From a virus, in IMG/VR virus record IMGVR_UViG_3300045988_099631, positions 48,492 to 112,491 of that record: DNA of 64,000 nt; one strand, 5' to 3'. Under the pieces are notes generated by a model that was given only the letters and a program-made list of their open reading frames with translations, had not been told where the DNA came from and made no database searches. Made by a program: the position numbers and the translations under genes. Shown here in pieces: positions 1 through 64,000 of the stretch (position 1 is the stretch's first letter; every line of letters begins with the position of its first letter).

Positions 1-1164
1 GTCAATCCCGACGAAGATCATTCTGTGGCAATGCCTCTGGAAATTGCAGCCCTGACCAGAAAGCTCTTTCTTCGTAGCGAAGATTCGGATTTTTCCGTCG
101 GAGAAATCAATGACGCGCCGTTCGCGCTCGTCATAGTCCATTGTTCCGTAGATCTCTACGGCCTCTGGTATCGCGCGGTGTATCTCATGTCGTTCCGCTT
201 CGAGGTCATGCCAGAGGATAAAGCTTGCCTCCGGATCGCTGTCAACGATCTCCTTCGCCATCTGTACGCGTGCAGTAATTGTCTCGCGCTTTTCCCGCGA
301 TGCCTCCTGAAGGTTCGTGGCAGAATCGTTCATCATCTTCACTTGACCATCCCGGTCCGTGATCTTTCCGAATTCGTCGTGAACAACATGCGTTCTAACT
401 TCGAGTCCAGGAAGTTCATATCCCTCGTCAGAATATCCGAGGTCTGACGGTTTTCCAAGGAACAGCGCCCACGAGCTGACCCACAGCCAGAATTCTTCTT
501 CACGGTGGGGATAAAGGGTCAGGTTGTTGGCCTTTGTGCTGTCCCGCTTGAAGAACCGTGTAAGGGCCTGTCCGGTGTCCATGACTTCGAGATATCCTGC
601 ATAGTGAATGATCTCCTTATACCTGTTCGGAGCCGGTGTGGCCGTTGCGACCATCTTATATTTGACACCCTTGAACTTCTGAAGGAACGTCTGATAGGTC
701 TTGCTTCCGAATGAGCGAAGTACCGATGCTTCGTCAAGGCTCGTCGCCGCGAAGTACGCCGGGTCGATATCCCCGTCCCGGACACGCTCATAGTTGGTAA
801 GCATGATCTCCGCTCCGGCGTTCTCGCGTACCTCCTGCATCGTCCGTACATAAACCGGTTCTTCGTATCCCAGAATATTCACGGCGTCCCGTTTGAACTC
901 CTGCCGCACGCCGAGTGGCAGCACAATCAACGCTGGCCTTCCTTCATGTTTCGCGGCATGATGGCAGAACTCCAGTTCCTGTACAGTTTTACCTAATCCG
1001 AAACTCTCGAAGAGAGCTCTTCTGCCGCCGCGCAGCGCCCAACGTACCGCATCCCTCTGATGCGGCTTCAGCGCCAGATTGATATCTTCCTCTGGAACGG
1101 AAAAGCCGCTCACCGGAGCCGTCTCGATTTTTGATTTCAGAAATTCCAAGTATTTGCTGTTCAT
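1..1164 (-). CDS. SNF2-family (DEAD/DEAH-box) helicase, 5' portion; ORF continues past the left window edge
   Basis: Minus-strand frame is open from ATG 1164-1162 to position 1. It is absent from the ORF track because it has no in-window stop. Own translation: MNSKYLEFLK..HQRDAVRWAL, GLGKTVQ (motif I), SLDEASVL (motif II), ATATPAPN, ..SGQGCNFQRHCHRMIFVGID. Confidence 0.85.
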   Translation of the reverse strand, partial: MNSKYLEFLKSKIETAPVSGFSVPEEDINLALKPHQRDAVRWALRGGRRALFESFGLGKTVQELEFCHHAAKHEGRPALIVLPLGVRQEFKRDAVNILGYEEPVYVRTMQEVRENAGAEIMLTNYERVRDGDIDPAYFAATSLDEASVLRSFGSKTYQTFLQKFKGVKYKMVATATPAPNRYKEIIHYAGYLEVMDTGQALTRFFKRDSTKANNLTLYPHREEEFWLWVSSWALFLGKPSDLGYSDEGYELPGLEVRTHVVHDEFGKITDRDGQVKMMNDSATNLQEASREKRETITARVQMAKEIVDSDPEASFILWHDLEAERHEIHRAIPEAVEIYGTMDYDERERRVIDFSDGKIRIFATKKELSGQGCNFQRHCHRMIFVGID

Positions 1165-1172
1165 CTTATCTC

Positions 1173-1988
1173 CTATACAAACACAGTATCATTCAAGACC
1201 TGCGCATTGTCCGTGATTTTAACTTTCATATCGTCCGTAAGCGTGATAATGACTTCTGCCTTGGACGCTCCAAACGGAAGGAATCCCGATCTATACTCTT
1301 TACAGACCATCCGTTTTCCGTCTTCCATTGTGAACTTATCCCCGCTTGAATCCTTGTACACGCAGTCTGGATTGCACGTTGCGAGTTTTGCGTATCTTCC
1401 GATAAATGTCGGGGACATCTCTGCATACTTCGGGTACTCTCTCACGAAGCGTTCATATTCCAATGGAAACAGTCTTTTGAATTGGTGCAGGAAATTCGGT
1501 ACGGTTTCATCCGCATATCTCGTGATAATATCTCCGCACATATTTCGTGGGTTATAGCCAAGTACGTTGTCCAAATTGTCCGGTGTCAGCATTGGTCTGT
1601 CCACTAGTAAATGTTGATTTGTGAATATCGCCGTTGCTGCGTTCAGTCGTCTTCCGTCCAATTTGAGGTCAACGTAAGGAAGATTCAGATACGCCATATC
1701 TCCAATGCGAATTACATACCAATAGGATGGGTATCTGAGTTTACGATATTCTGGCGAATGCTGCACTGCGTCTGTCACAGTGTCATAGCGTTTGCTCTGT
1801 TTTGTGCCTCCATCCACTTTTTCAACTCTGCCAAGTTCGCACCTGCGGTTAAACGGTATTGTAACGTTCAGGCATTTCCCCTCGTGGTATGCGGAGCATT
1901 CCTGCGCGTGATCGCAGCAAATGTATTCTGCCCGAAGCCGGTTATTTCGTTTTCCTTCTCCGTATAAAGCAACGTTTATGAGCGGCAT
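1173..1988 (-). CDS. hypothetical phage protein (271 aa)
   Basis: Complete ORF in track. Ends 8 nt before the helicase start and abuts the next gene at 1989. No motif recognised. Confidence 0.7.
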   Translation of the reverse strand: MPLINVALYGEGKRNNRLRAEYICCDHAQECSAYHEGKCLNVTIPFNRRCELGRVEKVDGGTKQSKRYDTVTDAVQHSPEYRKLRYPSYWYVIRIGDMAYLNLPYVDLKLDGRRLNAATAIFTNQHLLVDRPMLTPDNLDNVLGYNPRNMCGDIITRYADETVPNFLHQFKRLFPLEYERFVREYPKYAEMSPTFIGRYAKLATCNPDCVYKDSSGDKFTMEDGKRMVCKEYRSGFLPFGASKAEVIITLTDDMKVKITDNAQVLNDTVFV

Positions 1989-2246
1989 TTATTGTCCTCC
2001 TTTCCCAAAAGAGCAGAACCCATCTTCCGGCATATTAAGGCCGGTCGCGTCACGAAAGCCGCACCTAACATATGTCCCACACCACGAAATTTCTGCCCAG
2101 CGGCCATCACAGTCCCTGCAGCGTGTAACCTGTACTGCGTCCACTGCCGGCAGTCGGCTGATCTCAGCAAATGCCGCAGCATAGTCTCCGGATGTCCGGC
2201 GCACGATTTCGAGCGCGTCTTCCTTGTAAATCAGCTGCTTGTCCAT
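1989..2246 (-). CDS. small Cys-rich protein, member of local VDAV..RC..C paralog family
   Basis: ORF in track. Contains LPAVDAVQVTRCRDC, shared with 3339..3698 and 3743..4039. Confidence 0.65.
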   Translation of the reverse strand: MDKQLIYKEDALEIVRRTSGDYAAAFAEISRLPAVDAVQVTRCRDCDGRWAEISWCGTYVRCGFRDATGLNMPEDGFCSFGKGGQ

Positions 2247-2638
2247 CAGGTCTCACCATCCTTGATTTCAGCCAGCCAGAATTCACGTTTGCATTCTTCA
2301 CAGCTAATTGACGGATATCTACAGCCGCCCGTTTTCGTTTTTCTTTTTGCGGAAACGATAAGAGCTGGGCAAATATCAATAAACCCATCTGGGTCAGAGA
2401 TTACTTCTGGGAACAGCTTGAGCAATTCACTCTGTCTCGTTCTGGCCGGGTGCTCTTTTGCCCACTTCTCGACCGCAGCAACACATTCCTCTGCGTTGTT
2501 GGTGAGATCGTTCATATGGCATCCGCGTCCAATATCGTCAAGTGGACAGCCTACACACGGTCTTCCCGTAATGTTGTGCTTAGAGTCAAAAGAATCGCAC
2601 ATTCTCGCATATGCTTTGAAATACGCAACAGCATCCAT
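2246..2638 (-). CDS. hypothetical Cys-rich protein
   Basis: ORF 2246..2686 trimmed to ATG 2638, which is preceded by a GGAGGATGG SD. Confidence 0.6.
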   Translation of the reverse strand: MDAVAYFKAYARMCDSFDSKHNITGRPCVGCPLDDIGRGCHMNDLTNNAEECVAAVEKWAKEHPARTRQSELLKLFPEVISDPDGFIDICPALIVSAKRKTKTGGCRYPSISCEECKREFWLAEIKDGET

Positions 2639-2649
2639 TTTCCATCCTC

Positions 2650-3084
2650 CTACATCCAGACCATATCGCATTTGTTGTCCACGCAATCCTGCAGGATTGC
2701 CTTGAAGTCTCGGAACATTGCGCAGTCGCTCCGGCCGGCATAGCCGTAGCAGATGTTGTCATCGTAGTCCCCGATGACCTTCAGAATTTCCTTGCAGGCT
2801 CCGTACCGGATTTTCCCATCACAGGCTCTTTCAAGCAGGAAATTCACAACTTTCACCGGAAGGTCTTTTTCACGGACCATCCTGATTGCTTCCGTGTCCC
2901 AATCTTTCCAAAACTTCTCTTCCACTTCCGGTTGCATGATGATCGGCGCGTTACAAAGCTTCTCGTAGTGACTGTAAAACGGCTCTCCCATGAGTTGAGC
3001 CACCTTCCGCCGCAGATTCATGAATCCGCCGCATCCAAGGTCGATTTCCCGACCGGTTTTCTTGCATTTAATCGTTACGCCCAT
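2650..3084 (-). CDS. hypothetical protein
   Basis: ORF 2650..3129 has in-frame ATGs at 3129, 3105 and 3084. The start is uncertain. Confidence 0.55.
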   Translation of the reverse strand: MGVTIKCKKTGREIDLGCGGFMNLRRKVAQLMGEPFYSHYEKLCNAPIIMQPEVEEKFWKDWDTEAIRMVREKDLPVKVVNFLLERACDGKIRYGACKEILKVIGDYDDNICYGYAGRSDCAMFRDFKAILQDCVDNKCDMVWM

Positions 3085-3349
3085 TTTCTTCCCATCCTTC
3101 TCCATTTCCGCTGATTTCAACTGTTCCATCCGCGTTTACAAAAGTGTTGCTGGCGTTCCATGTCACATGGCATGAACCGCAGTATGCTGTTATAATCCCA
3201 ATTCCTTCTTCTTCCGCCCGCCTTCCACGCTTCGCCATTTTCCCATTTTTCAAAATCGGGTATTCGCGCGCATATGTATAAAAGCTGGAAAGAGTCATCC
3301 GTCCGCCGCAGTGCGGGCATTTATTTGCCAAGACCCATTCACCGTTCAT
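3068..3349 (-). CDS. zinc-ribbon protein
   Basis: ORF in track with CPHCGG ... CGSCH Cys pairs. Confidence 0.6.
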   Translation of the reverse strand: MNGEWVLANKCPHCGGRMTLSSFYTYAREYPILKNGKMAKRGRRAEEEGIGIITAYCGSCHVTWNASNTFVNADGTVEISGNGEGWEENGRND

Positions 3350-3698
3350 CGCTTACCTCCTTTGGCTTCCCGTAGTTGCAGAACCCGTCTGGCACTGGAT
3401 CATCTAGGCCGTGCCTGTTCGTGCAGTACGGGTCATTCTCGTTGTTCTGACGGAAATCTTTACAGTTTTTGCAACGCGTTACCACGACAGCATCCACCGT
3501 TGGAGCATTCTCCAAGATACCCCGTAACCCGTGATAAAACTGCTTTGCACGGGAGAACAGTTCCATGCAGTGGATATAGACGGACAAATCATCATCTATG
3601 CTCATGTGTTTCTTCAATTCTGGGATTGTCGAGCGGTACATTTTCTCCATGATTTCTCGCTGTTCTTTGATAATCGCATCAGCGTCGGTCAATCGCAT
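3339..3698 (-). CDS. small Cys-rich protein, MRL(T/I)DAD..VDAVVVTRC paralog
   Basis: ORF 3339..3773 trimmed to ATG 3698 after an AAAGGAGG SD. Begins MRLTDADAI and contains APTVDAVVVTRCKNC. Confidence 0.65.
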   Translation of the reverse strand: MRLTDADAIIKEQREIMEKMYRSTIPELKKHMSIDDDLSVYIHCMELFSRAKQFYHGLRGILENAPTVDAVVVTRCKNCKDFRQNNENDPYCTNRHGLDDPVPDGFCNYGKPKEVSDER

Positions 3699-3742
3699 TT
3701 GTTGTCCTCCTTTCATGCTTCCGCGTGCGAAACGCAAGCCTT

Positions 3743-4039
3743 TCATACTATCCGTTTCGCGCAATACGGGCAAAACTTATATTCTGCCGCTTCGATGCAA
3801 TCCATAAATGCACCGCAGGCTGTGCAGCATCCTTCAATGATCTGCGTGGTTTCCGCTTCCAATGCAAGATGGTCAACCCTCCGTTCTCCGTACTTGCAGT
3901 TCTTGCGCCGCGTCACGACCACGGCATCAACGGTGGGTGCGTAATCAAGCACGTCGTTGACACGCTCGAAATCTTCTTCCGTATCAAACATATCTCGGGT
4001 GTATGTCCGCTTCGCATCGTCCGCATCAATCAGGCGCAT
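3743..4039 (-). CDS. small Cys-rich protein, MRLIDAD..VDAVVVTR paralog
   Basis: ORF 3743..4057 trimmed to ATG 4039 after a GGAGGTG SD. Contains APTVDAVVVTRRKNC and C-terminal CxxC pairs. Confidence 0.65.
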   Translation of the reverse strand: MRLIDADDAKRTYTRDMFDTEEDFERVNDVLDYAPTVDAVVVTRRKNCKYGERRVDHLALEAETTQIIEGCCTACGAFMDCIEAAEYKFCPYCAKRIV

Positions 4040-4190
4040 TTCCGTCACCTCCACCATCTGACTTCTTGGTGCTGCTGGAATGGATCATCGTGAATATCGA
4101 AAAAAGCGCGATCCACCAATGACCAAATCGTTCAGCCAGCCAGCACCAGGCCATAATATTGATGATGTTGTAAGTGATGCAAGCTATCAT
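4023..4190 (-). CDS. small hydrophobic protein (55 aa)
   Basis: Below the ORF-track cutoff. ATG 4190 overlaps the upstream stop (ATGA). Own translation: MIACITYNIINIMAWCWLAERFGHWWIALFSIF... Confidence 0.4.
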
Positions 4191-4501
4191 TCGTTCCCTC
4201 CATCCTCCATTTTCGCACCGCAGCTGGGGCAGTATTTCGGCAGCAAATCCGGGTTATCCGTGCCGTCGTCGATGCAGTATCCGCATTGAGAGCAATACCA
4301 CACATCAAGCACAATCTCGCCGTCTGCGTATCCGTCTCCCTCACCTTCCTACTGCCCCTGTACCACCTCCGCAACGTTGGCGGCGGGCTGACGCAGCAGG
4401 AGCGTTTTCACCCGCTGAGGTGTCCAGTTCGGATTTTCCGCGTTGCAGGATTCAAAGTCTTCCAGCGCCTCGGTTCTGCTGATAAATTCTTCAGTCATCA
4501 T
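4187..4501 (-). pseudogene. paralog of 4491..4793 interrupted by an in-frame TAG (4351-4349)
   Basis: Own translation: MMTEEFISRTEALEDFESCNAENPNWTPQRVKTLLLRQPAANVAEVVQGQ*EGEGDGYADGEIVLDVWYCSQCGYCIDDGTDNPDLLPKYCPSCGAKMEDGGNE. GAGGAG SD upstream. The stop aligns with the Trp of VVYGTWMEEDG in the neighbouring paralog. Confidence 0.6.
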
Positions 4502-4793
4502 GCAATCTCCTCATTTTTGCTCCGCAATCCTCACAGTAAGATGCACGGTAGTCATCCCATTCGTGTTCTTCACCGCAATTTGAGCAGATCTGCATGCCGT
4601 CTTCTTCCATCCATGTGCCGTACACAACCGGTGCTGCATCAACAGCAGGGATGGCTTCTATTGCCTCCATTGCGAGGTCGATTGCGCCACTGTGATAGCC
4701 AAGCACAGATCCTTTTTCGGTTGAAAACCGACGAATCGCGTCCAGTGCTTCTGAGCGACGGATATATTCTTCAGTCACAGCGTTTCCCATCAT
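4491..4793 (-). CDS. small zinc-ribbon protein (TEEYIRRSEAL...CxxC...CxxCGAKM)
   Basis: ORF 4491..4838 trimmed to ATG 4793 after a GGAAGGAG SD. Confidence 0.65.
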   Translation of the reverse strand: MMGNAVTEEYIRRSEALDAIRRFSTEKGSVLGYHSGAIDLAMEAIEAIPAVDAAPVVYGTWMEEDGMQICSNCGEEHEWDDYRASYCEDCGAKMRRLHDD

Positions 4794-5037
4794 CGAACTC
4801 CTTCCAAGCGTGATACAGTGCCCATGCCAGTGGGTCACGGATGAACGGCAGCTTTTTCGCTTCCGCGTATTTCTTATCGAGAATGCTCATGGCCTTCTTC
4901 CACGCGCGATCTCCAACGTGCAGCTCTGTTGGAAAGTAGACTCCCTCAAGTCTGTTGATTTTTGCGGCAGTCAGTATCAATATTCCGTTCTCGTCAAGAA
5001 GGTCTAGCAGATCCTGATTTTTGATGTAATACACCAT
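4771..5037 (-). CDS. hypothetical protein
   Basis: ORF 4771..5097 trimmed to ATG 5037 after a GAGGGGGA SD. Confidence 0.6.
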   Translation of the reverse strand: MVYYIKNQDLLDLLDENGILILTAAKINRLEGVYFPTELHVGDRAWKKAMSILDKKYAEAKKLPFIRDPLAWALYHAWKEFDDGKRCD

Positions 5038-5138
5038 TTCAAAGTTTCCCCCTCTGGCACGCCGAACATCTCTATGATTTTTTTCATGACCTTCCATCCA
5101 TTTCCTGCAGCGCTCGCGCCGCTTCGCGGCTGATATAA

Positions 5139-5339
5139 TCAGTCATAATCCATATACTCCCTTCCGATTCTGTTTTGCATTTCATACGGCAATGCAAGAA
5201 GCGGTGTGCATCTACTCAGGATTTCCGCTCTCAAGAGCTGCTCCGCCTGCCTCTTGGTCAGCTGCGGCTCTCGCTTCTTCGGCGGCAGCTCACCTTTTGC
5301 CGCCGCAATAGCGGTCGGGTTGTGCTTATGTTGCCCCAT
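5139..5339 (-). CDS. hypothetical protein
   Basis: ORF 5139..5417 trimmed to ATG 5339 (MGQHKHNP...), which overlaps the end of the upstream gene. Confidence 0.5.
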   Translation of the reverse strand: MGQHKHNPTAIAAAKGELPPKKREPQLTKRQAEQLLRAEILSRCTPLLALPYEMQNRIGREYMDYD

Positions 5340-5559
5340 CGTCCCGCACCTCCACGCCAGCCTCGTCCAGCAGGTCAGAAAGATCGGTGTCCACGCTGCT
5401 GCCAATAAACTCGCCATTTTCGTCGTAGTGGTTGTACTCCGTGGTCGGCCGGGATTCTATCCCTGCAAACTCTTTTAAAAGCCTCAGATATTCGTCGTTA
5501 TCGAAGAGCTGAGCCTGATAGAGTTGTCTCAACTGCGCTTCGGTTATGTGCTTAGCCAT
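5326..5559 (-). CDS. hypothetical acidic protein
   Basis: ORF in track. Its ATG overlaps the stop region of the upstream small ORF. Confidence 0.6.
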   Translation of the reverse strand: MAKHITEAQLRQLYQAQLFDNDEYLRLLKEFAGIESRPTTEYNHYDENGEFIGSSVDTDLSDLLDEAGVEVRDDGAT

Positions 5560-5704
5560 CCTTCTTGCCCTCCTTTATCCACGTTGGCTTGTTCTCCGTC
5601 GATGTTGCCAGTGTATACGTTTTCTGGGCTGGGCACTCACTGCAAGCCCCAGCGCAGCACTTCCAGTCTCCACCGCAAGGGCGAATCTCCATAGTTCCCG
5701 TCAT
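5552..5704 (-). CDS. small Cys-rich protein (50 aa)
   Basis: Below the ORF-track cutoff. ATG 5704 overlaps the HNH stop (ATGA). Own translation: MTGTMEIRPCGGDWKCCAGACSECPAQKTY... Confidence 0.45.
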   Translation of the reverse strand: MTGTMEIRPCGGDWKCCAGACSECPAQKTYTLATSTENKPTWIKEGKKDG

Positions 5705-6054
5705 GCCTTGTCCTCCATCTCAAAGTAAAACGTGATCGGTTTCTCTTGCTCAATGACATTCCCATAAACGACCCCTACTTTGTAGATGTAGTTTTCTCGG
5801 AGCTTTCTGGGAATTTCCGCGATATAGCGCCGGAACGTTTCCAGAGAATTTGCCCGCTTGTAGTTGTTGCACATTCGGCATGACGGCATAAGGTTGGAAA
5901 TATCGTCCGTCCCTGCGTCTTCGGCGTTCCATGCACGTTGCGGCTTGAAATGATCGACTTGCATATCCTTGATGTCGATAGCCCGTCCACAATAGGCACA
6001 GTGGCCGTCATACTTCGCATAGACCGCTTCCCGTTTTTTCTTACTGAAACTCAT
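5701..6054 (-). CDS. HNH endonuclease
   Basis: Contains CAYCGR..VDHFKP..N..PSCRMCNNYK, the HNH/zinc-finger signature. Confidence 0.85.
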   Translation of the reverse strand: MSFSKKKREAVYAKYDGHCAYCGRAIDIKDMQVDHFKPQRAWNAEDAGTDDISNLMPSCRMCNNYKRANSLETFRRYIAEIPRKLRENYIYKVGVVYGNVIEQEKPITFYFEMEDKA

Positions 6055-6356
6055 ACTCCGTCCACTCCTTCAAAATACCGTGTCCGTTCTTCCTGCGTAG
6101 GCCAGTCTGGGTCGAAGCCACGCTTGCGGCGGTTCCGTTTCCATCCACTGTAAATCTTCGCATCGCGCCCGTCGATGCTGTACCCAACGCCGCGTTCTGC
6201 CCGGTTGTGAACCAGAAGTGGTCGCGGATAATTCGGATTTCGTGCCCTCAGAACCTCGTACTCGCCGACAGGTTCTTCGAGTTTCCAGCCACTTTGCTTC
6301 AAGTATGCTCTGAGGTCGGACAGCATCCCGTGTTTGACCGTCAATCTGTTCTTCAT
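6051..6356 (-). CDS. hypothetical protein
   Basis: ORF in track with a 4-nt overlap to the HNH gene. Confidence 0.65.
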   Translation of the reverse strand: MKNRLTVKHGMLSDLRAYLKQSGWKLEEPVGEYEVLRARNPNYPRPLLVHNRAERGVGYSIDGRDAKIYSGWKRNRRKRGFDPDWPTQEERTRYFEGVDGV

Positions 6357-6359
6357 CTG

Positions 6360-6842
6360 CTACTCCATTTCCTGCAAAGCCTTCTCGGCTTCGGCGCGGG
6401 TCAGAAACACCGTCTTACCGATATTACTGATTCGCTCATAATCTCCGCCGTCTTCGCCTTCCAATGCCAAATAAATTGCAACCTCCATAACGTGCAGAGG
6501 AATTACAGGGGCTGATTCTGCAGCATAAAGAACATCACCCACTTTGCACGGCAGCACGACCACGCGCCCGTCCTTGTCGGCCTCGGCAAGCTCGCGGAGG
6601 CGGTCAAACCCGCCGCACAACTCGGCAATGTCCTCGTAGGCTTTCAGCCGTCCGTACAGATCGCGGGCCATCTTGCGGAAAATATCCTTGCCAAAGCCGT
6701 TGCTCGTTGGGCCGTTGATCAGAACGTTGAGCGTGCTGTCCCGGCTCTGCTTCCAGTCGATTTCCTTGCCGCCGATCGCGGCGTGCAGAAATCGGTCAGT
6801 GTCCTGGTCAATGTTGAGATTGGGTCTTGTCAGTCGTTCCAT
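6360..6842 (-). CDS. hypothetical protein
   Basis: ORF in track, packed within the operon. Confidence 0.65.
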   Translation of the reverse strand: MERLTRPNLNIDQDTDRFLHAAIGGKEIDWKQSRDSTLNVLINGPTSNGFGKDIFRKMARDLYGRLKAYEDIAELCGGFDRLRELAEADKDGRVVVLPCKVGDVLYAAESAPVIPLHVMEVAIYLALEGEDGGDYERISNIGKTVFLTRAEAEKALQEME

Positions 6843-7387
6843 AGTTCTTCCTCCACATACCGCCAGCTCTGCGGCGGGCGGGTGATTGGCTTGGGTTTTG
6901 CCTTGAGCGCTACCTCTACCTCATTTGGCACAGCGTAAAATTCCCGCAGTTCGCGCGGGGTGTCGTAAATCTTGAGATTGGAGATGTGCCAGCCGAAGCC
7001 GGTGGCAGCTCCGAGATACTGGTGCAGCTCCGCAGGCTCTAGGCAGGTTGGCCGCGCAGCATCCGACGGTATCCTTCCCGCGCCGTTAATGTTGATGATC
7101 TGATCGCACAGAAATTCCCCGATAACCTTTTGCCGCTTATCCCATAAGCCAGTGGTCGGCGCTTTTTCCGTCTTTATGAAAACCGGCTTGCCGTGATACG
7201 TTTCTCCATAATTCTCATCGCCGTCTTTCATAATGGTGAGTAGCTTTTCCTCCGGTTTTGTGCAGTAGATATAGCACTTAAACGGCGTATCCATCTTCGG
7301 GCGCGTCTTGCGCACCTCGATCGTTTTCTCTCCGCTTATGATCTTCTCGCACCACCTTGGTCTGATGCTGATTAAAACAGCTATCAT
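6830..7387 (-). CDS. ASCH (PUA-like) domain protein
   Basis: The N-terminus ISIRPRWCEKIISGEKTIEVRKTRP is typical of ASCH domains. Confidence 0.7.
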   Translation of the reverse strand: MIAVLISIRPRWCEKIISGEKTIEVRKTRPKMDTPFKCYIYCTKPEEKLLTIMKDGDENYGETYHGKPVFIKTEKAPTTGLWDKRQKVIGEFLCDQIININGAGRIPSDAARPTCLEPAELHQYLGAATGFGWHISNLKIYDTPRELREFYAVPNEVEVALKAKPKPITRPPQSWRYVEEELWND

Positions 7388-7791
7388 GCCTTGTCTCCTT
7401 TCTCCGGTGCTCCCGGCAGCGGCATCCAGTGAGTAATCAAGTTCTGCGGTGCCTCCCAGTTATTGCACGTTCATCCGTCGCTTGGAAAGTATCTGGCCAT
7501 ATCTACAATCGAGCCGCCCGCGTCCCGAAAAGCAACGAGATATTTGCTGAGACGGTCTATTGGCAGCCTGTCCTCCACGCTGATCCACTGCGGCACCTTC
7601 TCCCGCAGCGCCGCGTTCTCGGCGGTCAGGCGCTCGATCATGGTGATAGCTTCATCCGCCAGCCGCTCCGTGCAACGCACATACTTCATTTGTGGGCAAA
7701 GCCCGCAACCCTTCTCTATATGCGTCGCGCAGATACGCAGTACCTGTATAATTTCCTCGTCTGTCATAGCGCGTTCTCCAATCCTTTCCAC
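7384..7791 (-). pseudogene. DUF551-type protein interrupted by an in-frame TGA (7473-7471)
   Basis: ORF 7471..7791 ends ..ARYFPSDG*. The same frame continues TCNNWEAPQNLITHWMPLPGAPEKGDKA* to 7384. There its stop overlaps the ASCH start (ATGA). The WISVEDRLP...THWMPLP signature is split by the stop. Confidence 0.6.
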
Positions 7792-8114
7792 TCAAATTTC
7801 GGGTGCGATAAGCAGTTTGAGCAAGGGCAAACTCTGTATTGATAACAGTCATCGCAGGTGTTCTCGGTACACCGAGCATCGAAACAATACGAATCATTTT
7901 TGCAGATCTCACACAGTTTTCTGGAATTTGCAGCTTCGAGCAAAGCATTCCTTTCCTTTTCCAGCCGCTCAATCAGATCTGCGGCACCAACCATCATGTC
8001 GCCCATACAATCCTCGCTATCCTCGCTGTCAAACAATGGGCATTCCGCACAAGTTTGTGCGTCTGTTCTGCGGGAGCATATCCGCAGAGCCCGTATAATT
8101 TCCCTGTCTGTCAT
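7764..8114 (-). CDS. Cys-rich protein, N-terminal paralog of 7384..7791 (MTD.EII.ALRIC)
   Basis: ORF in track with a shared N-terminal motif. Confidence 0.6.
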   Translation of the reverse strand: MTDREIIRALRICSRRTDAQTCAECPLFDSEDSEDCMGDMMVGAADLIERLEKERNALLEAANSRKLCEICKNDSYCFDARCTENTCDDCYQYRVCPCSNCLSHPKFEWKGLENAL

Positions 8115-8980
8115 ATATCCTCCATTCCTTCAAAAACCATTTGCCCCGGCAAAACGCCGTCCTCCATCCACCAGTGCATCACTTCCTTACCTGTTTGCCA
8201 GTCGCAAGGCAAGCCTCTCTTTTGCCGTTCCGCAAGCATCCTGTCAAACGCCCGGACATACGCCGCTTTGATCTTTGGGTAACGCGCAAACTGCACCTTC
8301 CGGTGCTTGCCTGCCATCGGGCAGCCGATACAACCCACGCGTTCAAAACCGCAGGCGTAAAGTGGATTCATCGAGATCTTTTCTGCCGTGCAGTAATCCC
8401 AGATGTCAGCATCCTGCCAGTCAATGATTGGGTTTACCGTCCGCGTCCCCTTGAGCTGGCAGTTTTCCATCATCATTCGGTTCTCGTCGTTGTCATTCAT
8501 AAGCGTCAGCCGCTTGTCCTTGCTCTTATGCAGCGCTTCCATAACGCCGCGAGATTTCCGCTTTTGCGATTCGGCCCAGCGAACGCCGGTCGCAATCCAC
8601 CTCCCGCGGCCGCTGGTCTCTTTGAGCGCCGCGCAGCAGTAGCGCGCCAGGCGTGTCGGCGGCATGAGTTTGCGCGGGATTAGGTTCCACATCGTCACGT
8701 TTCCGCCGTCCGGCGTCCGGTGCGTATCGATTGTGCATTTTACGCCAGCCAGCTCCAAGCGGCGGAAGGTGTCCCGCACATGCCAGACAGTCTCCGGCGC
8801 GTCCGCCGTGGTCAGCGAGTGCAAAACCTCATACTGGATACCGGCTTTTCCCGCCAGATGCAAAAGCACGTCCGAGTCCTTGCCGCCCGAGTAGGTAATC
8901 ACAAGCGGCTGCTTGTACAGGCGCAAGCTCATCTCCGAGGCCATTTTCAGCCGCTCAATCGCGGTTTGTTCTAAGTCCAT
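8111..8980 (-). CDS. phosphoadenosine-phosphosulfate (PAPS) reductase-like PP-loop ATP pyrophosphatase
   Basis: Contains the YSGGKDSDVL PP-loop and a C-terminal GCIGCPM Cys pair. Confidence 0.8.
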   Translation of the reverse strand: MDLEQTAIERLKMASEMSLRLYKQPLVITYSGGKDSDVLLHLAGKAGIQYEVLHSLTTADAPETVWHVRDTFRRLELAGVKCTIDTHRTPDGGNVTMWNLIPRKLMPPTRLARYCCAALKETSGRGRWIATGVRWAESQKRKSRGVMEALHKSKDKRLTLMNDNDENRMMMENCQLKGTRTVNPIIDWQDADIWDYCTAEKISMNPLYACGFERVGCIGCPMAGKHRKVQFARYPKIKAAYVRAFDRMLAERQKRGLPCDWQTGKEVMHWWMEDGVLPGQMVFEGMEDI

Positions 8981-8995
8981 CAGTATCCCTCCAAT

Positions 8996-9250
8996 TCAAT
9001 CCGTATCATTGCGCTTCCGGAAACAGATCTGCTTCCCAAACGCGAAAATGTCGGCTTCGGCCACTTCATCCGACCGGCAGAATGGCAGTCCGAGTTCGTA
9101 TGCTTTTATCGTTACGAAGAAAGCGCACTCCCGGCAATCTGCCCCAGGTACTTGCTTCAGCAATTCTGGAACCCTGTAGATCTCGACATCCCGGAGTTTT
9201 CCATCGATCATTAGTTTCTGCGTTTCATAGCGCTTTTTTATTCCATTCAT
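8996..9250 (-). CDS. hypothetical protein
   Basis: ORF 8996..9289 trimmed to ATG 9250, which overlaps the upstream stop (ATGA). Confidence 0.6.
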   Translation of the reverse strand: MNGIKKRYETQKLMIDGKLRDVEIYRVPELLKQVPGADCRECAFFVTIKAYELGLPFCRSDEVAEADIFAFGKQICFRKRNDTD

Positions 9251-9666
9251 GTTCCCTCTCCGATTGAAAGCTGGTTCTGCCGGTAGCATTGGAATAGTGT
9301 CTCCCCTTTGTCGTTGAGCATGTACGGCAGGAAGATTTCATCCATCTGCACCATCTCGGATTCCAGAATCGCCATCTGCGCAGCTACCCAGTCCTTCACG
9401 ATGCGCCAAGCGACACGCTCGGCCTGATCGCGGTCGCATTTGACCTTCTGTTTCGTGAGCACAGCCCACACCGCATCAACGTTTGCCGGGAGACGGATTC
9501 CGCGCGGGCCATTCGGTGTATCAATCAGGAAGGACAGTGCTGTGATATGCCCGTCATTGTCGTAATCCTGCATGATTTTCTTCGCACCGTGCTTGACGAG
9601 CTGCCCCTGAATCTCACCAAGCGTCGCAAACACATCGACCTTCGTCGTGTAATTCATGATGGGCAT
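9247..9666 (-). CDS. hypothetical phage protein
   Basis: ORF in track. Confidence 0.7.
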   Translation of the reverse strand: MPIMNYTTKVDVFATLGEIQGQLVKHGAKKIMQDYDNDGHITALSFLIDTPNGPRGIRLPANVDAVWAVLTKQKVKCDRDQAERVAWRIVKDWVAAQMAILESEMVQMDEIFLPYMLNDKGETLFQCYRQNQLSIGEGT

Positions 9667-9669
9667 GGT

Positions 9670-10122
9670 TTAATCCTCCCCGGCCGCAATCGGAAGTGGC
9701 ATCCAGTGGGTGACATAATATCCGTTGAGTGGAGCATCTTCGATGCTCAGAAGAGCATTGGCAAGGACTTCACTTGCTTCGTCTCTTCCGATGTGCCATA
9801 TCTTTTGTTCGGTGTCAAAAACTGCGGGCGAAACGAACTTCCTGTCATACGGTTCATCTGTGAATGGATTACTTACTGACTCCATGACAGTAACAGTGCA
9901 GCTCACCCACCCATATGCAGCTTTAGCCTTCGGAAGGTTGTCTTTGACACTGATCCACGCCTGCATGTGGTCCAGCAGATTGTTATATGCCGTTGTCAAG
10001 GCACCTAACGATTTTTCTAGTTCCGCATTATTAGCCGCAAGCGTCTCAATTTCATTGGCTGCAGCTACTGCCAGCGAGCCGCCATGCCGCCTAAGTTCCT
10101 GCAAAATCTCTTGTTGCTTCAT
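9670..10122 (-). CDS. DUF551-type protein
   Basis: Contains WISVKDNLP ... VTHWMPLP. Confidence 0.7.
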   Translation of the reverse strand: MKQQEILQELRRHGGSLAVAAANEIETLAANNAELEKSLGALTTAYNNLLDHMQAWISVKDNLPKAKAAYGWVSCTVTVMESVSNPFTDEPYDRKFVSPAVFDTEQKIWHIGRDEASEVLANALLSIEDAPLNGYYVTHWMPLPIAAGED

Positions 10123-10125
10123 ATT

Positions 10126-10623
10126 TCAGTTCCCCTCCGAATAGTACTTCGGCATTTCCGCCCACGCGATTACGCCGTCCCAATCTCCGCGTCCCTCCAA
10201 TCCAAACGAATGGTTTCCCCAATCGTCGGTATCGGCGCAGCACACGTCTTTGTCCACTCCCCACGCGGTTGCGACTAGGATTTCCTGTCCATCATCAGGC
10301 ATAGGGCAGTCGAACATATACTCCGGGATTTCAAAATCCGAATAGCCATGCTCGGAAAATTCAGCTTTTTCCGCATCCGTCAGTGGGCGTTCGTTGAGTT
10401 TATGCCACAATACCGGCTCGACAAGCTCTCCCATTGTTCTGCCTTCCAGCCTCACAGCGTACTGTAGTGCCTTGTGCTTGATTTGAGACAGAAGCAGTTG
10501 AATCTGAAGGTTCATGAACCACTTTCGATTCCAAATTCTCCCGTTCCAATAGATGTTTTCTTGCAGCACCAAATCGTCCAGTGATCGAATGCAATCGCCT
10601 TTCATATATTTGGGTTTACTCAT
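10126..10623 (-). CDS. hypothetical protein
   Basis: ORF 10126..10638 trimmed to ATG 10623 (ATGA overlap with the upstream stop). Confidence 0.6.
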   Translation of the reverse strand: MSKPKYMKGDCIRSLDDLVLQENIYWNGRIWNRKWFMNLQIQLLLSQIKHKALQYAVRLEGRTMGELVEPVLWHKLNERPLTDAEKAEFSEHGYSDFEIPEYMFDCPMPDDGQEILVATAWGVDKDVCCADTDDWGNHSFGLEGRGDWDGVIAWAEMPKYYSEGN

Positions 10624-10883
10624 TTCCTTTTCTCCCATTCCAATCCGCCGAACATAGTCGTTTGCTCCATGTCCGGTTCCTTTTTCTGCGCCGCCCTCCG
10701 TTTTTCAACCGGCCTGTACTCCCGTTCTGGGTCAAGAACGTCTATCGAGCAAAATTCGAAGTGTGGGCAGCGGTTCAGCCGCGTTATCTGACGGTCAGTT
10801 CGAATTTCGTCTTTTGGCTCGCACCAAATCATGTCATCACCTTGAAGATAAGCATTTACGCAGTAGCGGCAGTATTGCTTCAT
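10620..10883 (-). CDS. hypothetical Cys-rich protein
   Basis: ORF 10620..10934 trimmed to ATG 10883 after a GAGGGG SD. Confidence 0.6.
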   Translation of the reverse strand: MKQYCRYCVNAYLQGDDMIWCEPKDEIRTDRQITRLNRCPHFEFCSIDVLDPEREYRPVEKRRAAQKKEPDMEQTTMFGGLEWEKRK

Positions 10884-10894
10884 GATGAATCCCC

Positions 10895-11065
10895 TCACTT
10901 GAAAATGACCATTGCGGAGAAGAATTGTGACCATCCGTATCCAGTTTTTGTAGCGCAGTGCTGATATTTGATTTCGACTTCCTCATTGTTGTAGCCCTCA
11001 AGCACTGCATTTAACTCCCTTGTAAGTTCCCTCTCATCGCTTGCAGTAAAAATTTCAACTTTCAT
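10895..11065 (-). CDS. small protein, Cse60-like (56 aa)
   Basis: Below the ORF-track cutoff. ATG 11065 overlaps the upstream stop. Own translation: MKVEIFTASDERELTRELNAVLEGYNNEEVEIKYQHCATKTGYGWSQFFSAMVIFK. Confidence 0.5.
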   Translation of the reverse strand: MKVEIFTASDERELTRELNAVLEGYNNEEVEIKYQHCATKTGYGWSQFFSAMVIFK

Positions 11066-11541
11066 TTCTTCTCCTTTTTGTTCAGCAGGTAGTCGGCGCG
11101 AAGCGCCCGCGCAAATCCGTTGTCCGGTGCCTTCCCGTTATGGCTTGGTGTTTTGTCAAGTGCCTTTCTACACAATGCCAAACATCGCTCACAGACTGCA
11201 TAACCTGTGACTGGTGGGTTCTTCCCGCACTTTTTGCATAGCGTCACGCCGTCCATAAGAACTTTGGGGGTAGTGCCGTTCCGCCACTTATGTTCGTTCG
11301 ACGCCCGCCGTGATTTCATGGCGCATTCGCCGCACGTCCGGTATTCAGGTCGTGGAGGACGCTTCCCGCATTTTGTGCATAGACCTTCAGCAGCTCGACG
11401 TTTCGCGCGCTTCGAAACATACTCAGTTTGGTGTGCTATCCACTGTTTTTTCCTTGGGTATGTTTTCTTCACATAGTCATTGATGCAATCTGGATACGGG
11501 CAGTTAAAGCAGTCATTCTTCTTGCATTCCATGTTGTTCAA
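11062..11541 (-). CDS. multi-CxxC zinc-finger protein
   Basis: ORF in track with repeated C..CG and CxxC pairs. Confidence 0.65.
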   Translation of the reverse strand: MNNMECKKNDCFNCPYPDCINDYVKKTYPRKKQWIAHQTEYVSKRAKRRAAEGLCTKCGKRPPRPEYRTCGECAMKSRRASNEHKWRNGTTPKVLMDGVTLCKKCGKNPPVTGYAVCERCLALCRKALDKTPSHNGKAPDNGFARALRADYLLNKKEKK

Positions 11542-11920
11542 CCCTTGGTATCACAGTTTGGCCCTTCCATAATGGGATGCCAATCGGTTCTTTACTCCAT
11601 ACAGGGAATCGCATGACGGTAAGGCCTCTGCTAAGTTGTTCTGGAACCACACACAAATGTGCCTGAATTTCGAGCCGTACTGTACCGTCTTCATTTTTGG
11701 ACGTAGATACCCAGTCATTTGGAATGTCCCTATTCAGTTCAAATTCACACGTCGCTCCGGTCATGCGTCCGTTGAACGAAGTCGCATCGGTGTTGAACTT
11801 TGAAAAGACAAGCGCCATGAATCGGGAAGCAGCATAGCGCTGCGGAAGAATATCGCGGCAGTTTTGAACATCTGACCATGCGAAGATTCCAGTTTTGTCT
11901 GCAAATGCTATCCTGTTCAT
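11513..11920 (-). CDS. hypothetical protein
   Basis: ORF 11513..11941 trimmed to ATG 11920 (ATGA overlap). Confidence 0.6.
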   Translation of the reverse strand: MNRIAFADKTGIFAWSDVQNCRDILPQRYAASRFMALVFSKFNTDATSFNGRMTGATCEFELNRDIPNDWVSTSKNEDGTVRLEIQAHLCVVPEQLSRGLTVMRFPVWSKEPIGIPLWKGQTVIPRVEQHGMQEE

Positions 11921-12231
11921 TTCGTCGTTCCTCCATCCCACAGGAGTGGTTTCCCTTCAGCGTCTACCATTACGCAAGCGCCACCGTAAATGCTCCGAAT
12001 CAGATACATCACGTTTGTTTCAGTATCGACATACACGATAAGAGCGGAATTATCGTCTTTGATGACCCGTTGAAATCGTTGCTGACTGTGCTCCGCTACG
12101 GTTTCTGTTTTGGTGGCATTCTTATCACATTCACCTGCCACCGCAAACGCAACCGAGACCACTAGCATTGCTATAATCAATATCACAAGCAGAGCGACTG
12201 TCCTTGTGTAAATCTTCTCACTGATTTTCAT
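11917..12231 (-). CDS. membrane-anchored hypothetical protein
   Basis: ORF in track with an N-terminal hydrophobic helix (VALLVILIIAMLVVSVAFAV). Confidence 0.6.
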   Translation of the reverse strand: MKISEKIYTRTVALLVILIIAMLVVSVAFAVAGECDKNATKTETVAEHSQQRFQRVIKDDNSALIVYVDTETNVMYLIRSIYGGACVMVDAEGKPLLWDGGTTK

Positions 12232-12659
12232 GCGGATTCCTCATGATCGTAGATCGTGCCGCACCGATGAAGTTCATTCTGGTCGTCCACCGTAAGATTC
12301 GTGGCGTACCGTCTGTCTTTGCAGTTCCGGACTGCAAATGAGGCATCTGCTGTGGTAAACTCAACGGAGTACAGCTGTGGAACGCCTTCGACGCTCAAGA
12401 TGTCACCCTCGAAGATTTTCTCGCCATTTCTGTCAACAAGCCCGATGTACTGTCCGACCGTTTCCGGAATGACCTCCACAGCTTTATTGAACGGCTCCCC
12501 ATTGTCGATGAAGAATTTCCCTTCACACGCGCGCCCTGTGTCATTCGCGCGGCCAATCAGATAGCCATATACCCACTCACCATTGTTTACTGACTTGCCT
12601 CTGAACGTAATTTCTCGCAACTGTTTTTCCTCCCATTGTCGTTTCAAACTTCTACGCAT
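12228..12659 (-). CDS. YopX-family protein
   Basis: Contains FRGKS..W.YGY...ETVGQYIGLVDRNGEKIFEGDI. Confidence 0.8.
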   Translation of the reverse strand: MRRSLKRQWEEKQLREITFRGKSVNNGEWVYGYLIGRANDTGRACEGKFFIDNGEPFNKAVEVIPETVGQYIGLVDRNGEKIFEGDILSVEGVPQLYSVEFTTADASFAVRNCKDRRYATNLTVDDQNELHRCGTIYDHEESA

Positions 12660-13015
12660 TCGTTCTCACGAATGTTGACCCGATGCCCGTTGACCTGAAT
12701 CACATATCCGATTTGCTTGATGCCCGCATACCCGGCATACCGTTCCGCACGATACAGCGCCCCAACTTCCGGCCGAAACTCCGGGAACAGGTCAATCTTC
12801 TTTGTGATTTGAATGTCGCAATCCGTGTGCGGCAGCGCCCCTGGCCTTTTGATTTCATTGCTTGACGGCAGCTGGCCGTGACATCCATGCGCTACTCGCC
12901 ACTTCGCTGCACACTCGCAGGAACAGAACTTATGTTGGTATCCTTTCGGCCTGTATCTTTGCTTCCGCCGCACTTTCTTCCCGCACCAGTCGCAGTTAAA
13001 AAATTCCCATGCCAT
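12644..13015 (-). CDS. hypothetical zinc-ribbon protein
   Basis: ORF in track with CDWCGK...CSCEC. Confidence 0.6.
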   Translation of the reverse strand: MAWEFFNCDWCGKKVRRKQRYRPKGYQHKFCSCECAAKWRVAHGCHGQLPSSNEIKRPGALPHTDCDIQITKKIDLFPEFRPEVGALYRAERYAGYAGIKQIGYVIQVNGHRVNIRENECVEV

Positions 13016-13018
13016 ATC

Positions 13019-13408
13019 TCACCGCCGCCTTTCCTTTGAGAAAATCTCAAATGATGTCAGCGAATCCCCTGCCTTGATCTGCCCTTTGCAGAATATCCGC
13101 AGATACCCGCACGGCAGACAGTCTATCGACCACGCCGGCAGCGCCATCTTCCGATAATCACACGGTCCCATCCACTCTCCATGTCCGCCATGTCCTTCCA
13201 AGTCCAACGTCTCCGATACTCCAGACAGCCTCACGACCGGCTCAGGTCCCACACATCCTACAAAGTCCATCCGCCCCCATGTTTCACGGCTCAAACTGTC
13301 CTCCATTGGAATGATGACCAGACTATCAAACGCAGGTTCTTTACTGTCAAAACGTTCCCGTTCCGGAACTTTCTCGAAATCTTCCTTGCGCATTTTTCGA
13401 ATGTCCAT
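13019..13408 (-). CDS. hypothetical protein, first gene of the long leftward operon
   Basis: ORF 13019..13444 trimmed to ATG 13408 after a GAGGGGG SD. The upstream ATGs lie inside the shared promoter cassette. Confidence 0.6.
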   Translation of the reverse strand: MDIRKMRKEDFEKVPERERFDSKEPAFDSLVIIPMEDSLSRETWGRMDFVGCVGPEPVVRLSGVSETLDLEGHGGHGEWMGPCDYRKMALPAWSIDCLPCGYLRIFCKGQIKAGDSLTSFEIFSKERRR

Positions 13409-13426
13409 TGCTTTATCGCCCCCTCT

Positions 13427-13478
13427 ATTTTTCATCATACTCATGCCAACAAATGTTTTTTCCCATTCTTATGTCAAC
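13427..13478 (-). promoter_or_regulatory. 52-bp shared regulatory cassette, copy B (upstream of the long leftward operon)
   Basis: The reverse complement reads GTTGACATAAGAATGGGAAAAAACATTTG-7 nt-GAGTATGATGAAAAAT. The 29 nt are identical to copy A, and the following block matches at 15/16. Confidence 0.6.
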
Positions 13479-13959
13479 TCACCCATGTACGCACACCATC
13501 CCGGCGCACGCCTCCCATCAGCCGATGCACACTTGATTCATACCTATGCAATATGTGCCCCATGTCCGTAGGACACCCGATATGTTGCCGTAAGGCAACC
13601 GCGCAAATTTTATTTTTGGGGTATGCCCCATATCCGTTCCAAAATTTTAACTCAGGTTTGGGAAATACCCCCTCCCCCATGTCTATTCAGTCAAAAAGAA
13701 AGCGCCGACCATAGCCGACGTCGCAAAAGCATATTCAGGCGTATATGGAATCCAGTTTATCCAACCGGTCGCACCATTCCACACTTGCATCATGAATGCG
13801 GCGATCATCCATTCAACCACTACGTCCGTTTTTGGTGTCGTTTCGCGGAACATGGTCAGAGGGGGAAGTGCTTAGTGCGTTCTCCGATTTTGGGTGCGTC
13901 CTGGTCTTGTAAAATGGGGGGTGTTCTTTCATTCTGACGTGATTCTTTCATTTTTGGGC

Positions 13960-14000
13960 GTATGTCGTTTACATTATGCCCTATAAAGTAAACGACATAC
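13960..14000. repeat. 13-bp perfect inverted repeat GTATGTCGTTTAC / GTAAACGACATAC with a 15-nt spacer
   Basis: Arms at 13960-13972 and 13988-14000. Confidence 0.85.
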
Positions 14001-14336
14001 CATCATTTTTGCAAGATTTCCGTCAGAATCATGCAGAAGTCCGAACTTTTTCCGGATTTTTGCATGACACGCCCAGTTTGCTGCGGCTTGCCGTTGGTGT
14101 GCAATGGGGCGCGGTTGGAAATTTTGCCGCTTGTTTCCGCCTGAACAGAGCGGAGCCGGGAACACTTTCCCCGCGCGGCTGTTGTGGTGTGCTGTAAGTA
14201 GCTGTTGGCTGGTGTTCGCTTGGGTTGCGGCGCGTTGCCTTCTAGTTGGCAGGGCTGGGCGGCAGGGGCTGGCGGTGAGTTGAACGTTGGTGCGCGGGTA
14301 TAAAGAATATAGTGTAATACTCGCCCGCGCAATCAA

Positions 14337-14383
14337 CACACGCGCACGCACGCGACGCGCACGCATACGCGCATACGCGCGCG
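14337..14383. repeat. alternating purine-pyrimidine (CG/CA/TA) tract, about 47 nt with one phase slip
   Basis: Reads cacacgcgcacgcacgcg-acgcgcacgcatacgcgcatacgcgcgcg. Confidence 0.85.
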
Positions 14384-14522
14384 ATATAATATGGAGTGAC
14401 TGCGGGAGTGTGTGCGGGGCGTGTAGGGGCTGCGCTGGGCTGTTGGGTCGGTGTTGGGGCGGTGTTGGGGCTTGTGGTGGCGCTGGTGGTCGGCTAGGGG
14501 CTGCGGGGGCCTTGGCGGGCGG

Positions 14523-15245
14523 TTAAGCCTGCGCAAGGTAGCGGGCGCGTATCTTATCGATTCGGCGTTGAACGGCGCTTTTGCTCATGCCAAGGGCGGC
14601 GGCAATGGTGCGGACGGTGTGCCCGTCGGCAAGTGCTCGGATGATTGCGCGGTCGGTGCTGTCAGTGGCTGCGGCCTCGATGGCGGCGCGGATAATGGCG
14701 GCATCTTCGGGGCTGCTGCTGACGGGGGCGGCTGTGACGCTTGGCAGGTAGTCGAGCGGTGTTTGTGTGCAGTCGTCGCCGTCCGCGTCGGCGGCGCTGG
14801 TGAGTTGGCAGCAGTTGGACGCGTGCCGGTACTCGGCGCGGCTGATGACGTGCGTTGCCTGGGTGCAGGCTGCAAAGAGTATGTGCGTAAGGGTGTGCGG
14901 CTCGTCGCTTTGCTCGTTGCGCGTGAGGGCAGGCGCGACGCGGGGCCATGCCTCGGCTGCGACGGTCTGCGCGTCGTCCGGGGTGCGTATCCATTCTGTA
15001 TCGATTCCGCGTCCGGTGGCCTCGGCGCGGTGCTTGACGGTCCACGCCATGCGGATCAGCGCGGTATACTGTTCCTCGCCGCTCATGTTGTCCCACACGC
15101 GGCGGGCTGCTGTGGCGGCTTTGGCGGTTCTGTGCGCCTCTTTCAGGCAGATGGCAAACTGGGCGCGGCTGCGGGTCTCGGGGTACTCTGCGACGGTGGC
15201 GCGGTACAGGCTCCATGCCTGCCGCATGATCTGGGCTTTACTCAT
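14523..15245 (-). CDS. HTH protein with sigma-70 region-4-like C-terminus (candidate phage sigma factor)
   Basis: The C-terminus DRAIIRALADGHTVRTIAAALGMSKSAVQRRIDKIRARY resembles sigma region 4.2 / LuxR-type HTH. The overlapping + strand ORF 14451..15365 is Gly/Ala/Cys junk. Confidence 0.6.
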   Translation of the reverse strand: MSKAQIMRQAWSLYRATVAEYPETRSRAQFAICLKEAHRTAKAATAARRVWDNMSGEEQYTALIRMAWTVKHRAEATGRGIDTEWIRTPDDAQTVAAEAWPRVAPALTRNEQSDEPHTLTHILFAACTQATHVISRAEYRHASNCCQLTSAADADGDDCTQTPLDYLPSVTAAPVSSSPEDAAIIRAAIEAAATDSTDRAIIRALADGHTVRTIAAALGMSKSAVQRRIDKIRARYLAQA

Positions 15246-15342
15246 GTTGAAGATCTCCTTTATTCGTTTTACTTGATGGGGCGGGGCCGCTTTGGTGCCG
15301 GGTGCGGCTCTGCTAGGGTGTCCGGGGCGGGGGGCTGTGCCC

Positions 15343-15522
15343 TCAGAAGCTCGGCTGTAGCTTGATCTCCCAACGGCCGCAAATGTCGCCTGCGGCGTTT
15401 TTCTCGGCCTTTTTCAGGGCCTTTTCGATTGCTGCCGCTTTGTTGGGTGCGCTCACGGTAAATGCTTGGTGCTTGCCGCCATTATCCACGCAGCGGAAAG
15501 CGAACTTGTAGTTGCTGCTCAT
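15343..15522 (-). CDS. small hypothetical protein (59 aa)
   Basis: ORF 15343..15714 trimmed to ATG 15522 after a GGAGGTG SD. Confidence 0.55.
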   Translation of the reverse strand: MSSNYKFAFRCVDNGGKHQAFTVSAPNKAAAIEKALKKAEKNAAGDICGRWEIKLQPSF

Positions 15523-15749
15523 GCTCTCACCTCCCCGGCAACGGTGAACTCTCCGGCCCATGCGCGGATGATTGATCCGGCCTCGGTCACGGCGGTGATC
15601 CAGCCGCTGACGTTCGCGGCCTTGCGGCAGCGGATGACCTGCCCGCGTCCGGCGTTGTAGTCGATTCGCAGGCCCTCGGCGGCTGCGGCGCGGATCTCGG
15701 CGGGCGTGTGCCACTGCGGGCGATCCGTGGGACTAATGTTGATCTTCAT
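15519..15749 (-). CDS. small hypothetical protein
   Basis: ORF 15519..15824 trimmed to ATG 15749 after an AAAGGAG SD. Confidence 0.55.
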   Translation of the reverse strand: MKINISPTDRPQWHTPAEIRAAAAEGLRIDYNAGRGQVIRCRKAANVSGWITAVTEAGSIIRAWAGEFTVAGEVRA

Positions 15750-15763
15750 GTTGTAGGCTCCTT

Positions 15764-15994
15764 TCAGTTCTCGGTGAAGTACCGGCGCAAGGTGGAATCT
15801 TCCGGGCTTTCTGAATCCAGCCACGCATTAAACGCGCTGGGGTTGCGCTTTTCGAGTTCGTCCATGATCCAGCCGCGCGTGATCGCGGTTTCCGGTGATG
15901 TGCTGAGAAATTCCGTTGTTTCCCACGCTTTTAAAAGTTGTTCATTCGTCAGTTTGGCGATGATTGCCGGAGCTGGTGCGGTTTCGTGTTTCAC
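15764..15994 (-). CDS. small hypothetical protein (GTG start)
   Basis: ORF 15764..16072 trimmed to GTG 15994. It is preceded by the same AAAGGAGCCTACA leader as the 15749 start. Confidence 0.5.
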   Translation of the reverse strand: MKHETAPAPAIIAKLTNEQLLKAWETTEFLSTSPETAITRGWIMDELEKRNPSAFNAWLDSESPEDSTLRRYFTEN

Positions 15995-16008
15995 GGTGTA
16001 GGCTCCTT

Positions 16009-16200
16009 TCAGGTTGTCCCGGCGGCGTGTGCCGCCATGTAAGCCGCTTCCGCGCGTCTTGCGTCCAGCCATGCGGCCCAGATGGTCGCGGTGTCCTGCC
16101 CGATCTTCAAGCGCACGGCGCAGAATTCCAAGAAGCGATTAAACAGCTCCTTGTCTTTCACCTGCTGGTACAGTTTCAAAAATTCCGTTGTCTGGTTCAT
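16009..16200 (-). CDS. small protein, IWAAW-motif family (paralog of 28562..28726)
   Basis: ORF in track. FLEFCAVRLKIGQDTATIWAAW aligns with FMMFCFKRLNLGEDVPEIWAAW. Confidence 0.6.
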   Translation of the reverse strand: MNQTTEFLKLYQQVKDKELFNRFLEFCAVRLKIGQDTATIWAAWLDARRAEAAYMAAHAAGTT

Positions 16201-16236
16201 GCTCTTTTATCTCCCTTCGGTTTGTTCTTGCTTCCC

Positions 16237-16602
16237 TTAGATGATATACATTTTTTGATCAATCGTGATCGTTACGGCTTCCTGCTGCATTTCGGCTTTG
16301 ATCTGCTGGGCCAGCGTCAGCACGTCCGGCAGGCGATCCCGGAGCTGTTCGGCGGTGCAGGCGGCGTAAACGATCGTCACGGCCTCGCGGACCAGTCCGG
16401 CGTTATCGCTCACCCAATAGCCAGTGCTTTGCTGGGCGGTTGCGCCGCCGAACCAGCCGCAAAACTCGCGGGCGACGCGTTCAACCTGCGCGGCGTTGTC
16501 GGTGGCGTGGTTGATGTCCTGCGTGCCGGGGACGTAGAGCGCGACGCGCTGCGGGAGCGTGATCTGGGCGGCGTTGCTGATGATGTTGTTGATCTCTTCC
16601 AT
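16237..16602 (-). CDS. hypothetical protein, first gene of the GC-rich leftward operon
   Basis: ORF in track, downstream of the TTGAAA-17-TATAAT promoter. Confidence 0.65.
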   Translation of the reverse strand: MEEINNIISNAAQITLPQRVALYVPGTQDINHATDNAAQVERVAREFCGWFGGATAQQSTGYWVSDNAGLVREAVTIVYAACTAEQLRDRLPDVLTLAQQIKAEMQQEAVTITIDQKMYII

Positions 16603-16668
16603 TGTTGTATCCTTTCCGGCCTTCGGCCTATGCCCTGCGGGGCGTTCGTTGTTTCATTTGATGGCTTT

Positions 16669-16697
16669 ATTATATATAGTTATTACATATATTTCAA
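16669..16697 (-). promoter_or_regulatory. canonical sigma-70-type promoter for the GC-rich leftward operon
   Basis: Minus strand TTGAAA (16697-16692), a 17-nt spacer, then TATAAT (16674-16669). It overlaps 17-bp repeat copy 1. Confidence 0.55.
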
Positions 16698-16755
16698 TAG
16701 GCATATTGTCTAAATATTAACTAGATTTTTGTGTAAATTATATAGTTATTACATA
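16673..16755. repeat. two perfect 17-bp direct repeats TATATAGTTATTACATA (16673-16689, 16739-16755)
   Basis: Read directly from the sequence. They lie in the AT-rich divergent control region. Confidence 0.9.
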
Positions 16756-16793
16756 GATTTATGCTGGATAGATATTACCTATATAATGTATAG

Positions 16794-16822
16794 TTGCGCT
16801 ATAGATTTTTTTATGCTATATT
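16794..16822 (+). promoter_or_regulatory. possible sigma-70-type rightward promoter
   Basis: TTGCGC-17-TATATT, just upstream of cassette copy 1. Confidence 0.35.
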
Positions 16823-16833
16823 ACATATAGCGC

Positions 16834-16861
16834 GGGACAAAACGCCGCGCGGCGGTAGATT
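16834..16861 (+). promoter_or_regulatory. cassette promoter copy 1
   Basis: GGGACA-16 nt-TAGATT, 31 nt upstream of ATG 16892. Confidence 0.55.
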
Positions 16862-16891
16862 AAAAAATAGAACGGCATGGAGGGTTTGAAA

Positions 16892-17509
16892 ATGGCGAAA
16901 ACATCAGCCGCGCAAATTAAAGCGGCGCAAAAATGGCAAGCGGCAAATGTGGATAGATTATCTTTAGTAGTTCCCAAGGGGCAGCGGGACGAGATCAAAA
17001 CGGCAGCGGCGGTGGCTGGTGAATCCGTCAACGCCTATATCATCGCGGCCATTCGGGCGCGGATGGGAAACGCGGACGGCGGCGCGGCTCCTGCGGCCGA
17101 GATCGTCCAGGCGGCGCAGCCGGTAGCAGAGGCGCAGCCGGGGCAGGTGCTCGACGGGGCCGCGCTGGAGTCGGCCAAGGTGGCAGCGGCGGCAGCCGGG
17201 GAGGATTTGCCCGCATTTGTGGCGCGGGCCGTCCGGCAGGCGGCGGACGCGGACGCGCGGGAGCGCCTGCTTGCGGTAGCGTGTAAAAATGCAAGTTTGC
17301 CGTCGTCAGCAGACGCAAGCGCGGCGGCTGAATCTTGCGAGACTTCCGCGTGTGATGTCGTGGACTGGGCCGCACGCACGGACCACCTGCGCGCGCTGCG
17401 AGAATCCGCCCGCGCGTCCGCTGGAATTCCAAGCCCTGAACAGACGGCTCCCGGAAATTCTGGGGACTTACCGCCTGAACAGGCAGGGTCGAAAACTCCG
17501 GGAGACTGA
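16892..17509 (+). CDS. Arc/CopG-type ribbon-helix-helix DNA-binding protein with Ala-rich tail
   Basis: ORF 16877..17509 trimmed to ATG 16892 after a GGAGGG SD. Contains LSLVVPKGQRDEIKTAAAVAGESVNAYIIAAIRARM. Confidence 0.7.
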   Translation: MAKTSAAQIKAAQKWQAANVDRLSLVVPKGQRDEIKTAAAVAGESVNAYIIAAIRARMGNADGGAAPAAEIVQAAQPVAEAQPGQVLDGAALESAKVAAAAAGEDLPAFVARAVRQAADADARERLLAVACKNASLPSSADASAAAESCETSACDVVDWAARTDHLRALRESARASAGIPSPEQTAPGNSGDLPPEQAGSKTPGD

Positions 17510-17594
17510 CGGCCTGAACAGGGACGCCGGAAAACTCTGGGGCTGATGGACGGACACCGAAAAAACTGAACAGAGTGCCCGGAAAACTTCGGGG
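17435..17594 (+). repeat. four degenerate tandem repeats (CCTGAACAG..CCGGAAAAYTCYGGGG), period about 39 bp
   Basis: Repeat starts at 17435, 17474, 17513 and 17565. The array straddles the stop of the RHH gene. Confidence 0.7.
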
Positions 17595-17598
17595 TATA

Positions 17599-17636
17599 GC
17601 AGCGCTTAGCGAAAGCCGGGCGCTGCTTTTTCTTTT
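17599..17636 (+). terminator. intrinsic terminator
   Basis: GCAGCGC-loop-GCGCTGC followed by TTTTTCTTTT. Confidence 0.6.
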
Positions 17637-17666
17637 GCGTTCTCCGAAAATTTTTTGCCGATGGCC

Positions 17667-17693
17667 GGGACAAATTGAAAAATCGCGTAGATA
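17667..17693 (+). promoter_or_regulatory. cassette promoter copy 2
   Basis: GGGACA-15-TAGATA, upstream of ATG 17748. Confidence 0.55.
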
Positions 17694-17747
17694 TAAAGAC
17701 AGAAAAAGCCGCGCACGAAGCGCGGCCAATGAAAAGGAGCGAACGAA

Positions 17748-18092
17748 ATGATTATTGATTTGATTCTCGACCGAGTAAACGGCAAGCCCTACGTCCCCGC
17801 CGACTTCTACCGTAGCGTTGCGGAGTATGGGACGGTCTTCCCGGAGATCGTCTTCCCCATCACGGCGGTGCTCGACGGCGGCGCAGAAGCCGACGTGCGG
17901 CGCGTCCTCTGCGAGTATATCAAGAAAAACGACTACAACCCGGAACTGTGCGGTTACGTCCGCAGCGTGAAGTGGCTGGAGCCTGACGCGCTGCCGTTGA
18001 ATCCGATCTGCGTTGACTGCAAACGACGCGGCGCGACCTGCGACGGTACGACTTGCCAATCGTGGACGGGCTGTGTTTACCGCAAAATATGA
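17748..18092 (+). CDS. hypothetical protein
   Basis: ORF in track, with its own cassette promoter and SD. Confidence 0.65.
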   Translation: MIIDLILDRVNGKPYVPADFYRSVAEYGTVFPEIVFPITAVLDGGAEADVRRVLCEYIKKNDYNPELCGYVRSVKWLEPDALPLNPICVDCKRRGATCDGTTCQSWTGCVYRKI

Positions 18093-18100
18093 TACGCCCG

Positions 18101-18137
18101 GCGGCGCGGTTGTGATTCACTTCCGCGCCTTTTTTAT
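18101..18137 (+). terminator. intrinsic terminator after 17748..18092
   Basis: GGCGCG-loop-CGCGCC followed by TTTTTTA (coordinates approximate). Confidence 0.5.
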
Positions 18138-18149
18138 GCGCATAATTAT

Positions 18150-18340
18150 TCACTGCTTTCGATGAACCAAGCAAACCAGAAGAACCGAGAAAACCAGAAA
18201 AACCAAAACCAAGGGAACAAACAAACGGAGCGAAACCGAGAAAACCAAAAAAATCAGGAATCGGGAGAAAACCAACAAAACCAGCAGATCACCGAAACCA
18301 GCTAAACCGAGAAAACTAGAGATTTCAGAAATTGAAAAAT
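18150..18340 (+). repeat. C+A-rich low-complexity tract of AACC(A/G)AGAAAA-type units
   Basis: Reads gaaccaagcaaaccagaagaaccgagaaaaccagaaaaaccaaaacc.. No plausible + strand ORF. Confidence 0.7.
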
Positions 18341-18354
18341 TTTCGCAAAAAGCT

Positions 18355-18382
18355 GGGACAAATCCGAAATACATGGTAGAAT
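18355..18382 (+). promoter_or_regulatory. cassette promoter copy 3
   Basis: GGGACA-16-TAGAAT, upstream of ATG 18437. Confidence 0.55.
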
Positions 18383-18436
18383 ATAAAATAGAACATCAGA
18401 TGAAGCAAAACAAACAGATTATGGAGGTATAACAAA

Positions 18437-18676
18437 ATGAAACTAGCTGGAGAGTGGACAGTTCGCGGAGCTTTGCGCCATGATGGCCTGTTTACACTCA
18501 ATGGTCCAGATGATAGTCAGCTCTATCTGCCCGTTGGGGCGGAGGGCTGGAAGGATGGATGCAACGCCTTCAATCTTTCCACGCAGGAATTTGAGTTGAT
18601 TCCTGCACACGCGGATGTTTTTGAGGTTGACATCCTGCGTAGCCGCGCAAATTGGGAGACCGCCGATGCCGACTGA
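18437..18676 (+). CDS. hypothetical protein
   Basis: ORF in track with a cassette promoter upstream. Confidence 0.6.
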   Translation: MKLAGEWTVRGALRHDGLFTLNGPDDSQLYLPVGAEGWKDGCNAFNLSTQEFELIPAHADVFEVDILRSRANWETADAD

Positions 18677-18810
18677 CGTCCGGCGCCGCGCCAACAATAA
18701 GTGGGACGCCGCCATCGCTTGGGCAGTTGAAACAGCCGAAAGTTTTTTGAAATAAGCGCACACAATTACAGCGCCGGAAGAAATTCCGGCGTTTTTTCTT
18801 TATCCAGTGC

Positions 18811-18837
18811 GGGACAAACGCCGATTTCCGGTAGAAG
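18811..18837 (+). promoter_or_regulatory. cassette promoter copy 4
   Basis: GGGACA-15-TAGAAG, upstream of ATG 18876. Confidence 0.55.
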
Positions 18838-18875
18838 TAAAGATAGAAAGATAAAACAAACGGAGGTACTTACTC

Positions 18876-19214
18876 ATGACAAACGCAGCAATCATTCTGG
18901 ATGAATCCGTTCGGTTAATGAACGATGGCATTCTTAAAGGCACGGGCCGATTCCTCGACGTGGTAAACGAGGACGGAAGCACCAAAAAACTCGAAATCCC
19001 CGAAGAAATCCACACGTTCAACGCTTGGAAGCAGCGTGGCTTCATCGTCCGCAAGGGTGAACACGCCGTCGCGTCTTTCCCGATTTGGAAGTATGTCACC
19101 CGTAAGAATACCACTGACGAGCCGCTGGAGGCCGCAGAAGCGGCGAACGGGTTCTGCCGGATGAAACTATCCCATTTCTTCACTGCGCGGCAAGTGGAGT
19201 CTCTGAGGGCGTGA
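18876..19214 (+). CDS. ArdC-N/DUF1738-like ssDNA-binding domain protein (tentative)
   Basis: Contains HTFNAWKQRGFIVRKGEHAVASFPIWKY. Has a cassette promoter and a terminator downstream. Confidence 0.6.
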   Translation: MTNAAIILDESVRLMNDGILKGTGRFLDVVNEDGSTKKLEIPEEIHTFNAWKQRGFIVRKGEHAVASFPIWKYVTRKNTTDEPLEAAEAANGFCRMKLSHFFTARQVESLRA

Positions 19215-19220
19215 GAACAC

Positions 19221-19247
19221 AAAAGGGGATTCTTCCCCTTTTCCTTT
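19221..19247 (+). terminator. intrinsic terminator after 18876..19214
   Basis: AAAGGGGA-TTCT-TCCCCTTT followed by a T-rich tail. Confidence 0.65.
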
Positions 19248-19325
19248 CCCCCATACCCCCTTTCTATTACCCTTTCTTTCCTTAAATATTCTTAGATACA
19301 GAAATAAGATAATAAGAATAAGAGG

Positions 19326-19371
19326 GTAGATGTGTTGTAGACGTTCGTGTAGATTCTACAGTGGAGTCTAC
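19326..19371. repeat. five GTAGA pentamers at 11-12 bp phasing (three direct, two inverted)
   Basis: GTAGA at 19326, 19337 and 19349. TCTAC at 19355 and 19367. Confidence 0.7.
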
Positions 19372-19469
19372 AGCAAACAGTGAATATACATCCGCGCATA
19401 TACAAAAAGCCGCCCCATTTGGGACGGCTTGCTTTTTACCTTTGTGGCACATATTTTATGTGATTTTCT

Positions 19470-19496
19470 GGGACAAATCCGTTTTTCCGGTAGAAG
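19470..19496 (+). promoter_or_regulatory. cassette promoter copy 5
   Basis: GGGACA-15-TAGAAG, upstream of ATG 19536. Confidence 0.55.
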
Positions 19497-19535
19497 TATA
19501 AGTGTAAAGAAAAAGCAAAAAACGGAGGCGCAAAA

Positions 19536-19649
19536 ATGAAACACTATTACAAATCCAGCGGCTTTCAGATGTTCCTCACGGGCGCAGCCATCGCAGTCAT
19601 GTTCATCATTATCCTGTGCGCGGACTCGCTCATCGAGTTCATTCTGTGA
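19536..19649 (+). CDS. small membrane peptide (37 aa)
   Basis: Below the ORF-track cutoff, with an ACGGAGG SD. Own translation: MKHYYKSSGFQMFLTGAAIAVMFIIILCADSLIEFIL. Confidence 0.45.
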   Translation: MKHYYKSSGFQMFLTGAAIAVMFIIILCADSLIEFIL

Positions 19650-19662
19650 GGGGGGCGGCATC

Positions 19663-20016
19663 ATGCAATTCATTGCAAACAACGACGCAAAAAACGTCTT
19701 CGGCTGTTTTGAAAACGTCGAGCAGCACGCCCTTGCATTTTCCGAAGAAGCCGCTGCGAAACTGTTTGATTCAGGCATGAAGATCTTCCGGGGCGATGCA
19801 AGCACATTGAACGCCCTAAAGATCTGTTTCACTGGTAGCTTGACGATCTGCATATACCGTGAAATTGCGGACATTGACAACGGCGTTTTTCGCGTCCGTA
19901 TCTGGGGCCGACCGAACGGCTACGACGAAAAAACCATGAGCAGGCAAGCGCTCAAAAAAATGGTGCTTTTCAAAATTTCGCAGGAATTTGCAGAGCCTGC
20001 CGAGCAGATCGCATAG
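19663..20016 (+). CDS. hypothetical protein
   Basis: ORF in track. Confidence 0.6.
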   Translation: MQFIANNDAKNVFGCFENVEQHALAFSEEAAAKLFDSGMKIFRGDASTLNALKICFTGSLTICIYREIADIDNGVFRVRIWGRPNGYDEKTMSRQALKKMVLFKISQEFAEPAEQIA

Positions 20017-20028
20017 GGAGGAATCACC

Positions 20029-20187
20029 ATGAACCAGTACCGCAAAACCTTTGAATTTTTCAGCACAGAACAGCAAGCCGCCGCATTTGTGGCGGCTCGC
20101 AAAAAGCAACGCCGCAAGGCGCACATGACGCCGTGGCAGTCCGCCGACGGCAGAGAAAACAAGTTCATCGTCTGGTATTACATTTGA
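20029..20187 (+). CDS. small basic protein (52 aa)
   Basis: Below the ORF-track cutoff, with a GGGAGG SD. Own translation: MNQYRKTFEFFSTEQQAAAFVAARKKQRRKAHMTPWQSADGRENKFIVWYYI. Confidence 0.45.
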   Translation: MNQYRKTFEFFSTEQQAAAFVAARKKQRRKAHMTPWQSADGRENKFIVWYYI

Positions 20188-20201
20188 GGGAGGAAAAAAC
20201 C

Positions 20202-20468
20202 ATGACCGTTTTCGTAGCCGTTCACCATTGGGATACGCCAGACAATGAGGGCGTGGAGATTCTGGGCGTTTTTGAAAAGATCGAGAAAGCCCGCGCGCAG
20301 ATTGTGGCCGGAGCCGGAGCCATCCGCGCGGAGTACGACGAAGATTTCTGGGACGAGGATATGTCGTGGGACGAACCCATGAGCATTCACCTCGGGCGGT
20401 GTGGACGCGACTATCTGGAACAGGCCACGGTCTACAGTTGGGAAATCTCCGAGCAGGAAGTTGAATAA
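20202..20468 (+). CDS. hypothetical acidic protein
   Basis: ORF 20133..20468 trimmed to ATG 20202 after a GAGGGAGG SD. Confidence 0.6.
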   Translation: MTVFVAVHHWDTPDNEGVEILGVFEKIEKARAQIVAGAGAIRAEYDEDFWDEDMSWDEPMSIHLGRCGRDYLEQATVYSWEISEQEVE

Positions 20469-20484
20469 AAAATACCGGCGCAGC

Positions 20485-20512
20485 GGGACAAATGCCACTG
20501 CGCCGGTAGATA
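20485..20512 (+). promoter_or_regulatory. cassette promoter copy 6
   Basis: GGGACA-16-TAGATA followed by the GGTGTAGAG block, upstream of ATG 20555. Confidence 0.55.
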
Positions 20513-20554
20513 TATAGGTGTAGAGAAAACCAAGAAAAACAGGAGGTTCCCAAA

Positions 20555-20920
20555 ATGAAAACCGCTGGATACTGGCCTTGCAGAAACGAGATCATCGCCG
20601 CGCACCTGTCCACCCCGCACAAATACGAGCCGTTCACGGAGCTTTTCGACATGGACCAGCTCGACGCCATCCGCGACAAATACGGCGTGGACCTTTACCG
20701 CGAGTGCTACGCCGACGCGCTGCACGAAGTCATGGAAGCCGCCAACATCACAACATATCTCCGCGCCCTGGGCGTTGAGTGCAAGCCGATCTTCACCCCG
20801 GACGACTGCCACGCGAATTTTATCGCCGTATTTTCCCTCGGCAACACGACCGCCCAACGTATCAACGAGATTGCCAGCAGAGCCGATCTTTGCGTTCTGT
20901 TCCAATGTCCAGTCCACTAA
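20555..20920 (+). CDS. hypothetical protein
   Basis: ORF in track, with a cassette promoter and a CAGGAGG SD. Confidence 0.65.
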   Translation: MKTAGYWPCRNEIIAAHLSTPHKYEPFTELFDMDQLDAIRDKYGVDLYRECYADALHEVMEAANITTYLRALGVECKPIFTPDDCHANFIAVFSLGNTTAQRINEIASRADLCVLFQCPVH

Positions 20921-20946
20921 CAAAAAACACAAAAATGAATGCAAGT

Positions 20947-20974
20947 GGGACAAAACGCACTTTCCCTGTAGCAA
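20947..20974 (+). promoter_or_regulatory. cassette promoter copy 7
   Basis: GGGACA-16-TAGCAA followed by the GGTGTAAAG block, upstream of ATG 21017. Confidence 0.5.
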
Positions 20975-21016
20975 TAAAGGTGTAAAGAAAACCAAGAAAA
21001 CAGGAGGTTCCCAATC

Positions 21017-21679
21017 ATGACGCAGTTTGAAATCTATCAGAAAATCGCCGACGCCGTGAACGCAGCATCCGGTTCCAAGAATCCCAAAATGACTATCGTA
21101 ACCGAAAGTGAGTTCGGCGGTGTGTACTTTTTGCACATCAACGCACATTCCGCAGATATCAAGCCTTATGCGCAGTACAAAGACGCGCTGACGATCTACT
21201 TCAAAAAGCGCGGCGGCCGCTCAGTCTATGGAATGCGCGTCTATGGTACAAAGCCCGTGGCAATCTTCTCCGGGTGGCAAGAGACAACATGGGAGCAGCC
21301 CAGAAGCTTCCTTTGCTTTGACAAGAATATGTTCTACGGTCTGGTTGATGGATTCCCGCAGGAGCAGAAGATTGCCGAGGAATCCGAGCGCGTTCACCTG
21401 TCCGAGATTCAGCAGAAGGGTAAGGTCTACAAGGTCGTCAGCATGAACCCGGATGACCCGCAGCATCGTATGATTGTCGAAACGTTTGAAACTGCCGAAC
21501 ACTTAAAAAAAGCATTTGAGACTTCCGGCGAGTTCCGCAGCGTATCGTGCCGGGCAGAATTGCAGGGTGCGCCGAATCTCAAGAACTTCTGCGGGCCGAT
21601 GTACGATGGGGAGGACGATCAGGGCCGCGCCGTCATCCGCTACGAAACGCAGGAGGTCTACGACATTCTCAGCGCCTGA
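21017..21679 (+). CDS. hypothetical protein
   Basis: ORF in track. Its promoter-leader cassette is nearly identical to that of 20555. Confidence 0.7.
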   Translation: MTQFEIYQKIADAVNAASGSKNPKMTIVTESEFGGVYFLHINAHSADIKPYAQYKDALTIYFKKRGGRSVYGMRVYGTKPVAIFSGWQETTWEQPRSFLCFDKNMFYGLVDGFPQEQKIAEESERVHLSEIQQKGKVYKVVSMNPDDPQHRMIVETFETAEHLKKAFETSGEFRSVSCRAELQGAPNLKNFCGPMYDGEDDQGRAVIRYETQEVYDILSA

Positions 21680-21692
21680 TTTTAAAAATGGC

Positions 21693-21720
21693 GGGACAAT
21701 CCCGCCTTTTCCCGTAGATA
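21693..21720 (+). promoter_or_regulatory. cassette promoter copy 8
   Basis: GGGACA-16-TAGATA, upstream of ATG 21752. Confidence 0.55.
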
Positions 21721-21751
21721 TAAAACCAGAACAGAAACCGGAGGTGCAACC

Positions 21752-21958
21752 ATGAAATACAGCAAAAAAACGGAACGTAAGCTTCTGGAAATTGCCATGC
21801 AGCATATGCCGCCCGTTGCAGATCGTGGAGACTTGAAAACGCGCAACTCAGACAGCGAGGACTTTCTCAATGTTGCTGTTTGGGGACTTCGGGACGCCCT
21901 GATGGAAGCATACGAACTCGGCAAGGATGAGAAGGGAGAAAACCGCCATGAAAGATGA
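21752..21958 (+). CDS. hypothetical protein
   Basis: ORF in track with a cassette promoter. Confidence 0.6.
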   Translation: MKYSKKTERKLLEIAMQHMPPVADRGDLKTRNSDSEDFLNVAVWGLRDALMEAYELGKDEKGENRHER

Positions 21959-22157
21959 CTACAGACTCGGCTTTGGGTATCTCGGAAATGGGCTGACGGT
22001 ATGGAACAGGGCGAAAGAGGTAAATCACGACTATCAGACGGTCGCCCACATATCCTCTAGCGGAGAAATCACCTACTACAAACAGGATCTTCCGCAGTGT
22101 GTCCGGGCGCACATAGAACAAGTTGCACAAGAAGAACGTGACCATAGAAGACTTTGA
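21948..22157 (+). CDS. hypothetical protein
   Basis: ORF 21927..22157 trimmed to ATG 21948 after a GGGAGAA SD. Confidence 0.55.
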   Translation: MKDDYRLGFGYLGNGLTVWNRAKEVNHDYQTVAHISSSGEITYYKQDLPQCVRAHIEQVAQEERDHRRL

Positions 22158-22191
22158 ATCGCACGATTTTAGATAGGAAGGGAGAAAAACC

Positions 22192-23388
22192 ATGTATTAC
22201 ATCATCAACCGAGAAACCGAGAAGCTGGAGCTTCATTTTGATAAATCCGAATACCAGGCGCTTTCTGACGATCAAAAATCCACCATCAAAAGCAACTTCC
22301 TCTTTTCAAGATACGGCGGCTGTTGGGTCAGCCGCGCAAAAATCCCGAACCTCTGGCGCGCAGAACAGGTTGCAAAGAGCCTTGGTGCGGAGAATCAGGG
22401 AAAGACGGGTGAGCTTCTTTCCTTCGAGGAAAAAATGGAGCGCAAAGCAGCCCGCGCGGAAGAACGAGCCGAGCGCATGGACGCGCGCGCCGATGCAGCA
22501 GAGCAGCGCGGCGAACAGCTGCAAAAGCCCATCAACGCCAGGCGCGGCGATATTGCGTTCTTCACCCAGCCCAACATCAACACATCCTCCGGGCGTACCT
22601 TCACGCGCCAGCGTGAAAGAATGTTTGCCGCCTTTGAGCGCGGCATGGACGAGTTCAAGAAATCGGAATACTACGCCGAACGTGCCGAAGCCGCCCGCAG
22701 AACAGCAGATGCTGCGAAAAAACCGAGCAAGGATTTCTGTTATCGCAGAGTGCAGGACGCAGAAAAGAACATCCGCGCCCAGAATAAAAACATGGACAAC
22801 TATCGCAAATATCTTTCCAAACTCGACGCAGGCGATACGCTCAAACGCTACGACGGAACAGAAATCACACGCGACGAAGTTCTGCAATGGATGGAAAACA
22901 GCGCCGAGCGCATCGAATCCGAAATCTCAAGGGCTTGCTATTATCAGTCCTGCATCGACGAGCATGGCGGCGTGCAGTTCAGCAAAGAGAACATCAAGCC
23001 GGGCTATGTCGTGAAGATCAAGCATTACAACGACTGCACCGTGCTGCGAACTGGCCCGAAGAACTTCACCTATCGAACGCCGAACGGATTCGACTTGACT
23101 GCCGCATACGCCGAAATTCTGGAAATCGTCAAAGCAGAGGAAACGACAAAGCCGACTCACCCATTCAAGGTTGGAGAAACATTTGAAATCGGCGCATATG
23201 TTGATGGACATCGCGTCAAACAGGTATGGGAAATTGTCAAATCGACCGCAACGACCGTCACGCTGAAAAACCAAACGACAGGCGAGAACATCCGAAGAAC
23301 ACCGAAAATCCGCTGGACGTGTGAGGGAGACAAGTGGGCGCTCTGCATCGGTGACTACATCGATAGCATGTTCTATCGTTCCATTTGA
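22192..23388 (+). CDS. DUF3560-like protein (tentative)
   Basis: 398-aa ORF. The coiled ERAERMDARADAAEQRGEQL segment followed by FFTQPNINTSSGRTFTRQRER is reminiscent of DUF3560 proteins of conjugative elements. Confidence 0.7.
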   Translation: MYYIINRETEKLELHFDKSEYQALSDDQKSTIKSNFLFSRYGGCWVSRAKIPNLWRAEQVAKSLGAENQGKTGELLSFEEKMERKAARAEERAERMDARADAAEQRGEQLQKPINARRGDIAFFTQPNINTSSGRTFTRQRERMFAAFERGMDEFKKSEYYAERAEAARRTADAAKKPSKDFCYRRVQDAEKNIRAQNKNMDNYRKYLSKLDAGDTLKRYDGTEITRDEVLQWMENSAERIESEISRACYYQSCIDEHGGVQFSKENIKPGYVVKIKHYNDCTVLRTGPKNFTYRTPNGFDLTAAYAEILEIVKAEETTKPTHPFKVGETFEIGAYVDGHRVKQVWEIVKSTATTVTLKNQTTGENIRRTPKIRWTCEGDKWALCIGDYIDSMFYRSI

Positions 23389-23407
23389 CAAAAAGTTTGC
23401 CGGAGGC

Positions 23408-23435
23408 GGGACAAAGTTCCCGCTTCCGGTAGATA
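23408..23435 (+). promoter_or_regulatory. cassette promoter copy 9
   Basis: GGGACA-16-TAGATA, upstream of ATG 23480. Confidence 0.55.
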
Positions 23436-23479
23436 CAAAAGCAGAACAGAAAAACCAAGAAAACTGGGAGGTACATAAA

Positions 23480-24067
23480 ATGGGCTGGACTTGGCAGTGT
23501 GCGAAATTCTACGATAGAAAGGGCAACATTGACCGCAAAGCAGAGTGCGACGATCTGTACACATGGATTGAAGAAAACGGAGACAAATGCCGCGTTTTGA
23601 AGTCCGCAATGGTGGGCGCGACGTGGTATGGCGCTTGTGAGAGAACCAGACCTGGCCAGAATCCATACGTTTTCGCTGGCGTGTGCCTGACGAGCGTAGA
23701 CAGCCGCGAATACTGCAACTTTGGTTACAAGGACATGGATGAATCCATGGGGCCTTGCGAACGGAAATGCCCGATTTCCATTCTGAATCTGCTTTCTCCG
23801 CGCGATGACGAATGGGCGTTGGAATGGCGAGAGGATTGCCGGAACAATGCGGTGCAAAAGGCTGCTGATAGGAAAAAACCGAACAGTCTGCAAAATCTCC
23901 CGCTTGGTGCGAAAATCACAGTTCAGAAGCGTGGTCAAAACATCGTGCTTGAAAAAGGAAGAATCAGCAACCGCAAGAATCCGGTATGGATTTCGCGGGC
24001 TGAGAATCTGTACTATCCGCTTTCCCACATCAAGCGGTACGGTTATGAACTCTGCAATCCCGCCTAA
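23480..24067 (+). CDS. hypothetical protein
   Basis: ORF 23321..24067 trimmed to ATG 23480 after a GGGAGG SD and a cassette promoter. Confidence 0.65.
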   Translation: MGWTWQCAKFYDRKGNIDRKAECDDLYTWIEENGDKCRVLKSAMVGATWYGACERTRPGQNPYVFAGVCLTSVDSREYCNFGYKDMDESMGPCERKCPISILNLLSPRDDEWALEWREDCRNNAVQKAADRKKPNSLQNLPLGAKITVQKRGQNIVLEKGRISNRKNPVWISRAENLYYPLSHIKRYGYELCNPA

Positions 24068-24133
24068 ATTTCCGAGTCATGTAGAAATTTCAGAATCCAC
24101 ATGTTAGAATGGGATGAGATTGGAGGGATGCCG

Positions 24134-24364
24134 ATGTTCTACAAACCCGGCGAGTACCGGATAAACCAAGAAAACGAATTTATTTCCGCCTCGACTGGAT
24201 TGCCGCTGAAACCAGGCAATCTGGCGGCGCTGGAAGCTTTCTGTGACGCGAATGATATTTCCCCTATCGAAACCTACGGGAAGGAAATCGTTTCACAGAA
24301 CCGCGAAGTAGTCGTTGTGAACGGTGTGAAGAAACTGTACAAGTCTGCCGTCGTGCGGATTTGA
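24134..24364 (+). CDS. hypothetical protein
   Basis: ORF 24101..24364 trimmed to ATG 24134 after a GGAGGG SD. Confidence 0.55.
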   Translation: MFYKPGEYRINQENEFISASTGLPLKPGNLAALEAFCDANDISPIETYGKEIVSQNREVVVVNGVKKLYKSAVVRI

Positions 24365-24468
24365 ATCAACTTCGTGAGGTCACGAAATAGATTGCAAGCA
24401 GGTCGCAAGTTGGTCGCAACACTCCATTCAACTATGGGAAAATAGCACGCGAAACGCACGAAAACCGC

Positions 24469-24522
24469 ACGCAAGTTGTAAGCAAGTTATACGCAAGTTG
24501 TAAGCAAGTTATACGCAAGTTA
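24469..24522 (+). repeat. 22-bp tandem repeat ACGCAAGTTGTAAGCAAGTTAT x2.4
   Basis: Two perfect units (24469-24490, 24491-24512) plus a partial third. Confidence 0.9.
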
Positions 24523-24562
24523 CCATTTCCGCGAGGCCACGAAAATGGTTGAAAACCAAGAA

Positions 24563-24600
24563 AACCAGAGCCATCCACGTTCGGACGGTTCTGGTTTTCA
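24563..24600. terminator. bidirectional hairpin terminator
   Basis: Long hairpin AACCAGAGCCATCC..GGACGGTTCTGGTT flanked by an A-run (5') and a T-run (3'). Confidence 0.55.
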
Positions 24601-24628
24601 TTGACACATTCAGTTTTTGCGGTATAAT
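24601..24628 (+). promoter_or_regulatory. canonical promoter driving the antisense RNA
   Basis: TTGACA-16-TATAAT. Confidence 0.6.
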
Positions 24629-24706
24629 GAAGGAAAAGGGGCGCTGCCACAAGCGGTCAGCCAAGGATGCCTATGGGATTTGACCTAACCTTTATGCTGA
24701 TGGCGG

Positions 24707-39408: not shown

Positions 39409-39954
39409 ATGCAGGATATAAGAATCCATCGGGGCGACATTTTCTGGGTTCGTCAGGACTATGCTGCTGTCGGTTCAGAAACGAGAAAGAATCGCCCAGC
39501 AATCATTGTCAGCAACGATAAGAACAATACATATTCCGAAACTGTAGAAATAGTTTATCTTACAACTGCCGAGAAAAAGCCGATGCCTACACACGTTTCC
39601 ATTGAAACGATGGGCAAGCAATCTACTGCGCTTTGTGAGGCTGTCTACACAGTTGACAAGGAACGTTTGGAAAACTATTTTTGCACGCTGACAGCTGACG
39701 AAATGAAACTTGTTGACCAGGCTGTTCTTGTCTCCCTAGGGCTTACCGCCACTCCGACCTGCATCGTAGGTGTATCCCAATCGTTGGAATCAGAAAAGGT
39801 ACGCGTTCCGCTCAACGAGCCATTCGGATTAGAAGACGCATATCGTGTGATTCAGAAGGAACGCGATACGTTGCTTGCACAGAAAGAAATCTATGAGAAG
39901 ATCTGCGCCGCTACGCTGCCGTGTTGGCCGAAGGAGGGTGAGTTGGGCGTATGA
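39409..39954 (+). CDS. MazF/PemK-family endoribonuclease toxin with a roughly 68-aa C-terminal extension
   Basis: RGDIFWV...GSETRKNRPAIIVSNDKNN...PTHVSI...ALCEAVYTVDKERL...ADEMKLVDQAVLVSLGL parallels B. subtilis EndoA. An extra C-terminal tail follows. No antitoxin ORF lies upstream. Confidence 0.8.
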   Translation: MQDIRIHRGDIFWVRQDYAAVGSETRKNRPAIIVSNDKNNTYSETVEIVYLTTAEKKPMPTHVSIETMGKQSTALCEAVYTVDKERLENYFCTLTADEMKLVDQAVLVSLGLTATPTCIVGVSQSLESEKVRVPLNEPFGLEDAYRVIQKERDTLLAQKEIYEKICAATLPCWPKEGELGV

Positions 39955-41051
39955 TTTATCTCGATCATGCTGCTACTTCGCCCCCACTTCAATGCGCAAA
40001 GATCGCCTTCAATGCAGCATCAACGGCAGCGTGGGGGAATCCAAACTCTTTACATTCTTTTGGGCAAAGTGCCAGAAATGCGTTGGAAGCTTCCCGTGAA
40101 GCTGTAGCGCAGTGCTTAAAGTGCGACTCAGATCAAGTGTTCTTCGTTTCCTCTGCAACAGAAGCTTGCAGGATTGCAATCACGAGAATGACGGAAGCAT
40201 GTAAAAAAATCTATGTAACGAAAATAGAACATGCAGCCGTAACCAGCATAACAGACCGCAAGGTATATAGTGACCGCCGGGATGGTAATCGTGGTTTCGT
40301 GCATATTCACACCAACAACGAAACCGGTGAAATCTATGATTTGAGAAGTGCCTTTTCAGGGTATGATTTGACGTTCTCCGACTGTACCGCAGCCATGGGG
40401 AAGCAAAAAATCAACTTCCGTGAAAGCGGAATAGACTTCATTTGCGGAGGTGGTCACAAGTTTGGTGCTCCGATTGGAATCGGCGTGTTGATCGCGCGAA
40501 ATCCGGAAGCAATCACAACGAATTTTCATTTTGGAACGCCTTCTGCTCCACTCGCAGCCGCATTTGCAGAAGCGTTAGTGTTCAGGACAGACCATATAGA
40601 AGAGTTCAAAAATGCAGCAGCCACCTTGCATGACCGCCTGATTGATGGTATCATGAACGAAGTACCGGACGCACAGCTTAATGGGCTGCTTTACAAGGGA
40701 AATGAAATCATGCAATCTCCGTACATTGCAAACGTTTCCTTCCCGAACATCGAGAACCACGCACTTGTCCTGCGTCTTGCGGCTGACGGATTGATGGTTT
40801 CATCCGGTGCGGCGTGTTCTAGCGGAGATAACGCCCCGTCCCGTGTGCTTCTCGCTTCCGGATATTCTGAGGAACGCGCACGTTCGGCCATCCGGTTCAG
40901 TTTCGATTACAAACTCGACCCGAATGCAAATGATATGGGCTATAACTGCGGGCTGAACCTCGAACGATATATCAAAATCGTTGATGACGCAGTAAAAATC
41001 GTGGCACGGAATGTGCGGGAAATGCGGGAAATCGTATCATGCAGAGGCTAA
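39951..41051 (+). CDS. class V aminotransferase-fold cysteine desulfurase (NifS/IscS/DndA-like)
   Basis: Contains LDHAATSP, GNPNSLHSFG, GGGHKFGAPIGIGVL (PLP Lys) and SSGAACSSGDNAPSRVL (catalytic Cys). It has a 4-nt overlap with the MazF-like gene. Confidence 0.85.
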   Translation: MIYLDHAATSPPLQCAKIAFNAASTAAWGNPNSLHSFGQSARNALEASREAVAQCLKCDSDQVFFVSSATEACRIAITRMTEACKKIYVTKIEHAAVTSITDRKVYSDRRDGNRGFVHIHTNNETGEIYDLRSAFSGYDLTFSDCTAAMGKQKINFRESGIDFICGGGHKFGAPIGIGVLIARNPEAITTNFHFGTPSAPLAAAFAEALVFRTDHIEEFKNAAATLHDRLIDGIMNEVPDAQLNGLLYKGNEIMQSPYIANVSFPNIENHALVLRLAADGLMVSSGAACSSGDNAPSRVLLASGYSEERARSAIRFSFDYKLDPNANDMGYNCGLNLERYIKIVDDAVKIVARNVREMREIVSCRG

Positions 41052-41064
41052 AATAGGAGGAGCT

Positions 41065-41346
41065 ATGAGAACAGAAGCAGAATACGCAGAGATTGAAAAA
41101 CTTGCCGGCAAAGAAACCGTAGAAGCATTAAAAGAGAGTGATGCGGAACGTGACGAAAAACTCAAAGAGATTCGCAGTTTGAAAGAAACTCTTCTCCAAA
41201 TGAACGCAGCAGATGTTGGCAACGCTTTTAAGCAGGTTCTTGCAGATGACTTGAACATTAGTCGTGATATAAGGCCACAATCTGATGCCGAACTGGACGC
41301 GCTCTGTGCAATTACAAAAATTCAGCTTCTTGAGCTTGAAACGTAA
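41065..41346 (+). CDS. hypothetical coiled-coil protein
   Basis: ORF 41011..41346 trimmed to ATG 41065 after a TAGGAGG SD. Confidence 0.6.
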   Translation: MRTEAEYAEIEKLAGKETVEALKESDAERDEKLKEIRSLKETLLQMNAADVGNAFKQVLADDLNISRDIRPQSDAELDALCAITKIQLLELET

Positions 41347-41365
41347 AAATATTTTTCATCTGCGC

Positions 41366-41392
41366 GGGACAAAACTGATTTCCCGGTAGAAT
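41366..41392 (+). promoter_or_regulatory. cassette promoter copy 14
   Basis: GGGACA-15-TAGAAT, upstream of ATG 41444. Confidence 0.55.
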
Positions 41393-41443
41393 CATAACTG
41401 TAAGCCCTCACGGGCACATCAAAAATTATAGGAGGCAAACACA

Positions 41444-41788
41444 ATGGCAATGGATATTCAGGATATGGTGGCTGCAATGGCAGCGAAGAATGAGGCATTC
41501 CGTGGGACCGAGATGGTTCCTGAGAAGGTCGAGGTATACAGCAAACTCAAGGAACACGCGGCAGCGATTTCCAAGGCAATGCGTACCCCGTGGCACGCGG
41601 ATAATTTGGGACTGCGTGAGCAGAACACGTTCGTCTACGTTGACTTCCCGCTTCCAGTCAGTATTCTCAATGACAGCATCCGCAATCGCATTTCAGAAAT
41701 GTACAAGCTGGCAGATATGGTGACGCTCGCCGATGTCAACTGTCGGCTGCGCATGACATTCACTGTCGCAAATGTTTGGAAGGAATGA
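41444..41788 (+). CDS. hypothetical protein
   Basis: ORF in track with a cassette promoter and a TAGGAGG SD. Confidence 0.65.
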   Translation: MAMDIQDMVAAMAAKNEAFRGTEMVPEKVEVYSKLKEHAAAISKAMRTPWHADNLGLREQNTFVYVDFPLPVSILNDSIRNRISEMYKLADMVTLADVNCRLRMTFTVANVWKE

Positions 41789-41794
41789 GTGCGC

Positions 41795-41974
41795 ATGGAA
41801 GGTAAACTCCGCACGAACGTAATCAACAAGCGCTATACATTCCATGTGATGTACCGGGAAAAAGATGCTGAGTTCATTACTGTCGAGGCAGAAAGCGTAG
41901 ATGCAGCAGCGTTAAAGCTTCCAGAAGACAGATTCTGTTCCGTACTGATGTCAGAGGAAGACTGCGCAGGCTGA
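41795..41974 (+). CDS. small hypothetical protein
   Basis: ORF 41789..41974 (GTG) trimmed to ATG 41795. Confidence 0.5.
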   Translation: MEGKLRTNVINKRYTFHVMYREKDAEFITVEAESVDAAALKLPEDRFCSVLMSEEDCAG

Positions 41975-41995
41975 GTTTTTTTGGGAGGGATTGCG

Positions 41996-42295
41996 ATGAG
42001 GAAAATTTTCGTTGGGAAGCCAAACGGACAGATTCTGGCAAGAGGAAGAGGAACCCCAATGACACCAACGTATGCTGTCGCTAGGGAGCTTTGTCAGCTA
42101 TGCGGAGGAAACAGCATCGGCCCAATTCACACAACGCCAAACACACTCCGGTGGCTTGAAGAAAATCATGGTTTGTTTGGTATATTATGCGGCCCAGACT
42201 GGGATCACCAAAAAGAAATCGTCTACATGGGATACAGAATAATCTTCGATTCCGTTGAAGATGGTGTCATGTATTTTGATGACGAACACGACTAA
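41996..42295 (+). CDS. hypothetical protein
   Basis: ORF 41981..42295 trimmed to ATG 41996 after a GGGAGGG SD. Confidence 0.6.
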   Translation: MRKIFVGKPNGQILARGRGTPMTPTYAVARELCQLCGGNSIGPIHTTPNTLRWLEENHGLFGILCGPDWDHQKEIVYMGYRIIFDSVEDGVMYFDDEHD

Positions 42296-42302
42296 TATGC
42301 AA

Positions 42303-42340
42303 AGAACCGAGGGAGTCAATTATCCCTCGGTTCTCTTTTG
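42303..42340. terminator. bidirectional terminator between the convergent rightward and late leftward operons
   Basis: 12-bp perfect stem AGAACCGAGGGA-GTCAATTA-TCCCTCGGTTCT followed by CTTTTG. Confidence 0.75.
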
Positions 42341-42341
42341 C

Positions 42342-43271
42342 TCAGAAACAGAACGCAAAGCTCACGCCGTACAGTCCTGTGATTTCACCGCCGTTTGCAG
42401 ATCCGGAAGACCCTACAAAGCCAAAGCCACCCGCACCTGCAAAGTTTAGTGACCGCTCCCACCATATTGTTGCGGTTCCGTTCTTTGTCTTCACTCTATT
42501 TGCGGTGGTGTAATAGCTGTACTTTGTCCCCTCGCCTGCAGCGGAAACGACTCGGCTGCCAAAAATCTCAATTTCCGAGAGCAGAAACAGTTTATCCGCC
42601 GAAGTTGCAATAGAATATGATGTTGCCGCGCTCTTTTTGCTGACCTCCCGGACACCGTTTTTAACGCTCTGGGGCATAAGTGCCAGAATGGACGGCAGAT
42701 ATTCTGTTCGCATTTTACTGCTCTGCCAGCCGCCAACAACTGTTTCTGTATCATTCATGCCGTAACCCGTATCATAGCAGTCATGTAACTGGAACGTCAG
42801 CGGAGCTTTTCCAGAACCATCAGCGTAATCATCATGGCTCTTACCGATGATGTCCACCTGATAATTTGTGCCCCCGATAAGCATTGGCAAACTGTCCCCA
42901 ACAGACCATGTACTTGGAACCTGCCCAGATTGGCAAGCCGAAATGACTTGTCCCCATGTATTGTTGGAAAAAACCGCGTCTGGTGCGAAAGAAATTTGGA
43001 GAGATTGTGTTCCAACTTCGATTTCTTTTGATATGCTAGAATCACCTTTTACAACTGTGATTGTCCATTGGCCCGGTTCATAGACTGTCAGTGTGCAATT
43101 CCCACCAGTGTCTGCTGTTCCAGAAACCGTTGTTGTTCCCTTTGTTGCCGTGACGGTCGCACCTGCGCTCGTTTCCACTGCAATTTGATATACTCCGCCA
43201 GATGAGTCTGGTATTTCGATGGCCTTTCCGCCGACCGAAACTACCTTCCCTCCAACTGTCAATAATCTCAT
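42342..43271 (-). CDS. tail fibre-associated / receptor-binding protein with DUF6273-like C-terminal domain (tentative)
   Basis: Last gene of the late operon. LFLLSEIEIFG...WWERS...GVSFAFCF resembles the DUF6273 end motif. Confidence 0.65.
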   Translation of the reverse strand: MRLLTVGGKVVSVGGKAIEIPDSSGGVYQIAVETSAGATVTATKGTTTVSGTADTGGNCTLTVYEPGQWTITVVKGDSSISKEIEVGTQSLQISFAPDAVFSNNTWGQVISACQSGQVPSTWSVGDSLPMLIGGTNYQVDIIGKSHDDYADGSGKAPLTFQLHDCYDTGYGMNDTETVVGGWQSSKMRTEYLPSILALMPQSVKNGVREVSKKSAATSYSIATSADKLFLLSEIEIFGSRVVSAAGEGTKYSYYTTANRVKTKNGTATIWWERSLNFAGAGGFGFVGSSGSANGGEITGLYGVSFAFCF

Positions 43272-43288
43272 GGTTATTCATTCCTCCA

Positions 43289-45073
43289 TCAATTTGATGC
43301 CGCCCATACACCATTGACGACTTTCAACGTTTTTCCATTGTCTGATGCGGTAACTGGGACAGCCGGCATATAGTCCGTCCCTGGAATCGCCGCAGCAAGT
43401 GCGGTCGGTTTTCCATCTGCGTCAATAGCTGTCACTTTCAGCAAAGACCCAGCTGTCATTGCTGACTGAATGTTGATATAACTACCTGCTACTGTGTCAT
43501 TTACGCTCAAGAAGTTTTCGTTGCCTGACAACGTATATCGTGTACCCCAGTAGCCCTCTGCGCTGCCTTCCGAGTCAATATGGACGTAATAAATCATTAA
43601 TTCTTCCGGTGTGTTACCCTGTGTCATCTTTGTTAGAGCGAAATCGACATACCCAAACGCTTCATCAAAATCTGCAAGTGGAAGAAGCACGATTTCTGTA
43701 TTGGATGCCCCAAAGAGTTTCACTCTCGCGTAACACGAGTGCCCAGCCTTGTAAGCGGCAAGGATTTCGTCATACGTCTTTGTGTGTGTGACACTCTCAT
43801 CATAGGTATTCTCAGAATGAATGCCACAGCCGACAAAGAATGGTGTAGGAAGTTCTGTATCCGATGGCAATGCGCCAACATCGGACGCAGTGAGTTCGAC
43901 ATCTCCGGTTTTACCATTAACACTTGTAACAGCACCGGAAGTTCCGCCACCGCCACTTCCCGGTGATGTATAGAGTTTTCCGTTCTCATCAACACCGACG
44001 CTTTGTGTCATGCTGTCTGTCTTAGAAACAGGTTTAACGCCTCCTAAAGTGGTGCTATTTGCAACAGGCAGTGTATATGGGTCAGGTGTATTGCTCAAAT
44101 CATTATACGAACCGCTAAAGTTCGACGTGCCAGCCCCGATATTCGTCCGGGCTTGTTCCTTCTGATTAGCAGTAAGATTCTGGATTGTTATCTTGACCGC
44201 ATTTGTAACCACTGCACCGGTTGCTCCGTCAACGGATTTTACTGGGTATGGCGGCGCATTTTCCGTACCATACAAGCTCAACTCAGATGATGTCTTGTTC
44301 CCTTCAAGTGTAACACCATTTATCTGCGGTCTGTTTTCTAGTCCGTTATAATCCGTCGTGCCACCTCCGCCACCAGAATACTCAACCAGAGTTCCTTCTA
44401 GGGTCGTAGCAGCTTGAACATTTCCACTCCCGTCACCTTCCAGAATACCATCGACCATGATTTTCTGCTGCTTCTCTGCAAGCTGAGTCGGGGTTGCATA
44501 GGACTTAGACAGGTCAACAGCACCCGTCTCCCCATCAACAGAGGTAACAGGCGCGCTTTGAAGATAATCTGCTCCGGGAACAGCGGCTGTTACACCGCCG
44601 TTCCCGTCCCCTTTCAGAAGCCCAGCTACTTCAATCGCGTCTTGTTTTCCAGAAAGTTCATCAGCAGAAATTGCGCCGATGTTGTTTCTTGCCTGCGATT
44701 GTTGTGCCGCACTCAGTATTTGTGCGACATAGAGAACGGCGTTTTCGGCACTGCCGCCTCCGCCGCCAGACGATGGGCTACCGCCAAGAATGCTCAATGA
44801 ACCATTTCCACAAATGACAGCGTTTGTCATGCTGGAACCAAACACAAACACAGTGACCTGGCTTCCAACAGCGGCATTTGCCATGCTTGATACATACGGG
44901 AGCGCAATTTCCCCATCGAACGGACGTTGCACCGTGATTTTTCCATCCAGCGCCGGTTTCGTAACTTGAGCGCGGAAGTACCACACATTGGAACGTGTCA
45001 GTTCTTCAATTTTAGGTTTGAAATATTCCCATAGTCTGTCCGCAAACCGTTTCATTTCCTGATTTTCGTCCAT
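43289..45073 (-). CDS. tail fibre protein
   Basis: 594 aa. Has Gly-rich linkers (GGGGS) and repeated ..GLLKGDGNGGVTAAVPGADY / ..GILEGDGSGNVQAATT modules. Confidence 0.75.
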   Translation of the reverse strand: MDENQEMKRFADRLWEYFKPKIEELTRSNVWYFRAQVTKPALDGKITVQRPFDGEIALPYVSSMANAAVGSQVTVFVFGSSMTNAVICGNGSLSILGGSPSSGGGGGSAENAVLYVAQILSAAQQSQARNNIGAISADELSGKQDAIEVAGLLKGDGNGGVTAAVPGADYLQSAPVTSVDGETGAVDLSKSYATPTQLAEKQQKIMVDGILEGDGSGNVQAATTLEGTLVEYSGGGGGTTDYNGLENRPQINGVTLEGNKTSSELSLYGTENAPPYPVKSVDGATGAVVTNAVKITIQNLTANQKEQARTNIGAGTSNFSGSYNDLSNTPDPYTLPVANSTTLGGVKPVSKTDSMTQSVGVDENGKLYTSPGSGGGGTSGAVTSVNGKTGDVELTASDVGALPSDTELPTPFFVGCGIHSENTYDESVTHTKTYDEILAAYKAGHSCYARVKLFGASNTEIVLLPLADFDEAFGYVDFALTKMTQGNTPEELMIYYVHIDSEGSAEGYWGTRYTLSGNENFLSVNDTVAGSYINIQSAMTAGSLLKVTAIDADGKPTALAAAIPGTDYMPAVPVTASDNGKTLKVVNGVWAASN

Positions 45074-45091
45074 TGTGTGTTCCCTCCGCTA

Positions 45092-46609
45092 TCACAGTTT
45101 CCTGACGTATTTTTTGCTGACGTATCCTTCTTTTCCACTGGCTGTTCGCACATAGTACCAGTTCTTCGTCTGATACCCATACCATGTGACCAGTTCACCA
45201 AAATTGAGTACGAATCGGATTTCGCTGCTAGTAGTAGCGGCAGCGCGAAGGTTCAGTCCATTCGCCATGACTTTCAGTTTGACACCTTTCGATGCTGTTT
45301 TGTCCGTTTCTATCCAGGCTTCCGACTTTATCGGCTTCGTCTGCGCGTAATAGTTTCCGTATTGCCGCTTGCTCAAGTAGTTTCCGCTTCCGCCCTTCAA
45401 CCAGATTGCAACGAATCCACGCAGTTTGTTCGGACGCGCCCACACCTTTGTAGGTGTTACATAACTGCTGGAAGCACCACCATCAAGATTGATTGCGAAA
45501 TCGTACTTCTCATTGACGAACTTATTTGCAACAACGTCCATGGGGACTTGCTTTTCAGTGACAATAATCCCAAGGGTCTTCCCGCGCAGTCCCATCGCCG
45601 TCCGGTACTTGTTGCCCTCCAGCCCTCTGGGGACGCTAAAATCCTTCGTGCCGTTTTGAACCATAGCAGGATAGCCACCAACTGCATCTGGTGATGTGAC
45701 GGCTCCACGCGGTTCCTGAATGGGTGTTTTGTAATCCTTGAAGCCAATGAACGGTTGCCACCCCTGATATTCCATGGTTCCCTTGTGCTTGACGCCAGAG
45801 GCCGGCGTGTATTTTCCGTAATTGAACAGCTCGGCGTTGATAACGATGTCTGGATACCGGCCATTCCATTGTGCGCGAATTGCTACGCTGCCAGTCGTCT
45901 CGCCTCTTGCGTCGCTCATTTTGACGTGTTCGATGCAGTCAATGCAGGAGAATGGGATTTCTGCAAAAATGCCGCCTTGGAACTCTGCGTAGGTCACAGA
46001 CGTAGATTTCGGTTTTGACGATGGTGTCACGCTCTGTGGAGTGTTTGTGACGAGTTCCCATTTGGGCCTTCCAACGCCGCCGATAGCCGAAGAATTGCGG
46101 AAATACCACTTCTTGAATACTCCACCGCCATTCGCAATCACAACATTGCTTCCAGCTCCTGTGTTTCCTTCAATGGTATAGATTTTCGCGCTATCCACCT
46201 TGTACACAAGTCCGGTATGTGTCATGTTTCCGGGCTTCCCGAAGAAGAGCTGGTCGCATTCCTGGACATCTGCAATGGATACGGTCTGTCCGGCAGTTTT
46301 GTAATAGTTGTACGATTCCGTACAACCAGCACCATAGCCGCCCTTTGGCTGACACGTCAGCTTCATGCCAAGGTCGAATCCAAATGCCGTGATGAAGCAC
46401 CAGTCAACGAACATATCGCACCATGGAAGCCCCTGCTTGGGGGACTGATAAGTCCCCCATTTCGCATGATCGCGGGCGTACTTTGTGTAGTTGTTTCGGC
46501 CGACGTTTGCAGTTTTGCTGTCGAGCTGTGCATTCGTTGCTTTTTCCAAATACCCTTCTTCAGCCTCTGCTACGGAGATAAGTTTCTTTTGTGCATCCTG
46601 AATCGTCAT
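45092..46609 (-). CDS. endolysin: CHAP/NlpC-P60-like amidase + phosphodiester-glycosidase-like domain + SH3b
   Basis: ORF 45092..46639 trimmed to ATG 46609 after a GGAAGGAGG SD. Contains EEGYLEK..PWCDMFVDW..HTGLVY..TIEGNT, INLDGGASSS, and the C-terminal LNLRAAATTSSE..WYYVRTASGKEGYVSKKYV. Confidence 0.85.
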   Translation of the reverse strand: MTIQDAQKKLISVAEAEEGYLEKATNAQLDSKTANVGRNNYTKYARDHAKWGTYQSPKQGLPWCDMFVDWCFITAFGFDLGMKLTCQPKGGYGAGCTESYNYYKTAGQTVSIADVQECDQLFFGKPGNMTHTGLVYKVDSAKIYTIEGNTGAGSNVVIANGGGVFKKWYFRNSSAIGGVGRPKWELVTNTPQSVTPSSKPKSTSVTYAEFQGGIFAEIPFSCIDCIEHVKMSDARGETTGSVAIRAQWNGRYPDIVINAELFNYGKYTPASGVKHKGTMEYQGWQPFIGFKDYKTPIQEPRGAVTSPDAVGGYPAMVQNGTKDFSVPRGLEGNKYRTAMGLRGKTLGIIVTEKQVPMDVVANKFVNEKYDFAINLDGGASSSYVTPTKVWARPNKLRGFVAIWLKGGSGNYLSKRQYGNYYAQTKPIKSEAWIETDKTASKGVKLKVMANGLNLRAAATTSSEIRFVLNFGELVTWYGYQTKNWYYVRTASGKEGYVSKKYVRKL

Positions 46610-46642
46610 TTTAACGTTCCTCCTTCCATACGGATGCAATGA

Positions 46643-46864
46643 TTATTCTTGGTCATCGTGTGTTGGCTTGTTCTTGTCTTCGCCCTTTGCGCTTTGGTAT
46701 CCAAAGTAGAACGTGAGTACCATAACGATGATAGAATAGAAATCTTTCGGTTCCACTCCGCCCTTGAGCGCCATCACGACGAATGCTGTGGTAAGCAAGA
46801 TTGTAACGAGAGATTTGACCTTGAATAAGTTTTCGACGACAGTTTGCCACCAGTTGTTGTTCAT
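46643..46864 (-). CDS. holin (two TM segments, charged C-terminus)
   Basis: 73 aa, immediately upstream of the endolysin in transcription order. Confidence 0.7.
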   Translation of the reverse strand: MNNNWWQTVVENLFKVKSLVTILLTTAFVVMALKGGVEPKDFYSIIVMVLTFYFGYQSAKGEDKNKPTHDDQE

Positions 46865-46878
46865 AATAGTTTCCTTTC

Positions 46879-47145
46879 TCAGTCTTTAAGAACTGACTCA
46901 ATAATTCGTGCCGTTGCGTCGAGGCCGTACTTGTCGGCCAGTTCCCGGACGAATTTTAATGCGTACTTGCTCCGGTTTTCGTTCTTTGCTTTCCAGAAGT
47001 AGAACGCAGTAGCACCACCGCATTCTACAATCCAACCACAAAGAACAGTTGCAGCAGCTGTTTTGTCTTCAACAGCCAAAAAGATGATTATGAAGACACC
47101 CAGCATCAGGTATGAGAAAATTAAGATTTTTTTGCTCCACTCCAT
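46879..47145 (-). CDS. membrane protein, possible second holin/holin partner
   Basis: 88 aa with two hydrophobic segments, then WKAKNENRSKY. Confidence 0.6.
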   Translation of the reverse strand: MEWSKKILIFSYLMLGVFIIIFLAVEDKTAAATVLCGWIVECGGATAFYFWKAKNENRSKYALKFVRELADKYGLDATARIIESVLKD

Positions 47146-47146
47146 G

Positions 47147-47452
47147 TCACGTCACCACTTCCCACTCGTCCACTTCCTTCTTGATCTTGTCGATGAATGA
47201 ATTTCCCTTCAAGGCTTTATAGGCTTTGTACGAATACTCGAAGTTTTCGGCTTCATACTGCCGGATTTTCTGTGCATCCTTGTTCTTATAATAGGTGTGC
47301 AGCATATCCGCACGAAGCTGACACTTCATCCCGGCTTTGACTGCGCTATCTCCCATGACCCACTCTCGGATTGGCCGGACAAGAATCACCAGTACAGTGC
47401 CAATCGTAGTAATACCACCGAAGACGGTCACGATGTCTTTGAAAATATCCAT
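47147..47452 (-). CDS. membrane-anchored hypothetical protein
   Basis: ORF 47147..47551 trimmed to ATG 47452 after a TGGAGAA SD. Has an N-terminal TM helix. Confidence 0.6.
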   Translation of the reverse strand: MDIFKDIVTVFGGITTIGTVLVILVRPIREWVMGDSAVKAGMKCQLRADMLHTYYKNKDAQKIRQYEAENFEYSYKAYKALKGNSFIDKIKKEVDEWEVVT

Positions 47453-47530
47453 TGTTTTTCTCCAATCGTTTTGTCTGTATAGGCAAAGAGAAAGAGGACA
47501 GTGAACGTAGCCATCTTTCGCTTCGCTCAC

Positions 47531-47573
47531 AGCCCTCTTCGGCTCTTCCACACCGCTCTTTCAGTGCGGGAAA
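47531..47573 (-). repeat. conserved hairpin module, copy 1 (late operon)
   Basis: AGCCCTCTTCGGCTCTTCCACACCGCTCTTTCAGTGCGGGAAA matches 62373-62415 at 38 of 43 positions. Confidence 0.8.
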
Positions 47574-47583
47574 TGATTCTGTT

Positions 47584-47733
47584 TTATTTTGCAATGGGGG
47601 GTGGAATCCACTTGCCGCAGAAGAAGTGGATGCAGGCGCTGATTCCGTATGTGGATTCAATGGAGGATTTGCACGTTTTTGTTTCGCTGCTGTTGGCGTC
47701 GAGCATTCTGCGAATCAACCATCTGTTAATCAT
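47584..47733 (-). CDS. small hypothetical ORF (49 aa)
   Basis: Below the ORF-track cutoff. Its ATG overlaps the upstream stop. Its own stop sits 11 nt before a conserved hairpin, mirroring the 62425 gene end. Confidence 0.35.
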   Translation of the reverse strand: MINRWLIRRMLDANSSETKTCKSSIESTYGISACIHFFCGKWIPPPIAK

Positions 47734-47902
47734 CGTCTATGTCCTTTCTTGTCGAGCGTCTTTTGACGCTATCAATTTGTCGGCTTGTCTTCTTGAACTG
47801 CGTTCCTTTGCAAAGCCAATACCGTTTTGTTTCCCCAATTACATAGAATGTTTCTCCTGTTTTGAGTCTAAGCACGAGCTGTGAATATTTTTTCTCCCCC
47901 AT
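47726..47902 (-). CDS. small basic hypothetical protein (58 aa)
   Basis: Below the ORF-track cutoff, with a GGGAGG SD. Own translation: MGEKKYSQLVLRLKTGETFYVIGETKRYWLCKGTQFKK... Confidence 0.4.
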   Translation of the reverse strand: MGEKKYSQLVLRLKTGETFYVIGETKRYWLCKGTQFKKTSRQIDSVKRRSTRKDIDDD

Positions 47903-47920
47903 CTGTATGCACCTCCCTTC

Positions 47921-50884
47921 TCATTCCGGCCAACTTGTAATTGTCGCGTTTGGGAAATCTACAACCGATACTGCGTTAATGGTCATTGTTCCATTGGTTG
48001 CAAGTGGCCGAGTGTAGCCTTGAATCAGATGTCGTTCGACCGGAGAACCTGGTTTGTCTGTCCGGACGATTTCAACAAGGTTATTCTCCGAGATGTGCAT
48101 CATCTGTATGCAAGAAATTGATACTGCCTTTTGTAAAACTGTTGCGCGTTTCAATTTCCACTCTGCCAAGTCACGGCACTGCGTTGTTGTGTAATACCCG
48201 GAAGCGGTTTCTCTGTACGTCTTTCTGCCTATGATATTAACGTTTGTATCACTTGCTGGGTCGAGATTCTGCGCACGTCCGGCAGCTTGCGGATTGTCAT
48301 CTTGCTTTTCTCCGAGAACAATATAGTCGTTGAACACTTCGGTGTTTTTTATCGTGTATGTTGTTCCAAGAAGTTGTGCTTCATCTTGTGAAAACCTCCA
48401 CAAAACAGGCTTGTTTGAATCCACAATATCATCTTGCGATGGGTCAATGCGGAGTGCTCCCGTTTGGTCATAACCAATCCAAGCGTTCACCATTTCTGAA
48501 AGCCCAAGGCATACGTCAGCGAATGTACCATCGTCACTGTCTACCCGAAGCGTATAGGGAGAATCCGTCAAGTTTGCTGTCGTTCCGTCCGGCAATGCTT
48601 GCGTTTTCCCTTTGTAATAGCTGGTAAATACGGGTGGAACATGGTCAACCAGATATCCGTTTCCCCTATCAAACTGCAAGATGGCTTCTATTGGCTTAAA
48701 GATATTTGTCCCAACTGGAACCTCGTATGTCGATTCAAGCCTTCCAAACAAGCTTCCATCAAGGTATGCCCACTTGTCAACCAGTGGAAGAGAAACCGTC
48801 CGGATAATTGGGTTGCGCGTTTCCTGCGGCTCCGCAATATAAAACACCCCCTGCTGGATGTAATACTCTGAACCGTCAGAGAGAACCAGCCCTTCATCAA
48901 TGGCGATTTGCTGCCCGAACCAGATGTTATTGACGTTGTAATCATATTCAGCGTCAACGTTGGAGAGCGTAACGTTTGCCGTTCTGCGTTGTCCATTCTG
49001 CAAATTACATGTGATGGTTCCGTCTTGGATAAACGTTCCACTTCGTTTGTTTCCTGGATTATTATCGATTGCAAACGCCGTGCTTCCGTCCGGTTGAAGG
49101 AAACGAAGTCTGCACAGTTTTGTAAATGATGTGCGGAGTTGGCTCATGTAGTCGTTCATGCGCCATGAAGATTCCATCATTGAACCCGGTTGAATGACCT
49201 GCTGTGGGCCCCATGTTGGGTATAGCGTAACTGCTGCATCCTCCGTATACAATCCACCGAGAGCATATACAGCTCCCCCACCTGTAGAAGTGGCCCATGC
49301 AGATTGCGCGTATCCAACTTTTGTGAAGAGTGCTCCTTCCAGAGAAAGAGGAACGCCTTTCACTTTTATTGCTGTTAGCACTGAACCGGTTCCATCGTTT
49401 CCGGGAGAATACGTTACGGGATACGTTTTCGACGGGTCTATCGTATTTTCTTTCCAGAACGGGTATAGCGTGATATCGGCATCTTGTGTGTACTGCCCGC
49501 CAAGCGCGTATGATTTTGCTCCGCCATCCGCAGTAGACCATCCGGTTTGCGTGTATCCTTCTCTTGTGAAAATAGCACCTTTCAGCGTAACTGCCGTACC
49601 GGCCGTCTTCTGCTGCGTTTGGTTTTCTCCAGTTCCATAGGCACCATGCAGGTATGAAATTGTGAACGTGGAACCAGCGGTCTTCGTTGCTTTTGCAATA
49701 AGGGTTATCGGTGCGGTGATGTCTGAGAACGTGTAAGTTTGGCTGCTTGAAACTTTCTGACCGTTACTATCGTACCAGCCGTCAAATTCAATAGTGGAAC
49801 CTGCTTCTGTTTCAAGCGTGCAGCTCACCGTTGCTGTGATTTGGGTCGTTCCGTCGTAGAAAATATATGGAAGACCCTTAACATCTTGACTCACAGACGC
49901 AACATTATCTGCTGCTACGACCGCTATTTCATATTTGTACCACTCGGCATACAGTGTCCAGTCGAACGTTTGGACATTAAACGGGGAACCCGGCGCAATG
50001 CCAAACGGCCCGCCACCTGCATTATCGACTGCCCACCATACGGATGCTGTATACCCGCTCCTTGAGGGTATCGTTTCGCTGACTATAACTTCTCCGTAGT
50101 CATATACGGTCTGCGAAGATGGTGTCGGGTAGCCACCATTCGCGTTATATGAAACTGTATGCCGCTGTAGTGGTTCCCACTGGGCTATGGCACTGGCATT
50201 CGAGTTTCCAACCTGAATTGTACCGCCAGGTTCTACATATCCAAGGGAAGTCCCGTATCCCTGAAAAATTTCCCATTTTACAAATCGGTATCCGGTTCTT
50301 TCTGGGATGTCGGTTGTTACAGTGATATAAGGCCCGTTTGCATCATATGTGAATGTTTCCTGCATCCATGGTTTAGAACTTCCACTTGTGTTGTAGTAGC
50401 TGAGTGTATAAGTTACTTCCTGCCACACGCAGTACAAATTCCAGTTTTGGTACATCCGAATACCCATGCCAACGTTAAACTGCGCTGACGTGGAATCCGA
50501 GTTAGTGCTATAGCCAAGGAGTTTGCTGGAGTATTTCCAAAAACCATCAGACGGGAGTGTATAGACACTGTTATATGCAGCCGTGTCATAGAAACTGCCT
50601 GTGCCGCCGTTCGCATCTATTTGAATCGAATAACCGGAATTGAAAGACAGCGGCCCCCAATAGGTTATGCCATCAATGTCATGGGCAAAGATCTCATACG
50701 GCTTTCCTCCAAGTTCAAGCCCAGTGATTGTCGCCTCAAAGAAATTTGTGGCATCAGTTGAAGTGATTTCTGCAATAACCGAGTTGTTAGAACGCAACTG
50801 ATATAAAATTTCAGTTGGAGCAGATGGGGTTGTCAGATTGACCGTAATAGCCTGTGCTTCGAGATTTACAATGTTTAATCCCAT
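47921..50884 (-). CDS. tail/baseplate protein with N-terminal Listeria-Bacteroides (InlB B-type) repeats
   Basis: 987 aa. Repeats such as HTVSYNANGGYPTP..GYTASVWW, FTISYLHGAYGTGEN..REGYTQTGWSTADGG..YPFW and YPVTYSPGNDGTG..KVGYAQSAWAT..LYPTW. The C-terminal half resembles a tail hub / Tal protein. Confidence 0.8.
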   Translation of the reverse strand: MGLNIVNLEAQAITVNLTTPSAPTEILYQLRSNNSVIAEITSTDATNFFEATITGLELGGKPYEIFAHDIDGITYWGPLSFNSGYSIQIDANGGTGSFYDTAAYNSVYTLPSDGFWKYSSKLLGYSTNSDSTSAQFNVGMGIRMYQNWNLYCVWQEVTYTLSYYNTSGSSKPWMQETFTYDANGPYITVTTDIPERTGYRFVKWEIFQGYGTSLGYVEPGGTIQVGNSNASAIAQWEPLQRHTVSYNANGGYPTPSSQTVYDYGEVIVSETIPSRSGYTASVWWAVDNAGGGPFGIAPGSPFNVQTFDWTLYAEWYKYEIAVVAADNVASVSQDVKGLPYIFYDGTTQITATVSCTLETEAGSTIEFDGWYDSNGQKVSSSQTYTFSDITAPITLIAKATKTAGSTFTISYLHGAYGTGENQTQQKTAGTAVTLKGAIFTREGYTQTGWSTADGGAKSYALGGQYTQDADITLYPFWKENTIDPSKTYPVTYSPGNDGTGSVLTAIKVKGVPLSLEGALFTKVGYAQSAWATSTGGGAVYALGGLYTEDAAVTLYPTWGPQQVIQPGSMMESSWRMNDYMSQLRTSFTKLCRLRFLQPDGSTAFAIDNNPGNKRSGTFIQDGTITCNLQNGQRRTANVTLSNVDAEYDYNVNNIWFGQQIAIDEGLVLSDGSEYYIQQGVFYIAEPQETRNPIIRTVSLPLVDKWAYLDGSLFGRLESTYEVPVGTNIFKPIEAILQFDRGNGYLVDHVPPVFTSYYKGKTQALPDGTTANLTDSPYTLRVDSDDGTFADVCLGLSEMVNAWIGYDQTGALRIDPSQDDIVDSNKPVLWRFSQDEAQLLGTTYTIKNTEVFNDYIVLGEKQDDNPQAAGRAQNLDPASDTNVNIIGRKTYRETASGYYTTTQCRDLAEWKLKRATVLQKAVSISCIQMMHISENNLVEIVRTDKPGSPVERHLIQGYTRPLATNGTMTINAVSVVDFPNATITSWPE

Positions 50885-50902
50885 AGCCGAATCTCCTCTC
50901 TG

Positions 50903-53900
50903 TTAAAGGGGCCACGCTACATCATTCTCCGTGATGATAATTCGTGCGTCTGACGCATCCCCAATTTCTACCCATGGAAGTTTTATGGTTTGCGCCTGCG
51001 CCGCAGAATTATCCATCGTTCCGGACTCGATTGCTCCGCTGACTCTGATCTTCATCAAATCGCCTTTTCTGCTTTTCAGAAATAGCGTGTTCTGTGTGGT
51101 AGACAAGTCCATGATTTCGTTTCTTTCCGAAACAGTGTCGGAATATACGCCATTAGAAATCGTACCAATCAGGCTGGTCAACGTGCCAGTTTTGTAGTTG
51201 AACGGGGATGGTTGAACAGTCGGGTATCTTGTGAAGTTCTGTAAAATCTGCGGTGCATTGTTGTTACTGATATCCCCGCTTGACAGATTTTTCCCAAATG
51301 CAAATATCTTTTGTGGGTGATAGACCCCATCTGAATCTTCCGTACAAGATAGAATTGCCCAGTTCCACACGCATATCTGCGTAACATCGCTCGTAATTGC
51401 AGAAGACTGATCAAAATCTGAGAGTCCGAAAGCCGTGTACCGATATTGAACTCCATTTCTTGCGCTTGCATCAATAAACGAATGCACATCCGTCGCACTT
51501 GAGTTAAAGATATGCTCTGTAATGGACGCATCGGTTTGATCTCGATATACTGAAAGCTGAGAAAAATAGCTTTTCCCAAATGTGTCACCGTTCAAATCAG
51601 ATGTGAAATCGGCATAGAACTGCCTTGGGATGTCATAGGGATGATATGGGTTTGACCAATTTTCAAACTTATGCTTTGTTTCTTCGCTCATGTGTCCCTT
51701 GCTCACGAAAATATAGTCAATGTTCACGGCTCCACCAGCGGTGATCGACGTTACCTCTGCGATTGGAGCGATATTCACAGATGACGCATTAGCCGTTGTT
51801 TTGCCGTCGGTTGTCCATGAAAGGCCAAGAACATTTTGTTCTCCGTCAATGATGAAGGCCCATTGCTGCATATACGGAATTGACGCAATGTTCTGACTTC
51901 CATTATTCGTAAGGATATCCACCGTAGCTGTTACAGATCCGGAAAGCATGACATCAGACGTATTGCCGATGGCGAGGAATTTCCCTCCTCCAAAGCAGCA
52001 CGCACTATATTCCCATGTGGTGGAATCCACGATGACATCCCATGTGTGTCCATCCACCGATTTGACAACACCTGCGGCCGTAGTAGCAATAAATCTACCA
52101 TCACCGAAGCACGTTCCAAGTCCCTCTGTCCGTCCGGAAGGAATACTTGCGGTTGACCACGTTTTACCATCGGAACTATAAACACTGTAAGAAAATAGTC
52201 CCGATGCGATAAAAACTCCGTTTCCAAACGCTACACTGCGCCACGAACCTTGAGGCATGGGCGTATAGCTCCAATTTAATCCATCGTAGGAGTACACAGC
52301 ATAGTTGGGCTTTACGCAAACATACATTCCGTTTCCGTATGTGATCGACGTAATCATGTATCCATTACCAGATGGAACGTTGCATTTTTCCCATATAACA
52401 CCATCGGAAGACCGGTATATACCCGTGCCGACTGCGTAGAACTTGCCGTTCAAGAACCGCACACATTGAAAGGTATTTCCTGTGGAAGATGTAGTAGTCC
52501 AGTTTATTGCATCTGTAGACGTTGCAAAGTAGTCCTGACCGGTTGCTAAGAAAATGCCATTTCCGTAACAAACGCTATACCAGCGCGTTACACTTTCATG
52601 GATTGCGGAAGCTGTCCAGCTTTCTCCCGTTATAGAGTGAGCTGCCATATTGCTGTCTGTTGCGACCGCGACGTACTTTCCAGCCCCGTAACATACATCT
52701 CTCCAATTTGACTTGCTTGGCATGATGTTTTCAAACGCATTGAATTCCACATTTGATGTTACGTTGGTCGTTAGCACCGCCTCTTGTGTTACAAGTTCAT
52801 TCCTACCAGCGTAGACGGCCGTTGCTCCAGAATTCTCACCTTCTCCAACAAGAAAAACACAGTTTGTTCCTTCAAATAAGAATGCGTTGTTTAATGACGT
52901 ACCCAACGGGAAAACACTCCACGTTTTTCCGTAATCAGAACTGTACGCGTAGTTGCCGGTTCCATTTCCTGTTGCATACAAGTGTCCGGTTGGGTCGCCA
53001 CAGATAGACCTAGTTCCATTTTCAAACTCGGATATATACGAAAGTATATTCCACTGAGTCCCATCTGAGCTGGAAAGTATACTGTTATCATCCAATCGTG
53101 CCGCGTAAAACTTCCCATTGAAGAATGTAATAGAACTGAGTGAACCATGCCCTGACGTTGAAAGAGTCCATGTCTTTCCGTCAGACGAAGCGTATAAATT
53201 GCCTGTTTCAGTCCCGACTACATATTTAGGCGTTCCATCAACTTCTCCAAACGCAATCGCAGTTGGAGTACCGCTAAATGGAGCGGTTGATTGTACCCAA
53301 CCAGTTCCATCAGATGTGTTTCGTGTATAAACGGCGCCCTCACCTGCTGCGACAAATAGGTGATTACCGAAACAAATTACAGAAAGGCCAACAGTTGCCG
53401 TTGTAACTGCCCATGTGTTTATAGTATTGGCATGGGCTAGTTCTTTGCTGCCTTTCGACACAGCGGCATATGTGTAATCTCCATATGCAATTCCACACCA
53501 GTCAGCGTTTTTTGTGTCAAGAACGTTTCCAAAGTAAGTCCATGTCTGCAAATTATAGCTGTACCACATGCGGCCATTTCCTAAGAGAATTGTATAGATC
53601 TGTGAAATTTGGTTTGCGCAGACGCATGCCGCTCCATAGGTTCCAAATGGGTATCCGCTTATTCCGCCGGTTACTTGTGTGGGGTTGAACCCATCAACAG
53701 ACGTATTGCACTTGATTGAAAGTATATCTCCTTCAGGGAGGCCCTTCCCTCGCCAGCAGATGTCAAACGGTTGCTTTATCGAAAGTGGCGTACCATCTTC
53801 AACAGACCACTCTACGTTCGCGTTTTCATCAGACGGTATCGTAAGGTAGCTGTCAGAAATCTTGACACCCGTATTTGCGATTCCCGGAACACGCTTGATT

Positions 53901-54652
53901 TCCGGAAGCTTTACAGTGATTCCGTTCCCACGCGTCGATTGGCAAACGGTCAGGTTTGCTTGGATTGGATTGACCGTATACTGAACAGAAACGTAGGCAA
54001 AGCTGGATGTTTCAACCCCGTTTTCTGTTTGAACAAGGCACTCTATCAGATATGTGCGTCCATTCAAAAAACCATCGTATGGGAACGTGAGTTCAGCAGT
54101 ACCATAAATTCTTCCTGTGTCTTCGAGAATGATTTCTTCTTTTCCGTCACTGGAAGAAATCCTCCATCTACACCAGTTGAGTGCATCTCCTTGTTCTTGA
54201 GTATAAGATGCAGTAAAAGTAAATGAGCGTGACTTCAACGGTGTCGGTATCGTGCCGATGGCAAGTGTTGGGTTGCGCCTTGCACGAAACACACTTGCGC
54301 TGGATTGCGTTACGGAATCGTTTTCGTTCCACCATTGCTGAATGACGATTTTGTAGTCGCGCCCATTTTCAATTTTCGCAAGCGTAAGCTGCTGCTGGTA
54401 GATTGTGTAGTGGAACATCTGCACATTTCCGGCATAATCTACTCCATAAAACGGGCATCCATACGTCAGTTTTCCGGTAGAAAACAACTGCGTAGATATT
54501 GCGTTGTTCGCATAAATGGTGATTTGAAACGCAGTCATTGGAGAATTCCCGTTGACTTGCCAACTCACTGTGAGGTCGTTATTTGCATCGATTACGCCGT
54601 TTCCAAGCGCTCCAGTCATGCTGGGATAGATATTCGTCGGCTGATATAACAT
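50903..54652 (-). CDS. giant tail protein with BNR/Asp-box beta-propeller-like repeats
   Basis: 1249 aa, directly downstream of the tape measure. At least 8 Asp-box-like motifs: SSDGKTWT, SSDGTQWN, SSDYGKTWS, STDAINWT, SSDGVIWE, SYDGLNWS, SSDGKTWS, SVDGHTWD. Confidence 0.8.
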   Translation of the reverse strand: MLYQPTNIYPSMTGALGNGVIDANNDLTVSWQVNGNSPMTAFQITIYANNAISTQLFSTGKLTYGCPFYGVDYAGNVQMFHYTIYQQQLTLAKIENGRDYKIVIQQWWNENDSVTQSSASVFRARRNPTLAIGTIPTPLKSRSFTFTASYTQEQGDALNWCRWRISSSDGKEEIILEDTGRIYGTAELTFPYDGFLNGRTYLIECLVQTENGVETSSFAYVSVQYTVNPIQANLTVCQSTRGNGITVKLPEIKRVPGIANTGVKISDSYLTIPSDENANVEWSVEDGTPLSIKQPFDICWRGKGLPEGDILSIKCNTSVDGFNPTQVTGGISGYPFGTYGAACVCANQISQIYTILLGNGRMWYSYNLQTWTYFGNVLDTKNADWCGIAYGDYTYAAVSKGSKELAHANTINTWAVTTATVGLSVICFGNHLFVAAGEGAVYTRNTSDGTGWVQSTAPFSGTPTAIAFGEVDGTPKYVVGTETGNLYASSDGKTWTLSTSGHGSLSSITFFNGKFYAARLDDNSILSSSDGTQWNILSYISEFENGTRSICGDPTGHLYATGNGTGNYAYSSDYGKTWSVFPLGTSLNNAFLFEGTNCVFLVGEGENSGATAVYAGRNELVTQEAVLTTNVTSNVEFNAFENIMPSKSNWRDVCYGAGKYVAVATDSNMAAHSITGESWTASAIHESVTRWYSVCYGNGIFLATGQDYFATSTDAINWTTTSSTGNTFQCVRFLNGKFYAVGTGIYRSSDGVIWEKCNVPSGNGYMITSITYGNGMYVCVKPNYAVYSYDGLNWSYTPMPQGSWRSVAFGNGVFIASGLFSYSVYSSDGKTWSTASIPSGRTEGLGTCFGDGRFIATTAAGVVKSVDGHTWDVIVDSTTWEYSACCFGGGKFLAIGNTSDVMLSGSVTATVDILTNNGSQNIASIPYMQQWAFIIDGEQNVLGLSWTTDGKTTANASSVNIAPIAEVTSITAGGAVNIDYIFVSKGHMSEETKHKFENWSNPYHPYDIPRQFYADFTSDLNGDTFGKSYFSQLSVYRDQTDASITEHIFNSSATDVHSFIDASARNGVQYRYTAFGLSDFDQSSAITSDVTQICVWNWAILSCTEDSDGVYHPQKIFAFGKNLSSGDISNNNAPQILQNFTRYPTVQPSPFNYKTGTLTSLIGTISNGVYSDTVSERNEIMDLSTTQNTLFLKSRKGDLMKIRVSGAIESGTMDNSAAQAQTIKLPWVEIGDASDARIIITENDVAWPL

Positions 54653-54675
54653 TTTGATTCCTCCGTTTGTTCGTG

Positions 54676-57600
54676 TTAGGAGAAGTTTCCAAGATTGTGT
54701 GCGATGTCTGCAAATTGTTTCAACGTCATGCCGCTTGCCTGTGGTTCGTTGATTGTAATGCCGTTGAATTTATACACGTTGCCATTGTTCTGGGTTCCAA
54801 TGCTGTGATTATCATACGAAGCGTTGTGAACGGCATTTGCACCAACGCCATTGCCAGACATCATCCATCTGATGCTGTCCATGTTCTGGCTGAAGTTTCT
54901 GTCCTCAACTGGCGTCAGGACGTGTTTCTTCAACATAGCCGTTACATCCGGTGGGGTGATTCCCTCGTCCTGCATCGTGGCTTTGATACCGCCCATGCCG
55001 CGAAGGATTCCGCCTTGGTCGTAGACCTTGTATGCGATGCCATACTTGTCTGTGATGGATGTTGTTCCGTCCTCGTTTTTCACCCAATGGGAACCATCGC
55101 CACCGTCCAGTTTCTCACCGGCGAGTGCATTGTTCAGGAAATTCAGGCCGTCCGCGCTGGAAATCTTGTAGTCATCGCCCTTTCCGTCCAATCGTTTTGC
55201 AAAGACGGTGCCACTGTATTTGGGGCCAGAAGCCGAGCCACCGGTAGAATCTTCTGTTCCACCAGAACCGCCGTTCGGGTATACCGTGTAGGTAACGCCG
55301 TCCTTATCAACGATTGTGACCGTTCCGTCCGCATTCTTCGTCCATGTGGAGCCATCGCCGCCTGTCATTGTAGAACCGGCAGGCTTATTGTTGATGAAAT
55401 CCAAGCCCTTATCGCTGCCGATTTCGTACTTATCGCCATTCTTGGAGATACCGTACAATTTCTTGGCAGTGTCATTTACGGCGTCGGAAAGCTGCGACAC
55501 ATCGAATCCGAACTGTTTGAAAAGCTCTGCGTTTTCCTTAATGATCTGACGGAGTTCCGGCGTTGCGTTTTTCCAGATGTCTTGCAGGATTTCTCCAATT
55601 CCGCGTGTCTTCTCTTTGAGCGATTTCAGGAAATTGTTGTAGTTCTTTTCAAGCGCATCATACTGGGCGTTTATTGCGTCTTTCTTGGCTTCCAGCTCGG
55701 CCAGTGCAGCTTCGTAAGCCATGTTTGCCTTGAAGTCCTCAAGGTCTTTTTTAGCCTCGCCCAAGGCTTTCTGTGCGCTGTCAACTTCCTTTTGGTCAGC
55801 CACCCATTCCCACTGACCGGTGCGAGCATTATACTGCCGAACTGTACGTTCATTCTGCGCATTTGCAAGCTTAGCCTGCGCCTGTTGGACAGCAAGGATT
55901 TTTTCTTCGAGATCAAGCTGCTCATCACGCGTTTCCTTCTGCTGCTTGAGCGCATCGATCTGCGCGTCAATGGCATCGAGTTCGTTCTGCCGTTGATCTG
56001 AAAGATCGGAAAGCTTATCCGACATAACGCCTTGCAGTTCATTCAGAAGATCGTCCGTGTTCTTGAGTGTCCCGTTTATTTTCTCCTGCCACTCCCACCA
56101 TTCAGCAGAGAGCGCGTTGATGTCTGCTTGGCTGCCGCCGATGGACCGCAGATACTGCGCCTGCGCATGGAGCGCCTGCTGGATCTGCTTCATCTTGGCC
56201 TTCTGCGAATCCTCGCTGGCATTCTGCTTTTCCAGTAAAGTCAGCTCGGATTTCAGCAACTCGACCTTCTGCTTGTGCGCTTCAAGGTTTGCATCGGAGG
56301 AGCTGCCGCCACCACCGGAAGAAGTCTTTGTTTCCGGGATTTTCGACGCAAGTGAGTTCCAATAGTCAATCAGTGCTTGATCGTTGTTTTTGGCTTTTTC
56401 CGCCTGACTCTTGACATATCGCTGCGCTTCTGCCGCAGACATACCGTATTTTTTCTGAGCATCCTCGGCAGTCATACCGGCATCCCGGCCGATGTTGTTC
56501 AGGCTAATGCCTACAATCGCGGATTGCGTCACGCCTGCTTGCAGTGCAAGGGATTGAAGGGCGGCGATTTTGTCTGAAACAGACAGCGCAGTGTTGTTGA
56601 AGATAATCATCTGTGCAACAACACCATCTATAGCATCGTCTGTTACGCCGGACTGCTTCGCTGCATTTTTCAGACCGGTGACGAAACTCCCCATTGCTCC
56701 ACTGGACTTCTTTGTGACACCGATGAGGTCATTCGTCGCGTCAACATCGTCTAAAATTGTTTCTACGAGGTCACGCAGTTTTTTCTCTGATACATCGAGT
56801 TTGCCGTTTTCGTCTGTCAGCGCATTTACATATTGATCGCTCATGGAAATCAGCGACTTCATTGTAGATGCAGAGACTCGGCCATTTTGCTGATACTCGG
56901 CGAGAGCTTGAGACGCAGTCGTCAGGTCGCTTTCCTGCTGTTTCAGCGTCTTTGCGTACTCTTGGAGCGTTTCTACGACTGTTTTTTCGCTTTCCGATGC
57001 ACTGTCTAGCGCGTCTTCGTAATCATTGACAGCTTCTTCGGATTTCAGGTAACTGTCAAGCGTTCCGTCTAGTGCGGCCTTGTGCGCACCTTCCAAATAA
57101 GTTTGATCTTCAACAGCTTCGTTGTATTCTTCAACGGCTTGCTTATATGCTGAAATTACTCTTTCGGCTTCCTTGTACGCGATAGATGATGTATCCCCCT
57201 CGTCAATCATCTTATTTCGCGCGTCAATCCAGCTTTGGTAGTCAGCAAGAATAGATGATGGGTCTTTTAAGTTCCCAGAATCTGCAAGCATTGAACCCCA
57301 TGCTTTTTCGGCTGCAGTTCTAAGACCTTTTTCTGCTGCAGCCGTTGCGGATTTCGCATCATACAATGCGCTCTCAATCTTTGCCGCAGTAGCTTCTTTA
57401 TATGCCCCGCTTAACCCTCCAAGTTCCTTCTTGAGATCGTATACGCTGCTTTTTTCGATTCCGAGTTTGTCAATCAGTCTATCAGAAGCATCAATGAACT
57501 CGGTCTTTGAACCCGTGCCATCTTCAACCGCTTTTCGTAGGTCTTCATAATTCTGATATAAAGATACGATTTCTTTTGCTTCTGTCGTTGAGGCTTCGCC

Positions 57601-64000: not shown

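Follow-up and report, generated by a model that had tools for sequence, protein, structure and literature searches.

The MazF toxins belong to the textbook two-gene toxin-antitoxin systems, and canonical MazF is active without any tail. In other cases toxin and antitoxin are found in one polypeptide, as in the fused toxin-antitoxins CapRel-SJ46 and EzeT. Phage T4 RegB, an endoribonuclease with a RelE/YoeB-like toxin fold that inactivates early mRNAs, has no antitoxin. The 64,000-nucleotide stretch of viral DNA analyzed here, referred to as the window, includes a MazF-like gene with a C-terminal extension (positions 39409 to 39954, plus strand). The gene belongs, as an ordinary member, to a large, uncharacterized phage MazF family whose proteins include a self-contained helix that is under selection.

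Identification of the MazF-like gene and its family

The gene has an ATG start and a TGA stop and encodes a protein of 181 amino acids. Residues 1-113 (39409 to 39747) make up the MazF core, which was delimited by alignments, the AF2 model, Foldseek and pN/pS. The initial annotation had matched these residues to EndoA/MazF motif by motif, and database searches bear this out. Pfam PemK_toxin (PF02452) was found at residues 8-108 with an E value of 7.2e-25 and 87.8 bits, the cutoff being 23.1, and a sequence search of solved structures aligned residues 6-115 with S. aureus MazF (E=8e-17) and with B. subtilis EndoA/YdcE (E=2e-12). The motifs RGD, GSE, RP, ND, PTHV, DK.RL and EM..VD are all kept in the alignment to these two proteins. 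The AF2 model, built with 41 homologues, has a pLDDT of ~90 over the core, which adopts the SH3-like barrel of MazF proteins; Foldseek gave a TM of 0.82 and 40% identity between the modelled core and S. aureus MazF 4mzm/9g1y, and TM values of 0.79-0.88 against the MazF proteins of S. aureus, B. subtilis and M. tuberculosis.

Loss of the catalytic residues, one of the outcomes that the initial annotation had considered, has not occurred. In the alignments, residues R29 and T52 occupy the positions of the catalytic Arg and Thr in the B. subtilis, S. aureus and E. coli enzymes (Arg25/Thr48 in B. subtilis MazF, Arg29/Thr52 in E. coli MazF). Both are among the 15 core residues that are invariant across 43 diverse family members; the family-invariant residues include R8, R29, P30, S35, N40, E47, T52, K56, P60, H62, C76 and E77. 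By sequence, fold and catalytic residues the gene product is a member of the MazF/PemK family, and we infer RNase activity and toxicity both for it and for the other family members.

Because R29, T52 and other core residues are invariant, catalysis appears to be under selection. This bears on an alternative in which the protein would bind rather than cut, acting as an anti-defense decoy that blocks abortive infection by forming mixed dimers with host MazF or by means of an antitoxin-like helix. The 40% identity to a Firmicute MazF would suit a decoy, as would the presence in the family of tandem MazF-MazF fusions in which the second copy is degenerate, and host MazEF is a known target of phages. 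However, a protein that only binds would not be expected to keep the catalytic Arg and Thr together with several residues of the active-site region invariant across the family, and we consider the decoy highly improbable.

The protein belongs to PHROG 1936, named 'MazF-like growth inhibitor', as judged by a profile match (E=3.7e-34, residues 2-126, 188-position profile) and by the presence of the terminal helix motif described below. A search of 5.8 billion proteins yielded 129 homologues, most of them 150-230 amino acids in length, and at least 569 loci of the family are present in IMG/VR. When 1.84 billion cluster representatives were searched exhaustively with HMMER there were 12,129 matches, of which 976 reached E<1e-30; the majority of the top 150 representatives match the profile through the tail, and the terminal motif was recognized, using a loose pattern, in ~70% of the top representatives. 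The same core-linker-helix layout is found in the isolated Faecalibacterium phages FP_Brigit (gp83, 172 amino acids) and FP_Lagaffe (gp50, 169 amino acids). Most family members are located in replication or early lytic modules, where their neighbors include PriCT primase, SSB, D5-type helicase, sigma factor, dUTPase, ParB and Dam, or, in the case of FP_Lagaffe, a methyltransferase and a nucleoside deoxyribosyltransferase. No functional study of any family member was found in the full-text literature, in which phage pemK/mazF genes are mentioned at the level of annotation only. The family is thus already catalogued; the conserved tail, the lack of an antitoxin and the tracts at the junction, described below, do not appear to have been reported.

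Structure and conservation of the C-terminal tail

The 68-amino acid tail has exactly the sequence quoted in the initial annotation, where it had been taken for a peculiarity of this gene; it is instead a defining feature of the large PHROG 1936 phage family. Family cores end in ...SLGL and are followed by an acidic, disordered linker, which varies much in length and sequence, and then by a conserved amphipathic helix. In the window protein the linker, variable and predicted to be disordered, encompasses residues 114-140 (39748 to 39828, plus strand; pLDDT <50 for residues 115-136), and the helix encompasses residues 141-172 (39829 to 39924, plus strand; AF2 pLDDT 78-92). The family helix motif is ERDxYKxLYxxLL (E-R-D-x-Y-K-x-L-Y-x-x-L-L-x-K), of which the window version is KERDTLLAQKEIYEKIC. 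The form of this motif that the window lineage has within residues 141-172 is KERDTLLAQKEIYEKICAATL, and the helix of the lineage reads KERDTLLAQKEIYEKICAA(A/T)LP.WPK. The tail ending specific to this lineage, IYEKIC..LP.WPK, includes a conserved cysteine. Tails are net acidic in 92% of the family representatives, with a net charge of -3 for that of the window protein.

Comparison of 18 distinct alleles of the window lineage gave pN/pS values of 0.11 for the core, 0.46 for the linker and 0.13 for the helix (residues 140-176), with a value of ~1 over the last five codons, near the ribosome-binding site of the downstream NifS gene. Therefore the helix is as constrained as the enzyme core, and the tail is a genuine C-terminal extension under selection.

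The AF2 monomer of the window protein shows the helix with confidence (pLDDT up to 92), and its placement with respect to the core is not confident (pTM 0.58). A relative with a short linker, P0074 (143 amino acids, 8-residue linker), was also modelled with a confident helix (pTM 0.69). Full-length alignment of BFVD models of phage PemK-like proteins gave an rmsd of ~18 Å, indicating that the position of the tail with respect to the core is not fixed. Direct-coupling analysis of 237 full-length members, which is of low depth (Meff 181), returned gap artefacts of the linker and termini as its top pairs. A profile of the tail searched against all PDB sequences matched no antitoxin, and hhalign gave a probability of 0.1% for the tail and B. 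subtilis MazE; a neutralizing segment homologous to the MazE C-terminus, as expected of a type II system, was not recognized.

Because canonical MazF works without a tail, the helix is best interpreted as a module for regulation or assembly. It could act as an autoinhibitor, or it could serve in oligomerization or partner binding; we find these two roles equally plausible, each falling short of an even chance. Self-restraint is favored by the lack of any other conserved gene product to bind, by the acidic and aromatic character of the helix, and by its flexible tether. On the other hand, the long coiled-coil-like linkers of some relatives would keep the motif far from the active site, which would favor oligomerization or partner binding.

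Search for an antitoxin

In agreement with the initial annotation, no MazE/PemI-like ORF was found near the MazF-like gene on either strand; its neighbors are an HU gene and a NifS-like gene. The locus therefore has no adjacent cognate antitoxin gene (MazE/PemI, AbrB- or RHH-type) like those of the type II MazEF/PemIK modules and, as its tail is not MazE-like, the gene does not belong to a type II MazEF module. The sole antitoxin-flavored ORF encodes a 73-amino acid zinc-ribbon protein (38264 to 38485) with a weak, sub-threshold match to the MqsA N-domain. This candidate was rejected: it lies within a ~400-nt segment (38202-38607) that is missing in close relatives and hence cannot be a conserved partner. 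A type III RNA antitoxin was rejected as well, since a tandem repeat array of the ToxI type is absent and Rfam identified only tRNAs in the window.

The wider family gave the same picture. Clustering of the flanking genes of 59 diverse family loci revealed no common neighbor family, and we found no split-gene relatives in which the core gene is followed by a small ORF with the tail motif. In the tail-less L105 lineage the core gene is followed by a gene for a small membrane protein.

These results weigh on the possibility that the protein is a classical toxin whose unrecognized antitoxin acts in trans, be it a small phage protein or RNA encoded elsewhere or the MazE of the host. Such a possibility is suggested by the closest solved relatives, which are Firmicute MazFs paired with MazE, and by the presence, 1-2.5 kb upstream of the gene, of ORF-poor and partly very conserved non-coding DNA. 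However, no neighbor is conserved across the family, no ToxI-type array is present, the only antitoxin-like ORF is missing in close relatives, and the conserved, selected tail would be left unexplained. We regard an antitoxin in trans as improbable.

The lack of an antitoxin gene would also fit a single-chain toxin-antitoxin that serves in prophage defense or abortive infection. By analogy with CapRel-SJ46 and EzeT, in the lysogen the helix would fill the groove in which the MazF dimer binds RNA, and a trigger, for example proteolysis of the linker or the binding of a protein of an invading phage, would free the helix and lead to cell shutdown. The layout of the window protein is compatible with a fused single-chain system, and its tail is acidic, aromatic and helical, like the neutralizing ends of MazE-type antitoxins. 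The gene lies in an accessory stretch that includes an integrase, an Ltp superinfection-exclusion lipoprotein, Rha, TnpB and tRNAs; moreover, some 92%-identical copies are found on contigs of 151-313 kb, the usual size being 105-120 kb, and these contigs are maybe integrated prophages. Several observations stand against this explanation: the tail has no homology to MazE, the AF2 monomers leave the helix undocked, and the replication and early lytic modules in which most family members are found are not lysogeny regions. Furthermore, core-only and frame-shifted consensus alleles are common in relatives, which is hard to square with a lethal toxin left unrestrained in a lysogen. A search of 185,579 representative genomes found no close prophage copy, the best match being 50% identical and from a Lachnospiraceae MAG, and PADLOC matched the MazF-like gene to no known defense system. 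A single-chain defense module is, in our judgment, unlikely.

The MazF-NifS arrangement

The MazF-like gene is part of a plus-strand block with the order tRNA-Met, HU, MazF and NifS. The first element is a tRNA-Met (CAT) gene (38975 to 39049), identified by ARAGORN and Rfam, and it is followed by the gene for an HU/IHF-like DNA-binding protein (39077 to 39352; Pfam Bac_DNA_binding, E=4e-28). The HU gene ends 56 nt upstream of the MazF-like gene, as had been stated in the initial annotation. Two signals were read directly from the plus strand of this spacer: a 6-bp GC-rich hairpin, GGGGCT-TCAC-AGCCCC (39358 to 39373), which has no T-run after it and was not called by the terminator scan, and a ribosome-binding site, GAAAGGA (39393 to 39399), located 9 nt before the MazF ATG.

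On the downstream side there is a gene for a class V aminotransferase, a divergent NifS/IscS-type cysteine desulfurase-like protein of 366 amino acids (39951 to 41051, plus strand; Pfam Aminotran_5, E=2e-32). The start codon of this gene (ATG at 39951) overlaps with the TGA of MazF (39952-39954), which confirms the ATGA-type overlap of 4 nt noticed earlier, and it is preceded by an AAGGAGG site (39931-39937, plus strand). Both the PLP lysine (GHKFG) and the loop with the catalytic cysteine (SSGAACSSG) are present in this protein, which matches the SspA and DndA models; its NCBIfam matches to NifS (TIGR03402, E=8e-48, far below the cutoff), DndA and IscS are all below the equivalog cutoffs. A strong terminator-like hairpin found by the terminator scan (42303 to 42334, plus strand), with a 12 bp stem and then a T-run, closes the block that holds HU, MazF and NifS.

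The order HU-MazF-NifS, with the HU gene kept upstream of the MazF gene, is found in every contig of the window lineage, down to ~46-50% MazF identity; these are phage contigs of ~80-120 kb with an integrase. MazF and NifS overlap by 4 nt in this lineage, and by 7 nt in two loci. The human-gut phage MT835520.1, with a NifS that is 36% identical, has tRNA-Met, HU and NifS without MazF between them, and MazF appears to have been inserted into a pre-existing HU-NifS arrangement. A survey of the adjacency of MazF and class V aminotransferase genes, which had been proposed together with the initial annotation, found no desulfurase at more than 50 other family loci, and clustering of the flanking ORFs of 52 further family loci gave no common neighbor. 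A linkage of the family to tRNA genes was considered and rejected, as no tRNA was found within 3 kb of the MazF gene at 39 loci outside the window lineage.

The question raised in the initial annotation, whether MazF and NifS make up a system not described before, can thus be answered in the negative. In a functional pair the tail would dock to the desulfurase or take a persulfide from it, or RNA cleavage would be linked to tRNA thiolation. The overlap and gene order kept to ~46-50% MazF identity would be in accord with such a pair, as would the conserved cysteine in the tail ending particular to the lineage and the tRNA genes, tRNA-Gln(UUG) included, located just upstream of the MazF locus. 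Nevertheless, MT835520.1 retains the block without MazF, the other family loci have neither desulfurase nor nearby tRNA, and a cysteine at the same position of the helix is also present in lineages that have no NifS. Besides, none of the 27 window ORFs that were scanned has Dnd/Ssp or thiolation partner domains (DndBCDE/SspBCD). The preservation of the 4-nt overlap down to ~46% identity indicates that co-expression with NifS is real, even though a functional link is improbable; we consider the functional pair barely tenable. The adjacency, which is limited to the window lineage, is an accident of insertion and not a system, and a false lead is thereby removed.

Homopolymer tracts in related lineages

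Long G or C homopolymers are found in the core-tail linker of at least six related lineages, at positions and in sequence contexts that differ. The tract lengths are C6, C7 and C8 in the window lineage ('LTAPP'), G7 to G11 in the 'PVGGG' lineage and C8 to C10 in the 'DETPP' lineage; three further lineages have G10, C9/C10 and C8, respectively. A G/C run of at least 7 occurs in the ~260-nt linker-tail segment of 36 of 80 loci, and the density of such runs is 1.73 per kb in the linker-tail as compared to 0.012 per kb in ~430 kb of flanking phage DNA.

The length of the tract varies among otherwise near-identical contigs from different datasets and sets the reading frame, and natural contigs of the relatives show all three frames. 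For the G-tract lineage, the full-length protein results from G9 (8 loci); with G7 or G10, translation from the MazF start yields ~118 amino acids comprising the core only (3 loci), and with G8 or G11 an Arg-rich tail follows the core (6 loci). The coding sequence of the tail downstream of the tract is intact, and protein-identical to that of in-frame relatives, in all nine out-of-frame copies (9/9); it is likewise intact in the C-tract variants of the window lineage. These frame variants explain ~14 clusters of ~177 amino acids that have 'swapped' tails.

The pattern, with lengths read from assemblies, is consistent with reversible slippage, either as phase variation or during transcription. 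The differences in length may be homopolymer length errors of sequencing or assembly, but the existence of the tracts and their placement are independent of such errors. Nowhere does the window contain a G/C run of at least 7 or an A/T run of at least 9. At the position of the tract the window gene reads ACC GCC ACT CCG ACC, which has no homopolymer, and therefore the full-length form is fixed here; a hypermutable tract within the coding sequence, as required of a phase-variable gene, is found in relatives only.

A bolder reading, and one that we hold to be doubtful, is that the helix is a cis-acting antitoxin or regulator of a single-chain MazF and that a hypermutable G/C tract has evolved repeatedly in phages of this family, exactly at the junction between core and tail. 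If this is true, a phage population, or a single infected cell by way of slippage, would mix restrained full-length and unrestrained core-only RNase. It would represent a phase-variable, self-contained toxin switch that is new to the toxin-antitoxin families, with the window gene as a 'locked' full-length form. The junction tracts, if real in DNA or RNA, would provide a new means for toxin regulation to diversify.

Proposed function

The reading that we tentatively favor, while giving it somewhat less than an even chance, is that of an endoribonuclease of the MazF family that is adapted to phages and works alone, its own tail standing in for a separate antitoxin or regulator. A mobile single-gene cassette would have landed between HU and NifS in the window lineage, and the MazF-like protein would most likely be made together with other early or accessory phage genes. 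The enzyme would probably cleave host RNA, and possibly phage RNA as well, and in this way aid takeover or time gene expression. The tail would most likely be a regulatory module of the protein's own that acts on the MazF dimer, either restraining or organizing it, and takes the place of MazE.

A k-mer scan (k = 4-6, transcribed strand against a Markov expectation) revealed no strand-specific avoidance of a short motif. The only depleted k-mers were palindromic restriction-type sites (GATC, GGWCC, CCWGG, CCGCGG and others), and UACAU, with 53 sense-strand occurrences in the phage transcripts, is not avoided. Self-avoidance of a cleavage motif by the phage was dropped, since the k-mer counts gave no clue to specificity; without such avoidance, the results do not indicate by what means the phage's own RNA would be spared.

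Comparison with known systems

A large branch of the MazF family (~a thousand 50%-identity clusters, mostly from phages of the gut and of lactic acid bacteria) has lost the antitoxin gene, and in its place stands a conserved, strongly selected C-terminal helix. The candidate roles of this helix are self-inhibition, assembly and docking to a host factor, and knowledge of its function would reveal how phages can use a bacterial suicide RNase and still not abort the infection on which they depend. A tail-bearing MazF could also serve as a compact, self-regulated RNase tool.

The closest cellular systems are the Firmicute MazF/EndoA proteins (4MZM; 1NE8, 4MDX, 4ME7), which have the same fold, are 30-40% identical over residues 6-115, and share the equivalents of the catalytic Arg and Thr and the PTHV and DK.RL motifs. 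Unlike them, the phage gene has no adjacent mazE and is located inside a phage operon. The phage protein also differs from the cellular toxins in the 68-amino acid extension, made of a disordered linker and a conserved helix, and in the family-invariant C76-E77, found in place of the LEQ of cellular MazF. Within PHROG 1936, core identity to FP_Brigit gp83, FP_Lagaffe gp50 and Lactobacillus phage ATCC 8014-B2 gp086 is 47-52%; in comparison with these members the window lineage has a variant tail ending and is found at an HU-NifS site instead of a replication module. The name 'growth inhibitor' of this PHROG is an annotation only.

The relatives with G7-G11 or C6-C10 tracts, which vary in length and change the frame, resemble contingency loci, the phase-variable genes that are switched by slippage at G/C homopolymers. 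They differ from them in that the tract lies after the catalytic domain and would switch the tail alone; no tract is present in the window gene. As in CapRel-SJ46 and EzeT, a phage-borne toxin domain is joined to a possibly regulatory C-terminal segment and there is no antitoxin gene. However, the toxin family is unrelated, the segment is a single helix on a flexible linker and not a folded domain, and its neutralizing action is hypothetical. T4 RegB belongs to another fold family and has no sequence relationship to the protein described here, but it can be considered a conceptual precedent, namely an RNase with a toxin fold that is kept by a phage for takeover or timing.

Homopolymer tracts and domain organization of the MazF proteins

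Among the loci of related phage contigs, the linker that joins the MazF core to the tail helix carries long G/C homopolymer tracts in at least six lineages. The tract is C6-C8 in loci L029-L041, G7-G11 in L095-L129, C8-C10 in L085-L093 and C9-C10 in L094 and L099, with G10 in L097 and C8 in L130, and the density of such tracts within the linker is approximately 150 times that of the flanking DNA. Near-identical contigs differ in tract length, and as a consequence the products are full-length, core-only or frame-shifted MazF proteins; the tail coding sequence downstream of the tract is intact in the length variants. The tract site of these relatives corresponds to nucleotides ~39748-39765 of the window, which has no G/C tract of this kind.

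A different organization was found in seven family representatives (P0121, P0122, P0123, P0127, P0143, P0144 and P0219) that include tandem MazF domains in one polypeptide, as two copies or, in one protein, four. In P0121-P0123 and P0144, the catalytic Thr or the Arg-Pro is no longer present in the second copy, and the ERDxYK tail is absent from the tandem polypeptides. These proteins are natural single-chain pseudo-dimers.

Variable and conserved elements of the window

The window segment 38202-38607 (~400 nt) is replaced by ~40 nt in close relatives, a difference that is a recent insertion or deletion. This segment includes an ORF (38264-38485) encoding a 73-amino acid double-CxxC zinc-ribbon protein with weak similarity to the MqsA N-domain. 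A TnpB/IS605 OrfB gene is located at 28877-29980 (+) in the window and at 1459-2589 (-) in the related loci L004, L005, L007 and L008; its position and orientation relative to the integrase differ between the window and these loci, and the element has probably moved within the phage lineage of the window.

A non-coding element of ~145 nt, often located directly 3' of a tRNA, was found at window nucleotides 37661-37805 and also in related loci L010 (5120-5264) and L137 (2165-2218). It is 95-98% identical between phages, whereas the adjoining genes are only 66-73% identical, and within it a core of ~75 nt is invariant and a hairpin varies, with compensatory changes. The element matches nothing in Rfam and is possibly a phage small RNA that has yet to be characterised. 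Two neighbouring inverted-repeat pairs (36800-36831 and 37846-37910; 19 nt, 79% complementary, and 15 nt, 87% complementary) flank ~1 kb of ORF-poor DNA immediately upstream of tRNA-Gln.

Elsewhere in the window, nucleotides 25937-27295 (-), on the strand opposite to that of the neighbouring genes, encode a 452-amino acid protein with a phage endonuclease I domain and a C-terminal HIRAN domain. GATC is strongly depleted across the whole window (150 sites observed, 277 expected), as are the other palindromic restriction-type sites GGWCC, CCWGG, CCGCGG, CTGCAG, ATGCAT, GTCGAC and CTCGAG, a pattern that fits evasion of restriction-modification systems.

The HU-NifS arrangement and the desulfurase

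In the human-gut phage locus L137 (MT835520.1, 49566-56549) the tRNA-Met, HU and NifS-like genes are ordered as in the window without a MazF gene, which suggests that HU-NifS is the older arrangement. The phage family of the NifS-like desulfurase is PHROG 12787, annotated as 'unknown function'. In the window protein (39951-41051) the stretch separating the EHxAV motif from the NNETG motif lacks ~25-40 residues relative to canonical NifS/IscS, but both the PLP lysine and the loop with the catalytic cysteine are retained.
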